Shown here piece after piece: positions 1-64,000 of a stretch of DNA of 64,000 bases. Every line of letters begins with the position of its first letter. The first letter of the stretch is position 1. Origin of the DNA: an uncultured Candidatus Rokubacteria bacterium (GTDB lineage Bacteria; Methylomirabilota; Methylomirabilia; Rokubacteriales; CSP1-6). The position numbers were made by a program, and so were the translations under genes. Under the pieces are notes generated by a model that saw only the letters and a list, made by a program, of their open reading frames with translations, did not search any database and was not told the origin of the DNA. Where the stretch lies: positions 1 through 64,000 of the forward strand of contig CAVVEU010000008.1 in NCBI GenBank assembly GCA_963747235.1, written 5' to 3'.

Positions 1-188
1 AACAGCTTCGGGTCGAAGTCCCGGATCTCCCCGGCGACCTGGCAGGGGTAGGACGAGGCGTCGAAGGCGGTGATGTAGTCGATGGCGGACTTGCCCGCGA
101 CCAGGTTCTGCCAGAAGGGTTCCTTGCCGATGCCGTTGGGGGCAACGACACCCAACCCCGTAATTACTACTCGCCGGGAGTTCTTCAT
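1..188 (-). CDS. fabF: Beta-ketoacyl-ACP synthase II, N-terminal part (runs off window)
   Basis: Manual minus-strand translation from ATG at 188: MKNSRRVVITGLGVVAPNGIGKEPFWQNLVAGKSAIDYITAFDASSYPCQVAGEIRDFDP, a typical KAS-II N-terminus. Not in the ORF track. Confidence 0.85.
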   Translation of the reverse strand, partial: MKNSRRVVITGLGVVAPNGIGKEPFWQNLVAGKSAIDYITAFDASSYPCQVAGEIRDFDPKL

Positions 189-304
189 GAACCCGTGCCC
201 CCTAAGGGTGCGTGAGAAAAGGTGGGATAGAGCTTATAAAGTAGCAGGAAATAAATCTAAAACCAAATCCCGTGGTCTTGGCTCGTCGAGTAGAATGCGG
301 GCAT

Positions 305-1115
305 ATGGAGCACTTGCTGAGCCGGCGGCAGCTGCTGGCGGCCCTGCCGCTCGGGTTGCTGTTCGGTCTGCGGCCTCCGCCGGGCTCACGCCCTGGAGGA
401 CGGCCGGTCCGCTTTCGCCTACCAGCTTGATCTATCGGTTCTGTTTAGCTTTTTGACCCTCTCCCTCTCCGGAACTGCGGTCCAGGAGATCGACCGCCGG
501 GCCGGCAGGTACCGGATGACCATGGAGGGTCAGGGGACGGGGCTCAGTACCCGGACGGAGGCCTCCGGCATCATCCGGGACGGCCGCTTCAAGCCCCTGG
601 AGACGAAGGCGGTCCATCACTTCCGGAACCGCCAGAACACCTCCACCACCACCTACGACTACGCCCGGCAGCGGGCCGAGATCCATGCAGTCACCCACAC
701 GCTGCTCCTGGGCCGGCGCCGGCAGGTGGACGACGTCCTGGCCATCCCCGCGGGCCGCCACGTGGACGACCTGATCTCGGCCGAGCTCAACTTCGCCGAT
801 AACACGCTCGAGCGGGATCCGGACGGCACCTATCACACCTGGGTGGTCCGCCGGGCCCGGGCGGACAATGAGGGGCCGGACGATGTCTCGCCGGACGGTT
901 ACCGCGCCGAGCTGGTCCCGCTGCGGTTCCGCCCGAGCCCCGACCCGGCCACCGGCGGCCTCACCGCGCAGATCGACATCACCCGCTTCTCGTCGTGGGC
1001 TCGCCCTGATCAGCCCGCCCGGGTGACCTTCGCGCCGGACCGGCAGCTCGCGTCCGTTCGATCCGTCCTCCTCTATGGCACCACGCTGAACGTGCGCGTC
1101 ACGGGCACCGCGTGA
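305..1115 (+). CDS. Exported protein, DUF3108-like; possible Tat signal; frameshift near 415
   Basis: ATG at 305 gives MEHLLSRRQLLAALPLGLLFG (twin-arginine-like), which joins ORF 453..1115 (beta-rich, TTYDY motif). Confidence 0.5.
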
Positions 1116-2093
1116 GCCGGCTCGCGCCGCGGCACGATCTGGTCGGCCTGGGCGAGGTGATGCTGCGGCTCGCCGCCCGCCCGCCCCAGCGTCTCGAGCA
1201 GGCCCAGGACCTGGACGTGCAGATCGGCGGCACCGAGGCCAACGTGGCCGCGGCCTGCGCCCGGCTCGGGCTGCGCACCGCCTTCATCTCGGTGCTGCCC
1301 TCCGAGCACGCGTGGGGCGATCGCACGATCCGCGAGCTGTCGGGCCACGGGGTGGATTGCCGCGGAGTGCTGCGGCGCCCGGGCCAGCGCATGGGCCTCT
1401 ACTTCATCGAGTACGGCATGGCGCCGCGCCCGGTCCGCATCCTGTACGACCGGCGCGACTCCGCGTTCAGCCGCCTCGTGGCGGACGACGTGGACTGGTC
1501 GCTGATCCGGAGCGCGCGGCTCGTCCATCTCACCGGGGTGACCGCCGCCCTCGGGGACAACATCCGCGACGTCGTGCGCCGCGCGATCGCGAGAGGCGGA
1601 GGCGGCGGGCGTGCCGGTGTCCTTCGACGTGAACTACCGCTCGCGGCTCTGGAGCCCGAAGGAGGCGCGCGATTTCCTCGGCGAGATCCTCCCGCGCCTC
1701 GGCTATCTCTTCATCGGCTCAGACGACGCGGCCACCGTGCTCGAGCTGGAGGGCTCGCCCGAGCAGGTGCTGGCCGGGCTGCGCCGCCTCGCGCCCTCGG
1801 CCACCATCGCGCTCACGCTGGGCGAGGCCGGGTCCGCGGTGCTCACCGACCGCGGTGTCCACCGGCCGTCCAAGCTCTACACGGTCTCGGTGGTGGACCG
1901 GGTCGGGGCGGGCGACGCCTTCGCGGCCGGCTTTCTCTGGGCCACGCTGACCGGCCGCGACGCGCAGCACGCGGTGGATGCCGCGACCGCGCTGGCCGCG
2001 CTCAAGTGCACGATCTGGGGTGACGTGCCCGTGGTGACCCGGGCCGAGCTCGACGAGCTGCTGGCCACGGACAGCACCGAGATCCGCCGCTAG
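1112..2093 (+). CDS. kdgK: PfkB-family sugar kinase (2-keto-3-deoxygluconate kinase-like); frameshift near 1600
   Basis: GEVMLRL, GGTEANVA, SFDVNYR and DRVGAGDAFAAG motifs split over ORFs 1112..2023 and 1611..2093. Confidence 0.85.
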
Positions 2094-2102
2094 CGAGGGG
2101 CC

Positions 2103-2978
2103 GTGGCGCGCTCCGCCGTCCTCGTGCACAATCCCGGCTCCGGCCAGCGCCGCGATCGCTTCCACTCGATCACGCGCATGGTGGATGCCCTCCGCGGGCG
2201 CGGCATCACGGTCACCCCGCAGGTGACCACCGGCCCCGCGGACGCGACCCGGCTCACCGCCGCGGCCCTCGAGGCCCGGACGGACCTGATCATCGTCCAC
2301 GGCGGCGACGGCACCGTGAACGAGGCCATGCAGGTCATGGTCGGCACGTCCACCCCGCTCGCGGTGTGGCCGGGGGGCACGTCCAACGTGCTGGCCCGCG
2401 AGCTCGAGCTGCCGGGCGACATCGATCTCCTCGCCGACGTCTTCGCGGCGGAGCGGACGCGCCGCGTGTCGGTGGGCCGGGCGGGGGAGCGCTACTTCCT
2501 CCTCATGGCCGGAGTCGGCCTCGACGCCGACATCGTGCGGGCGGTCCACCCGGGGTTGAAGCGCCTGACCGGGGAGGGCGCCTACTGGATGGCGGGGCTC
2601 CGCCAGCTCACCGACTGGCACCCGGTGCACTTCGTGGTGGAGACCGACGCCGGCCAGCACAGCGCCACCTTCGCGGTGGTGGCCAATGCGCCGTCCTACG
2701 GCGGCGGGCTGCGCTTCGCCCCGGAGGCGCGGATGGACGACGATCTGCTCGACATCTGCCTCTTCGACTCCACCCAGCGCCACCGCTTCGCCCGCTACCT
2801 GGCCGCGGCCTTCACCGGCTCGCACCTGGGCATGCCGGGGGTGACGTATCTGAAGGCCCGCCGCGCGGTGGTGCACGGCGACGCGAGCCGCTTCGTGCAG
2901 GTGGACGGCGAGCTGCTCGGCCCGCTGCCCGTCAGCTTCGAGTGCGTGCCCGACGCGCTATCCCTGGTGGTGCCGTAG
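2103..2978 (+). CDS. Diacylglycerol kinase family lipid kinase (YegS/DgkB-like)
   Basis: NPGSG, GGDGTVNE, PGGTSN and QVDGE motifs. Confidence 0.9.
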   Translation: MARSAVLVHNPGSGQRRDRFHSITRMVDALRGRGITVTPQVTTGPADATRLTAAALEARTDLIIVHGGDGTVNEAMQVMVGTSTPLAVWPGGTSNVLARELELPGDIDLLADVFAAERTRRVSVGRAGERYFLLMAGVGLDADIVRAVHPGLKRLTGEGAYWMAGLRQLTDWHPVHFVVETDAGQHSATFAVVANAPSYGGGLRFAPEARMDDDLLDICLFDSTQRHRFARYLAAAFTGSHLGMPGVTYLKARRAVVHGDASRFVQVDGELLGPLPVSFECVPDALSLVVP

Positions 2979-3012
2979 AGGAGCGGTTCCAGGGGTGGTA
3001 TAGTTTCGCCTG

Positions 3013-5919
3013 ATGGCGGAAGGAGCGCGGGGCGCGGAGCGGATTCTCGAAGGGCTGAACGCGCCCCAGGCGGCGGCGGTCACCCACGAGACCGGTCCGC
3101 TGCTCATCATCGCGGGCGCGGGCACCGGCAAGACCACCGTGATCACGCGCCGCATCGCCTACCTGATCGCGACCCGCGCGGCCCGGCCCTCCGAGATCCT
3201 CGCGCTGACCTTCACCGACAAGGCGGCGGCCGAGATGGAAGAGCGCGTGGACACCCTCGTGCCCTACGGCTATGCCGACGTGCAGATCGCCACGTTCCAC
3301 GCCTTCGGCGACCGTCTGATCAAGGAGAACGCGCTGGAGCTGGGGCTCACCCCGGACTTCCGCGTGCTCACCCGCGCCGAGCAGATCATCTTCCTGCGCG
3401 ACCACCTCTTCGAGTTCCCGCTCAAGCACTACCGGCCGCTCGGCGATCCCACTCGCCACCTGCACGCCATCCTCACCCAGTTCAGCCGCCTGAAGGACGA
3501 GGACGTGGGGCCGGACGAGTACCTGGCGCACGCCGAGGAATTGCTGGCCGCCGCGGCCGACGAGGAATCGCGCTTGGAGGCCGAGCAGCACCTCGAGCTC
3601 GCGCGGACCTACGCGCAGTACCAGACCCTGATGGCCCGGCTCGGCCAGATCGACTTCGGCGACCAGATCGTCGAGACGCTGCGCCTCTTCCGCACGCGCC
3701 CGCACATCCTGCGGCGCTACCAGGGCCGGTACCGGTACATCCTGGTGGACGAGTTCCAGGACACCAACTACGCGCAGTTCGAGCTGGTGAAGCTGCTGGC
3801 GGCCCGGCATCGGAACGTGGCGGTGGTGGGCGACGACGACCAGGCCATCTTCCGCTTCCGCGGCGCGTCCATGAGCAACATCCTCGACTTCGACCGGACG
3901 TATCCGGACGCGCGCCAGGTCGTGCTGCAGGAGAACCGCCGCTCGCCCCAGGCGGTGCTGGACGCGGCCTACCGGCTCATCCAGCACAACAACCCCGATC
4001 GCCTCGAGGTGGCCCAGAAGATCGACAAGCGGCTCATCTCCACCGTGGGACAGGGGGAGGCGCCGCGGCACCTGCCGTTCGACACCGTCTCCACCGAGTC
4101 CGACCAGGTGGCCGAGCTGATCCGGGAGGAGCACGAGCACGGCCGGCCCTATCGCGACTTCGCGGTGCTGGTGCGGGCCAACAACGACGCGGACCACTAC
4201 CTGCGGGCGCTCAACATGCGCGGGATCCCGTGGACCTTCTCGGGCAACGCGGGCCTCTACGGCCGGCCCGAGGTCCGCCTGCTCATCGCGTTCCTCCGCA
4301 GCGTGGTCTTCACCGACGACTCGGTCAGCCTCCACTACCTGGCGTCCTCCGACGTCTACCAGGTCCCGATCGTGGATCTGACGAACTGCGCGACGTACGC
4401 GACCCGGAAGAACCGCCACCTCTTCGACGTGCTGCACGACGTCCCCGCCGACCTGGCGGTCAGCGACGAGGGGCGCCTCGCGATCGCCCGGCTGGTGACC
4501 GACCTGAGCCGCTACATGGAGCTGGGCCGCGAGCACCCGACCGGCGAGGTGCTCTACCAGTTCCTGGTGGACTCCGGGCTCATGACCCGCTACGCGAAGG
4601 CGCCCGCGGAGCTGGAGCAGGAGGTGCAGAACGTCAGCAAGTTCTTCACCCGCGTCAAGGACGCGGCGCGGGTGCTCAAGTACGACAACGTGCGCGAGTT
4701 CGTGAGCCACCTGGACGCGCTGATGGACGCGGGCGACGATCCGGCGGTGGCCGAGGCCGACACCGAGACGCCCGCGGTGCACGTGCTCACCGTGCACAAG
4801 TCCAAGGGGCTCGAGTGGCCGATCGTGTTCATGGTGGACTGCGTGCAGAACAAGTTCCCGTCCACCCGCCGCGCCGATCCCCTCGAGATGCCGCCCGGGC
4901 TCATCAAGGACCTGCTGCCCACCGGCGACTTCCACGAGCAGGAGGAGCGGCGCCTCTTCTACGTGGGCATGACCCGCGCCAAGGAGCGCCTCTACCTCAC
5001 CAGCGCGGAGGACATGGGCGGCAAGCGCAAGTGGAAGGTGAGCCAGTTCGTGCTGGAAGCGCTCGACCTGCCGAAGGACGCGGCGCGCCCCTTCCGCGCG
5101 CAGCCCATCGAGGGGCTCAGGCGCCAGGCGCCGGCCCCGGACCTGGCGGGCCTCGGGCTCGCCCCGATCCCGGACGACGAGCCGCTCGCGGTGAGCCACC
5201 GGCAGGTGGACGACTACCAGACGTGCCCGCTCAAGTACCAGTTCATCCACATCCTGCGCATCCCGCTGCGCCAGCACCACTCGGTGGTCTACGGCAACGC
5301 GCTGCACAAGGCGGTCGAGTTCTACCTGCGCCGGCGCGCGGCGGGCAACTACACCTCGCTCGAGGACTTCCTGCTCGCCTTCGACAACGCCTGGCGCAAC
5401 GAGGGCTTCCTCACCCGCGACCACGAGGAGCAGCGCAAGCGGTCGGGCATCGCGGCGCTGACGCGCTTCTATCACGAGGAGGAGGCCTCGGGGCAGAAGC
5501 CCACCGACGTGGAGCGGGAGTTCGGCTTCACGCTCGGCCTCGACCGGGTGCGCGGGCGCTTCGACCGGGTGGACGAGACGCCGGAGGGTCTCGTGATCGT
5601 GGACTACAAGTCGAGCGACGTCACCGACCAGAAGAAGGCCGATCAGCGCGCGAAGGAGAGCCTCCAGCTCAAGATCTACGCGCTGGCCCAGCACGCGATG
5701 ACGGGCCGCCTGCCCGCCCGCGTGGAGCTGCGCTTCCTCGAATCGGGCGTGGTCGGGCGCCACACGCCCACCGAGCTCGACCTGGCCAAGGCCCGCGAGG
5801 CCATCGCGGAGGCGGCGCGCGGCATCCGGCACCGGGAGTTCGAGGCGACGCCCGAGTACCAGGCCTGCCGCTATTGCCCGTACAATCAGATCTGCCCGAG
5901 CACCGCCACCCAGGAGTGA
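3013..5919 (+). CDS. UvrD/PcrA-family SF1 helicase with C-terminal PD-(D/E)XK RecB-like nuclease
   Basis: AGAGTGKT, LTFT, VDEFQD, VGDDDQAIF, TVHKSKGLE and EERRLFYVGMTRA helicase motifs. C-terminus has GRFDRVD, VDYKS, QLKIYA and CP...CRYCPYNQIC. Confidence 0.93.
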   Translation: MAEGARGAERILEGLNAPQAAAVTHETGPLLIIAGAGTGKTTVITRRIAYLIATRAARPSEILALTFTDKAAAEMEERVDTLVPYGYADVQIATFHAFGDRLIKENALELGLTPDFRVLTRAEQIIFLRDHLFEFPLKHYRPLGDPTRHLHAILTQFSRLKDEDVGPDEYLAHAEELLAAAADEESRLEAEQHLELARTYAQYQTLMARLGQIDFGDQIVETLRLFRTRPHILRRYQGRYRYILVDEFQDTNYAQFELVKLLAARHRNVAVVGDDDQAIFRFRGASMSNILDFDRTYPDARQVVLQENRRSPQAVLDAAYRLIQHNNPDRLEVAQKIDKRLISTVGQGEAPRHLPFDTVSTESDQVAELIREEHEHGRPYRDFAVLVRANNDADHYLRALNMRGIPWTFSGNAGLYGRPEVRLLIAFLRSVVFTDDSVSLHYLASSDVYQVPIVDLTNCATYATRKNRHLFDVLHDVPADLAVSDEGRLAIARLVTDLSRYMELGREHPTGEVLYQFLVDSGLMTRYAKAPAELEQEVQNVSKFFTRVKDAARVLKYDNVREFVSHLDALMDAGDDPAVAEADTETPAVHVLTVHKSKGLEWPIVFMVDCVQNKFPSTRRADPLEMPPGLIKDLLPTGDFHEQEERRLFYVGMTRAKERLYLTSAEDMGGKRKWKVSQFVLEALDLPKDAARPFRAQPIEGLRRQAPAPDLAGLGLAPIPDDEPLAVSHRQVDDYQTCPLKYQFIHILRIPLRQHHSVVYGNALHKAVEFYLRRRAAGNYTSLEDFLLAFDNAWRNEGFLTRDHEEQRKRSGIAALTRFYHEEEASGQKPTDVEREFGFTLGLDRVRGRFDRVDETPEGLVIVDYKSSDVTDQKKADQRAKESLQLKIYALAQHAMTGRLPARVELRFLESGVVGRHTPTELDLAKAREAIAEAARGIRHREFEATPEYQACRYCPYNQICPSTATQE

Positions 5920-5927
5920 GGAGAGCC

Positions 5928-6729
5928 ATGAAGACTCAAGGCCAACGGCATCGACATCAACTACGAGATCGAGGGCGAGGGCCCGGTGGTGACGTTCAGC
6001 CACTCGCTCGCCTGCAACCTCTCCATGTGGGACGAGCAGGTGCGCGCGCTCAAGAGCCGCTACCGCGTCCTGCGCTACGACACGCGCGGCCACGGGCAGA
6101 CCAGCGCGCCCACCGGCGCCTACACCCTCGACCAGCTCGCGGACGACCTGAAGGGGCTGCTCGACGGGCTCGGCATCCGCGAGACCCACTTCGTGGGGCT
6201 CTCGATGGGCGGCATGATCGGGCAGGTCTTCGCGCTCAAGCATCCCGCCATGGTGCAGAGCCTCGCGCTCTGCGACACCACGAGCCGCTACGCCCCGGGC
6301 GCGGCCGCGACCTGGGAGGACCGCATCAAGACGGTCGGCGCCAAGGGCATGGAGCCCATGGCGGCCCCCACGCTCGAGCGCTGGTTCACCGCGCCCTTCC
6401 GCGCGCGCCGCAAGGATCTGATGGAGCGCGTGGGCGCCATGATCCGCGCCACGCCCGCCGCGGGCTACATCGGCTGCTGCCACGCGCTGCCGAAGATCAA
6501 CGTGACCGAGAAGCTGCGCGACGTCCGCTGCCCCGCGCTGGTGATCGTGGGCGAGGAGGATCCCGGCACGCCGGTGGACATGGCGCGCGAGATCCACGCG
6601 GCGCTGCCCACCGCGGAGCTGGCCGTGCTGTGCCGCGCCTCGCACCTGTCGAATCTGGAGCAGCCCGAGGAGTTCAACCGGGTGCTCGGAGGCTTCCTCG
6701 ACAAGCTGAGCGGCCGGACGAAGCTCTAG
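5928..6729 (+). CDS. pcaD: Alpha/beta hydrolase, 3-oxoadipate enol-lactonase-like; frameshift near 5935
   Basis: GGAG SD then ATG 5928; ANGIDINYEIEG, SHSL, YDTRGHG, GLSMGG nucleophile elbow, HLSNLEQP. Confidence 0.8.
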
Positions 6730-6743
6730 GCACGACCCGCGGC

Positions 6744-8444
6744 ATGCCCCCGGCCCGTTCAGCGGCGGCCGTCGTCCGGCAGATCCGCCTCTGGACGGGC
6801 CTCGTGCTCTTCGCCTATCTCACGACCCACTTCCTCAACCACGCGCTCGGGCTCGTCTCGCTCGACGCCATGGCGGCGGGACCGGAGTGGTTCGTTCTCG
6901 CTCTGGCGTAGCCTCCCGGGCACCGTCGCCCTCTACGGCTCGTTCGCCATCCACAACCTGCTCGCGCTCTGGGCGCTCTACCGCCGCCGCACGCTCCGCA
7001 TGCCCGCCTGGGAAGCGAGCCAGCTCACCCTGGGGCTGCTCGTGCCGCCCCTCCTCGTGTGGCACGTGGTGGGCACCCGGCTGGCGCACGAGATGGCCGG
7101 GACGCAGACGAGCTACACGCTCGTGGTGCTCGTGCTCTGGCAGCTCGATCCGATCGCGGGCCTGCGCCAGGTCGTTACCCTCGCCGTCGCCTGGATCCAC
7201 GGCTGCATCGGGCTGCACTTCTGGCTGAGGCTCCGGCCGTGGTACCCACGGGTCGCGCGAGCGCTCTACAGCGGGTTCCTGCTCGTGCCGGTCCTGGCGC
7301 TGCTCGGCTTCGCCGCTGCGGGCCAGGAAGTGGACCGACGGGCGCGCGAGCCCGGCTTCGTGCAGACGGTGATCCGCGAGGCGGGGCTTCCGAGCCCGGC
7401 GCAGCGGGCGACGCTCGGACGGGTGGCCCGCGCGATCTTCTGGGGCGATCTCGGCGCCATCGCGCTGGTGCTGGCCGCGCGCGCGGTCCGGGAGCACCTG
7501 CGCCGGCGGCAGGGCGTGCGCATCGAGTATCCCGGCGGCCGCGAGGTGCTCGTGCCCGCCGGGTTCACCATCCTCGAGGCGAGCCGGTTCGCGGGGATCC
7601 CGCACGCCTCGGTCTGCGGAGGGCGCGGCCGCTGCTCGACGTGCCGGGTGCGGGTGATCCGCGGCGAGGAGCATCTGCCCGCGCCCACCACGGACGAGCT
7701 GCGCGTGCTCGGGCGCGTGGGGGCGCCCGCCCACGTGCGCCTGGCCTGCCAGGTGCGGCCGCGGCGCGACCTCGCGGTGGTGCCGCTCGTGCCCGCCGGG
7801 GCGGGCCCGGCCGATGCGCTCCCGAGCGAGCATCGCGACGGCGGGGAGCTGACCATCGCGGTGCTCTTCGCCGATCTGCGCGGATTCACCCGGCTGGCCG
7901 AGCGCAAGCTCCCGTATGACGTCGTCTTCATCCTGAACCGCTACTTCGAGGCGGTCGGCGGCGCCATCACGGATGCGGGCGGCATCGTCAACCAGTTCAC
8001 GGGCGACGGCGTCATGGCGCTCTTCGGGGTGGACGGGGCGGGCCGGAGGAGGGCTCCCGGCAGGCGGTCCGCGCGGCGGCGGCGATGGTCGCTCGCGTGC
8101 AGGAGCTGAGCCGCACCCTCGCCGACGATCTGGACAGCGCGCTGCGCCTCGGGATCGGCATTCACACCGGCCCCACCGTCGTCGGCCAGATGGGCTACGC
8201 GTCCACCACGTACCTGACCGCGGTGGGCGACACCGTGCACGTCGCCGCCCGCCTGGAGGCCCTGACGAAGGACTACGCGTGCGAGCTGGTGCTCTCGGAG
8301 GAAGTCGCGGTGCGGGCCGGCCTCGACGTCTCCGACCACGCGCGGCACGAGCTGACGGTGCGCAATCGCGAGGCGCCGCTGGCCATCTTCGTGGCGCCGA
8401 GCGCGGGACGCCTCGCCGAGCGGCTGGCGCGCGTGCCCGCATGA
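6744..8444 (+). CDS. Membrane class III adenylate/guanylate cyclase with His-containing TM domain and 2Fe-2S ferredoxin domain (CyaC-type); frameshifts near 6880 and 8050
   Basis: RLWTGLVLFAYLTTHFLNHALG, WHVVGTR and WIHGCIGLH TM segments; CGGRGRCSTC...RLACQ ferredoxin; FADLRGFT, GDGVMALFG, GIGIHTG and GDTVHVAARLE cyclase motifs. Confidence 0.85.
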
Positions 8445-9221
8445 GCCGGCACGGCCAGGGCGGGGGGCCCGCGGGGCCGGGCGCGCCCGAGCCCACGTTC
8501 GCGGAGCAGGCGCGCACGCTCGTCCACCTCGGGCGCACCGGCACGCTCGGCACGCTCTCCCGGCGTCATCCGGGCCACCCGTTCGTCTCGATCATGCCCT
8601 ACGCGCCCGACGAGCGCGGCCGGCCGCTCCTGCTCATCAGCACGCTCGCGATGCACACCCAGAACCTCGCCGCCGATCCGCGCGCGAGCCTGCTCGTGGC
8701 CCAGCCCGGCGACGACCCGCTCGCGCTCGCCCGCGTCACGCTCATGGGCGCCGCCCGCCGCGTCGAACCGGAGGATCGGCCGGCCGCGCGCGAGGCCTAT
8801 CTCGCGCGGCATCCGAACGCGATCCACTGGGTGGACTTCGACGACTTCGCGTTCTGGCGCCTCGACGTCACCGACGTCTACTTCGTCGGCGGCTTCGGCG
8901 CGATGGACTGGCTCACGGTGCCCGGCTACGAGGCGGCCCGCCCCGATCCGCTGGCCGACGCGGCGCCCGGCATCATCGAGCACATGAACCGCGACCACGC
9001 CGACGCGCTGGTCCTCTACGCGCGGGTGCTCGGCGAGCTTGCCGGCGGCAGACGCGGCGGAGATGGTCGCGGTGGATCGCCTCGGCTTCAAGCTGCGCGT
9101 CCGCGCCGCCGACGGCCTGCACGGGCGCCGGATCGGCTTTCCGCGCGAGGTCACGAGCGCCGAGCAGTGCCGCGCGGTGCTGATCGAGATGCTCGCCGAC
9201 TTGCGCAGCCGCCCGCGGTGA
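8441..9221 (+). CDS. HugZ-like PNPOx split-barrel protein with C-terminal DUF2470; frameshift near 9040
   Basis: GTLGTLS, GHPFVS, ISTLAMHTQNL, DPRASLL, YFVGGFG, IIEHMNRDHAD, VDRLGF and RIGFP motifs. Confidence 0.82.
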
Positions 9222-9248
9222 CGTATGAAACTCCCAAAGGAGAGATCC

Positions 9249-10124
9249 ATGGCACGCCACATCAAGGTCGCCGCCGCGCAGATGGGCCCCAACAACGAAG
9301 GCACGAGCCGGGAGGAGATCGTCGAGCGCATGCTCGCGCTCCTCGACCAGGCCGTGGTGGAAGGCGTCGAGATCCTGGCCTATCCGGAGATGGCGCTGAC
9401 GACCTACTTCCCCAAGCGGGTGCGCGACGACTTCGATCAGTTCTTCGAGACCGAGATGCCGCCCAAGGCGCTGGCCCCGCTGCTGCAGCGGGCGCGCGAG
9501 GCGCGCATCGCCTGCCACGTGGGCTTCTGCGAGAAGGATCAGGGCCGCTACTTCAACACCGCGCTCCTGACCGACGAGACCGGCAAGCTCGCCGGGACGT
9601 TCAGGAAGATCCATCTGCCGGGCGCCAAGCTGCCGGATGGGCACGCGCAGGTCTACGAGCCGCACTTCTTCGAGTCGGGCAATAGCGGCTACCGGGTCTT
9701 CGACGCCGCCCGCGCCAAGGTCGGCATCGCGATCTGCCAGGACCGGCGCTTCCCCGAGTCCTACCGGAGCCTCGGCCTGCTCGGCGCCGAGATCGTGCTG
9801 ATCGGCTACAACACGCCGCTCTCCCCGCTGGCCCTCGATCTGAACGAGCTGTGCCTGCGCGCGGGCGCCTACCAGAACAACCTGTTCGTGGTCGGCATCG
9901 CCAAGGCCGGCATCGAGGACGGCATGGAGCTGATCGGCGGCTCGTGCATCGTGAACCCGATGGGGCAGGTGGTGGCCAAGGCCGCCACCACCGGCGACGA
10001 GCTGATCGCGGCCCGGATCGATCTCGACCAGATGGTGCCCGCGCGCAAGCGGTGGGACTTCCTCGGCCGGCGGCATCCCGAGCACTACGGCCTGCTGACC
10101 CAGCCCACCAAGCGAGGCGCGTGA
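9249..10124 (+). CDS. Nitrilase-superfamily carbon-nitrogen hydrolase, N-carbamoyl-D-amino acid hydrolase-like
   Basis: AAQMGP, YPEMALTTYFP, FNTA, RKIHLPG, ICQDRRFPE and IGYNTP (E-K-C triad, DCase-like). Confidence 0.85.
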   Translation: MARHIKVAAAQMGPNNEGTSREEIVERMLALLDQAVVEGVEILAYPEMALTTYFPKRVRDDFDQFFETEMPPKALAPLLQRAREARIACHVGFCEKDQGRYFNTALLTDETGKLAGTFRKIHLPGAKLPDGHAQVYEPHFFESGNSGYRVFDAARAKVGIAICQDRRFPESYRSLGLLGAEIVLIGYNTPLSPLALDLNELCLRAGAYQNNLFVVGIAKAGIEDGMELIGGSCIVNPMGQVVAKAATTGDELIAARIDLDQMVPARKRWDFLGRRHPEHYGLLTQPTKRGA

Positions 10125-11558
10125 TGCCGGGTCCCGCGAAGAGCTCTTCGATAGATCTGCTGGTTCGCGGCGGGCGTGTCGTCACCCCGACGGAGGTGCT
10201 GGAGACCGCGGTGGCGGTGAAGGACGGCCAGATCGTCGCGCTGGGGGCCGAGGCGATGCTGCCGCCCGCGGAGCGCACCATCGACGCCACCGGCAAGTAC
10301 GTGCTGCCCGGCCTGATCGACTGCCACGTGCATCTCGGCGCGGTCTACGACGACTGGCACACCGGGCCGGTGGCGGCCGCGCACGCCGGGCCTGACGACG
10401 CTGCTCTCGTTCGTGGAGTACGACGACCAGGCGCGGGAGACGCTGCCCCAGGCGCTCAAGCGCCTGCGCGACGAGGCGGGGCAGCAGTCGGTGGTGGATT
10501 TCGGCTTCCACTTCATCCTGAACAACCAGCCCTACATCCTGGACGGGCTGGCCGAGGCCTTCGAGCAGGGCGTGACGTCCTACAAGATCTTCATGACCTA
10601 CAAGCGCCGGCCGAACCGCATGTGCTCGGACGAGTTCATCGCCCAGGTCATGGAGAAGATCGCGGCGCTGGGCGGCGTCTGCCAGCTCCACTGCGAGAAC
10701 GGCGACATCCTCTACCACCTCGAGAACAAGTCCATCGCGGCGGGGCGCGTGAAGCCCACCGACTTCCCGGCCACCTGCCCGCCGTGGACCGAGGAGGAGG
10801 CGATCAACCGCGCCATCCTCATCGGCGAGATGACGAAGTGCCCGGTCTACGTCGTCCACCTCTCGACCAAGGGCGGGCTCGAGCGGATCAAGGCCGCGCA
10901 GGCCCGCGGCCAGCGCGTGTGGACCGAGACCTGCCCGCAGTACATGCTGCTCACCGAGAAGGAGATGGAGTCCTGGGGCCCGCTCGCCAAGATCGGCCCG
11001 CCGCTGCGCCCGGTCGGGGGCGGCGACGGCGACGCGCTCTGGGGCGGCAGCCGCGAGGGCTACATCGCCACGGTGGCCAGCGATCACTCGCCGCGCCGCA
11101 AGGAGCTGAAGGAGCCGGGCTGGAAGAACATCTTCGTGGACGGCAAGGGCAATCCGGTCCCGTTCGGCAGCCCGTCCATCGAGACGCTGGTGCCGCTCAT
11201 GTGGAGCGAGGGCGTGGTGAAGCGCGGCCTCCCGGTGACGTGGCTGGCGCGCGTGATGGCCGAGAATCCCGCGCGGATCTTCGGTCTCTACCCGCGGAAG
11301 GGCGCGATCCGGGTGGGCGCCGACGCCGATCTCACCATCATCGATCCCGACGCGGACGGGACCATCAAGGTCGCCGATCATCACGGGATCGCGGGCTGGA
11401 CGCTCTACGAGGGCTGGAAGTCGCGCGGGCGGCCCTGGATGACGGTGCTGCGCGGCCAGGTGCTGCTGAACCAGGGCCGGCTCGAGCAGAAGCCGGGCTA
11501 CGGCCGGTATCTGGCGCGCACGGGGCCGGTGGCGCCCATCGCGGGCGGCGCCGGGTAG
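10124..11558 (+). CDS. Cyclic amidohydrolase (dihydropyrimidinase/hydantoinase family); frameshift near 10390
   Basis: PGLIDCHVH, SYKIFMTY, HCENG, VVHLS, ETCPQY, SDHSP, NPARIFGL and GADADL motifs. Confidence 0.87.
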
Positions 11559-11569
11559 GGCGTCTCGCG

Positions 11570-12909
11570 ATGACGGACTACCTCGATCGCCTCGCGGCGT
11601 TCGTCGAGGCGGTGGACGTCGAGCGCCTGACCGACGCGGCGCCGCGGGCCGCGCGGCTCGTGCTGCTCGACACGATCGGCGCGATGGTGGCGGGCAGCGC
11701 GATGCCGGAGAACCGCCGCCTCGCCGGCGCGATGCACGAGCGGCGCTCGCGCGCCACCGCCACGCTGCTGGGCCACGCCGGGCAAGGCGGACCCGCTGCT
11801 CGCGACCTTCGTGAACGCGACCGCGGGGGTGGCGCTCGAGGTGGACGAGGGGAGCCGGCTCGGCGGCGGGCACCCGGCCATCCACGTGGTCCCGGGCGCG
11901 CTCGCGGTGGCGGAGGACATCGGCGCCGACGGGGGCCGGCTGCTCGAGAGCATCATCGCCGGCTACGAGGTCTGCTCGCGCCTCGGCGGCGCGACGACGC
12001 CGAAGCCGAACGTCCATTCGCACGGCACGTGGGGCACCATCGGCACCGCGGTGGCGGTGGCCAAGCTGGCCGGCCTCGACGCGGCGGGCGTGCGGTCGGT
12101 GATCAATCTTGCCGCGAGCATGAGCCCGGCCAATACCTGGACCACCGCGCTCGAGGGGGTGACGATCCGCAACGCCTACCCCGGGCGCTCCGGGCTCGAA
12201 GGCATTCTCGCGGTGGATCTCCATCGCGCGGGATTCACCGGGCTGGCCGACGCGCCGAGCGACGTCTACGGCACGATCCTGGCCGACCGCTTCGAGCCCG
12301 AGCGCGCGCTGGACGGCCTCGGCGGGCCGCTGCGCATCGAGCAGAACTACTTCAAGCTCTACGCCTGCTGCCGCTACAACCACTTCGCGCTCGACGCGCT
12401 GCTCGCGATGGCGAAGGCGGAGCGGCTCGAGGCCGCCCAGGTCGAGCGCGTGGTCGTGACCACGATCCCGTTCGGCCCGCGCATGGCCGAGCCCGCGCCC
12501 ACGTCCATGCTGGGCGCGAAGTTCTCGATCCCGTACGCGGTGGCGGCGGCGCTCGTGCTGGGCCGCGCCGATGTCTCGGCGTTCGTCGAGCCCGCGCTGT
12601 CGGATCCGCGCATCCGGTCACTGGCCGCGCGGGTGCGAGGTGCGCGTCGACCCGAAGATGTCGCCGCGCGGGGCCGACTACCCGACCGCGCTGGTCGAGG
12701 TCGTGTTGAAGGACGGGCGCACGCTGACCGACGCCACCACCGTGGTGCGCGGGGACTTCGCGGATCCGGTTCCGGCCGCGGAGGTCGTGGAGAAGTTCGT
12801 CGCGCTGGCGTCGGGTGTGCTCGGCTCGGAGCGGGCTCGCGCCGTCGTCGAGATCGTGGATCAGGTGGAGACGCTGAAGGACGTGCGGGATCTGACCGCG
12901 CTGCTGTAG
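11570..12909 (+). CDS. MmgE/PrpD family protein; frameshifts near 11785 and 12640
   Basis: LLDTIGAMVAG, NATAGVALEVDEG, GGHP, GYEV, KLYACCRYNH, AKFSIPYAVA and RGD..DP motifs. Confidence 0.88.
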
Positions 12910-12910
12910 G

Positions 12911-12933
12911 CCTCTCCCCAGAGGGGAGCGGGG
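12911..12933 (-). repeat. REP-like hairpin (reverse-orientation copy of the 42345 element)
   Basis: CCTCTCCCC-AGA-GGGGAGCGG between convergent genes. The reverse complement CCGCTCCCCTCTGGGGAGAGG matches CCCTCTCCCCTCTGGGGAGAGGG at 42345. Confidence 0.7.
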
Positions 12934-13776
12934 TCAGTAGTCCTTGGGGTCGAGGAGGTCGCGGAGGCCGTCGCCCGCGAGGTTGAACGAGAGCGTGAGC
13001 GAGAAGATGGCGAGGCCCGGCCACCACGACATCCACGGGGCCGTCTCCAGGTACTGCTGGGCGGTGGCGAGCATCGTGCCCCAGCTCGGGGTCGGCGGCT
13101 GCACGCCCAGGCCCAGGAACGACAGGATGGCCTCGGCGATGATGGCGGCCGGGATCGACACGGTGGCCTGCACCAGCAGCGCGCTCGCGATGTTGGGCAG
13201 GACGTGGCGCAGGATCGTGCGCAGGCCGCCCGCGCCGAGGGCCCGCGCCGCCTGCACGTAGTCCTCCTCCTGCGTCGAGAGCACGAGCCCGCGCGTGAGC
13301 CGGATGTAGGTCGGCGTGGCCGCGAGCCCGATGGCCACCGTGGCGTTGGTGAGCGAGGCGCCCATGATGGTCACGAGGCCGATGGCCAGGATGAGGAACG
13401 GGAAGGCCAGCCACGCGTCGGTCAGGCGCATGATGAGCTGGTCGAGCGCGCCGCGCTGGGACCCGGCCACGAGGCCGGCGGGCACGCCGATCGCGATCGC
13501 GAGCAGGATCGAGAAGACGCCGGCCTGCATGGAGACGCGCGTGCCCCAGACCACGCGCGAGAAGGTGTCGCGTCCGAGGTCGTCGGTGCCGAACGGGTTG
13601 GCCGCGGTGGGCGCCTTGCGGATCTTGCCGTAGTCGGAGCGCTGCGGATCGGCGGTCGCGATCCACGGCGCGCCCACCGCGAGCACCACGAAGAAGAGCA
13701 CGACCACCGCGCCCACCACCGCGGGCGGCCTCCGCCACAGCCGCCGCCAGAGGCGCCCGCGCGAGCTACCCGCCAC
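12934..13776 (-). CDS. Peptide/nickel ABC transporter permease (DppC/OppC)
   Basis: PFGTDDLGRD, AARALGA, RHVLPN, LSFLGLG and PSWG motifs. Confidence 0.93.
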   Translation of the reverse strand: MAGSSRGRLWRRLWRRPPAVVGAVVVLFFVVLAVGAPWIATADPQRSDYGKIRKAPTAANPFGTDDLGRDTFSRVVWGTRVSMQAGVFSILLAIAIGVPAGLVAGSQRGALDQLIMRLTDAWLAFPFLILAIGLVTIMGASLTNATVAIGLAATPTYIRLTRGLVLSTQEEDYVQAARALGAGGLRTILRHVLPNIASALLVQATVSIPAAIIAEAILSFLGLGVQPPTPSWGTMLATAQQYLETAPWMSWWPGLAIFSLTLSFNLAGDGLRDLLDPKDY

Positions 13777-14728
13777 CGGCCGCGCCTCCGATGCGGATCC
13801 GCGGGTTCAGCAGGGAGTAGGAGAGATCCACCAGCAGGTTGATGAAGACGTAGGCCGAGGCGGTGATCAGCACCACGCCCTGCACGAGCGGATAGTCGCG
13901 GGTGAACACCGCCTCCACGATGAGCCGCCCGAAGCCGGGCACCACGAAGATCTGCTCGGTGACGACCGCGCCGCCCATGAGGGCGCCGGTCTGCAGCCCC
14001 AGGATCGTGACCACCGGGATCAGCCCGTTGCGGAAGGCGTGGCGGAAGATGACCGCGCGGCCGGCCAGCCCCTTGCTCCACGCGGTGCGGATGTAGTCCG
14101 CGCTCAGGATCTCGATCATGCTGTTGCGCGTCTGGCGCATCAGCACCGCGGCGAGCCCGGCGCCCAGCACGAACGCGGGCATGATCATGCGCTGGAGGTT
14201 GCCCAGGGGGCTCTCCCAGAGCGGCACGAAGCCGGAGGCGGGCAGCCAGTGCAGGCGCACGGAGAGGAACAGGATCAGCATGATGCCGAGCCAGAAGCTC
14301 GGCACCGAGAGGCCGCAGAGCGAGACCGCGTTGGCCAGCAGATCCCACACCGTGTTGCGGCGGGCGGCCGAGAAGACCCCGGCGGGAATGGCGATGGTCA
14401 GCGCGATCAGCAGGGACAGGCCGGCCAGCTCGATCGTGATCGGCAGCTTGCGCGCGACGGTCCACACCACCGACTCGCGCGTGCGGATGGACTCCCCGAG
14501 ATCACCCCGGAGGGCCAGGCCGATCCAGCGCAGGTACTGGAGCGGGATCGGATCGTCGAGCCCGTACTTCTGGCGGATCTCGGCGAGCCCGGCCGCGTCG
14601 GCGTCGGTGCCGCCCATGACGCGGGCCGGGTCGCCGGGAATCATCCGCACCCCGGTGAAGACGATCAGGCTGATCACGAACAGGGTCACGATCGAGATCG
14701 CGACCCGCCGGATCAGGAACTCGGCCAC
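13766..14728 (-). CDS. Peptide/nickel ABC transporter permease (DppB/OppB)
   Basis: PGDPA, GLDDP, GDLGES, DYIRTA, HAFRN and RDYPLVQG motifs. Confidence 0.93.
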   Translation of the reverse strand: MAEFLIRRVAISIVTLFVISLIVFTGVRMIPGDPARVMGGTDADAAGLAEIRQKYGLDDPIPLQYLRWIGLALRGDLGESIRTRESVVWTVARKLPITIELAGLSLLIALTIAIPAGVFSAARRNTVWDLLANAVSLCGLSVPSFWLGIMLILFLSVRLHWLPASGFVPLWESPLGNLQRMIMPAFVLGAGLAAVLMRQTRNSMIEILSADYIRTAWSKGLAGRAVIFRHAFRNGLIPVVTILGLQTGALMGGAVVTEQIFVVPGFGRLIVEAVFTRDYPLVQGVVLITASAYVFINLLVDLSYSLLNPRIRIGGAAGGG

Positions 14729-14737
14729 CGGGGTGCG

Positions 14738-16290
14738 CTAGTTCCAGGACGCTCCCTTGATGCGGATCAGCCCGTCCGGCACCGCCTTGTAGCCCTTGAG
14801 GTTCTTCGGGATACGCGACGATGTAGTTCGCGTGGTAGAGGTAGATGATGTTGCGACGCGCGTTGATCCGGTCGATCGCCTCGCGGTAGAGCTTCGCCCG
14901 CTCCCCCTGATCGCTGACCTCGCGCGCCTTGTTCAGCAGGGCGTCGACGGTCTCGTCGCAGACGTGCGTCGTGTTCAGGCTGCCGCCGCAGGTGTGGAAC
15001 TGGTGCATGTTGCCGTCCGGATCCACCCGGCCGCTCCAGCCGATGGCGAAGGCCTGGAGCTTGCCGTTGTCGTCGTCGGTGAGGGCGGAGGCGAACTCCG
15101 ACGGGCGCAGGGAGATGTTGAAGCCCGCCTCGCGGGCCATGCCCTGGATCACCTCGCCGACGCGGCGCGCCTGCGGGTCGTTCACGATCGTGAGCTCGAA
15201 GCTGTAGCCGCCGGCGAGGCCCGCCGCGGCGAGGAGCTGCTTCGCCTTGGCCACGTCGCGCCCCGGGCACTTGCGGCCCTTGTCGTGGAAGGGGCTCACC
15301 GGGGAGATCGGCGTGCAGCCCGGCGTGTACTGGCCGTCCCACGCCACCTGGTTGAGGGCGTCGCGGTCGATGCTCAGGTCGAAGGCCTCGCGCACCCGGG
15401 GGTCGTTGGCCAGCGGCGTGCCCAGATCGCCGGCGGGCTGGGTCTTGCCGGTCTTGTTGCGCTGGTTGATGGTGATGCCGGAGTAGGCGATCCCGGTGAC
15501 GCTCGAGACGTCGAAGCGCCCCTCCTTCTTCAGGTTCACCGAGTCGGTGGGCGCCACCTGGTGCATGAAGTCGATGTCGCCCGAGCGCAGGTTGGCCACG
15601 CGCACGTTGTCGTCGGGGATGATGCGGAACACGAGCCGATCGAAGCGCGCCTGGCCGGGATCGAAGTAGTGGGTGGACTTCTCCAGCACGATGCGGTCCT
15701 GCGGCACGCGCTCCACGAAGGACCACGGCCCCACGCACACCGGCGCGGTCGCGAACTTGTCGCCCGAGCTTGTTGACCGCGGCGGGCGAGACCGGCATGC
15801 CGGACCGGTCGGCCAGGGTGGCCACCAGCGGGGCGAAGGCGCTCTTGAGCCGGAGCCGGACGGTGAGCGGGTCCACCACCTCGACCGCGGTGACCGGCTC
15901 GAGCTCGCTGCGCCGGTTGGAGCCCTTCATCTCGCGGTGCCGGTCGAGGGAGAACTTGACCGCCTCCGCGGTCATCGCGGTGCCGTCGTTGAACTTCACC
16001 CCGCTGCGGAGCTTGATGGTGACCGTCTTGCCCGCGTCCGAGACGGTGGGCAGCGCGGCGGCGAGCTGGGGCGAGATGCGGAGGGTCTCGTCGATCTCGT
16101 AGAGCTTCTCGCACATGTGCGCGAAGATGATGCGGCCGACGTAGGTCCGCGACAGGGTCGGGTCCAGGAGGTCCGGATCCTGGTTCAGGGCGACGACCAG
16201 CGTCTTCTTCTGGGCCGCGGCCGGGGCCGCCGAGACGAGCAGGCCGGCCAGCGCGAGCATGAGCCACGAGACAGTCCGCATCCTCAGCAT
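14738..16290 (-). CDS. Family 5 ABC substrate-binding protein (DppA-like); frameshifts near 15765 and 14810
   Basis: Signal peptide, LDP, KLRSGVKFNDGT, GPWSF, LRSGDID, DPRVREA and GRVDPDG; joined from ORFs 14767..16290 and 14502..15740. Confidence 0.9.
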
Positions 16291-16347
16291 GTGTTCTCCT
16301 CTCTGGGTGCCAGTACCGTGGGGCGCGGATCATAGTATCCTCCCGGC

Positions 16348-16500
16348 ATGAGCGAGACCACGAACAAGTTCCAGCAGGCCGAGCTGGCCGACCTCCTCGG
16401 TCTGATCGAGCGGCTCGCCGGCGAGCTCTCCCTGGCCGAGGAGCCCGCGCGCTTCATCGCCGCCCTCGAGCAGGCGGAGCCGCCCGGAGCCGCGACCTGA
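16348..16500 (+). CDS. Small acidic helical protein preceding an amidase (AtzG/GatC-like partner?)
   Basis: Manual translation MSETTNKFQQAELADLLGLIERLAGELSLAEEPARFIAALEQAEPPGAAT*; normal codon usage; EEPA resembles the EPA motif of amidase partner proteins. Confidence 0.55.
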   Translation: MSETTNKFQQAELADLLGLIERLAGELSLAEEPARFIAALEQAEPPGAAT

Positions 16501-17900
16501 CCGACTTCCCGACCATCGCCGCGCTCGCGGCCGCGATCCGCGCCGGGAAGATCTCCCCGGTCGAGGCCACGCGCGAGTGCCTGGCGCGCATCGAGCGGCT
16601 CGACGGCCGGCTGCGCGCCTTCATCACGGTGGACGCCGAGGGGGCGCTCGCCGCCGCCCGGCGCCGGGAGACGATGGGGCGCGGCGAGGCCCGTGGCCCG
16701 CTCCACGGCGTGCCGCTCGCGTTCAAGGATCTCTGCTTCATCCGGGGGCTGCCCACCTCCTGCGGCACGCGGACCGCCGAGTACTTCACCGCCGAGCACG
16801 ACTGCACCGCGGTGGCCCGCCTCGTCGGCGCGGGCGCCGTCACCCTGGGCAAGCTCAACATGACCGAGCTGGCCATGGGGGCGCTCGGCGACAACCCGCA
16901 TCACGGCCACGCCCGCAATCCCTGGGACCCCGAGCACTGCACGGGCGGCTCGTCGAGCGGGTCGGGCGTGGCGGTGGCCGCGGGGCTCGCGCGGGGCGCG
17001 ATCGGCACCGATACCGGCGGATCCATCCGGCTGCCCGCGGCGGCCTGCGGCATCACCGGGCTCAAGCCGACCTATGGCCGGGTGAGCCGCGCGGGCGGCA
17101 TGGCGCTGTCCTGGTCGAACGATCACCTGGGGCCCATGGCGCGCACCGCGCAAGACTGCGCGCTCATGCTGCAGGCGATGGCGGGCGCGGATCCGCTCGA
17201 CGCGACCGCGAGCGCGCGGCCGGTGCCCGACTATCTCGCGGATCTCGACGCGCCCGTCGCCGGCCTGCGGGTCGGCGTTCCCGAGAACTTCTTCTTCCAG
17301 GGGATCGACGCGGAGATGGAGGCGGGCGTGCGGGCCGCGATCGCCACGCTCGCCTCGCTCGGGGCGCGGGTCACCGAGCTGCGCCTGCCCGATCCGCAGG
17401 TGACGAACGACGTGACGAGCATCATCTCGCGCAGCGAGTCGGCCGCGCTCCACGCGGGCCTGCTCCGGGAGAAGCCGCAGGAGCTGGGCGCCTTCACCCG
17501 CGCCCGGCTCGAGCTGGGGCTGCGCGTGCCCGCCTACGACTACCTGCAGGCGCTGCGTCTGCGCGCGCGCCTGGCCCGCGCGTTCTCGCGCGAGATCTGG
17601 ACCGAGGTGGACGTGCTGGCCGCGCCGGTCATCCCGGAGCCGGCGCCGCCGCTCAGCGCCGCGCTCGAGGGCACGCTCCCGGAGATCATCGTGCGCCAGG
17701 GGCGCTTCTCGCGGTTCACGCGCCCCTTCAACGGCCTCGGCCTGCCCGCGCTGAGCCTGCCCTGCGGCTTCTCGCGCGCCGGCCTCCCGCTGGCCTTCCA
17801 GCTCGTGGGCCGCCCGTTCGACGAGGCCACCGTCCTGCGCCTCGGCCACGCGTACCAGCAGGCCACCGACTGGCACACGCGCCGGCCCGCGCTGCCCTGA
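16490..17900 (+). CDS. Amidase signature family enzyme (GatA/AtzE-like); start approximate
   Basis: GPLHGVPLAFKD, GKLNMTE, GGSSSGS, GTDTGGSIR and GLKPTYGRVS. The frame extends upstream of 16629 (TIAALAAAIRAGKISPVE). Confidence 0.9.
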
Positions 17901-17914
17901 CGGAGGCCCGCGGG

Positions 17915-18634
17915 CTAGAGTCCGTAGAACTCGTAGAAGGTCTGCACCGGGGCGTCCACCGCGAGCGGCTGAAGGGGAAAGCACTGCTCCAGGGCGTCCA
18001 GACTCGACTGGCGCTCGAGACGCTCCAGGAGCCGACGCGTCGGCTCTTCCTTCATCACCCCATGCCGGTCCACGAATTGCCCCCAGAGCGGCATGTGCTG
18101 AAATCGCCCGGCGGCCACGCGCGCGGTGGCCAGGTACGAGAGCGGGAACAGCCGACGATACGCGTCGAGGTTGTAGAGCCACGAGACGCCGCGCACCTGG
18201 AGCGGCGGGCGCTCGGTTCGCTTCACATGCGCGAAGAGGGCGGCCAGCTCGGCCCGTCGCTCGCTGACGCGGTCGACGGCCAGCGGGGAGCGGTCCGCGG
18301 TCTCGGCATTCTGGAAGTGGAGACGGATCCGCTCACGGGTCGGCCGCGCGTAGGCGAAGCAGCCGAAGGTCGCCACGACCGATGGCGCGGCCATGGCATC
18401 GGGTCGCCTCAGGTAGAAGGCGTACGTCCACTCGCGCGGGTCATTCGTATCCCGCAGGCCGGCCAGGTACGCCTGCCAGGTCGGATGCGCGGGATCGAAG
18501 GCATGGCCCAGGCCGAACCGGATGTAGAGATTGGTGTACTCCAGCAGCACGCGGGCCAGGGGGAGTCCCGAGAGGATCGTGACCTTGTCGGCGAACTGAA
18601 GCTGGAGATCGAAGAACGCCTTCGGGTAGATCAC
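17915..18634 (-). CDS. Hypothetical protein (239 aa)
   Basis: Aromatic-rich, globular-looking ORF (FFDLQLQFA, YTNLYIRFG, GVSWLYNLDAYRRLFP, LWGQF); overlaps nothing credible. Confidence 0.7.
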   Translation of the reverse strand: MIYPKAFFDLQLQFADKVTILSGLPLARVLLEYTNLYIRFGLGHAFDPAHPTWQAYLAGLRDTNDPREWTYAFYLRRPDAMAAPSVVATFGCFAYARPTRERIRLHFQNAETADRSPLAVDRVSERRAELAALFAHVKRTERPPLQVRGVSWLYNLDAYRRLFPLSYLATARVAAGRFQHMPLWGQFVDRHGVMKEEPTRRLLERLERQSSLDALEQCFPLQPLAVDAPVQTFYEFYGL

Positions 18635-18662
18635 GCCTCGACCGGACGGACCGGGCGCGCGC

Positions 18663-19343
18663 CTACTTCCCGAACACGAGCTGCAGGCGGTAGAACCCGA
18701 GGGTGACGTCGTCGGTCGCGCCGCGACGGGCGAGGGCCTCGGCGCCGAGCAGGTCCCGGCAGGTGGCCTCGATCGCGGCGGGGTCGATGCCCTCGACGAG
18801 CACGACCCAGCGCACCAGCGCGTCGGGCGTCGCGAGCAGCTTCTTCTCGTCGCTCTTGGCGGCGGTGCTCACGCCGGCGTCGCCCTCCAGCAGGTGGCCG
18901 GCCACGACGCCCGGATGCTGGGCGGCGACGGGGAGCGCGGTGCCGGTGAGCCACGACCGCAGCTCGTCCTCGTGCCCGGCCCGCGGCCCGAGCTCGAGCG
19001 TCGCGATCACGCCGCCCAGGCCCGAGCCCGCGCTCGCCACGAGGCGACAGGCGGTGCGCTTGTTGTTGCGCACCAGCGGCAGCGTCTTCTTCGTCCACGG
19101 CGTCGGGTCGCCCAGGCGGGCCAGGTAGGCCGGGCTCTGCAGCGTGTCGAGCGACTCGGTCTCGTAGAAGTAGAAGTACCTCGGCGGCTCGCCCAGGGTG
19201 ACGTAGCGCCGGCAGCGGAGGAAGCCCGGCACCGCCACGCGCTCCGGGATGTGCTCGCGCAGGTGCCACTGGTCGAACTCGGCTTCACCGCCCGGCGCCA
19301 CGTCGTGCCAGAACGCCAGGACTCCCTTGCCCGCGATGGTCAT
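18663..19343 (-). CDS. Dimeric alpha-beta barrel protein (EthD/DUF4286-like)
   Basis: FDQWHLREHIPERVAVPGFLRCRRY and SPAYLARL.DPTPW motifs. Confidence 0.7.
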   Translation of the reverse strand: MTIAGKGVLAFWHDVAPGGEAEFDQWHLREHIPERVAVPGFLRCRRYVTLGEPPRYFYFYETESLDTLQSPAYLARLGDPTPWTKKTLPLVRNNKRTACRLVASAGSGLGGVIATLELGPRAGHEDELRSWLTGTALPVAAQHPGVVAGHLLEGDAGVSTAAKSDEKKLLATPDALVRWVVLVEGIDPAAIEATCRDLLGAEALARRGATDDVTLGFYRLQLVFGK

Positions 19344-19417
19344 GGCGCCGACGGTAACGGCCCCGAGGGCCTCGCGTCAAGGGTCCCGCGCGGCCGCAGT
19401 GCGCTAAACTGGGCGGC

Positions 19418-20876
19418 ATGCCCGATCCCGTCATGCCGGAGCCCGTGGAGACCGCGCCGCGCGGCCGCGCCCGCGCGCGGCGCGGTCCTGCGCAGCCTCT
19501 TCGGGAGCGTGCGCCTGGCCTACCTGCCGGTGCTCGTCACCTACTTCTGCTACGGGGCGAGCGGGATCACCAGCATCGCGCTGCTCTACTTCCAGAAGGA
19601 CACGCTCGGCATCACGCCCGCCGAGGCCGCGGCCATCGCCTTCTGGGTCGCCCTGCCGTGGAGCACCAAGATGGTGGCCGGCGTGGCCTCCGACGTGCAC
19701 CCGATCTTCGGCCGCCGCCGGGTCTCCTACCTGCTGCTCGGCGCCCTGCTGGCCTTCGCGGGCTACGGGTGGCTGGCCACCACCGCCTCGACCAAGGCCA
19801 CCTACCTGGCCGCGATGGTGATCATCGCGGTGGGCTTCATGGTCCAGGACGTGGTGGCGGACGCGCTCAGCGTGGAGCTCGCCCGGAACGACGAGGAAGT
19901 GAAGCAGATCCAGACGCTCGGCCGCATGGCCCTGCTCGCGGGCACGATCAGCGTGGGTTACCTGAGCGGCTGGCTCGCGGGCGCCCTCGGCCCGCGCCTC
20001 GTCTTCGCGATCGCCCTGGTGTTGCCGGCGCTGGTGATGGTGGCGGCCTCGCTGATCCCGCGCGAGACCGCCCGCACGGTGGCGCCCGGGGAAGACGCCA
20101 ATCCCCTGGGCGCGGGCAAGTCGCGCCTCGTGGTGCTGGTGGGGCTCGGCTACGCGGCGCTCGGCGTCGCGCTGGAGGCGCTGTCGGTGCCGTTCGGCCA
20201 GGAGATCATCCTGGTCGTCTCGGGCGTCCTCATCGTGATGCTGCTCCAGCGCGTCGGGATCTCCCGCGCGGTGGCGATCGCCGCCTTCGCCATCTTCTGC
20301 TTCCGGGCCGTCCCGTCCACCGGGCAGGGGTTCAGCTACTGGGCGATCGATCACCTCGGCTTCGATCAGGAGTTCCTGGGCGTGCTCGCGCAGGTGGGCG
20401 CGGTGCTGAGCCTGGTCGGTCTCATCGTGTTCCGGAAGCCGATCACGCATCGCCCGGTCAGCTACACCCTCTTCTGGGTGACGATCGCGGGATCGGTGCT
20501 CTACCTGCCGACGATCGGGCTGTTCTACGGGGTCAACGAGTGGTTCGGGGTGAGCCCGCGCACGTTCGCGTTCATCGACACCACGATCTCGGCGCCGCTG
20601 GGCCAGCTCAGCATGGTGCCGATGCTCGCGCTCATCGCGCGCACCGCGCCGCGCGGAGCGGAGGCCACCATGTTCGCGATCATGGCCTCCCTCATGAACC
20701 TCGCGCTGTCCGCCAGCGAGCTCGGCACGCGCTACCTCAACACCGTCTTCGGTGTCACCCAGCAGGACTACTCGGGCCTGGGCCGCCTGCTCATCTGCGT
20801 GGGGGTGATCGGCCTGCTCCCGCTCCTCGCCCTGCCGCTCCTCCGGCGCGTGGAAGCGGAGCCGAGGGCGCCGTGA
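19418..20876 (+). CDS. BT1-family folate/biopterin-type MFS transporter; frameshift near 19470
   Basis: LPWSTKMVAG, SD..PIFGRRR.SY, QDVVADAL and APRGAEATMFA; many TM helices. Confidence 0.8.
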
Positions 20877-20880
20877 TAGT

Positions 20881-22190
20881 GTGTCCTCCGTCATGGCGGT
20901 GAACCCCCCCACTCGCGCGCCCTGGGCCGGGCTGTTCCAGCCGCGCGAGCGGGACGAGCGGCTGTTCGCGGTGCTCCTGGCGTTCGTGATGGTGGGCGGC
21001 CTCGCCACCCTCGGTCTCGTCCCGCTGCGCCCGCGGTACCGGGTGGATGTCTACTCACTCGTCATCTGGTTCGGCCTCTACAAGGCGGGCATCCTCGCGC
21101 TGGTCAGCGCCAACCCGCGCGGGACCCGGCGGATCTTCATCGCCGCCCTCTGCATCGATCTCGTTGCTCGTGTTTCTGCTCCTGTTCCTCACCGGCGGCG
21201 GCGACAGCCCGTTCGTCAACCTGTTCTTCCCGCTCGTGGCGGTCAACGCCTACTACTTCGGCCGCTGGGTCGGTCTGTTCCTCACGATCGTGGCCGGACT
21301 GCTCTACTGGGCCGCCGCCAGCCTGGCGCTTCCCGCCGCGACGTGGACCGCGGTGCTGATCCTCATGGCCCTGGTCGGGCTCCCCGCGTTCGCGCTCGGT
21401 CACGTGGCCGACCGCGAGCGCCGCGCGCGCTCGGAGGTGGAGCGGCTCAACGCGGAGCTCACCGGGACGCTCACCCGCCTGCGCGCCGCCCAGGAAAGCC
21501 TGGTCGAGGCCGAGCGCATGGCCACGGTGGGACGGCTGTCGCTCAAGGTCGCGCACGAGGTGCGCAACCCCATCGCGGCCATCGGGCTGAACGCGGAGCT
21601 GCTGGGCGACATGGTGCAGGGCCGGGTGAGCGAGGACGGCACCGAGGCGACCGCGCTCGTCACCGCGATCCGCGACCAGGTAGGCGCCCTCGACGCGCTC
21701 ACCGAGGAGTACCTGGCCTTCGCGCGCTTCCCGCGTCCGCAGTTCGAGGAGGACTCCGTCAACGACATGGTCAGCTCGGTCGCGGAGTTCGTGCGCCCGC
21801 TCGCCGCGCGCCAGGGGATCACGGTCAAGGTGGCGACCGATCCCACCGTGCCGCCGATGGAGATCGACCGGACGCTGCTCCGCCAGGCGGTGCTGAACCT
21901 GGTGAAGAACGGAATGGAGGCGGTCTCCCACGGCGGCAGCCTGACGCTCACCACCGCCTGCATGGGCGACACGGTGGAGATCGCGGTCTCGGACAGCGGC
22001 GCCGGCATCTCGCCCGAGGTCGGCCGGCGGCTGTTCGAGCAGTTCTTCACCACCAAGCCGCAGGGCACCGGCCTCGGTCTCTCGATCTCGCGCCAGATCG
22101 TCGAGGAGCACGGCGGCAAGATCCGCTGGCACAGCGCGCCCGGCGCGGGCGCGACCTTCACCATGACCGTGCCCGTCCAGAAGGCCGCCC

Positions 22191-22198
<8 letters not shown>
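20881..22198 (+). CDS. Membrane sensor histidine kinase; frameshift near 21165
   Basis: TM N-terminus; AHEVRNP, NLVKNG, DSGAGI and FFTTKPQGTGLGL. Confidence 0.9.
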
Positions 22199-23622
<1,424 letters not shown>

Positions 23623-23626
<4 letters not shown>

Positions 23627-24496
23627 GCGCCCCGACCTTCGAGGCGCTCCGCTACGAGGTGGCGGACGGCGTCGCCACCGTCACCCTGAACCGGCCGGAC
23701 AAGCTCAACGCGCTGAACACCGTCATGCTCGAGGAATTGCTCGCCGTGCTCGATCTGGCCGATGCCGACGACGGCGTGCGGGTATTGATCGTCACCGGGG
23801 CGGGCCGCGCGTTCTGCGCGGGTGCGGATCTGTCCGGGGGCGGCGAAGACCTTCGATCGCGTGGCCCGGGGCCGGAGCGAGGCGCCCGGGGAGCATCGCG
23901 ACGGGGGCGGGCGCGTCACGCTGCGCATCTTCGACATGAAGAAGCCGCTGATCGCCGCGATCAACGGTCCCGCGGTGGGATTCGGCGTCACCATGACCTT
24001 GCCGATGGACATCCGCATCGCGTCGACCGCGGCGCGGATCGGCTTCGTCTTCGCCCGCCGCGGGGTGGTGCCGGAGGCGGCCAGCACGTGGTTCCTGCCC
24101 CGCCTGGTCGGCCCGAGCCAGGCCGCGGAGTGGGTCTACACCGGCCGCGTGTTTCCCGCCGAGGAAGCGCTCGCGGGGCGGCTCGTGAGCCGGGTCGTCC
24201 CGCCGGACCGGCTCCTGCCGGTGGCGCGCGAGCTCGCGCTCGAGATCGCGCAGAACACCTCCGCGATCTCGGTGGCGCTCGCGCGGCAGATGATGTGGCG
24301 GCTGCTGGGCGCCGATCACCCGATGGAGGCGCATCGCCTGGACTCGCGCGGCATGGACTGGACGGGCCGCTCGGCCGACGCCTACGAGGGCGTGACGTCG
24401 TTCCTGGAGAAGCGCCCGCCGCGCTTCACCCAGCGGCCCAGCACGGACATGCCGCCCTTCTATCCCTGGTGGCCCGAGCGCCGCTTCGAGCCCTGA
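23623..24496 (+). CDS. Enoyl-CoA hydratase/isomerase (crotonase) family; frameshift near 23845
   Basis: [35 protein letters not shown] and [11 protein letters not shown]. Confidence 0.9.
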
Positions 24497-24509
24497 GCCG
24501 CCCTCGGCG

Positions 24510-25670
24510 GTGAGCGCATCCTCGCTCTCAGGCACGGTGCTCCTGTGCCTGATCGTCTTCGCCAGCACGGTGTGCGTCGGCGCGTTCGGCCCGCTGCTGC
24601 CCGAGATCGCGCGGGCGCAGGGTCTCCCGGACTGGCAGCTCGGCCTCCTGGCCGGCTCCTTCGGCTTCGCGCGGATGGCGGCGGACCTGCCGGCGGGCGC
24701 CCTCGCCACCCGCCACCTCGCCACCTCGCTCACGCTGGCCCCGATCACGCTGCTCGCCGGGATGCTGCTCCTGTCCACCGCGGGGCCGTTTCCGGTGCTC
24801 GTGCTGGGCCGCCTCCTGACCGGCCTCGCGCACACGCTCGTGATGGTCGGTAGCTTGACCGCCGTGCTGCAGGATCGCGAGGGCCCGCGCGCCTCCATGC
24901 GGCTGAACACGCTCGAGTTCGCGGGCATGCTCGGCGTCCTCGGCGGGCTCACGCTGGTCGGCCTGCTCCCGGAGCGCTGGCCGTGGAACCTGACCCTGCT
25001 GACCGCCGCCGGACCGGTGGTGGTGTCGCTGGCCGGCACGCTCGTGCTGACCCGCACCTTCCGGCGCCACCTCCCGGCCGCGCCGCCCGCCGCCACGCGG
25101 GCGGGCGCCACGGGAGAGTCGCGGGTGCGGGCGGCGGCGCTGCCGCCGATCGTGCGGCTCATGTTCGCGCTCGGCGTGGTCATGGCGCTCGCGTGGTCCG
25201 CGGTGAGCCAGTTCGTGATCCCGCTCCGCGGGACGCGGGAGTTCGGGCTCGATCGCGCGGGCATCTCGGGCCTGCTCTCGCTGGCCCAGCTCGTGGACCT
25301 GATCGTGCTCCTGCCGGTGGGCTGGCTGGCCGACCGCATCGGCCGGTTGCCCGTGCTCACGGTGGTCGCGGTCACCCTGGGCTTCGGGCTCTTCGCGGTC
25401 GGGCTCGGCTCGCTCCCGCTGCTGGTCGTCGGCTGCGCGCTCTTCGGCCTCGGGATGGCGGGCTGGATGCTGCCGCTCGGGGTCATCCGCGAGCACACGG
25501 ACGTCGCCCGGCTCGGCTGGCGGACGGGGGTCTACCGCGTCGGCGTGGACGGGGCGATCTTCCTCGGCCCGCTGATCTGCGGCGTGCTCGGCGAGACGCA
25601 CACCCCGATCTTCATCGCGCTGGTGGGCGTGGCCGCCTTCGCGATCGCGGTGAGGCTGGGGCGGGGGTAG
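24510..25670 (+). CDS. MFS transporter
   Basis: About 12 hydrophobic segments; [12 protein letters not shown] motif. Confidence 0.85.
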
Positions 25671-25675
25671 GCCCG

Positions 25676-25864
25676 CTAGCCCTTGAAGCTGATCTTCTTG
25701 TGGCCGCCGTCGCAGAACGGCTTGTTGGCCGAGCTACCGCAGCGGCAGAGGAAGATGCTGTCGCCGCCCTTGCCGGGGATGGCGTTGCCTTGGCCGTCCT
25801 GCATCTGACATTCGCCCTGCACCATCAGGGGGCCGTCGGTAATAACCTTCACGGTCACGGGCAT
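25676..25864 (-). CDS. CDGSH iron-sulfur domain protein
   Basis: DGPL..LCRCGSSANKPFCDGGH. Confidence 0.92.
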   Translation of the reverse strand: MPVTVKVITDGPLMVQGECQMQDGQGNAIPGKGGDSIFLCRCGSSANKPFCDGGHKKISFKG

Positions 25865-25921
25865 CGTTTCACCTCTTCGTCATGATCGAGCTACCGCGGG
25901 CCGAGTATACTCCAGGTCCAG

Positions 25922-26491
25922 ATGGCGGCTCCGCTTCCCGGCATGACCGATCGCCTCCTCGACGCGATGGCGGGCTCCGCCGCGCGCCGCTACGGGACCG
26001 AGCGCGTCTCCGAGCTGGCCCACGCGCTCCAGTGCGCCGAGCTGGCGCGGGAGGCGGGCGCCGACGAGGCGCTGACGCTGGCGTGCCTGCTCCACGACGT
26101 GGGCCGCTTCGCGGTGGACCAGGCGCTGATCTTCGACCGGGTGGGCGGCGGGCGCGCGGGCGGCCGCGGCCATCACGAAATCGGGGCCGATCTCATCGCG
26201 CCCTACGTGCCGGAGCGGGTGACCTGGCTCGTGCGCATGCACGCCGACGCCAAGCGCTACCTCTGCTCCACCGAGCCGGCGTATCACGCCACCCTGTCGC
26301 CCGCCTCCCAGCACACGATGACGCTGCAGGGCGGGTTCATGAGCCCGGAAGAGATCACGCGCCACGCGGCGCATCCCTGGCTCGGCGACGCGCTCCGCCT
26401 GCGGCGCTGGGACGACCTGGCCAAGGTGGTCGGCAAGACGACCGCCCCGCTCGCGGCCTGGGAGCCGCTGCTCCGGTCCTACTTCCGGTGA
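25922..26491 (+). CDS. HD-domain protein, PhnZ-like di-iron oxygenase/phosphohydrolase
   Basis: Y.TERVSELAHALQCA, LLHDVG, HHEIGA, HADAKRYL, LSPAS..T..LQGG and LRRWDDLAK. Confidence 0.82.
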   Translation: MAAPLPGMTDRLLDAMAGSAARRYGTERVSELAHALQCAELAREAGADEALTLACLLHDVGRFAVDQALIFDRVGGGRAGGRGHHEIGADLIAPYVPERVTWLVRMHADAKRYLCSTEPAYHATLSPASQHTMTLQGGFMSPEEITRHAAHPWLGDALRLRRWDDLAKVVGKTTAPLAAWEPLLRSYFR

Positions 26492-26968
26492 TCCACGACC
26501 CGGCCCTGCCGCCGCCGTTCGCCGAGCGGTTCGCCCCGCTCGAGGAGGTGAAATTGAGCGGGCCGCGCTCGAGCTTTCACCACTGCTTCGGCTGCGGCCC
26601 CCGCCACGACATCGGCCTCCGCGTCCGGACGTTCAGCGCGGACGGCGAGGTGCTCGCGCCCATCCTGATCCCGCGTCGCTTCGAGGGCCCGCCCGGCTCG
26701 GCCCACGGCGGCATCGTGGCGGCCTATCTGGACGAGGTGCTCGCGGGCGCCGCGGTGAACCACACCGGGCGTCTCTACGTGACCGGGGAGCTGACGGTGC
26801 GCTACGTGAAGGGCACGCCCATCGAGTGCCCGCTGCTCGGGCGGGGCCGCGCGGTGCTCGACTCCGGCAAGTACCTCGACCTCGAGGCCACCATCGAGGA
26901 CTGGGACACCGGCGACGTCGTGGCGAAAGCCACCGGCCGCTTCTTCCCGATGCAAGAGCGCCGGCTAG
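26488..26968 (+). CDS. PaaI-family hotdog thioesterase; probable frameshift near 3' end
   Basis: CFGCG, FEGPPGSAHGGIVAAYLDE and TGELTVRY motifs within ORF 25882..27972; GTGA overlap with upstream stop. Confidence 0.8.
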
Positions 26969-27891
26969 TCGAGGCGCTTGAACTTCTGGAAGGACCGCAT
27001 CTCCCGCGGCGGCTTGAGGAACTGACCGTAGCCGGTGTAGGAGACCTCGCCCACGTAGACGTCCCCGTGCGAGTCCACCACGAGCCCGTGGGGCGCGATG
27101 AACTCGCCCGGCTTCTCGCTCGCGAACTGGCCGCCGAAGCGCGCCACCCGCTGGCCCTTGGCGTCGAGCACGCTGACCCGCGGGCCCAGGTTCGGCGTCT
27201 TCTCGGTGACCGGCATGCCGGAGCCGAGCTCGCCCACGAAGAAGAGCCCGCTCCTCGCGCGATCCACGAAGAGCCCGCAGGGGCGGTGGAGATTGTTCCA
27301 CGTGCCCTGGTGCTGCCCCTTGCCGTCGAAGATCTGCACGCGATGGTTCTCGCGGTCGGCCACGTAGACGAGGCCGTCGCGGTCGGTGACGAGATTGTGG
27401 GGCAGGTTGAACTGGCCGGGATCGGTGCCCGGCTCGCCCCACGACATGACGTACGTGCCGTCCGGCGCGTACTTGTGCACGCGCGAGTTGCCGTAGCCGT
27501 CGGAGACGAAGAGATAGCCGCTCTTCGGGCAGATCGCCACGTGGGTGGGCCGGTTGAACGGCTTGCCGCCCTGGAGCTCCGCCGCCTTGTCCGGATCGCC
27601 GATGGTCAGCAGCAGCTTGCCCTCCGGCGTGAACTTGCGGACGGTGTGGTGGAGATCGTCGGTGAGCCACACCATGTCGTCGGCGTCGATGGTGATGCCG
27701 TGGGCGCGGCGGACCACGCCCTCGCCCCACGAGCGGAGGAACTTCCCGTCCCGGTCGAACACGATGACCGGGTGCTCGCTCCGGGTGAAGCAGAAGACCC
27801 GGTCCTGCTTGTCCACCGCCGCGCCCGCCACTTCCTGGTAGCGCCAGCCCTCCGGCAGCGTGCCCCAGCCCTCGATGACCGAGAATTTCAT
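26965..27891 (-). CDS. NHL-repeat beta-propeller, peptidyl-alpha-hydroxyglycine alpha-amidating lyase family
   Basis: FNRPTHVA, SDGYGNSRV, PGQFNLPH, VADRENHRVQIFD and PHGLVVDS. Confidence 0.88.
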   Translation of the reverse strand: MKFSVIEGWGTLPEGWRYQEVAGAAVDKQDRVFCFTRSEHPVIVFDRDGKFLRSWGEGVVRRAHGITIDADDMVWLTDDLHHTVRKFTPEGKLLLTIGDPDKAAELQGGKPFNRPTHVAICPKSGYLFVSDGYGNSRVHKYAPDGTYVMSWGEPGTDPGQFNLPHNLVTDRDGLVYVADRENHRVQIFDGKGQHQGTWNNLHRPCGLFVDRARSGLFFVGELGSGMPVTEKTPNLGPRVSVLDAKGQRVARFGGQFASEKPGEFIAPHGLVVDSHGDVYVGEVSYTGYGQFLKPPREMRSFQKFKRLD

Positions 27892-28700
27892 TTCGACTCC
27901 TCGATGGCCTGGGCCATGCGCTCGAAGCGGCGCTTGAGCGGGGTCAGCCCTTCCTCGTGGGTGATGACGTAGAGGCGGTTGGCGTAGATGGCGCGCAGCA
28001 CGCGGGCGGCCACGTGCTCGGGCGGGAGATAGCGGCCGATCAGCTCCACCGCGCCGCCCTCGCGCTCCGTCATCGCGTTGCGGAGCGCGGCGGGCCGGTT
28101 CCGGTCGCTCTGCCGGATCTGGGTGTGCACGCCCATCGGACAGAGCACCGAGACGCCGATGTCGTAGCCGCGCAGATCCTTCTGCAGCGTCTCGGAGAGG
28201 CCGACGACCGCGTACTTGGTGGTGTTGTAGATGCCGAGCCCCTGCGAGGCGATGAGCCCGGCCATGGACGCGGTGTTCACCACGTGTCCCGGTTGCTTCT
28301 GGGCCACCATGCGCGGCACGAAGGCCTCCACGCCGTGGATGACGCCCCAGAGATTGACGCCCATCGCCCACTCCCAGTCCTTGTGGGTGACGGCCTCGAG
28401 CCCGCCCCAGAGGGCGACGCCCGCGTTGTTGCAGACCACGTGGACGGCGCCGAACTCGCCGAACGCGCGCTCCGCGAGAGCCTGCACGTCGGTGAGCCGG
28501 CTCACGTCGGTCTTCACGGCCAGGCCGCGGCGTCCCGCCTGGGTCACGCCGGCCACCGTCTCGGCCATGCCGGCCTCGTCGAGGTCGGCGACCACGACGT
28601 CGGCGCCCTCGCGGGCGAAGAGCAGCGAGAGCGCGCGTCCGATTCCGCTGGCGCCGCCGGTGACCACCGCGGTGCGGCCTTGCAGGCTGGTGAGAGGCAC
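27888..28700 (-). CDS. Short-chain dehydrogenase/reductase
   Basis: TGGASGIG, NNAG, NTASMAG and YNTTK. Confidence 0.93.
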   Translation of the reverse strand: MPLTSLQGRTAVVTGGASGIGRALSLLFAREGADVVVADLDEAGMAETVAGVTQAGRRGLAVKTDVSRLTDVQALAERAFGEFGAVHVVCNNAGVALWGGLEAVTHKDWEWAMGVNLWGVIHGVEAFVPRMVAQKQPGHVVNTASMAGLIASQGLGIYNTTKYAVVGLSETLQKDLRGYDIGVSVLCPMGVHTQIRQSDRNRPAALRNAMTEREGGAVELIGRYLPPEHVAARVLRAIYANRLYVITHEEGLTPLKRRFERMAQAIEESK

Positions 28701-28766
28701 GGCGCCGAGTGTCGCGCTCCCCGTCGCGTGCTGTCAACCACTTCTCTGCTTGGCGGTAGCGGGAGG

Positions 28767-28925
28767 CGGGTGCCGCGGCGCGGGGCGGGGGGCCCTCCCG
28801 GGGACACGCCGACTCGCGGCCCGCGTGGCCACTCGGTCGGGCCACGAGATGGGGGCGATACGCTTCGGCTACGCGCAGAAGACACGGTCCCCGGGAGGGC
28901 CCCCCGCCCCGCACCACGACACCCG
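28767..28925. repeat. About 160 bp palindromic element (MITE/REPIN-like or structured RNA)
   Basis: Arms 28767-28805 and 28887-28925 are reverse complements over 39 bp with 3 mismatches, all G.U-compatible on the minus strand. Confidence 0.8.
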
Positions 28926-28982
28926 ATCTCGCGGGGCGTGAGCGGAGTGAAAGGGATCGGCGGTCGGGTAGCATGTGGGCTT

Positions 28983-29742
28983 ATGGGTGAGCGGACGATC
29001 ACGATTGGGCGGCGGTTTCGGGGGCCGGATCTGGGTGGGGGGACCGGGAACGGTGGGTATGTGTGTGGGGTCGTGGCGCTGGCGGCGGGGCCGGGACCGC
29101 GTGGTGTCGAGATCAGGCGGGCGGCCGGGGTGCCGCTTGAGCGGCCGCTCGTCGTGCGCGTCGAGGAAGGGGACGCCGTGCTGTCCGATGACGAGGGGGT
29201 GATTGCGCGCACGACGTCGGCGGATCTGGCGGTCACGGCGCCGGCGCCGCCGGCGATCGACGTCGCCCGGCGGGTTTCCACCCGCTTTCTGGATCGGCTC
29301 GAGCGTGGGGAGGTCGGGCATACGTTTCCGGAGTGTTTTGTGTGTGGGCATCGGCGGGGGCCCGGGGATGGGTTGCGGGTTTTCGCGGGACCGGTTGATG
29401 GAGGGGCTCGGTGATGAGGCGGGGATGCGGGTCGGGGCGTGGCGGCCGGACGCGGCGTTCCTCGATGAGGCCGGGCGGCTGCGGCCGGAGTTCATCTGGT
29501 CGGCGCTGGACTGTCCGGGAGGGTGGGCGATCGCGGGGCCGGCCAATACCGGGACGCTGCAGGTGGAGATCCTCGGGCCGGTGGATGGACGCGAGGAGCT
29601 GATCGTGATGGGCTGGCCCATGACGGCCGATGCCGACCGGCCGGGGAGCCGGCGGCGGTACGCGGGGACGGCCATGTTCGACGCGCGCGGCCGGCTCCTG
29701 GCGCGCGGCGCGGCCATCTGGGTGGCCCCGCGGGCCACCTAG
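28983..29742 (+). CDS. Double-hotdog/thioesterase-like protein; frameshift near 29400
   Basis: RFRGP..GNGGYVCG, VPLERPL, FPECFVCG..R..GDGLRVFAGP, WSALDCPG and RRRYAGTA. Confidence 0.75.
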
Positions 29743-29760
29743 CGGTGGTATTCTTCGCGA

Positions 29761-32322
29761 ATGGATTATCGTCTCCCGGCCACCGTGGTGCCCTCGCGGT
29801 ACGATATCCGGCTCGAGCCGGACCTCGAGGCGGCGACCTTCGCGGGCGAGCAAACGGTCGCGATCACCGTGACGGAGCCGGTGACCGAGGTCGTCCTCAA
29901 CGCCGCCGAGCTCGCCATCCAGTCGGCGAGCGTGCTCACCGCCGACGGGATGACGGTCGAGGGGAGCGCGACGCTCGACGAGGCGGCCGAGCGGGCGCGC
30001 CTGCTCTTCCCGTCGCCGATCCCGGCGGGTGAGCACCGGCTGACGCTTCGCTTCACCGGCATCCTGAACGATCGCCTGCACGGCTTCTACCGCAGCACCT
30101 ACAAGGACGCTTCGGGCGCCTCTCACGTCATCGCGGCCACCCAGTTCGAGGCCACCGACGCGCGGCGCGGCTTCCCGTGCTGGGACGAGCCCGCGCTCAA
30201 GGCGGTGTTCGGGGTCACCCTGGTGGTGCCGGAAGGGCTCGCCGCGATCTCGAACACGCAGGTGGTCAGCGAAACGCCCACCGGCGCGGGTAAGAAGACG
30301 GTCGTCTTCGCCGACAGCATCCGCATGTCCACCTACCTCGTGGCGTTCGTGGTGGGCGAGCTCGAGGCGACGCCCCCGGTGATGGTCGGCCCGACCCCGC
30401 TGCGCGTGTGGTGCGTGCCGGGCAAGCTGCACCTCACCCGCTTCGCGCTCGAGATCGGCGCCTTCTCGCTCGACTACTTCGAGCGGTACTACGGGATGCC
30501 GTATCCGGGCGACAAGCTCGACATGCTGGCGATCCCCGACTTCGCGGCGGGCGCGATGGAGAACCTGGGCGCGATCACCTACCGGGAGACCGCCCTCCTG
30601 GTGGACGAGACGGCGGCCTCCCACACCGAGCGCGAGCGCGTGGCGGACGTGGTGGCCCACGAGGTCGCCCACATGTGGTTCGGCGATCTCGTGACCATGC
30701 TGTGGTGGAACGGGATCTGGCTGAACGAGGCGTTCGCCACCTTCATGGAGCTCCTGGCGGTGGACGCCTGGAAGCCCGAGTGGAAGCGGTGGACGACGTT
30801 CGGGGTGTCCCGGGCCGCCGCGATGGGCGTGGACGGCCTGCACAACACCCGGCCCATCGAGTTCGAGGTGCGGGCGCCGCGCGACTGCGAGGCGATGTTC
30901 GACCTGCTCACCTACGAGAAGGGCGGATCGGTCCTGCGCATGCTCGAGCAGTACCTGAGCGGCGAGATCTTCCGGGACGGGGTGCGGCTCTACCTCGAGC
31001 GGCATCGCTTCGGCAACGCCGAGACCACCGATCTCTGGAAGGCCCTCGGCGACGCCTCCCGCCTGCCGATCCCCGAGGTGATGAACGGGTGGATCTTCCG
31101 GCCGGGCTACCCGCTCGTGATCGTCGAGCCCGAGGGTGTCGGCGTCAAGCTGAGCCAGCGCCGCTTCACCTACCTGCCCAGCGAGGGCGCCGAGGCCGAG
31201 CGCTGGCAGATCCCGCTGCGGCTGCGCGCCTCGGTGAAGCGCGGCTTCGTGGACAAGCCGATCCTGCTCGGCAACGAGGATCTGTCCGTCCCGCTGCCCG
31301 CGGCTCCGGACTGGGTGGTGGCCAACGCGGGCGGGCACGGCTTCTATCGCGTGCAGTACGCCCCGCCGCTGCTCAAGAAGCTCACCGGGGCGCTCAAGAA
31401 GCTCGCGCCCATCGAGCGCTTCAACCTGGTCAGCGACGCCTTCGCGCTGACCCAGGCCGCGATGATGCCGGCGGCCGACTACCTCGATCTCACCGCGCGC
31501 TTCGTCGAGGAGACCGACCGCAACGTGTGGACCGCGCTGATCGGCTCGCTCGGCTACGTGAACCGGCTCATCGCGGACGACTCGCGCCCGCATCTGGAGG
31601 CGCTGGTGCGCCAGCGGGTCGAGGGGGCGGTGGAGCGGCTCGGCTGGGAGGTCCAGCCCGACGAGGACGAGCTCGAGCGGCAGCTACGCGGCGACCTGCT
31701 CCGCGCCCTCGGCACGCTCGGCAACGACCCGACCGCGCAGGACCGCGCCCGGGCGCTCTACGCGCGCTATCGCGAGGACGAGTCGGCGGTGGATGCCAAC
31801 GTGCTACCCGCCCTGATCGCGATCGTGGCCGCCGCGGGCGGGGAGACCGAGTACGAGGAGTTCCTCCAGCGCTTCAAGGCCGCCCGCACGCCGCAGGAGG
31901 AGCAGCGCTACCTCTACGCCCTCGCCGGGTTCCGGCAGCCCGAGCTGGTGCGGCGCACGCTCGAGAAGACCACCAACGGGGAAGTCCGCAGCCAGGACGC
32001 GCCCTTCCTGATGCGGTCGCTGCTGGTGGGCGTGCACAGCCGCGGGCTCGCGTGGGACTACGTCAAGGCGAACTGGCAGACGATGGCCCGGCAGTATCCG
32101 GGCAGCGCCTATCGCCGGTTGTACGAGGGCGTGACCGCGCTCGTCGGCCCGGAGTGGGAGCCGGACGTGAAGGCCTTCTTCGAGACGAACCGGATCGTGC
32201 TCGGCGGCAAGACGCTCGAGCAGTACCTCGAGCAGCTCCGGATCGCGGTACGGCTGCAGGAGCGCGAGGCGCCGGCTCTCGCCGCCTACCTCGCCAAGCC
32301 GCCTCGCGCCCCGCGTCGCTAG
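29761..32322 (+). CDS. pepN: M1-family zinc aminopeptidase (PepN/ERAP1-like)
   Basis: TQFEATDARR.FPCWDEP, GAMEN, HEVAH-x18-E (WLNEAFA) and YEKG. Confidence 0.95.
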   Translation: MDYRLPATVVPSRYDIRLEPDLEAATFAGEQTVAITVTEPVTEVVLNAAELAIQSASVLTADGMTVEGSATLDEAAERARLLFPSPIPAGEHRLTLRFTGILNDRLHGFYRSTYKDASGASHVIAATQFEATDARRGFPCWDEPALKAVFGVTLVVPEGLAAISNTQVVSETPTGAGKKTVVFADSIRMSTYLVAFVVGELEATPPVMVGPTPLRVWCVPGKLHLTRFALEIGAFSLDYFERYYGMPYPGDKLDMLAIPDFAAGAMENLGAITYRETALLVDETAASHTERERVADVVAHEVAHMWFGDLVTMLWWNGIWLNEAFATFMELLAVDAWKPEWKRWTTFGVSRAAAMGVDGLHNTRPIEFEVRAPRDCEAMFDLLTYEKGGSVLRMLEQYLSGEIFRDGVRLYLERHRFGNAETTDLWKALGDASRLPIPEVMNGWIFRPGYPLVIVEPEGVGVKLSQRRFTYLPSEGAEAERWQIPLRLRASVKRGFVDKPILLGNEDLSVPLPAAPDWVVANAGGHGFYRVQYAPPLLKKLTGALKKLAPIERFNLVSDAFALTQAAMMPAADYLDLTARFVEETDRNVWTALIGSLGYVNRLIADDSRPHLEALVRQRVEGAVERLGWEVQPDEDELERQLRGDLLRALGTLGNDPTAQDRARALYARYREDESAVDANVLPALIAIVAAAGGETEYEEFLQRFKAARTPQEEQRYLYALAGFRQPELVRRTLEKTTNGEVRSQDAPFLMRSLLVGVHSRGLAWDYVKANWQTMARQYPGSAYRRLYEGVTALVGPEWEPDVKAFFETNRIVLGGKTLEQYLEQLRIAVRLQEREAPALAAYLAKPPRAPRR

Positions 32323-32332
32323 CCGTCGGGCG

Positions 32333-32686
32333 TTACCCTCCGAAGAGGTCGACGAAGAAGTCGCGGACGCTCGAGCCGAAGGCGACGGCGCCTTCCTTGG
32401 TACGGTCCCACGCGTTGGTGGCGTCCGGCCCGGCGGCCCGTCCCGCCTCCGCCAGCTTCTTGCCGGTGAACTTGGCGCCTTCCACGATGGTGTTGCCGAT
32501 GCCCTTGGCGAGCTCTCCCGCGCCCACGAGCACCTGCCCGCGCCCGATCTGCTGCGCGCCGAGCTCGACCTGCTGGGTGGCCGCGTCCACGAGCGCGCTG
32601 TCGGCGGCCTGAGCCGGTCCGGGGGCGATCGCGACGAGTGCCGAGAACGTGAGGGTGACGATCAGCGAAGAATGTCTCGGTGCCAT
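32333..32686 (-). CDS. Small secreted helical protein
   Basis: GGAGG SD then MAPRHSSLIVTLTFSALVAIAPGPAQA signal peptide (AQA site); amphipathic Gly/Ala-rich body. Confidence 0.7.
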   Translation of the reverse strand: MAPRHSSLIVTLTFSALVAIAPGPAQAADSALVDAATQQVELGAQQIGRGQVLVGAGELAKGIGNTIVEGAKFTGKKLAEAGRAAGPDATNAWDRTKEGAVAFGSSVRDFFVDLFGG

Positions 32687-32794
32687 CTCCACCTCCTCTG
32701 GTTGGCTTAATTGCCGATTCATGGTAACACCGTGCCGGACCGGATCCGGCATGTTCGCGGCCACTCCATCAACTTTTCGAGCGAGGTGAGGGAC

Positions 32795-33646
32795 ATGAAA
32801 TACGGCGTGTTCCAGTTCTCCACGGACTACGCGATCCGCATCGACGACCTCGCGCGCGAGGCCGAGGCCCGCGGCTTCGAGTCGCTGTTCGTCCCCGAGC
32901 ACACCCACATCCCGGCGAGCCGCAAGAGCCCCTGGCCGGGCGGGGCCGACCTGCCGCGCGAGTACTGGCATACGGTTGATCCGTTCGTGGGGCTGGCCGC
33001 CGCGGCGGCGGTGACCACCCGGATCAAGCTCGGGACCGGGATCTGCCTGGTGATCGAGCGCGATCCGATCGTGCTGGCCAAGGAGGTCGCGAGCCTCGAC
33101 TATCTGTCGCGCGGCCGGGTGCTCTTCGGGATCGGCGGCGGGTGGAACGCCGAGGAGATGGCGCATCACGGGACGGACTTCGACAACCGCTGGAAGGTGC
33201 TGCGCGAGCGCATCGCCGCGATGCAGGAGATCTGGACCAAGGACGAGGCGGAGTACCACGGCAAGTTCGTCAACTTCGACAAGCTCTGGTCGTACCCGAA
33301 GCCGGTGCAGAAGCCGCACCCGCCGATCCTGATGGGCGGCGCCGGCCCCCACGCGCGGCAGCGGGCGGTCGACTTCGGGGGCCACTGGCTGCCGATCGGC
33401 GGGCGCTCCTACAGCGAGCCGATGGCCGAGACCATCGCGGATCTCCGCGCGCGGGCCGAGAAGGCGGGCCAGGACCCGGGCGCGGTCACCGTCTCCATCT
33501 TCGGCGCGCCCACCGACGAGGCCCGCCTCGCCGGCCTGCGCGACGCGGGCGTCCTGCGCGCGATCTTCGGCCTCCCCTCCGCCGCCCGCGACCAGGTCCT
33601 CCCCCTCCTCGACAAATACGCAGCCCTCATGACCAAGATCGGCTGA
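32795..33646 (+). CDS. LLM-class (putative F420-dependent) oxidoreductase
   Basis: GFESLFVPEHTHIP, DPF, LAKEVASLD.LS.GR, GWNAEE and PKPVQKPHPPI; GAGG SD before ATG 32795. Confidence 0.9.
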   Translation: MKYGVFQFSTDYAIRIDDLAREAEARGFESLFVPEHTHIPASRKSPWPGGADLPREYWHTVDPFVGLAAAAAVTTRIKLGTGICLVIERDPIVLAKEVASLDYLSRGRVLFGIGGGWNAEEMAHHGTDFDNRWKVLRERIAAMQEIWTKDEAEYHGKFVNFDKLWSYPKPVQKPHPPILMGGAGPHARQRAVDFGGHWLPIGGRSYSEPMAETIADLRARAEKAGQDPGAVTVSIFGAPTDEARLAGLRDAGVLRAIFGLPSAARDQVLPLLDKYAALMTKIG

Positions 33647-33731
33647 CGCCATAGGCAGTGGCAGTAGAAGTAGAGCAGTGAAAGTGGAAACGGAGCGAAG
33701 GGCGGTGCGCGCCAGGACTTCGCCAAGTGCC

Positions 33732-33897
33732 GGCGGGGTGCGGGGCCGGGGTGGCGGGGGTGCGGCCGGGTGACCCGTTCCCCGCCAAGGGGAGCGGCGC
33801 CGCCCCATCCCGGATTGGGAACTCCTCACGCAAGAAGCCGACACAGCGGGTCGTGGTCAGAGGCCGCGCCCCCGCCACCCCGGCCCCGCACCCCGCC
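33732..33897. repeat. About 165 bp palindromic element (MITE/REPIN-like)
   Basis: Arms 33732-33767 and 33862-33897 are reverse complements over 36 bp with 1 mismatch; lies between convergent genes; shares GGTGCGGGGC with the 28767 element. Confidence 0.8.
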
Positions 33898-33915
33898 CGA
33901 CGGTCGAGCCAAGAG

Positions 33916-35160
33916 CTACGCGCGGATAGCAGCCCCCGCCCGCGTAGTCAGCGTGAAGACGGTCAGCGCCGCCAGCCCGATCAGCGCGAAGCCCAGCGCC
34001 CAGAGGTAGATCGCCAGATACCCCCCGGTGCGATCGAAGATCACGCCGGAGAGCCAGGGGCCGAGCGCCGCGCCCAGATTGTTGCCGATGCCGAGCAGCC
34101 CGAAGATGAAGCCGTAGTGCGCCGGCGGCGCGATGCGGCTCAGCAGCACGGTGACGATGCTCGCCCGCGAGCCGAGCGGCAGGAAGAGGAAGAGCACGTA
34201 GCCGGCGGCGAGGATCCAGAGCGGCCGCGCTTCCATCGCGATCAGGCAGAGCATGCCCAGCAGCGAGCAGGAGAACGAGAGGAAGCCCGCGGTGGGTCCG
34301 CCGAAGCGATCGGCCACCAGGCCCGCCAGCGCCCGGCCGCCGCCCGCCAGCACGCCGCCGATGGCGAGGAGCAGGGACGCCTCGCCCGCCGTGAAGCCGC
34401 GATCGGTGAAGTAGAGCGTGTGCTGGGTGGTGGCGAGATACCCGAAGAGCGGCGGCGTGGTGAACATCACCAGGAGGCTCCAGAATCCGGCCGAGCGAAC
34501 GATGCTCGAGGCGGTCACCGCGGTCTCGCCCGGTCGCGCGGTCCCGCGGGCCGCGACGGATGACAGGCGCGTCGGGTGCGCGCGCCACACCCACGGGATC
34601 AGCGCCACGATCGCCGCCGCGTAGCACCAGAAGGCGGGCCGCCAGCCCCAGTGGGTGATGATCCACTGGGCCGGCGCGGCCAGGGCGTAGGCCGCCATGG
34701 AGCCGCCGAAGGCGATCCCGGTGGCCAGGCCGCGGCGCCGCACGTAGGCGTCGGCGATGAGCGCGGCGTGGGTCGTCATGCCCGTCAAGCCGACGCCGAT
34801 GCCGCCGCCCAGCCCCATGGCCGCCAGGAAGAGGGGCAGGGTCGGGGCCAGGCTACCCAGCAGCATGCCGAGCGCCGCCAGCCCGAGGCCCAGGCTGACG
34901 AGCCGCCGCGGGTTCCAGCGGGTGACCAGGTAGCCGGCGACCGGGCTGAGCAGGGCGCCGCCGACCCAGAGCAGGGAGGCGGTGGACGCGGTGGCCGCCC
35001 GGGAGCCGCCGAATTCGGCCAGCAGAGCGGGCAGGAACACCGGGAAGGTATTGGTGATTCCGGCCACGAGCAGCATCGTGGCGAAGGCGAGCCAGAGCCG
35101 CTGGCTGGCGAGGGATTCGGACTGCGGGGAGGGGGCCGGGCCCGTGGGGCCCGGAGCGAG
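33916..35160 (-). CDS. MFS transporter (OFA/MCT-like); start uncertain
   Basis: About 12 TM segments, RRRGLATG, GLVADRFG and GVIFDRTGGY. Confidence 0.85.
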   Translation of the reverse strand, partial: LAPGPTGPAPSPQSESLASQRLWLAFATMLLVAGITNTFPVFLPALLAEFGGSRAATASTASLLWVGGALLSPVAGYLVTRWNPRRLVSLGLGLAALGMLLGSLAPTLPLFLAAMGLGGGIGVGLTGMTTHAALIADAYVRRRGLATGIAFGGSMAAYALAAPAQWIITHWGWRPAFWCYAAAIVALIPWVWRAHPTRLSSVAARGTARPGETAVTASSIVRSAGFWSLLVMFTTPPLFGYLATTQHTLYFTDRGFTAGEASLLLAIGGVLAGGGRALAGLVADRFGGPTAGFLSFSCSLLGMLCLIAMEARPLWILAAGYVLFLFLPLGSRASIVTVLLSRIAPPAHYGFIFGLLGIGNNLGAALGPWLSGVIFDRTGGYLAIYLWALGFALIGLAALTVFTLTTRAGAAIRA

Positions 35161-35162
35161 GC

Positions 35163-35360
35163 TCAGTCGTCCGCCTCGGCGCGCTTCATGGCCTTCCGGC
35201 GCTTCTTCCGCGCCTCGGCCTGCTTGCGCTTCCGCTTGACCGACGGCTTCTCGTAGTACGCGCGCTTCTTCATCTCCTTGAAGAGCCCATCCTTGAGCAT
35301 GAGCTTCTTCATGGTCTTGAGCGCGGACTCGACCTGATTGTCGTGTACCTCGATACGCAT
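35163..35360 (-). CDS. rpsU: 30S ribosomal protein bS21
   Basis: MRIEVHDNQVESALKTMKK...EMKKRAYYEKPSVKRKRK. Confidence 0.95.
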   Translation of the reverse strand: MRIEVHDNQVESALKTMKKLMLKDGLFKEMKKRAYYEKPSVKRKRKQAEARKKRRKAMKRAEADD

Positions 35361-35367
35361 GACAGGC

Positions 35368-35396
35368 AAAGTACCCGGAGGGCGCGCCGCTGTCAA
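35368..35396 (-). promoter_or_regulatory. Sigma70 promoter of rpsU (leaderless arrangement)
   Basis: TTGACA-17 nt-TACTTT, ending 7 nt before the ATG. Confidence 0.75.
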
Positions 35397-35452
35397 TGCC
35401 CACGTGGGTGCCCACCCCCGGCTCACTCCTGGAAATGCTACGATTGCCCCCC

Positions 35453-36481
35453 ATGATCGCCCCACCCGCCCGCCTGGAGCTCGCCCTGGCGCCCACGCCG
35501 ATCCTCAAGCTCGATCGCCTCTCGCGCCGGCTGGGCGTCGAGCTCCACGTCAAGCGGGACGACCTGACCGGCCTGCTGGAGTCGGGCAACAAGGTTCGCA
35601 AGCTGGAGTTCCTGGTGGGCGAGGCCCTCCAGCAGGGCGCCGATACCTTGATCACGTGCGGGCCGCCGGACTCCAACGGCTGCCGCGCGGTCGCCGCGGT
35701 GGCGGCGCGCCTCGGGCTCCGCGCGGTGCTCGCGATCCGGGGCGAGCGGCCGGCCACGGCCGACGGCAACCTGCTGCTGGGCCGGCTTCTCGGCGCGGAC
35801 ACCCGCTACTATCCTGACCTTGGGCCTGACCTTGGGCCTGACCTTGGGCCCGGCCTCGCGCCCGGGGGCGCGGACACGATCATGGCGGCGCTCGCCGCCG
35901 AGGTCCGCGAAGGCGGCGGCCGGCCCTACGTCATTCCGGAGAGCGGGGCGGGGGAGCTGGGCGCGCTCGGGTACATCGAGTGCGCGGTCGAGCTGTCGGA
36001 GCAGATCCACCACGGGGCGCCCCGCTTCGACACGATCGTCATCACCGCCGGGAGCGGCGGCAGTCACGCGGGCCTGCTCATGGGCAAGCAGCTCGCGGGG
36101 CTTCCCGGCGAGATCGTGAGCGTGCCGGTCACGGGCCCGGCCGAGCGGGTGCGCGAGGCCATCGTCCGGACGGTCGGCGCCGCCATCCAGCGCTTCGGGT
36201 TCGCCATCGAGGTGCCCAAGGCCATCCACCTGCTGGACGGCTACCAGGGCGCCGGGCCCGCGGAGGCGACCGACGAGGAGCTCGGCGTCATCGTGCAGCT
36301 CGCGCGGGAGGAAGGGCTGCTGCTGGATCCGGTCTATACCGCGCGGGGCTTCCGAGGGCTGGTGGAGACGCTCGCGCGCGATCCGAAGGCGCTGGGGCAG
36401 CGCGTCTGCTTCATCCACACGGGGGGCTTGTTCAGCGTCTTCGCGTACAAGGACCGCTTGAGCCGGCTACTCCAGCCCTAG
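35453..36481 (+). CDS. PLP-dependent D-cysteine desulfhydrase/ACC deaminase family protein
   Basis: PTP, KRDDLTG, SGNKVRKLEF, GSGGS.AG, LDPVYT and FIHTGG. Confidence 0.88.
   Translation: MIAPPARLELALAPTPILKLDRLSRRLGVELHVKRDDLTGLLESGNKVRKLEFLVGEALQQGADTLITCGPPDSNGCRAVAAVAARLGLRAVLAIRGERPATADGNLLLGRLLGADTRYYPDLGPDLGPDLGPGLAPGGADTIMAALAAEVREGGGRPYVIPESGAGELGALGYIECAVELSEQIHHGAPRFDTIVITAGSGGSHAGLLMGKQLAGLPGEIVSVPVTGPAERVREAIVRTVGAAIQRFGFAIEVPKAIHLLDGYQGAGPAEATDEELGVIVQLAREEGLLLDPVYTARGFRGLVETLARDPKALGQRVCFIHTGGLFSVFAYKDRLSRLLQP
35813..35860 (+). repeat. In-frame 12 bp tandem repeat (CCTGACCTTGGG x3 plus a degenerate copy)
   Basis: Directly visible; encodes PDLG-PDLG-PDLG-PGLA. Confidence 0.9.
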
Positions 36482-37246
36482 TTAGATGGTGTAGGTCTTG
36501 CCCTGCTCCAGGATGTGGATGCGGCTCGGATCGATCTTGGCCAGCTCCTCCGCCGTCTCCTGGTAGAGCTGCGGCTTGATGTGGTAGATCCAGATCGGGA
36601 GATCGGGCGGCATCTTGTCGATCTCCTGGCGCAGCATCTCCGGGGTCAGATGCCCGGAGGCCTTCGCGAGCATCGACAGCCGGTTGGGGAAGGCGGTCTC
36701 CACGATCAGCGCCTTGAGCCCGCGCATCTCGCGGGCGATCTGCCAGATCCGCTTCGTCGGGCCGGTATCGCCGCTGAACACGAAGCCGGTCTCGCCGTCG
36801 TGGATGACGAAGCCGGTGGTGGGGACGGTGTGCTCGACGAGCACCGGCGTCACCCAGAGCTCGCCGACTCGCGATTCCCCCTCCTCGGGCAGCTCGCGGA
36901 AGCCCAGCACGGACTGCGCGGCCGACGGGATGTTCGTGAAGTTCGGCCAGAGCGTGTCGTTGAAGGCATGGGTGCGGAGCGATTCCACCACGGGCGCGAT
37001 GCTGCAGGCGGTGACCCGGCGGTCGGGCGCCACCATCGCGAGCGTGTCCGTGAGGAACGCGAGCCCGGCGGTGTGGTCCAGGTGCGCGTGGCTGATCAGC
37101 GCGTGCTGGATCTGGATCTGCTCGGGCACCGAGAGGGCGCCCCCGACGGTCCCCGCGTCCACCAGCACGCGGTCGTCGACGAGAAAGGCGGTCGGCCTCT
37201 GCCCCGGTCCTTCGCTGCCGTAGGTCCCGAGGACCTTAATCTTCAA
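36482..37246 (-). CDS. MBL-fold class II 3',5'-cyclic nucleotide phosphodiesterase
   Basis: VDAG, SHAHLDH, FND.LWP.F, HTVP, SGDTGP, AFPNR, HLTP and HIKP. Confidence 0.85.
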   Translation of the reverse strand: MKIKVLGTYGSEGPGQRPTAFLVDDRVLVDAGTVGGALSVPEQIQIQHALISHAHLDHTAGLAFLTDTLAMVAPDRRVTACSIAPVVESLRTHAFNDTLWPNFTNIPSAAQSVLGFRELPEEGESRVGELWVTPVLVEHTVPTTGFVIHDGETGFVFSGDTGPTKRIWQIAREMRGLKALIVETAFPNRLSMLAKASGHLTPEMLRQEIDKMPPDLPIWIYHIKPQLYQETAEELAKIDPSRIHILEQGKTYTI

Positions 37247-37303
37247 TGAAGCCCTTCATGAGGCCGTGAGTCCCCCCGTTTCAGGCGGTTGGCACTTCCG
37301 CGC

Positions 37304-37332
37304 ATACTAGTCTAGCAGCGAGAGGGGGTCAA
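37304..37332 (-). promoter_or_regulatory. Sigma70 promoter of the phosphodiesterase gene
   Basis: TTGACC-17 nt-TAGTAT on the minus strand. Confidence 0.6.
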
Positions 37333-37395
37333 TCCGAGGGAATTGGGCGGGTTTCGAGGGCCGCAACTGAGCGTGTCCAAAGGGCATCAGCGCCC

Positions 37396-37995
37396 TCACT
37401 CGCAAGCGGAGGAGGTCTTGAACCGGGCCGCGAACTCCTCGAGCTCCCGGCAGGGGTCCCCGGCGACGCGGGACGGGTTTGGCTCCTCTCGCCGGACCGC
37501 CAGGACCACGCTCTTGAGGTAGGCGTACTGGAGGCGGACGGCGTCTCCGTAGTCGAGATCCCAGCCGGTCATCAGGAGCTCCACGCTCGCGACGTGCGCC
37601 TCGACCTCGCACTCGTGGCGACGGCTCTGGCACCGGCCGTCGCCATGGCCCAGGACGAAGTGGGCGAGCTCGTGGCTGAGCACGGCCTGGGCGATCAAGT
37701 CGTCGGCGACCACCGCCCGATTGATCAAGATGCGGCCCGGGCGGCCGATATCGCTGAAGCCGGTGCGCGGGGTGAAGAAGGCGGCCGGGCGGGCCATCGC
37801 CGAGAGCGCCGCATCTTCACCGATCCGCACCGCCGGCGGCGCGCCCTTTATCCCGCGCGACTCCAGGATCTGCCGGGCGGCCCGCTCGTACTCGTCGATC
37901 CGGGCCTGCTCGGGATCGCTGAAGGTCCGCAGCGGAGCCGCGCAGGCCGTCAGGCCCAGCGCGACCACCAGCGCCACATGTCGAAGAGCCATCAC
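37396..37995 (-). CDS. Lipoprotein with HEXXH zinc-metallopeptidase motif (M48-like)
   Basis: Lipobox LTAC; AVLSHELAH and downstream ECEVEA. Confidence 0.7.
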   Translation of the reverse strand: MMALRHVALVVALGLTACAAPLRTFSDPEQARIDEYERAARQILESRGIKGAPPAVRIGEDAALSAMARPAAFFTPRTGFSDIGRPGRILINRAVVADDLIAQAVLSHELAHFVLGHGDGRCQSRRHECEVEAHVASVELLMTGWDLDYGDAVRLQYAYLKSVVLAVRREEPNPSRVAGDPCRELEEFAARFKTSSACE

Positions 37996-38082
37996 CTATC
38001 GAGCATGCCACGCTCGGTAATTTTTCCGCTGCGCGCTCTGGCGGCGTGGCGCTTCCTCCGTCCCGTGTGGCATACTTTGCGC

Positions 38083-39457
38083 GTGATCTTTCAGCAGATC
38101 CTGAACGAGGAGTCGGGCTGCCTGTCCTACCTGATCGGCTGCTCCCAGGCCGGGCAGGCGGCCATCGTGGACCCGGCCCGCGATCGCGTGGACGACTACG
38201 TGGCGATGGCCCGGCGCAAGGGCCTCACGGTCACCAGCATCCTCGAGACCCACGTGCACGCCGACCACGTGTCGGGCAACCAGGCCCTGGCCGCCAAGAC
38301 CGGGGCGCGGATCCACATCCACGCCGCCGCCAATGCCGCCTTCGCGCACGACCCGGTGGAGCACGGCCGGGAGATCCGGATCGGCAACGTGGCGCTCCAG
38401 GTCCTGCACGTGCCCGGTCACACGCCCGACAGCATCGCGCTGCTGGTGACCGATCTGACCCGCGGCACCGAGCCCTGGTTCGTGCTGACCGGCGACACCC
38501 TCTTCGTGGGCGACGTGGGCCGGCCCGACTTCGGCGGCGAGCAGGCCGCGGCCAGCCTGTACGCGAGCCTCACCGAGCGCCTCCTGCGGCTGCCCGACAG
38601 CGTCGAGGTGTACCCGGCGCACGGCGCCGGATCGAGCTGCGGGCGGGCCATGTCGAGCAAGACCGCGACCACCATCGGCTTCGAGCGGCGCTTCAATGCC
38701 GCGCTGCAGGTGCCCGACGCGGAGGAGTTCGTCCGGCGCCTCATGACGGGGCTGCCGCCCAAGCCGCCCAACTTCGACCGCATCATCGCGCGCAACCGCG
38801 CCCAGGCGCTGCCCGCAGAACGGCGCGCCGCGGCCGCTCTCCGCGACGCAGGTCCGGGAGCTGCTCGACAAGGGCGCCTGCGTGCTCGACGTGCGGAGCC
38901 CCGAGGAGTACGGAGAGGCCCACGTGCCCGGGGCGCTCAACGTCTGGATCGAGAGCCCGCAGTTCGCCAACCGGGCCGGGCTCTTCGCGCCCCCGGAGGC
39001 GCCGATGGTGCTGGTGGTGGCGAGTCCCACCGATCTCACGCGGGCGGTGGACGGCCTCGGCCGCATCGGGCTCGACACGATCGCCGGCCATCTGCAGTGG
39101 GGGATGACCGAGTGGAAGAGCCAGGGGCTGCCGGTCGGCCGGGTCCCGCAGATCAGCGTGCACGACCTGGCCACCATGAAGGACGAGCGGCCCGACCTCG
39201 TGGTGCTGGACGTGCGCGAGCCGTTCGAGTGGGACGAGGGCCACATCGACGGCGCGGTGCACCTGCCCATGGGCGAGGCGCTGGCGCGCCAGGATCTGGT
39301 CCCGGCGGGGCGGCCGAAGGCGGTCCTCTGCGCGGGCGGGCTGCGCTCGAGCCTCGTGATCAGCGCGCTGAGCCGCGCGGGCTTCACCGACTTCTACAAC
39401 GTCATCGGCGGCATGACCGCCTGGCAGAAGGGCGGCTACAGCACGGTGAAGCGTTGA
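38083..39457 (+). CDS. MBL-fold persulfide dioxygenase-like domain fused to two rhodanese domains; frameshift near 38820
   Basis: GCLSY, ETHVHADHVSG, PGHTP, TGDTLFVGDVGRPD and YPAHGAGS; LDVR..EY...HVPGA, LDVRE..EW..GHI.GA and CAGGLRS. Confidence 0.88.
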
Positions 39458-40119
39458 CCGACGAGCGCTTCGACTACCCGGTGATGGCGCGCGCGCTCAT
39501 CCTGGGGGACAAGGACACGGTGGCCAGGAAGACGCAGGAAGGCCTGGCCCTCTCGATGGATCCGAAGGACCTGATCTTCCGCGGGCTGATTCCCGGCATG
39601 GACGTGGTCGGCGAGAAGTTCCGGCGCAACGAGTACTACGTCCCCCAGGTGCTGCTCTCCGCGCGGGCGATGTACGCGGGGCTCGACCTGCTCAAGCCCC
39701 TGATCACCAGCGCGGGCGGCGCGAACCAGAACCTGGGCGTGATCGTGATCGGCACCGCGCAGGGCGACCTGCACGACATCGGCAAGAACCTGGTGGCGAT
39801 GATGCTCGAGGGCGCCGGCTTCAAGGTGATCAACCTGGGCCGGGACGTGGCCCCCGAGAAGTTCGTGGCCGCGGTGCAGGAGCACTCGGCGCACATCGTC
39901 GGCATCTCCGCGCTGATGACCACCACGATGCCCGCGATGAAGCGCACCATCGACGCGCTCGAGAAGGCGGGGCTGCGCGATCGGGTGAAGGTCATGATCG
40001 GAGGGGCGCCCGTGAACCAGGCCTACGCCGACGAGATCGGCGCCGACGGCTACGCCAAGGATTCGACGATCGCGGTGGTGCGCGCCAAGGAGCTGCTCGG
40101 CGTGCCGGTGAACGCGTGA
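39454..40119 (+). CDS. Stand-alone corrinoid (cobalamin-binding) protein
   Basis: Cap domain (GLIPGMDVVG.KF...YYVP), GDLHDIGKNLV (DxHxxG), SALMTTT and GGAPV. Confidence 0.93.
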   Translation: MTDERFDYPVMARALILGDKDTVARKTQEGLALSMDPKDLIFRGLIPGMDVVGEKFRRNEYYVPQVLLSARAMYAGLDLLKPLITSAGGANQNLGVIVIGTAQGDLHDIGKNLVAMMLEGAGFKVINLGRDVAPEKFVAAVQEHSAHIVGISALMTTTMPAMKRTIDALEKAGLRDRVKVMIGGAPVNQAYADEIGADGYAKDSTIAVVRAKELLGVPVNA

Positions 40120-41063
40120 TGGCGGCCCGCGCGCGCGGCTGGGAGATCGTGGAGCGCCTCCGCGCCGGCGAGCGCCTGGTCTTCGACGGCGGCTACGGCA
40201 CCGCGCTCTTCGACGCGGGCCTCGGCAACGGCGACTGCCCGGAGCTCTGGAACGACACGCACCCGGACGTGGTGCGCTCGATCCACCAGGGCTACTTCGA
40301 CGCGGGCTCGCACCTCGTCGAGACCAACACCTTCGGCGGGACCGCGCTGAAGCTGCACGAGTACGACGAGCGCATGGGGCACGACATGGGCGCGCGCACC
40401 GGCGAGCTGAACGAGAAGGGCGTGCGGCTGGCCCGCGCGGCCTGCCCGCCCGGCGGCTTCGTGGCGGGCTCCATCGGGCCCACCAGCTACCTGCCGCTCG
40501 ACTACGGGGTCGGCAAGAACGTGGCCACCGACGAGGAGTACTTCGCGACGTTCCGGGAACAAGCCCAGGCCCTTGCCGCGGGTGGGGTGGACTGCTTCGC
40601 GGTGGAGACCATGATGTTCCCGCAGGAGGCGGAGGCCGCGATCCGGGCCTGCAAGGCCGTCGCGGACCTGCCGGTCATGGCCACCATGTTCTTCCAGTAC
40701 GAGGAGCTGCACGACCGCGACCGGACGATGTGGGGCGAGAGCCCGGCCGACGTGGCCAAGCAGCTCCTGGCCGCGGGCGCGGACATCGTGGGCATGAACT
40801 GCGGGCGCGGGCCGGATCGGGCCATCGTGATCATCCGCGAGATGCGGCAGGTCACCGACGCGCCGCTCATCGCGTATCCGAACGCGGGGCTGCCGATCAC
40901 CACCGGCGGGCGGACCACCTACGAGCTCGGCCCCGAGGAGATGGTCAAGGACTACCCGGCGCTCCTCGACGCCGGCTGCAACATCGTCGGGGGCTGCTGC
41001 GGATCGAACCCCGAGCACATCCGCCTCATCGCCGACGTGGTGCGCTCGCGTCGCGCGCGGTGA
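40116..41063 (+). CDS. Homocysteine S-methyltransferase domain protein (MetH N-terminal/BHMT-like)
   Basis: DGGYGT, TNTFG, GSIGP, ETM, GMNCG, PNAG and GGCCG zinc ligands. Confidence 0.9.
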   Translation: MMAARARGWEIVERLRAGERLVFDGGYGTALFDAGLGNGDCPELWNDTHPDVVRSIHQGYFDAGSHLVETNTFGGTALKLHEYDERMGHDMGARTGELNEKGVRLARAACPPGGFVAGSIGPTSYLPLDYGVGKNVATDEEYFATFREQAQALAAGGVDCFAVETMMFPQEAEAAIRACKAVADLPVMATMFFQYEELHDRDRTMWGESPADVAKQLLAAGADIVGMNCGRGPDRAIVIIREMRQVTDAPLIAYPNAGLPITTGGRTTYELGPEEMVKDYPALLDAGCNIVGGCCGSNPEHIRLIADVVRSRRAR

Positions 41064-41814
41064 CCGCGGCGCTCTCCGTCCTCTCTCCCGACGCCGGTCG
41101 TCCTGGAGGGCCTGCCGCTCGCGATCGACCGCGACGAGGTCCTGCGCTTCCAGGGCTACAAGAAGGACGTGGACGTCCCCAGCGCCCAGGTGCTGGCGAT
41201 CTTCGAGGAAGCCCTCGCGCTGGGACGGACGCCTCCTGGCGCCCCGGGTGGTCTACCGCGCGGTCGCGGTGACCGGCGGCGCGGCGGATCGTCTCGACGC
41301 GGGCGGCGAGCGCCTCCACATCCCGCAGATCGCGCGGCTCTGGGGCTCGATCGAAGCGGTCGGCGCGGGCATCTGCACGGTGGGGGATGCCATCGAGACG
41401 CGCGTCCGCGAGCTCTTCGACGCGCGCGAGTTCCCCCTGGCGGTGATGCTCGACAGCGTCGGGTCGGCCGCGGCGGAGAGCCTGGCCGAGTACGCCAACG
41501 ATCTGCTCTGCCAGGCCGGGCTCCAGGCGGGGACGAAGGTCACGAACCGGATCAGTCCCGGCTACGCCGGATGGGACACCGCGGAGCAGGCGGCGCTCTT
41601 CCGCCTGTGCCCGGGCGACCGCATCGACGTGCGCCTGAACGAGGCGTGCTTCATGACGCCGGGCAAGAGCATCAGCTGGCTGGTGGGGATCGGCCCCGAG
41701 GCGCGGGTGGACCACTACTTCACCCAGTGCCGCCGCTGCTGGATGCGCGACTGCGCCTATCGCCGGGCCCCCGCCGCCACCACGGTGCGGGAGCCGGGCG
41801 ACGGGGTGTGGTGA
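41060..41814 (+). CDS. Stand-alone B12-dependent methionine synthase activation-domain-like protein; frameshifts near 41090 and 41230
   Basis: IDRDEVLRFQGY, TVG..IE, LDSVGSAAAE, RISPGY.GW, MTPGKSIS and C-terminal CRRCWMRDCAYRR. Confidence 0.8.
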
Positions 41815-41830
41815 TAGGCTGGGTGGACAC

Positions 41831-42388
41831 ATGGGCGACAACGTGATCCTGGTCGGCTTCATGGGCGCGGGCAAATCGTCCGTGGGGCGGCTCCTCGCCC
41901 GCCGGCTCGGCCGCTGCTTCGTGGAGACCGACGACATGATCACGGCCCAGGAGGGCCGCTCGATCCCGGACATCTTCGCGGAGCGGGGCGAGGCCCACTT
42001 CCGCGCGCTGGAGGAGGAGACGGTGCGGCTGCTCGCGCTCAAGTCGGGCGACGTGATCGCCACCGGCGGGGGCCTGCCCTGCCGCGACGGGCGCCCCGAC
42101 GCGCTGCGGGCCATGGGCACCGTGGTGTGGCTGCGCGGCGAGTTCGACGCGGTGTACGAGCGGGCGCAGCGCGCGGGCGCGCGGCCGATGCTGGCCGGGC
42201 GCGGGCGCGACGAGATCGAGGCGCTCTACCGCGCGCGCGAGCCCTACTACCGCCAGGCCGACCTCACGGTGGACACCACCGGGATCAATCCCGACCAGGT
42301 CGTGGCCAAGCTCCTGCTCCTCCTCCGCGACCGCAGCGCGGCCACCCTCTCCCCTCTGGGGAGAGGGCAGGGTGAGGGGCCGCAGTAA
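41831..42388 (+). CDS. aroK: Shikimate kinase
   Basis: GFMGAGKS, GEAHFRALE, ATGGG, RPML and R.PYY. Confidence 0.92.
   Translation: MGDNVILVGFMGAGKSSVGRLLARRLGRCFVETDDMITAQEGRSIPDIFAERGEAHFRALEEETVRLLALKSGDVIATGGGLPCRDGRPDALRAMGTVVWLRGEFDAVYERAQRAGARPMLAGRGRDEIEALYRAREPYYRQADLTVDTTGINPDQVVAKLLLLLRDRSAATLSPLGRGQGEGPQ
42345..42379 (+). repeat. REP-like hairpin CCCTCTCCCC-TCT-GGGGAGAGGG-CAGGGTGAGGGG
   Basis: Perfect 10 bp stem plus tail; resembles widespread CCCTCTCCC..GGGAGAGGG.GGGTGAGGG palindromic units; second copy at 12911. Confidence 0.75.
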
Positions 42389-42390
42389 CG

Positions 42391-44242
42391 ATGCCCTCGC
42401 CCCTCCTCACCCGCCTCGCCGAGCGCCCGCTCCTCTGCGACGGCGCCATGGGCACGCTGCTCTACGCGCGCGGCGTCGCCCTCGACGCCTGCTTCGACGT
42501 GCTCAACCTCAACGAGCCCAAGCTCGTGCAGTCGGTGCACGCGGAGTACATCGCGGCGGGCTGCGACGCCATCGAGACGAATACCTTCGGGGCCAACCGC
42601 TTCAAGCTGAGCATCCACGGGCTGCAGGCGCGCGTGCGCGAGATCAACCTGCGCGGGGCCAAGCTGGCGCGCGACGTGCGCGAGAGCATGGGCCGCGACG
42701 TGCTGGTGCTGGGCTCGATCGGCCCGCTCGGCAAGTACCTGGCCCCGCTCGGCAGCATCGAGCCGGCGGACGCGCGCGCCGCGTTCCACGAGCAGGCGGA
42801 GGGGCTGCTCGAGGGCGGCATCGACGCCTTCGTGATCGAGACCTTCTCGGATCTCACCGAGATGCGGCTCGCGGTGGAGGCGGTGCGCGCCCTGACCGAC
42901 CTGCCGATCCTCGCCGAGGTGGCGTTCACCGACGAGGGCGTGACCTTCACCGGCCGCACCGCGGCCGAGGTCGTGCGCACGCTACGGGAGCTGCCGATCC
43001 AGGCGGTGGGCGCCAACTGCTCGGTCGGCTCCAGCGTGCTCTACGACATCCTGGAGCAGATGGTGCCGGAGGCGGGCGGCCTCCACGTGGTCATCCAGCC
43101 CAACGCGGGGTTGCCGAGCCGGGTGGGGGAGCGGCTCATGTACCTCTCCTCGCCGACCTACATGGCGGACTACGCGGCGCGGATGATCGCGAGCGGCGCG
43201 CGGCTGGTCGGCGGCTGCTGCGGGACGACGCCCCAGCACATCCGCGCGATGCGGGAGGCGCTCGACCGGCTGGTCGCCCCAGCGCAGCGCCGCGCGCGTC
43301 GAGCCGGCCCGGCGCGCCCGGGTGGAGATCGCCGAGCCCTCCGGCCTCGCCACCAGCGCCCCGCCCACCCTGCTGCAGCGCCGGCTCGACGCGGGCGAGT
43401 TCCTCGTCACGGTCGAGCTGGATCCGCCGCGCGGCCACAACATCGAGAAGCTCGTGCAGGGGGCGAAGCTCCTCAAGGAGCGCGGGGTCGAGATCGTGGA
43501 CATCAACGACGGCTCGCTGGGCCGCGTGCGGATGTCGGTCCTGCCCACCGCGATGCTGGTGCGGGACGCGACCGGGCTCGACATCAACATGCACTTCACC
43601 TGCCGCGACCGGAACCTGATGGGCATCCAGGCGGATCTCCTCGGCGCCCACGCGATGGACATCCGCAACATCCTGGCCATGACCGGCGACCCGCCGCGCA
43701 CCGGCGACTACGTCAACGCCACCGCGGTGTTCGACGTGGACGCGATCGGCCTCATCCGCATCCTCGCCGAGATGAACCGCGGGCTCGACGCCACCGGCAC
43801 CTCCATCGGCGAGCCCACGTCGTTCAGCGTGGGCGTGGCCCTCAACCCGGCCAGCGAGGAGCCGGCGCGCGAGATGGAGCGCTTCCTCGCCAAGGTCGAG
43901 GCGGGCGCGCGCTGGGTGCAGACCCAGCCCATCTACGATCTGGACGTGCTCGACCGGTTCTTCGCCCGGACCCGCGCCCCGATTCCCCTGGTCGTGGGCA
44001 TCATGCCGCTCCACTCGTCGCGCCACGCCGAGTTCCTGCACAACGAGGTGCCGGGCATCACGGTGCCCGACGCGGTGCGGGCGCGCATGAAGGAGGCGGG
44101 CGAGCGCGGGCTCCGCGCGGGCATCGAGATGGCCCAGGGCCTCCTGCGCGACGTGCGCACCCATCACCACGCCGGCGTCTACCTGATGCCGTCCTTCGGC
44201 CGCTTCGAGGTCGTGGCTGAGGTCCTGGACGCGCTGCACTGA
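42391..44242 (+). CDS. yitJ: Bifunctional homocysteine S-methyltransferase / methylenetetrahydrofolate reductase; frameshift near 43290
   Basis: DGAMGT, GANC, PNAG and GGCCGTTP; then VELDPP, HFTCRDRN, TGDPP, TQPIY and HNEVPGI. Confidence 0.9.
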
Positions 44243-44245
44243 GCC

Positions 44246-45566
44246 ATGGCGGCCATGTACGAGCTGGGAGCCGCCGAGGCCGCCCGGCGCATCCGCGCCG
44301 GCACGCTGTCGCCGTCCAATCTGCTCGCGACCTGCCTCAAGCGCATCGACGCGATCGAGCCCGCGGTCGGCGCGTGGGTGCGGCTCGACCGCGACGCGGC
44401 CGCGCGGGTGGCGGTGCAGCGCGACATCGAGGCCCGCGAGGGACGCTTCATGGGCGCGCTCCACGGCGTGCCCATCGCGCTGAAGGACATCTTCGACGCG
44501 GCCGGCGTGCCCACCACGTCGGGCGCGCCCGCCTGGGCCACGCGGACCCCGGCGGTGGACGCGCCGTCGGTCGCGGCGCTGCGCGGCGCGGGCGCGGTGC
44601 CGATGGGCAAGCTCGCCACCACGCCCTTCGCCTATCTCGACCCGTCGGTCACGCGCAACCCGTGGAATGCCGAGCACACGCCCGGCGGCTCCTCGAGCGG
44701 TCCCGCCGCCGCGGTGGCCGCGCGCATGGTGCCGCTGGCGCTCGGATCGCAGACGGTGGGCTCGGTGCTGCGGCCGGCCGCGTACTGCGGCGTCGTGGGG
44801 TTCAAGCCCACGTACGGCCGGATCAGCGCGGCGGGCGTGCTCGAGCTGGCGGGCAGCCTCGACCACGTCGGCGTCTTCGCGCGGGCGGTGGAGGACTGCG
44901 CGCTCGCGCTCGCGGTGCTGGCCGCGCGGCGATCCCGCGCCGGACGACTACGTGGGCGCGGTCACCGAGCCGCCCGCGCCCCGCGTCGGCGTGCTCGCGT
45001 CGTTCCTGGCGCGCGCGACGCCCGAGATGGGCAAGCACCTGGAGGCGATCACGCGCGGCCTCGAGACCGCCGGCGCGCGGCTGGAGGACGTGACCTTGCC
45101 CGACGCGTTCGCGTCGATCTACGACGTGGGCGCCACCGTGCTCCGCGCGGAGGCGGCGGCCGCGCACGCCCCGCTCTTCGCCGCGCACGCGGCCGAGTAC
45201 CCGCCGAAGATCAAGGAGCTGATCGAGCTGGGCCACGCGATCTCCGCGCCCGCGTACCTGGCCGCGCAGGCCGCCCGACGGCAGGTGCGCGCGGCGGTGG
45301 GGGCGATCGCCACGCGCTACGACGCGTTCCTCCTGCCGACCATCGGCGCGCCGGCGCCCCGCGGGCTCGGCTCGACGGGCGATCCGTCGTTCTGCTCGCC
45401 GTGGAGCTTCCTGGGGATGCCCGCCATCACGCTGCCGACCGGAGTCGAGGGCGGCCTGCCGCTGGCCGTCCAGCTCGTGGCCGCCCCGTGGAGCGAGGCG
45501 CGGCTGCTGGCGGCGGCGGCCTGGTGCGAGCGCGTGATCGGCTTCACCGCCGGCCCGCCGCTCTGA
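44246..45566 (+). CDS. Amidase signature family enzyme; frameshift near 44930
   Basis: LHGVPIALKD, TPGGSSSG, GSQTVGSVLRPAAYCG, KPTYG and GLPLAVQL. Confidence 0.9.
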
Positions 45567-45576
45567 GGCCACGCGC

Positions 45577-48500
45577 ATGAAGATCGGGCGCCTCTTCCCC
45601 GACCTGCTGGCCACCCTGGGCCGCGCCGCGTCCTCCGAGGCGGGCTTCGCGCGCACGCTCAAGCAGCTCGTGGCCCTCTCGGGCGCCCGCGCGGGCGGCC
45701 TGCGCTTCCGCCCCGGCGACGGCGCGCCGATGGACGTGATCGTGGGCGCGCGGCGCGGCTCCGCCCTCGAGCGCTGGATCCAGGCGCGGCTCGAGCAGTC
45801 CGTGCGGGGCGTGAAGGTCGAGAAGCTGGCCGAGCCGCCGCCGGGTCTCCGCTCCCGCGACACCGCGGTGCTGAGCGCGGCGCTCGGCGATGCCGCGCAT
45901 CCCGTCGGCGGGCTCGTGCTGCTCGGGCCGGGCGGCGCGCGCGGGCTCGGCCGCGAGACGATCCCGCCGAGCTTCCCGCGCGAGTTCGGCCACGCCCTCG
46001 AGCACGTGTGGCGCCTGCGGCAGCGCACCATCCGGCTCGAGGTCATCAACGAGGTGATGGCCCTCGCCGCGACGACCCTGCCGCTCGATCGCGTGTACGG
46101 CAAGACCGCGGAGGCGGTCGCCCGGCTGATCCGCTTCGACGCCCTCGGCGTGACGCTGCTCGATCGTGAGCGAGGGGACTTCCGGGTCCTCGACGTGGCC
46201 GCGCACACCGCGCTGCCCGAGGTCTTCGACTTCCGCATGCCGACCGCCGGGACCCTGACCGCGTGGGTCGCGAGCCAGCGGGCGCCGCGGCGCGTGGACG
46301 ACGCCACCACCGATCCGTCCATCCCGGCGGTGAGCCGCGAGCTGCTGTCGCGGCGCGGCTTCCGGTCGGCGATCCTGGCCCCGCTGCTCTCGCAGGGCGA
46401 GGTGATCGGCACCCTGAACGTCACCCACCGCGAGCCCCACGCCTTCACGGACACCGACGTGGAGGTCCTCATGGAGATCGCGCGGCCGCTCGCCTCGGCG
46501 GTGGAGCACGCGCGCCTGCACGCGGAGAGCGCGCGCCGGGCCGAGGAGCTGGCCGCGCTCAATCGCACGAGCCAGCTCATCACCGCGCGGCTCGACCTGC
46601 CCTCGGTGCTGGAGACGATCAGCCGCTCCGTCACCTCGCTCATGGGGAGCACCGGCTGCGGCATCGGGCTCCTGAGCCCCGACGACCGGACCCTGATCGA
46701 GCAGGCGGCGGCGCACGGCTTCCGGACCCCGGAGTGGCAGCATCTGTCGGTGCGGGTGGGGGAGGGGCTCATCGGCCTCGCCGTCTCGTCGGGCCGGGCG
46801 GTGCGCTCCGACGATCTCCGCGAGGACCCGCGCTCCGCGCGGCGGGACCTGGACGAGAAGGAAGGCATCCGCTCGATGCTGAGCGTGCCGCTGCGGGTCG
46901 GCGGCCAGATCATCGGCGTCATCTCCGCCTTCTCCACCGAGCCGCGCGTCTTCGGGGACCGCCAGCAGGCGGTGCTGGAGAGCTTCGCGGACCAGGCCGG
47001 TATCGCGATCCAGAACGCGCGCCTCTTCGAGGAGACGCAGCGGCGCGCCCGGGAGACCCAGGCCCTGCTGCGCGCGGGCCACGCGGTCAACCAGAGCCTC
47101 GACGTGAGCGAGACGGTGCGGCTCATCCTGCACCAGGCCCGCGAGGTGCTGGAGGTGCAGTCGTGCGGCCTGTTCACGCTGGACGCGGCGACCGGCGAGC
47201 TGACCGCCACCGCCAGCCTCGACCTGCCCGCCGAGGATCTGCACGCGATCCGCCTGCGGGTGGGCGAGGGCATCACCGGCGTCGCGGTCAAGGAGCGGCG
47301 GCCGGTGCAGACCGCGGATCTCTACCGCGATCCCCGGGTGCGGTACCCGCAGGCGGGCCTGCGCTCCATGCTGGCGGCGCCGCTGATCGTGGGCGACCAG
47401 ACGATCGGCGCCCTCACCGTGCTCCGGACCGACGTCCACCACTTCAGCGCCGAGGAGGAGTCGCTGGTCTCCGCGTTCGCGGACCAGGCCGCGATGGCGC
47501 TGGAGCACGCGCGCCTGTTCAGCTCGGTCCGCACCTACTCCGAGCGCCTGGAGGCGATGGTGGAGGCGCGCACCCACGAGCTCGACGAGCAGCGGCGCTT
47601 CGTGGAGGTGGTGCTGGAGACGCTACCGCTCGGCCTCTTCGTGCTCGACGCGGAGCTGCGCGTGATCAGCACGAACCGGGAAGGCGCCGCGCTGGTGCCG
47701 GTGGAGGCCGCCGCGCGCCGGCCCTTCGCGGAGCTCATGCCGCCCGCCAAGGTGGCCGCGGTGCACGCGTTTCTGCAGGGTGCGGTGACCGCGCGCGAGG
47801 TGCGCCATACCGAGGAGGAGCTGCCCGCGGGCGGCGAGACCCTCACCGTGCGTCTGACCGCGACCCCGCTCCGCGCCCCGCAGGCCACCCACCTGCTGGT
47901 CCTGGTGGAGGACATCACGCTGCAGAAGCGGCTCGAGCGCCAGATGGTGCTGACCGAGCGGCTCACCACCGCGGGGCGGCTGGCCGCCGGGGTGGCGCAC
48001 GAGCTGAACAACCCGCTCGCCACCATCGCGGGCTGCGCGGAAGCGCTGAAGGAGCGGGCGCACGATCCGCACCTGCGCGACCTGGATGCCTTCAAGGACT
48101 TCCCGAGCTATCTCGGGCTCATCGAGGAGGAGGCGTACCGCTGCAAGGAGATCACCGGGAGCCTGCTCCACTTCGTGCGCGACCCGGGCAGCCGGCGCGC
48201 CCCGGCCGATCTGAACGTGCTGGTGGACAAGGTGCTGGAGCTGATCGGGCACCAGTCCCGCTACGCCCAGAGCCGGCTCGAGCGGCGCCTCGACGCCGAG
48301 CTGCCCGACGTGGTGGTCAACGAGGGCCAGCTCCGCCAGGTGTTCCTCGGGCTCGCGAGCAATGCCCTCGACGCGATGGACGGGCGCGGGACCCTGACCG
48401 TGACCACCCGCCGGCGCAACGCCGAAGGAGGTCGAGATCGCGTTCACCGACGAGGGCCCGGGCATTCCCGAGCACATCCTGCCGCGCGTGTTCGACCCGT

Positions 48501-48648
48501 TCTTCACCACCAAGCCGCCGGGGCAGGGCACCGGGCTCGGCCTGGCCATCGCCCAGGGCATCGTGGCCGACCACGACGGCCGCTTCGAGGTGGACTCCCG
48601 CGTGGGCGCCGGCACCACCTTCCGTGTGATCCTGCCGGTGACGCGCTC

Positions 48649-48652
<4 letters not shown>
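45577..48652 (+). CDS. Cytoplasmic multi-GAF/PAS sensor histidine kinase; frameshift near 48425
   Basis: Three GAF repeats (SAILAPL, SMLSVPL, SMLAAPL), PAS-like segment, AHELNNPL, then DEGPGI and [15 protein letters not shown] in the shifted frame; TGA at 48650-48652. Confidence 0.88.
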
Positions 48653-49996
<1,344 letters not shown>

Positions 49997-50005
49997 GCCC
50001 CGCCG

Positions 50006-50158
50006 TCACATCTGGCTGTCGAATTCGCAGAAGCCGTCGCGCACGCCACCGGGCCGCCACCAGCCACGATGCCGCTCGCACTGGGCGCGGAGCCCGCTCG
50101 AGGCGCAGCCCGACAGGACCAGCAGGGTCACCAGCGCGACGGCGGCTCGTCTCCGGAT
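50006..50158 (-). CDS. Small Cys-containing lipoprotein; start codon not found (error or pseudogene)
   Basis: Manual translation IRRRAAVALVTLLVLSGCASSGLRAQCERHRGWWRPGGVRDGFCEFDSQM*; lipobox LSGC. Confidence 0.5.
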   Translation of the reverse strand: MRRRAAVALVTLLVLSGCASSGLRAQCERHRGWWRPGGVRDGFCEFDSQM

Positions 50159-50323
50159 GGGATGGGGATACTCCCCCGCGGCGGCAGAGCGGAGGCGTAG
50201 ACTGTGCTTACATGGTGGTTCCGCCGCGGGTGGCCCGCGAAGGGTGCTGAAGCGTCTTCATCTGCTTGAGCCGGGTGGCCCGCAGATCCAGACGCGCTCT
50301 CCCGGAATCCTCCACGCCGAAGC

Positions 50324-51321
50324 ATGAAGCCGATTCCCGCGATCTGGCGCATCGATATCGAGCCCGATGACTTTCAGCCCGGGCCCGGACTCCCACCCTG
50401 GAGCGGCTTCGTCACGATGGCGGATCTCGTGGAACGACTGCGCCGGCCGCTGGCAGACCGCTCCGGCGCGGCCGTGCGGCCCACCTGGTTTCTGCGACTG
50501 GATCCCGACATCGAGCGTTGTTACGGGCGGGCCGATTTTGTGGTCGATCGCTACCGCGCGCGGATCGAGCAGTTGCGCGCACAGGGTGATCCGTTCGGGA
50601 TTCACGTGCACTACTATCGCTGGGACGAACAGCGGCAGGTTTCATACTCCGATCATGCGGACACCGGCTGGACGACGCACTGCCTCGACATGGCCGCGCA
50701 CACGTTCGAGCGATGCTTCGGAGAGCCGCCGCGTCGAGCGAGTCAGGGTGGTTCTTTGTCACCGATGCCGTCGTGGATCGCGCCATCGCCCTCGGGATCG
50801 AGGTGGACGTCACGGCGGAGCCGGGCCTGGACGCGCTGCGCGACGGCGCGACGTTCGGCGCCTACACTACGGCGCCGTCGCCGGATTTTCGGCAGTATCC
50901 CCGCCGCCCCTACTATCCATCGCGCGCGGCCCTTGGCTCACCGGCAACCTCCGCGACCGACGCGCGCCCGATGCTGATGGTGCCGCTCACGTCCTACGAT
51001 TACCACCGCGCCTGGAATCCATGGCACAAGCGGCTCGCCAAGAACGTCCTGGGGTGGCCGCGTCAGCACCTCCCGCTCAACCCATGGAAGGCGTGGCCGA
51101 GTCCCGGCGTATTCTGGGATCTTGTCGCTCGGGCCGCGGACGAGGGGCCGGCGCGCTATGCCGCGTTTGCGATCCGGACTGATGCCTCGGGCTCGGTGAC
51201 ACACCTTCGCGCCCGAGCGCTTCTCGAGCATCTGCCGAACCATCCCATCTCGCGGCGACTGCGTTTCGTCGATCCCTTGTCGCCGGAGATTCGAGCTCTC
51301 GTCGCCCCGTACACCTGGTGA
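50324..51321 (+). CDS. Hypothetical protein, polysaccharide-deacetylase-like fold possible; frameshift near 50750
   Basis: IDIEPD, PTWF, GIHVH and D.T.EPG pattern across ORFs 50324..50977 and 50713..51321. Confidence 0.55.
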
Positions 51322-51368
51322 CGCCGCCCGAGGCGGAGTACCCGAAAAAGGAGCCGCGTGTGACGAGA

Positions 51369-51632
51369 CTAGTCCGCCGGCCCGCTCGGCTTATACCCAA
51401 GGACTCGGCGCGTCGCGTCCCACACATAGAAGCATGCGAGGTGGAACTGCACACCGAAGTCCTTCCCGCTCAGCCCCTCCATCACCATCTGGGCCTTTGT
51501 CACTGTTTCGTCACAGCCGTCGCAGATCTCCCCGTTGCCCGGGCCGCCCCACACGCGGGGGATGTAGTGGTGGGGAAGACGCCCATCGGCGAGCTTGTTC
51601 TGAATCATGCGGCGAAGGGTGGGCTTGTCCAT
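51369..51632 (-). CDS. Small putative zinc-binding protein (CxxC...HxxC)
   Basis: GGAGG SD; KLADGRLP...WGGPGNGEICDGCDE...FHLACFYVWD. Confidence 0.75.
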   Translation of the reverse strand: MDKPTLRRMIQNKLADGRLPHHYIPRVWGGPGNGEICDGCDETVTKAQMVMEGLSGKDFGVQFHLACFYVWDATRRVLGYKPSGPAD

Positions 51633-52048
51633 GCTCGACCTCCCGGCATTGGCCGCTTCGACACGCCAGATTCACCAGAGTCGCGGCGCCAGCGGCGCCA
51701 ACCCGAAGGCCAGGGTGCAGGCAGCGGCCAGTGTGAAGCGGTCGCCCCGTGCGCGCCTAGTGGACCTTGGGCCCATGACTGCCCCAGGCCTCTCAAGGAG
51801 AGTCCGTGCCGATGATCGCTAAGGAGCGGGGATTCGCGGCGTACTCGAGATAACCCGTAGCTCGCAGTCCGGCGCGAATCGCTGTTCCTGGTGAGTCCGC
51901 ACACCTGGCCTGAGGTGGCAGGTTCCCCCGATGGCATGGCCGGCATGGATCCGTTCTGTAAGTGCGCGTCTCCAAAGTACCGCTCCGCGTCAGCCGATCG
52001 GGCACAACGCCCGAATCGGCGACGGTCCCGCTCCTTGGCGACGGCCCG

Positions 52049-52106
52049 CAAGAGGTTGTTATCGCAGGCATCATTGTTTGGTGAATCCGGTGGCACAGAG
52101 GTTGAA
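52049..52106 (+). promoter_or_regulatory. Putative sigma54 promoter with upstream IHF-like site
   Basis: TGGCAC-AGAGG-TTGAA at 52091-52106 (consensus TGGCAC-N5-TTGC, one mismatch); CAAGAGGTTGTTA at 52049-52061 is one mismatch from the IHF consensus. Confidence 0.55.
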
Positions 52107-52154
52107 TCTATACGACATGGTTCGACTCGTACTGAATGGATAGAGGGGAGACAG

Positions 52155-52562
52155 ATGATTCGGCTACTGACGATCGATGGGGACCGGAACCGGGCGCAGG
52201 CCCTGGCCATGGAGTGTCTCGAGCAGGGGGTGGCGGTGCGCATGGCCGAGACGCTCTGCGAGGGCGTGCGGTATCTGCTCGATGCGCCGGTCTCGCTGGT
52301 GCTGGCGGAAGCGGGCATGCTGCGGATGGCCCGGGGCGACCAGGCGCGCCTGTTCGAGGCGGTGGCGCCCGGCGTGCCGGTGATCCTCACCGTGGACGCG
52401 GGGGCGAAGGTCGAGGACCTGGTCAATCTCGAGCTGCAGGGCTTTCGCGTCATGACCCGGCCCTTCGCGCTGGGTGATCTGCTCGCGAAGATCGAGCTGC
52501 CCGCCAAGGGAGCACCCGCGCGCCGGGATGCCCGCGAGCGGGTCGAGACGGTCTGCCGGTAG
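52155..52562 (+). CDS. Atypical single-domain receiver-like protein
   Basis: GAGGGGAG SD; CheY-like pattern (LLTIDGD, LVLAE, VPVILT, TRPF) without the canonical Asp/Lys. Confidence 0.65.
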   Translation: MIRLLTIDGDRNRAQALAMECLEQGVAVRMAETLCEGVRYLLDAPVSLVLAEAGMLRMARGDQARLFEAVAPGVPVILTVDAGAKVEDLVNLELQGFRVMTRPFALGDLLAKIELPAKGAPARRDARERVETVCR

Positions 52563-52574
52563 GAGCGCGAATCC

Positions 52575-52781
52575 ATGGGAAAGCGATGGATCTTCGCGCT
52601 GACGGTGGCGCTGGCGCTGGGGCTGATCGGGCTGCTCGCCTACACGAGCGAGTCCGTTCACCGCGTGGCGCAGCCGCCGCAGAGCAGCACCGAGGTGGCG
52701 CGGCCGGGCATCGTGCCGGTTCCCGCCGAGCGTGAGGTCGGGCCCACGGTCAACGGCACCGGGTTGATGCTCACCTACTAG
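52575..52781 (+). CDS. Small single-TM protein
   Basis: AGGAG SD; MGKRWIFALTVALALGLIGLLAY. Confidence 0.6.
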   Translation: MGKRWIFALTVALALGLIGLLAYTSESVHRVAQPPQSSTEVARPGIVPVPAEREVGPTVNGTGLMLTY

Positions 52782-52935
52782 GGTCCGCGGCCAGGTCTCC
52801 GCCGTGGCGGAGGCCCCGCTCCTGGTGTACAGTATTGCCCGATGCGCCGCCGCCGGCGGCGCCCTCGCCTCCGATATTGGCTCTTCCGAGTATTGGGGCG
52901 CGTACGAAGCGGAAGAGTGACCGAAGGAGAACCAC

Positions 52936-53325
52936 ATGGCTGCGAAACTGTACGTGGGTGGTCTGTCCTATTCCACGACCAGTGAGACCCTTCGCGAGTA
53001 TTTTGCCCAGTGCGGGACGGTGGAGTCGGCGTCCGTGATCACGGACAAGTTCTCCGGCCAGTCGCGGGGCTTTGGCTTTGTCGAGATGGCGACCTCCGAG
53101 GAGGCACAGCGGGCCATCTCCGAGCTGAACGGCAAGGACCTGGACGGCCGCAAGATCACGGTGAACGTGTCGAACCCGCGGACGCCCGGCTCGGGCGGTG
53201 GCGGGCGCGGACCGGGCGGACCCCGTGGCGGCGGTCGGCCGGGCGGTGGTGGTGGCGGGCGTGGGGGCGGCGGCGATCGCGGCGCCTACGGCGTGCCCCC
53301 CTCCAAGAAGCCCTTCCGCTGGTAG
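52936..53325 (+). CDS. RRM RNA-binding protein with Gly-rich tail
   Basis: RNP2 KLYVGGL, RNP1 RGFGFVEM, and GGRG-rich C-terminus. Confidence 0.95.
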   Translation: MAAKLYVGGLSYSTTSETLREYFAQCGTVESASVITDKFSGQSRGFGFVEMATSEEAQRAISELNGKDLDGRKITVNVSNPRTPGSGGGGRGPGGPRGGGRPGGGGGGRGGGGDRGAYGVPPSKKPFRW

Positions 53326-53350
53326 CTCGCTCGAACGCGAGCGGAGACGA

Positions 53351-53388
53351 CAAGGGCGCGGGATCACTCACCGCGCCCTTTGTTTTTG
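53351..53388 (+). terminator. Rho-independent terminator
   Basis: AAGGGCGCGG-loop-CCGCGCCCTT followed by TGTTTTT. Confidence 0.85.
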
Positions 53389-53401
53389 CCCGCGCGCGCG
53401 C

Positions 53402-55244
53402 CTAGAGGATTTTCTCGTAGCGCCCGAGATCGTGGGCGGTGTCCATGAACCACTTGACGATCTCGGGATTCGAGCGCGGCGGGATCTCGCACGACGTGGA
53501 CAGGATGAACCCCGAGTGCTTGGCCGCGGTGTCGATGCACCGCCGCACCTCGGCCTCCATCTGCGCCCGGGTGGCCTTCTCGAACATCGTCGCGTCCACG
53601 TTGCCGATGGCCACCGCGCGCCCCTTGACGACCTGCATGAAGCGCTCGAGCTGGTCCACGTGCAGCGACGGATCGGACTGCTGGTCCAGGTCGAACGAGA
53701 TCGTGGTGAAGCCGCAGCCGATCAGGTCCTCGAAGATCGGGTAGGTGACGCCGCAGATGTGCGCGGTGACGCCCACCTTCTTCGCCTTGAAGTGGTCCAC
53801 CAGCTCCTTGTGGTAGGGCGCGATGAACTCCCGGTAGTTGTCCGGCGAGACCAGGCTGATGGAGGCGGTGGGCTCGGAGAACGAGAGCCCGATCTTGGTC
53901 TTCACGATCGCGTCGCCCCAGAGCTTGCAGAAGTCGGTGGTCAGCCGCATCACGTCGTGGATGAACTGCGGGTCCTCGAACGTGTCCAGCAGCATCATCT
54001 CCGGGTTGCGCAGCAGCATCGCGATCGTCCACGGCCCCACCGCGACCGCGCCGGTGGCGGCGGGCGGCGCCGCCTTCACGAGGGCCTCGCACTGCTCGAG
54101 GAAGCCGGGCAGCCGCGCGGTCTTGTAGGGATCGGGCATCCGGAGCTTGGCCAGGTCCGCCTTGTCCTCGAGCAGGTGCGTCTCGATCGAGGGCACCACG
54201 TAGTCGGAGTACTTGACGCCGCAGCCGAAGGCTTCCGCCTCCTTGGCGAGATCGTTGTACGCGAGCACCACGTCCGGCTGGTAGCGCTCGTAGTAGTTCA
54301 TCATCGCGTTGATGGCCTTCACCGGGTTGGTGCAGTACTCCTCGATGCTGAGCCCGTCGAGCGTGCCCGCGAACGAGGCCACGATCGGGTAGACCGGCAC
54401 CCGGTCCGAGAAGGAGCGCTTGTAGGCCGCCACCACCCGGTCGCGGTTGACCAGGCTTGGTCTTGCCCGCCTCGGCGTCCCAGAGCTTGTTCACTTCCAT
54501 GTAGCGCGGCGGCAGCTTGGCCTCGTACTCCATGAACTGGGTGATGGGGTAGCGGATGCCCCCGTTGTGGGTGCCGCGCAGGCCCTCCACGATCTCCTCC
54601 ATCCGCTCCCACGGGATGGAGAACGCCATCTCGTGATCCTGGGTCTGGCCGAAGATGCGGTCGCCCGAGCAGGGGAGGATCACCTGCGGCTCGCCGGTCT
54701 GCATGGTCGTCACGACGATGTCGGCGCAGACCGCGCGGCCCTCGAAGGAGGACGTGAGCCGGCCGCCCCGCTTCCAGAGCGCGGCCTGGGTCAGGCGCAT
54801 CACCTGGGCCGGGTTGGCGTAGACGCAGACCACGTGCGGCTCGAAGGTGGCGCGGTCGAGCGGGGCCACCAGCAGGCAGTGGTACTCGCCGGGCGCGAAC
54901 TTGTCGATGGCGGCCTCGGAGCGCTGGCCCGCGGCCTTGGTCTCGGTGTACATGCCCTCGCACAGCGTGCCCACGTTGTAGATGGGCAGCGGCTTGTCGA
55001 AGCCGATCGCGGTGATGCCGAGCGAGCAGATGTGGTCCTCGCGGGTCAGCGCGATGGTCCAGCCGTAGCGCCGCGACATGTCGATGACCTGGCAGCTCAT
55101 GGAGAGCTTCTTGAAGTCGCGGGCGGGCCGGCGCGCGCGCTCCGGGATCTCCTCGCCCGCCTTGAGCATGCGGATCGCCACCGGGAACGTCTGCGGGCGC
55201 AGGTACGTCTGCAGCTCCCGGTCCGCCGTCTTCACGTCGATCAT
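53402..55244 (-). CDS. DUF169 domain fused to a UroD/MtaA-CmuA-type methyltransferase domain; frameshift near 54455
   Basis: N-part: PVAIRM, SCQ...SRRYG, ICSLG, NPAQVMRL, VCAD, PCSGDR. C-part: DRVPVYP, EAEAFG, GPWTIA, EPTAS, HICG, GNVD, FILSTSCEIP. Confidence 0.8.
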
Positions 55245-55327
55245 GGGCGTCTCCTTGTCACGGAGGCTACGGGGGGCCTTCTGGGTTGTCAAGGGAAGGC
55301 GCCCGGTTCCGCTACAATATCGCCGCG

Positions 55328-55618
55328 ATGGCGCGATACCGGATCATCCAGTGGCGCGATCTCCCCTCGCTGGTGGAGGCGATGGACGGCGAGCACACCG
55401 TGCGCGTCCCGCTCTCCCAGCGCTTCCAGGACCTGATCGACGCCCTGGCCATGCGCGAGGGCGCCACCGAGAGCGAGGCCTACCTGGAAGGCTGGGCGCC
55501 GGGCCCCGAGACCGAACGCCCCGGCGACGCCGAGACGGTCGCCCGCGAAGTCGCCGCCGAGCTGGAAGAAGGCTTCCAGGACCTCGTCACCCGCCGCTTC
55601 CTCGGCCCACCCCGCTAG
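55328..55618 (+). CDS. 'Virulence factor' (Cvf/PF13769-like) domain protein
   Basis: WRDLPSLV, LSQRFQDLIDALAMR.G and AYLEGW pattern. Confidence 0.78.
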   Translation: MARYRIIQWRDLPSLVEAMDGEHTVRVPLSQRFQDLIDALAMREGATESEAYLEGWAPGPETERPGDAETVAREVAAELEEGFQDLVTRRFLGPPR

Positions 55619-55671
55619 CTCGCCGGGCCCGAGCTCCGAGCCTCGGCCCTGAGCTATACTCCGCCAAGCCA

Positions 55672-55875
55672 ATGAAGGCCGCGGAGCTGCTGGTCGCCTG
55701 CTTCCTGCTGTTCGGGGCGTGCCTCGTCTGGCCGCTGCTCGCCATCGCCAACCACCCCGTCCTGATCCTGGGGGTGCCCGCGCTGGTGCTCTACCTCTTC
55801 GCGGTCTGGGCCGCCATGGTCGCGGTCCTGATCGCGCTGGCCCGGCGCCTCCGCGCGCCCGAGGAGGAGTCGTGA
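55672..55875 (+). CDS. Small two-TM protein accompanying the SLC5 kinase
   Basis: WPLLAI...ILGVPALVLYLFAVW; stop overlaps GTG of the next gene. Confidence 0.75.
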   Translation: MKAAELLVACFLLFGACLVWPLLAIANHPVLILGVPALVLYLFAVWAAMVAVLIALARRLRAPEEES

Positions 55876-58800
55876 GCGGCCTGTCGCCCACCGCGCTCCT
55901 CTCCATCGTCCTCGGCTACCTGGCCTTCCTCTTCCTGGTCGCGTCGGTGGCGGAGGCCTTCGCCCCGCGCCTGGCCCGGGGCCGCCCGGCCACGCTGATC
56001 TACGTGCTCGCCGCCTCGGTGTACTGCACCGCGTGGACCTTCTACGGCAGCGTGGGCCTGGCCGCCAACCGCGGGCTCGAGTTCCTGACCATCTACCTGG
56101 GGCCGGCCTGCGTGGCGCTCCTGTGGCCGGTGCTGCTGCGCAAGCTCGTGCGGGTGTCCAAGGAGCAGCGCATCACCTCGGTCTCCGACTTCATCTCGAG
56201 CCGCTACGGCAAGTCGGCGTCGCTGGGGACGCTGGTGGCGGCCCTGGTGGTCTGCGGCATGATCCCGTACATCGCGCTGCAGCTGAAGGCGGTGTCCGCG
56301 TCGTTCCGGATGATCCTCCGGGAGGAATCGGTGCTCGAGGTCTTCGACCCGACCCTGGTGGTGGCGGTGACCCTCGCCCTCTTCGGCATCCTCTTCGGCG
56401 CGCGCAACCTCGACTTCACCAAGCGGCAGACCGGCCTCATGACCGCGGTGGCGGTGGAGTCGGTGGTCAAGCTCCTCGCCTTCCTCCTGGTCGGCGTCTA
56501 CGTGACGTGGGGGCTCTTCGGCGGGTTCGCCGATCTCTTCGGCCAGGTGGCGGCGAATCCCGAGCTGTCGCGCCTGCTCACCCTCGACCAGGCGGGCACC
56601 GCCTCCTACGCGCGCTGGACCGCCATGCTCGTGATCTCGATGCTGGCCGTGATGTTCCTGCCGCGCCAGTTCCACGTGCTGGTCGTCCAGAACCAGCGCG
56701 AGCGCGACGTCAACGCGGTCTCCTGGTCCTTCCCGCTCTACCTGTTCCTGATCAACATCTTCGTGCTGCCGATCGCCTTCGCGGGCCTGCTCGTCTTCCC
56801 GGAGGCGGGCGCGCAGGCCGACGGGTTCATCCTCCGCCTGCCGCTGGCCTTCGACAGCCAGCTCATCTCGGTGCTCGTGTTCCTGGGCGGCTTCTCGGCG
56901 GCCACCGCCATGATCGTGGTGGACTCGCTCGCCCTGTCCAAGATGATCACCAACGACATCATCCTGCCCATGCTGCTGCGGCGCCGGCGCATGGAGGACA
57001 TCTACTGGATCACCCTCTTCTACACCCGCCTCGCGATGCTGGCGGTGGTGGCGCTCGGCTTCGCGTGGGCGCGCATGGAGCACGGCCAGCTCCTCCTGGT
57101 GGAGATGGGGCTGCTCTCCTTCATCGCGGTGGCCCAGTGCGCGCCCGCCATCCTGCTCGGCCTCTACTGGCGGCGCGGCAACCGCCGGGGCGCCTACGTG
57201 GGAATCTCGGCCGGCTTCTTCGTGTGGTTCTACACGCTCATCCTGCCGGCCCTGGGCAAGGAGGAGATCTTCGGCGCCTCGTTCCTGGCGGACGGGCCGT
57301 TCGGCCTGTGGCTGCTGCGCCCCACCGCATTCCTCGGGCTCGAAGGGCTCGATACCATCAGCCACGGGGTCTTCTGGTCCTTCTTCTTCAACGTGGGGCT
57401 CTTCGTGGTGGTGTCGCTGCTCACCGAGCAGGACGCCGACGATCGGGCCCAGGCCGCCGCCTTCGTGGGGGTCGCGGTCGAGGACAAGCCGGCCCCGGGC
57501 GCGCCCGCGATCCTGTCCGCGCCCGAGATCGAGCGGCTCGTCCATCACTACGTCGGCGACGAGGACGCGGAGGCCATCGTGCGCGAGCTGTTCGGCGCCA
57601 AGGCCCCCGCCGATCTGTCGGTGCCCGAGCTGCTCGAGATGCGCATCCGCTTCGAGCGCATCCTCGCCGCCTCGCTGGGCGCGGCGGCCGCGCGCATCAT
57701 CGTGGAGGACCACTTCACGATCTCCAAGGAAGAAGCCCAGCAGCTCGTCACCTCCTTCCAGCGCATGCAGCAGTCCCTGCGGGTCACCGAGGAGGAGGTC
57801 AAGCGCGGCGAGCGGCTGCTCGCCTCGGTGGTCGAGAGCGTGGACGACTGCATCTTCACCGCGGACACCACCGGCCGGCTCGTGACCATGAACCCGGCGG
57901 GGCGCCGGCTGCTCGGCTACGAGCTCTTCGAGGTGAGCCGGCTCCGCTACCCGGACCTGCTCGCCGCGGACGAGCGGGGCGGCGCGGGCGGCATCGTCGC
58001 CGCGCTCGAGGTCGGGCGCGGCTGGAGCGGGCAGGTGACCGGCCGCCGCGGGCGGGGCGACGTCTTCCCGGCCCACCTGGCCCTGACCGCGCTCTTCGAC
58101 GACCGCGGCCAGCGCATGGGCACGGTGGGCGTGCTGCACGACCTGACCGAGCAGGTGGAGACGCAGCGGCGGCTGATCCACCGCGAGAAGCTGGCGTCGC
58201 TCGGCGAGATGGCGGCGGGGGTGGCCCACGAGATCCGCAATCCGCTGGGCGGGATCAAGATGGCGACCAACCTGCTGTCCTCCCCGGAGGTGGACGGCAG
58301 CCCCTTGTCGCAGGAGATGGCCCGGTCCATCCTGTCCGGCATCGGCGAGATCGAGGGCATCATCAACAACCTCCTGGACTGGACGCGGGACGCGCGGCTC
58401 GAGCGCAACGAGTACGCGCTGGCGCGCATCCTGGACCCGGTGGTGGAGGCGGCGGCGGGCGAGGGGCGGGCCCGGGGCGTCCAGGTCGGCTACGGGCGGC
58501 TCGAGCGCGAGGTGGTCGCGGTGGTGGACGGCCAGAAGCTCCGCCAGGTCTTCACCAATGTCATGAAGAACGCGGTGGAGGCCATCGAGCCGCGTCGGGG
58601 CGCCGGCCGCGTCACGGTGGATCTCTTCGCGGAGGGCGACCGGGCGGTGGTCGAGGTGGTGGACGACGGCGTCGGGATCTCGCCGGAGGACCGCGACAAG
58701 ATCTTCCTGCCCTTCTTCACCACCAAGCCCTCGGGCACGGGCCTCGGCATGTCCATCGTCAAGAAGATCGTGGACCTCCACGCGGGGGACATCGCGATCG

Positions 58801-58886
58801 AGAGCGCGCCGGGCCGCGGCACGCGGGTTCGCATCTCATTCCCGGCGGTGGGCGCGGCCCAGCCGGTGGCTGGAGGCACTCCATGA
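55872..58886 (+). CDS. SLC5(SSS)-STAC-PAS histidine kinase (CbrA/CrbS-like)
   Basis: SVYCTAWTFYGSVG, SDFISSRYGK, PYIALQLKA, LPRQFH, GGFSAATAM, STAC-like ERILAASLGAAAAR, PAS, AHEIRNPL and G-boxes. Confidence 0.92.
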   Translation: MSGLSPTALLSIVLGYLAFLFLVASVAEAFAPRLARGRPATLIYVLAASVYCTAWTFYGSVGLAANRGLEFLTIYLGPACVALLWPVLLRKLVRVSKEQRITSVSDFISSRYGKSASLGTLVAALVVCGMIPYIALQLKAVSASFRMILREESVLEVFDPTLVVAVTLALFGILFGARNLDFTKRQTGLMTAVAVESVVKLLAFLLVGVYVTWGLFGGFADLFGQVAANPELSRLLTLDQAGTASYARWTAMLVISMLAVMFLPRQFHVLVVQNQRERDVNAVSWSFPLYLFLINIFVLPIAFAGLLVFPEAGAQADGFILRLPLAFDSQLISVLVFLGGFSAATAMIVVDSLALSKMITNDIILPMLLRRRRMEDIYWITLFYTRLAMLAVVALGFAWARMEHGQLLLVEMGLLSFIAVAQCAPAILLGLYWRRGNRRGAYVGISAGFFVWFYTLILPALGKEEIFGASFLADGPFGLWLLRPTAFLGLEGLDTISHGVFWSFFFNVGLFVVVSLLTEQDADDRAQAAAFVGVAVEDKPAPGAPAILSAPEIERLVHHYVGDEDAEAIVRELFGAKAPADLSVPELLEMRIRFERILAASLGAAAARIIVEDHFTISKEEAQQLVTSFQRMQQSLRVTEEEVKRGERLLASVVESVDDCIFTADTTGRLVTMNPAGRRLLGYELFEVSRLRYPDLLAADERGGAGGIVAALEVGRGWSGQVTGRRGRGDVFPAHLALTALFDDRGQRMGTVGVLHDLTEQVETQRRLIHREKLASLGEMAAGVAHEIRNPLGGIKMATNLLSSPEVDGSPLSQEMARSILSGIGEIEGIINNLLDWTRDARLERNEYALARILDPVVEAAAGEGRARGVQVGYGRLEREVVAVVDGQKLRQVFTNVMKNAVEAIEPRRGAGRVTVDLFAEGDRAVVEVVDDGVGISPEDRDKIFLPFFTTKPSGTGLGMSIVKKIVDLHAGDIAIESAPGRGTRVRISFPAVGAAQPVAGGTP

Positions 58887-60269
58887 AGCGACGGCTCCTG
58901 CTGGTCGAGGACGACGAGGTCTTTCTCCGGCCGCTGCACCGCACCCTCGAGCTGAAGGGCTACGAGGTGGTGCCGGTCCACAGCGCGGAGGAGGCGCTCG
59001 AGTCGCTCAAGGCCGAGGACGTGGACGTGGTGCTCACCGACCGCCGCCTGCCCGGGATGGACGGCGTCGAGCTGGTGCGGCAGATCAAGGCGGAGCATCC
59101 GGACCTGGCGGTGGTGGTCATGACCGCCTACGGCACCATCGAGTCGGCGGTCGAGGCGATGCGGCTCGGGGCCGAGGACTACCTGGTGAAGCCGTTCGAG
59201 GCGGCCGAGCTGCTGCTGGTGATCCGGCGGGCCATCGAGTTCCAGGAGCTGAAGTCGGCGAACCGCCGGACGATCCGGCGCAACCAGGAGCGCTTCACGT
59301 TCGGCAACATCGTGGCGGCCAGCGCGGGCATGCAGGCGGTGTTCGACCTGCTGCGCTCGGTGGTGGATCTGGATACCACCGTGCTCATCCACGGGGAGAC
59401 CGGCGTCGGCAAGGAGCTGCTCGCGCGCTCCATCCACTTCTCGGGGGCCCGGCGCGACCGGCCCTTCGTGGCGGTCAACTGCGCGGCCATCCCCGCCGAG
59501 CTGTTCGAGTCCGAGCTGTTCGGCTCCCGGCGGGGCGCCTTCACCGGCGCCACCGAGCACCGGCGCGGCCACTTCCAGATGGCCCACGGGGGCACCCTGC
59601 TCCTCGACGAGATCGGGGAGATGCCGCTGCATCTGCAGAGCAAGCTCCTGCGCGCGATCGAGGAGAAGAAGGTGACGTCGGTGGGCGCGGATCGCTCGGT
59701 GGACGTGGACGTGCGCTTCATCGCCACCACCAACAAGGACCTGCAGGTGGAGGTGGAGCACGGGACCTTCCGCCGCGACCTGTTCTACCGCCTCTCGGTC
59801 ATGCCGGTGCGGGTGCCCGCGCTGCGCGAGCGCCCGGAGGACATCCCGCTGCTCGCCCGGCACTTCGTGGAGCAGGCGGGGCGCCGCATCAAGAAGGCGG
59901 TGCGCGACATCTCGCCCGGAGAGCCTCGGGGCGCTGATGCGGTACCCGTGGCCCGGCAACGTGCGCGAGCTCGAGAACGTCATCGAGCGCGCGGTCATCG
60001 TGGCCACCGGCGACATCCTCGCGGACCTGGAGCGCTTCCTCGCGCCGACCGGCGCCCACGCGCCGGTGGATCTGTCGCTGCCGTTCCGGGACGCCAAGGC
60101 CCGGGTGGTGGAGGACTTCGAGCGCGCCTACATCGACGGGCTGCTCAAGAGCCATGGGGGCAAGCTCACCGCGGCGGCCAAGCACGCGGACATGGATCCC
60201 AAGAACTTCTCCGACAAGATCCAGCGCTACGGCCTGCGCCGCTCCGCGCCGGAGCCGCCCCCCGCCTAG
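58883..60269 (+). CDS. Sigma54-dependent NtrC-family response regulator; frameshift near 59920
   Basis: VEDDE, TDRRLPG, GETGVGKE, GAFTGA and [10 protein letters not shown]. Confidence 0.92.
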
Positions 60270-61501
60270 AAGAACAGGACGGTCACGAGCGCGAAGAGCG
60301 GCAGCAGGACCGCGCCGCTGTAGGCCATGTAGCCGAAGAAGCTCGGCATGCGCACGCCGGCCGATTCCGCGATCGCCTTGACCATGAAGTTGGGGGCGTT
60401 GCCGATGTAGGTGTTGGCCCCCATCGCCACCGCGCCCACGCTGATGCCGGCCAGGATCACGTGCGGCACCCCGACCACCTCGGCGGGCAGCCCGAGGCTC
60501 TGGGCCAGCGCGAGGAACGTGAGATACGTCGGCGCGTTGTCGAGGAACGACGACAGCACGCCGGTGGCCCAGAAGAACTGCCAGGGCTGCCGCACGCCGA
60601 GCTCGCCGCCGCGCGTGTGCAGCAGCTCGAGCGCGGGGATCATGGTGAGGAAGATCCCCAGGAAGAGCACCGCCACTTCCACCATCGGGCCCGCGGTGAA
60701 GTGGTTCGCCCGGCGGATCGTCTTCGGCGTCCGCCACAGGGAGATGCCGGCCAGGACCAGGATGGCGAGCTCGCGCACCGGCGCGTGCAGGAAGGCCACC
60801 GCGGCCACCACGCCCGCGAGCCAGGCCCCGTTGAGCGCGCCGCGGATCCGGAGCGGCTCGATCTGGGTGTGATCGCGCCGGAGCGCCGCCTTCGTCTCGC
60901 GCGCGTGCTGGCGCGAGTCCCAGACGTGGTACAGCAGCAGCAGCGCCGCGGTCATGGTGAGCCAGGGCCCCCACAGCCGCAGCGTCCACGCGAACGGGAC
61001 GCCCTGCAGGTAGCCGAGGAAGAGCGGCGGATCGCCCAGCGGGGTGAGCATGCCCCCGATATTGGAGACCAGGAAGATGAAGAACACCACGGTGTGCGTG
61101 ACCCGCGCCCGCTCCCGGTTGGTCTGCAGCAGCGGCCGGATCAGGAGCATGGAGGCGCCGGTGGTGCCGACGAGGGAGGCGAGCAGGCTGCCGGTGGCCA
61201 GGAAGGCGGTGTTCACGAGCGGGGTGGCCTCCAGATCGCCGGTCAGGCGGACGCCGCCCGCGATCACGTAGAGCCCGGCGAGGAGGATGATGAACGAGAC
61301 GTAGTCGGTCGCCATGTGCACGAGCGCGCCGGGCTGCCGGGCCAGGTAGAGGACCAGCACCGGCGCCCCCAGCCCCGCGGCCACCACCAGCTTGCTCCGG
61401 TTCGACTCCCACCAGTGCGGCAGCCAGAGCGGGAAGAGGGCGATGGCGAGGAGCATCGCGACGAAGGGCAGCACGGTGTAGAGCGGCAGCGCGGTCGGCA
61501 C
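60266..61501 (-). CDS. Putative sodium:proton antiporter / ion-transporter superfamily permease
   Basis: GTTGASMLL, NIGGMLTPLGDPPLFLGY, SSFLDNAPTY and TYIGNAPNFMV. Confidence 0.85.
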   Translation of the reverse strand: MPTALPLYTVLPFVAMLLAIALFPLWLPHWWESNRSKLVVAAGLGAPVLVLYLARQPGALVHMATDYVSFIILLAGLYVIAGGVRLTGDLEATPLVNTAFLATGSLLASLVGTTGASMLLIRPLLQTNRERARVTHTVVFFIFLVSNIGGMLTPLGDPPLFLGYLQGVPFAWTLRLWGPWLTMTAALLLLYHVWDSRQHARETKAALRRDHTQIEPLRIRGALNGAWLAGVVAAVAFLHAPVRELAILVLAGISLWRTPKTIRRANHFTAGPMVEVAVLFLGIFLTMIPALELLHTRGGELGVRQPWQFFWATGVLSSFLDNAPTYLTFLALAQSLGLPAEVVGVPHVILAGISVGAVAMGANTYIGNAPNFMVKAIAESAGVRMPSFFGYMAYSGAVLLPLFALVTVLFF

Positions 61502-61597
61502 GCGGCGATCTTACTCCCTTGAAGTTGCGGGGCGGATGGTTTAGAAGGGGAGCGGCGCGGCGACGCGCCGATCCTCACCCGAGAACGAGGTCCCCCA

Positions 61598-63551
61598 ATG
61601 GCCAGCGAGACCAAAGGCAGCAGCGCCGTCGAAGCCCTCCTGAAAGAGAAGCGGCGGTTTCCCCCGCCGAAGGAGTTCGTCAAGCACGCCAACGTCAAGA
61701 GCCCGTCGATCTACAAGGAGGCGGCCAAGAATCCGGCCCGCTTCTGGGAGCGCTTCGCCAAGGAGCTCGACTGGTTCAAGCCCTGGAAGACGGTCGTGCA
61801 GTGGAAGGCGCCCCACGCCAAGTGGTTCGTGGGCGGCAAGCTGAACGTGGCCTACAACTGCCTCGATCGTCACGTGGCCACCGCGCGCAAGACCAAGGCC
61901 GCCATCATCTGGGAAGGGGAGCCGGGCGACACGCGGGTGCTCACCTACTGGGACCTCTACCGCGAGGTCAACCGCTTCGCGGCCGCGCTCAAGCGGCGCG
62001 GGGTCAAGAAGGGCGACCGGGTCACCATCTACATGCCGATGGTGCCGGAGCTGCCGATCGCGATGCTGGCCTGCGCGCGCATCGGGGCCCCGCACAGCGT
62101 GATCTTCGGCGGGTTCGCCCCCGAGGCGGTGCGCGACCGCATCCACGACGCGGAGTCCACCGTGCTCATCACCGCCGACGGCGGCTTCCGCCGCGGCGGC
62201 ACGGTGGCGCTCAAGAAGAACGTGGACGAGGCGCTCAAGGAATGCCCCGACGTGAGCACCGTGATCGTGCTCAAGCGCACGCGCCAGGACATCGACATGC
62301 AGGCGGGGCGCGACATCTGGTGGGACGACTTCGTCAAGGACGCGCCCGCCTACTGCGCGCCCGAGAAGATGGACTCCGAGGACATGCTGTACCTGCTCTA
62401 CACCTCGGGCTCCACCGGCAAGCCGAAGGGCATCGTGCACACCACCGGCGGGCTACCTCACCGGGGTCTACGCGACCACCAAGTGGATCTTCGACCTGAA
62501 GGACACCGACGTGTACTGGTGCACCGCCGACATCGGCTGGGTCACCGGCCACTCCTACATCGTCTACGGGCCCCTCGCCAACGGCACCACCACCGTGATG
62601 TACGAGGGCACGCCGGACTATCCGGACAAGGACCGCTTCTGGCGGATCGTCGAGAAGTACGGCGTCACCATCTGCTACACCGCGCCCACCGCCATCCGCA
62701 CCTTCATGCGCTGGGGCGAGGAGTATCCCGAAGCGCTGCGATCTCTCGAGCCTCCGCCTGCTCGGCTCGGTCGGGAGAGCCGATCAACCCCGAGGCCTGG
62801 GTCTGGTACTGGAAGGTCATCGGGGGCGGCCGCTGCCCGGTGGTGGACACGTGGTGGCAGACCGAGACCGGCCACATCCTGATCACCCCGCTGCCCGGGA
62901 TCACCACGCTCAAGCCCGGCTCGGCCACCCGCCCGTTCCCCGGCATCGAGGCCGACGTGGTCAACGACCGGGGCGAGTCCGCCAAGGCGGGCTACCTCGT
63001 GCTCAAGAAGCCGTGGCCGGGCATGCTGCGCGGCATCTACCGCGACCCGCAGCGCTTCGTCGACCCAGTACTGGAGCAAGTACCCGGGCATCTACTTCAC
63101 GGGCGACGGCGCCAAGATCGACGAGGACGGCTACTTCTGGCTGCTCGGCCGGGTGGACGACGTCATGAACATCTCGGGCCACCGCGTCTCCACCATGGAG
63201 GTGGAGTCGGCCCTGGTGGACCACCCGCACGTGGCCGAAGCCGCGGTGATCGGGCGGCCCCACGAGATCAAGGGGCAGGCGATCGCGGCCTTCGTGACCA
63301 TCAAGGACGGCACCAAGCCCTCCAAGGAGCTGATGGAGGAGATCAAGGGGCACGTGACCAAGAAGATCGGGGCCCTCGCGCGGCCCGACGACCTGATCTT
63401 CGCGGCGGACCTGCCCAAGACGCGCTCCGGCAAGATCATGCGCCGCCTGCTGCGCGACATCGCCGAGGGCAAGGCGCTGGGGGACACGACCACGCTGGCC
63501 GACCCGGCCGTCGTCGCCACCCTCAAGGAGAAGTACGGCGAGGAGGAGTAG
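61598..63551 (+). CDS. acs: Acetyl-CoA synthetase; several frameshifts (about 62450, 62730, 62770, 63060)
   Basis: [55 protein letters not shown] and [12 protein letters not shown]. Confidence 0.95.
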
Positions 63552-63557
63552 GCCGGG

Positions 63558-63600
63558 CCCTTGGTACTGGTGCCAAGATCGCCGGGTGCCGGTACCAGGG
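63558..63600 (+). terminator. Hairpin downstream of acs (terminator-like, no U tract)
   Basis: CCCTTGGTACTGGTGCC...GGTGCCGGTACCAGGG pairs with G.U on the plus strand. Confidence 0.45.
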
Positions 63601-63661
63601 AGGGGCCGGTCCGCGCCGCGGCTCCGCGCATGGAATTGGCCGGTTGGGCCGCGCGACGACC

Positions 63662-63677
63662 TGGCATCCTTCGTGCT
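63662..63677 (+). promoter_or_regulatory. Putative sigma54 promoter
   Basis: TGGCAT-CCTTC-GTGCT (GG-N10-GC), 13 nt before ATG 63691. Confidence 0.55.
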
Positions 63678-63690
63678 GCGCCTCCCGCCG

Positions 63691-64000
63691 ATGCGTTGCC
63701 GGCGGATCGTGTTGATGATTGCGCTTTGCGTGACCTTCGACTTGACGAATCCCTTCGTCGGGTCCGCCTTCAACTTCAATGCCGACGAGACCATGGACGG
63801 GGTGGCGCGCCAGCATGAGCCGCTCCTCCATCAGGCCGGCGTGGTGCCGCTTCCGAGGCCCTCGGGCGGGGACGAGGCCGCGCTCGCCCGATCCGTGCGC
63901 ACCTGGGTGTTCCCGTCCCGCGCGCTGGGCGAGTGGTTCGTGCAGCTGAGGCAGGCTCACGCCCCGCAGTCCGATCCGCAGTCGCCGACCGAAGACCACT
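63691..64000 (+). CDS. Small exported/membrane protein ending ...SPTEDH; frameshift near 63720; stop at window edge
   Basis: MRCRRIVLMI/ALCVTFDLTNPFVGSAFNFNADETMDG...RQAHAPQSDPQSPTEDH. Confidence 0.5.
   Translation, partial: MRCRRIVLMIALCVTFDLTNPFVGSAFNFNADETMDGVARQHEPLLHQAGVVPLPRPSGGDEAALARSVRTWVFPSRALGEWFVQLRQAHAPQSDPQSPTEDH

Follow-up and report, generated by a model that had tools for sequence, protein, structure and literature searches.

Long-stem hairpin repeats of a Rokubacteria lineage adjoin one-sided cytosine-poor zones

In the window, a stretch of 64,000 nucleotides from an uncultured Candidatus Rokubacteria bacterium (contig CAVVEU010000008.1 of assembly GCA_963747235.1), a thioesterase-like ('hotdog') gene located beside a long palindrome has lost cytosine on one strand. 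The palindrome belongs to one of two families of long-stem hairpin repeats, A and B, which appear to be related to each other and specific to this lineage, and one-sided skew recurs around such elements in 20 other genomes. The asymmetry tracks the orientation of the element and not the direction of the gene residing there. The association between element and zone is strong; the mechanism behind it is unproven. In the literature listings and abstracts searched, we found no account of skew zones anchored by hairpin repeats in bacteria or of these elements, nor an earlier description of a repeat coupled in this way to changes in the sequence around it. The layout of the locus is given in Table 1.

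Table 1. Features at the hotdog locus and the second hairpin repeat of the window
Feature	Coordinates	Strand	Remarks
Short-chain dehydrogenase (SDR) gene	27888..28700	-	left neighbour, transcribed away from the element; Pfam adh_short, E 4e-46
Family A long-stem hairpin repeat	28765..28918	+	arms G-rich (left) and C-rich (right), around a conserved core of ~80 nt
C-poor, G-/T-rich zone	28925..29800	+	from 150-nt skew profile and codon statistics of N and C parts
Possible -10 box TAGCAT	28970..28975	+	ends 7 nt upstream of the ATG, which would make the start leaderless; read from the sequence only
Thioesterase-like ('hotdog') gene, ~252 codons	28983..29742	+	holds the C-poor synonymous sites
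M1 aminopeptidase gene (pepN)	29761..32322	+	right neighbour, normal composition; Pfam Peptidase_M1, E 7e-74
Family B hairpin repeat, second element of the window	33730..33899	-	hairpin scan: arm 38, loop 94

The sequence-only reading of this locus had counted by hand about 28 C-ending codons among the first 143 of the hotdog gene and no GGC among about 25 glycine codons. Both counts are correct: 28 of codons 1-143 (28983-29411) end in C, and the 25 glycine codons are 18 GGG, 4 GGT and 3 GGA. The third positions of this part are C 0.196, G 0.573, T 0.203 and A 0.028. C-ending codons were rightly described as the preference elsewhere, with genome-wide shares of 61% for GGC, 96% for TTC, 87% for TAC, 89% for TGC and 77% for GAC, and the motifs named as conserved are all present in the hotdog gene (GNGGYVCG, ECFVCG and LDCPGG). 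The GC skew rises to +0.52 at 28925-29074 and remains positive as far as about 29750; in each of the two flanking genes it is about 0. The zone has two peaks, 28925-29150 and 29300-29525, and fades at the start of pepN, a gene with G/(G+C) of 0.49-0.53 and T/(T+C) of 0.07-0.09. Among 55,357 windows of 500 nucleotides, the hotdog region ranks third of the eight regions with an absolute skew above 0.28, the two highest being the tuf copies. Its four-fold G/(G+C), 0.75, is reached by 5 of 3850 genes from a crude ORF calling and its two-fold pyrimidine T/(T+C), 0.51, by one of them; none of the other approximately 3850 ORF-called genes attains both. The weaker form of the same loss that had been read into the start of the SDR gene did not hold up, since the four-fold G/(G+C) of this gene is 0.35, against 0.35-0.38 in close and 0.37-0.45 in distant relatives.

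The hotdog gene shifts frame near 29405 in the assembly, a point absent from the sequence-only reading. All three contigs covering this point, from runs X1, X2 and X4, one of which may be the window's own sample, have one base fewer at 29403/29407; thus, the frameshift is an assembly error, with one extra G at 29403-29407. Apart from the missing base, short-read contigs of X4 are identical to 29018-29268 and 29279-29664, with 0 substitutions. Among the sequencing runs listed as containing this stretch, none is recorded as RNA. Orthologs have a single reading frame of 252-256 amino acids, and the gene is intact and under purifying selection. Its product has no match in Pfam, NCBIfam or the PDB sequences; the nearest ESM-Atlas clusters (score 0.96) are named PaaI/thioesterase, with 4HBT on 11% of the members, which is a lead only, and an AlphaFold model from 8 sequences (pLDDT 46.6) is too poor for a fold search. 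Orthologs carry TAGGAT, TAGCAT or TAACAT at the position matching the possible -10 box, and a consensus scan around this box found no sigma-70-type site. An open reading frame of 289 amino acids lies antisense to the gene, at 28869-29738.

The palindrome reported earlier is real, with arms of 39 nucleotides (28767-28805 and 28887-28925) that are 92% complementary, and the family A hairpin folds at -135 kcal/mol (z -7.0). Family A has eight copies in the genome according to nhmmer, the palindrome among them, and family B has twelve; both families are present in all 21 genomes of the genus. Elements are about 150-190 nucleotides long, with arms of 24-48, loops of 79-122 and a core of 80-100 nucleotides. 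Compensatory changes were found in 23 of 42 stem pairs across 19 copies, in which the arms vary and the core is conserved, and stems kept in this way show that the elements are under selection. Seven of the eight family A copies in this genome follow directly on the 3' end of a gene that shares their orientation. Between genomes, A and B alternate at the same intergenic sites, namely the hotdog locus and the site upstream of queA, where B occupies 4 loci and A another 7, with no element detected in the remaining 6. The core of the second element of the window is inverted compared to three relatives at what appears to be the same site, as judged from the strand of the match relative to the hotdog gene.

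Rfam 15 at gathering scores had no match in the whole window, and a comparison of 28500-29900 at E<=1 yielded a single snoRNA match at chance level. A scan of 28600-29100 for hairpins with loops of 3-8 nucleotides found no terminator-like site and no U-tract terminator, and a consensus scan found no promoter-like site in or beside the element. Nicking of the HUH/RAYT type, which the sequence-only reading had proposed as one way of exposing a strand, was not borne out: there was no match to Y1_Tnp, the HUH transposase (PF01797), in the 88%-complete assembly, the search covering all but 16,000 bases of it, with a control that was positive in 6 of 14 known genomes. Reverse transcriptase (RVT_1, PF00078) likewise had no match in the assembly.

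The order SDR gene, hotdog gene and pepN is conserved at all orthologous loci, and the hotdog gene is vertically related. Codon usage is normal in the syntenic orthologs of more distant relatives, and the bias in the window's gene is therefore derived. At 68 ancestral C synonymous third positions (C in at least five of six distant orthologs), the window has C at 28, G at 23, T at 16 and A at 1, and at 43 ancestral G third positions (six distant orthologs) it has G at 38 and C at 5. Codon positions 1 and 2 changed in the same direction, with C>G at 14 of 72 versus G>C at 7 of 102, and C>G at 11 of 70 versus G>C at 4 of 60. Sequence context was weakly informative, C after G being least retained (0.18). 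In the N part, T/(T+C) is 0.27-0.69 in 12 orthologous sequences whose element site is occupied by an element or a remnant or falls in a gap, 0.19-0.21 in three close relatives without element and 0.03-0.12 in 25 distant orthologs without element; identical codon usage in element-free orthologs, an outcome that would have refuted the sequence-only reading, was thus not seen in the distant ones. The three close relatives still have an intermediate bias, with G/(G+C) of 0.58-0.66, and by similarity of the hotdog gene they represent only two independent lineages. Three independent losses of the element, as suggested by a tree of the flanks, were rejected because the gene's own similarities point to two lineages plus recombination.

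In pairs with the window's sequence, nucleotide identity of the hotdog gene is 72-85%, compared to 91-94% for the flanks. A far faster evolution of the gene was nevertheless rejected, since in 10 of 11 pairs its four-fold sites have diverged only 0.6-2.0 times as much as those of the flanking genes. Most of the excess comes from amino-acid changes (differences at positions 1+2 of 0.07-0.15 versus 0.01-0.035). The exceptional pair, with a 7.5-fold four-fold divergence, looks like an allele brought in by recombination. Thus, of the mutagenesis zone proposed earlier, a localised substitution bias stands, but not a strong hypermutation with a large increase in rate.

Beyond this locus, 7 of the 17 strongest G+T-rich patches of the genome adjoin a family A or B hairpin, and in these seven the hairpin is always 5' of the G-rich strand and the patch on one constant side of the element core. 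Besides the two tuf copies, four of the six strongest 500-nucleotide skew regions adjoin an element. Zones extend 300-800 nucleotides from the element, with a fairly constant 300-450 in averaged bins. In other genomes, the 150-nucleotide bins downstream of family B have mean skews of +0.13, +0.18 and +0.11, then 0, and the second bin exceeds 0.15 in 18 of 26 cases, a value that neither of the two upstream bins closest to the element exceeds in any case (0 of 26-27); the downstream bins of family A have +0.12 and +0.09. Positive skew is absent from the upstream flanks of elements in general. Paired comparison of 450 nucleotides downstream with 450 upstream gave C -6.3 and G +5.5 points for family B (n=22) and C -3.4 and G +2.1 points for family A (n=18). 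The downstream side has the higher skew in 21 of 22 B elements and in 14 of 18 A elements, 40 elements of other genomes in all, with p-values that overstate the significance because the relatives are not independent. T does not change on average across these elements (+0.5 points, p 0.6), and G+C content is hardly lower downstream (0.696 versus 0.704). The enrichment of skew patches over random expected by the sequence-only reading was found: 23 of 38 B elements exceed 0.15, compared to 1.2% of 20,000 random windows.

Enrichment of T is special to the hotdog locus and queA, the loci of the latter having TA skews of +0.14 to +0.36. The 5' part of queA is GC-skewed in 17 of 17 loci (+0.12 to +0.35), including the six without a detected element, several of which end in C-rich arm-like sequence and may therefore hold undetected elements. 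Genes for MoeA and an ABC permease, assigned with Pfam, run towards the element, and their last 150 codons are the mirror image, with four-fold C:G of 69:24 and 67:23, compared to 50:41 and 41:53 in the rest of the genes. A general effect of gene 5' ends was not seen, none of 1969 gene starts exceeding 0.2. G-quadruplex motifs occur on the G-rich strand at 0.78/kb downstream (7 motifs in 9 kb), with none upstream and 0.086/kb genome-wide. Three of the twelve family B copies in the genome have no zone; among them is the second element of the window, with downstream bins of 0.00, +0.11, 0.00 and -0.18.

These conclusions rest on GC skew and synonymous-site counts, which were used because membrane proteins, for example the C33 and C40 permeases, confound a scan for G+T ('keto') skew. 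Inference of the strand from GC1/GC2/GC3 in 69 downstream zones was wrong for the hotdog gene and queA, and therefore Pfam-verified genes were used instead. The zones C22 and C24-769, whose candidate ORFs have no Pfam match, have a strand assigned from ORF composition only and were left out of the verified set.

As an explanation we tentatively lean, with less than even confidence, towards a directional substitution bias of mutational origin that is anchored by the element and would act through a single-stranded state of the G-rich strand, most likely by way of transcription and R-loops. Each element marks the beginning of a zone of 300-800 nucleotides on one constant side of its core, in which the strand running 5' to 3' away from the element has exchanged C for G, and here and at queA also for T. 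A one-directional process that starts at or crosses the element might expose the G-rich strand as single strand more often. Its likeliest source would be transcription that leaves the element, the G clusters of the arm acting as seeds for R-loops; the exposed strand would then lose cytosines preferentially, and the enrichment of G might in turn promote more R-loops. The hotdog gene would merely be DNA inside the zone, and since it is under purifying selection most changes are at synonymous sites. PMC10030826 describes non-template DNA as more prone to cytosine deamination, which explains strand asymmetry, and R-loops as favoured by GC skew.

Plain cytosine deamination is not sufficient, since in general C is replaced by G without a gain of T. 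Simple deamination would raise T and lower G+C, and an extra assumption is therefore needed: C>T changes may be purged by whatever holds GC3 at about 90%, or the lesion may be bypassed as C>G. The signature of C-to-T plus C-to-G from which the sequence-only reading had argued applies to the hotdog locus but not to the elements in general. Its notion of an element-tied, strand-specific C-poor zone is upheld by the side-fixed skew at repeats across genomes and by the finding that no resident gene explains the zone, but this does not extend to the single-strand cause. It might also be that the hairpins are active elements which direct changes to one strand and one side of the adjoining 300-800 bases, for example if a promoter or nick site within the element attracted a process that is error-prone or specific for C; we consider this unlikely.

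Selection could produce the same composition if a C-poor, G-rich tract were a working part of the element, either for escape from Rho, which binds C-rich, G-poor RNA, or as a G-rich pause or R-loop tract that completes a terminator or insulator. The general exchange of C for G with G+C content kept and no gain of T, the fairly constant zone length of 300-450 nucleotides, the terminator-like place of the family A copies and the stems preserved by compensatory change are consistent with this. However, the zone crosses the coding sequence of unrelated genes whichever way these are oriented and alters codon positions 1 and 2 as well, the C>T changes at two-fold sites of the hotdog locus run against the GC3 preference and look like loss of C, not gain of G, and the scan detected no U-tract terminator. 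We therefore regard selection as doubtful, although it deserves serious consideration. The causality might also be reversed, such that elements insert or survive beside DNA that already has a positive skew, for instance because it is more often single-stranded. The alternation of A and B at the same sites suggests hot spots, queA is skewed also where no element was detected, and the close relatives without element at the hotdog locus retain part of the bias. Against this, few skewed sites are free of elements among the strongest non-tuf regions, distant orthologs without element are normal, T bias is stronger in the hotdog-locus sequences with an element, and several queA loci may hold elements that escaped detection; a reversed causality is thus rather improbable.

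Explanations confined to the one gene, whether horizontal transfer from a donor of different codon usage, an adaptation to strong expression or a second gene overlapping in antisense, are largely refuted by the multi-locus data and retain very little probability. The skew does begin near the start of the hotdog gene and fade near its stop, tuf likewise prefers G-ending four-fold codons (G/(G+C) 0.93), and there is the antisense ORF. But conserved synteny speaks for a vertical relationship, tuf retains C at two-fold sites (TTC 12 of 14, GAC 21 of 26), unlike the hotdog gene, the conserved product is the one of the plus strand, and similar skew lies beside about 40 other elements, in unrelated genes of both orientations. 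An artefact that arose in sequencing or assembly because the region is G-rich and prone to structure would fit the spurious extra G and the two frame changes in the skewed part of queA. As regards base composition it is refuted and has next to no probability, only the indel being an artefact: the X4 contigs match without substitutions, the trend is repeated at the hotdog gene in other assemblies and metagenome contigs, and the changes respect codon structure.

The zones resemble, by their sequence composition, the strand asymmetry and R-loop zones of human gene 5' ends, CpG-island promoters and immunoglobulin switch regions: from a defined start onwards, one strand has more G than C for hundreds of bases, an excess that fades with distance, and this strand also carries the G clusters and G-quadruplex motifs. 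The deamination component of such zones, T over A, is present at the hotdog locus (T3 0.20) and queA and absent on average over the 40 elements. R-loop zones are anchored by a gene promoter, whereas here the anchor is a bacterial hairpin repeat and the direction of the resident gene is ignored. REP/BIME sequences with RAYT are also multi-copy intergenic palindromes, often located after genes and foldable as single strands. REPs, however, are much shorter, with units of tens of bases, and the elements here have 150-190 nucleotides with a core of 80-100, and no Y1_Tnp gene was found in the 88%-complete assembly; we know of no effect of REPs on flanking composition.

Kataegis by AID/APOBEC shares strand-coordinated C>T plus C>G with the hotdog locus only, and it is a burst, whereas the shift in composition seen here is evolutionary, with modest four-fold divergence and elsewhere C>G only. 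In diversity-generating retroelements (DGR), a DNA hairpin likewise lies beside a gene stretch with base-specific change. There the hairpin beside the variable region helps targeting, the change is adenine-templated, and a reverse transcriptase and a template repeat are needed; here C is lost, no RVT_1 was found in the assembly, and housekeeping genes, queA and moeA, are affected. MITE-type transposons have conserved terminal inverted repeats, whereas here the arms vary with pairing kept and the core is conserved. An intrinsic terminator combines a G+C-rich hairpin with a run of T, which the scan of 28600-29100 did not detect at loops of 3-8 nucleotides.

In bacteria, horizontal transfer, the level of expression and the replication strand are the usual explanations of local composition and codon usage. 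In the present case the predictor is a repeated non-coding element, next to which, with fixed polarity, a zone trades C for G and sometimes T on one strand through any resident gene. If the origin is mutational, the elements would serve as natural markers for a process that acts on DNA in one direction in an uncultured phylum of the soil, and each genome would offer dozens of replicated natural experiments on transcription- or structure-driven mutation in bacteria. If selection is responsible, the zones would be a new composite signal made of a hairpin and a C-poor tract. Active elements would represent a bacterial counterpart of targeted hypermutation or switch-region biology, reshaping host genes wherever an element lands. 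The zones distort inference of gene transfer or expression from codon usage. In addition, their G runs attract homopolymer errors that break assembled genes, as in the hotdog gene and probably in queA with its two frame changes in this assembly.

The gene with the C-poor synonymous sites, referred to here as the hotdog gene, is located between a family A inverted repeat and an aminopeptidase gene (table below), and the order dehydrogenase, hotdog gene, aminopeptidase is the same at every orthologous locus detected within the genus. The window is positions 1-64000 of contig C8 in a genome assembly (G000) that comprises 5.57 Mb in 42 contigs, is 88% complete and has approximately 71% G+C. The name hotdog, given in the sequence-only reading, is plausible: the clusters nearest to the product in a language-model look-up, which serves as a lead only, are named PaaI/thioesterase, but Pfam, NCBIfam and PDB-sequence searches returned no match. 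In the window the reading frame shifts near 29405, and the orthologs consist of a single frame of 252-256 codons. The gene is intact and the extra G is an assembly error, since a base is missing at 29403/29407 in all three covering contigs, which stem from three public sequencing runs, one of them possibly the window's own sample; with the same caveat, these other data confirm the odd base composition, the contigs of run X4 agreeing with the window over 29018-29268 and 29279-29664 without substitution.

Features of the locus and its surroundings
Feature	Position	Strand	Remarks
Short-chain dehydrogenase gene	27888-28700	-	left neighbour of palindrome
Family A inverted repeat, 154 nt	28765-28918		arms 39 nt, 92% complementary, 81 nt apart
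Hotdog gene	start ATG 28983	+	between inverted repeat and aminopeptidase gene
M1 aminopeptidase gene (pepN)	29761-32322	+	right neighbour of hotdog gene
Family B copy	33730-33899		from the hairpin scan

The divergent dehydrogenase and hotdog genes both seem to be leaderless (28700-28745 and 28965-28985). A perfect TTGACA is found on the minus strand 35 nt upstream of the dehydrogenase GTG and is conserved in the orthologous loci compared; TAGCAT is located 7 nt before ATG 28983, and similar hexamers precede the ATG in the closer orthologous loci.

That the compositional bias is real is virtually certain. The earlier codon counts proved exact: among the first 143 codons, 28 have C in third position and none is GGC, the Gly codons being GGG (18), GGT (4) and GGA (3), and third-position T amounts to 0.20. 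Genome-wide, GGC (61%), TTC (96%), TGC (89%) and GAC (77%) are preferred. The gene has a four-fold G/(G+C) of 0.75, reached by five of approximately 3850 genes called with a crude ORF caller, and a two-fold pyrimidine T/(T+C) of 0.51, reached by one; both values together are reached by none. The first 143 codons (N part) show 0.78 and 0.69, respectively, the last 108 codons (C part) 0.70 and 0.26. GC skew in 150-nt windows is +0.52 directly right of the palindrome, peaks again at 29300-29449 (+0.49), is down to 0 at about 29750-29800 and stays near 0 in both neighbour genes. The weaker effect proposed for the dehydrogenase gene on the left is not real, as its C preference is common to the orthologs (0.35-0.45) and the plus strand has a skew of about 0 in this gene.

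Comparison with orthologs indicates that the bias is derived and not inherited from a donor. Six more distant orthologs are ordinary in the N part (G/(G+C) 0.42-0.50, T/(T+C) 0.03-0.10), and four closer ones have intermediate codon usage. Compared with the distant group, the window now has C (28), G (23), T (16) or A (1) at the 68 synonymous third positions where C is ancestral, and G (38) or C (5) at the 43 where G is ancestral; this polarity presumes that the distant group represents the ancestral state, an unproven assumption that fits the group's genome-typical composition. Codon positions 1 and 2 changed in the same direction, and thus selection on codon choice alone does not explain the bias. 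Thirty-two closer orthologs were found on metagenome contigs (best-segment identity 58-85%). The comparison of orthologs with and without the element, proposed in the sequence-only reading, showed that distant orthologs lacking it have normal codon usage: N-part T/(T+C) is 0.03-0.12 in 25 of these, 0.19-0.21 in three close relatives without the element and 0.27-0.69 in 12 sequences, several of them near-duplicates, whose site holds an element, a remnant of one or, in a single case, an assembly gap. Four-fold divergence of the gene is 0.6-2.0 times that of the flanks in 10 of 11 pairs, which argues for a bias and not for strong hypermutation. Positions 1+2 diverge by 0.07-0.15 in the gene versus 0.01-0.035 in the flanks, and the low overall identity of the gene is due to this faster amino-acid change. 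In the distant metagenome orthologs L074 and L075, T/(T+C) has a normal value in the N part (0.10) and counts 0.64-0.70 in the C part; L075 has an internal stop, and the C-part values may reflect a frame problem from fixed slicing.

The palindrome is indeed an element, being one of exactly eight family A copies that BLAST and an nhmmer profile detected in the assembly. Alignment of 19 copies from 17 genomes revealed an invariant core, ACACGCTGA.TCGC, GCCACGAGA and CGCAGAAGACACGG, and a long outer stem that is sequence-variable yet paired, with compensatory changes in 23 of 42 predicted pairs. Seven of the eight copies directly follow the 3' end of a co-oriented gene, the exception being the window's copy between divergent genes. 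A genome-wide scan (234 hairpins with arms of at least 20 nt) yielded the 12 long hairpins of family B, with arms of 24-48 nt, loops of 79-122 nt and a conserved core unlike that of family A (CTCTGACCACGAC, GGAGTTCCCAATCCGGG and GGCGGGGAACGGGTCA). Each family is present in all 21 searched genomes of the genus, family B also in 3 of 39 other genera of the family, and neither has a match in Rfam. Literature searches, at the level of listings and abstracts, found no description of these elements or of bacterial skew zones anchored at hairpin repeats; the nearest known phenomena are REP-type repeats as well as transcription-associated strand asymmetry and GC-skew/R-loop zones, described mostly in eukaryotes.

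The same intergenic sites are occupied by A or by B, depending on the genome. The hotdog locus has family A in the window and a family B remnant in a metagenome locus (L041:1330-1480), and at the site upstream of queA (loci L262-L280) B was detected in four loci, A in seven and neither in six, a pattern suggestive of exchanged cores or of repeated insertion at hot spots. Elements replacing each other have similar G-rich left arms. The core of the window's family B copy is inverted relative to three relatives (G020, G014, G005) at apparently the same site after pepN; their copies have a skew zone on the right, with first-bin values of +0.23, +0.33 and +0.46, and neither side of the window's copy shows a clear zone. 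Recombination between the arms could have flipped the core.

A link between the bias and the elements is very likely. Seven of the 17 strongest G+T-rich patches of the genome adjoin a family A or B element, which in all seven is 5' of the G-rich strand once the core is set in one orientation, and the genes in the zones are unrelated (queA, a 4HBT_3 thioesterase, an amidase-like ORF, permeases, moeA). At 28 family B loci from 20 other genomes, mean skew in the downstream 150-nt bins is +0.13, +0.18 and +0.11 (p 5e-5, 1e-7 and 2e-5, values that overstate significance because genomes of one genus are related) and returns to 0 past 450 nt; the second downstream bin exceeds 0.15 in 18 of 26, the two nearest upstream bins in 0 of 26-27. 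Family A has a weaker and shorter effect (+0.12 and +0.09; 28 loci). Paired over 450 nt, downstream sequence has 6.3 points less C and 5.5 points more G than upstream sequence for family B (n=22), 3.4 less and 2.1 more for family A (n=18), and the downstream GC skew is higher in 21/22 and 14/18, respectively. The enrichment near palindromes that had been anticipated was found: including the copies of this genome, 23/38 family B and 5/31 family A zones exceed 0.15, compared with 1.2% of 20,000 random 390-nt windows. Gene starts in general are not skewed (0/1969 exceed 0.2), and 3 of 12 family B copies in the genome, the window's among them, show no zone. G-quadruplex motifs are in 9-fold excess on the G-rich strand of the zones (7 in 9 kb).

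The closest parallel to the hotdog gene is the 4HBT_3 acyl-CoA thioesterase gene (C33:75877-76733) directly downstream of a family B element, which has the lowest third-position C among called genes (0.23) and an out-of-frame C-terminus. queA (C24:755014-756051) changes frame twice within its G/T-rich first 380 nt; the extra G proven for the hotdog gene makes homopolymer errors in G runs the probable cause.

The hotdog gene, queA, the 4HBT_3 thioesterase gene and one permease gene are co-oriented with their zone. The Pfam-verified moeA (C8:612693-613574) and ABC permease (C4:111658-112488) genes run towards their own element and present the mirror image, with four-fold C:G of 69:24 in the last 150 codons versus 50:41 in the rest of moeA, and of 67:23 versus 41:53 in the permease gene. 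The zone is oriented with the element and not with the gene, and given this mirror image neither translational codon selection nor sense transcription of the resident gene can be a general cause. Gene-specific explanations are essentially excluded, as is an artefact. The element-free orthologs fall into two lineages by the gene's own similarities, so that only two independent contrasts exist, both in the expected direction; three independent losses, as read from the flank tree, were rejected on these similarities, and the allele L046/L047 (metagenome loci) was probably imported by recombination. Insertion of the element beside DNA that was already skewed is improbable. A C-poor tract selected for Rho evasion or as a terminator module is rather unlikely; no U-tract terminator was found at the window's element.

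We lean slightly towards a mutational cause. A directional process anchored at the element would leave the later G-rich strand preferentially exposed or miscopied over a few hundred bases. Replication stalling would be expected to expose DNA 5' of the hairpin in the template strand, a geometry that appears opposite to that needed for cytosine loss. One possible form, which we favour only tentatively, is transcription that leaves or crosses the element while G clusters in its arm seed R-loops. Transcription with R-loops would fit the polarity, as the C-poor strand would be the non-template strand, the length of the zones and the quadruplex excess on that strand; it would also fit the established link, stated in PMC10030826, that ties cytosine loss, GC skew and R-loops to single-stranded non-template DNA. 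A sigma-70-type promoter was not found at the window's element. The proposed signature of C-to-T plus C-to-G holds at the hotdog locus, but the general exchange is C for G: zones in other genomes show no rise in T and hardly any change in G+C content, the C-to-T component being particular to the hotdog locus and queA. The absent T gain needs an extra assumption, namely that C>T changes would be purged (GC3 near 90%) or abasic sites bypassed as C>G. For the suggested RAYT/TnpA(Y1) nicking, no Y1 transposase was found in the 88%-complete assembly, nor was a reverse transcriptase. A dedicated element-directed process is unlikely.

Two adjoining ORFs at C18:16500-19174, neither of them next to a family A or B element, are strong composition outliers: one is integron-integrase-like with C-rich third positions (G/(G+C) 0.29), the other is proline-iminopeptidase-like and T-rich in third position (T3 0.27). 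GC skew in the genome is strongest at the two tuf copies outside the window (C24:128606-129820 and 144584-145798). Their four-fold codons nearly all end in G (GGG 30/37 Gly, CGG 24/24 Arg, ACG 26/26 Thr; G/(G+C) 0.93) and C is retained at two-fold sites; GGG as the chief Gly codon of EF-Tu is unusual.
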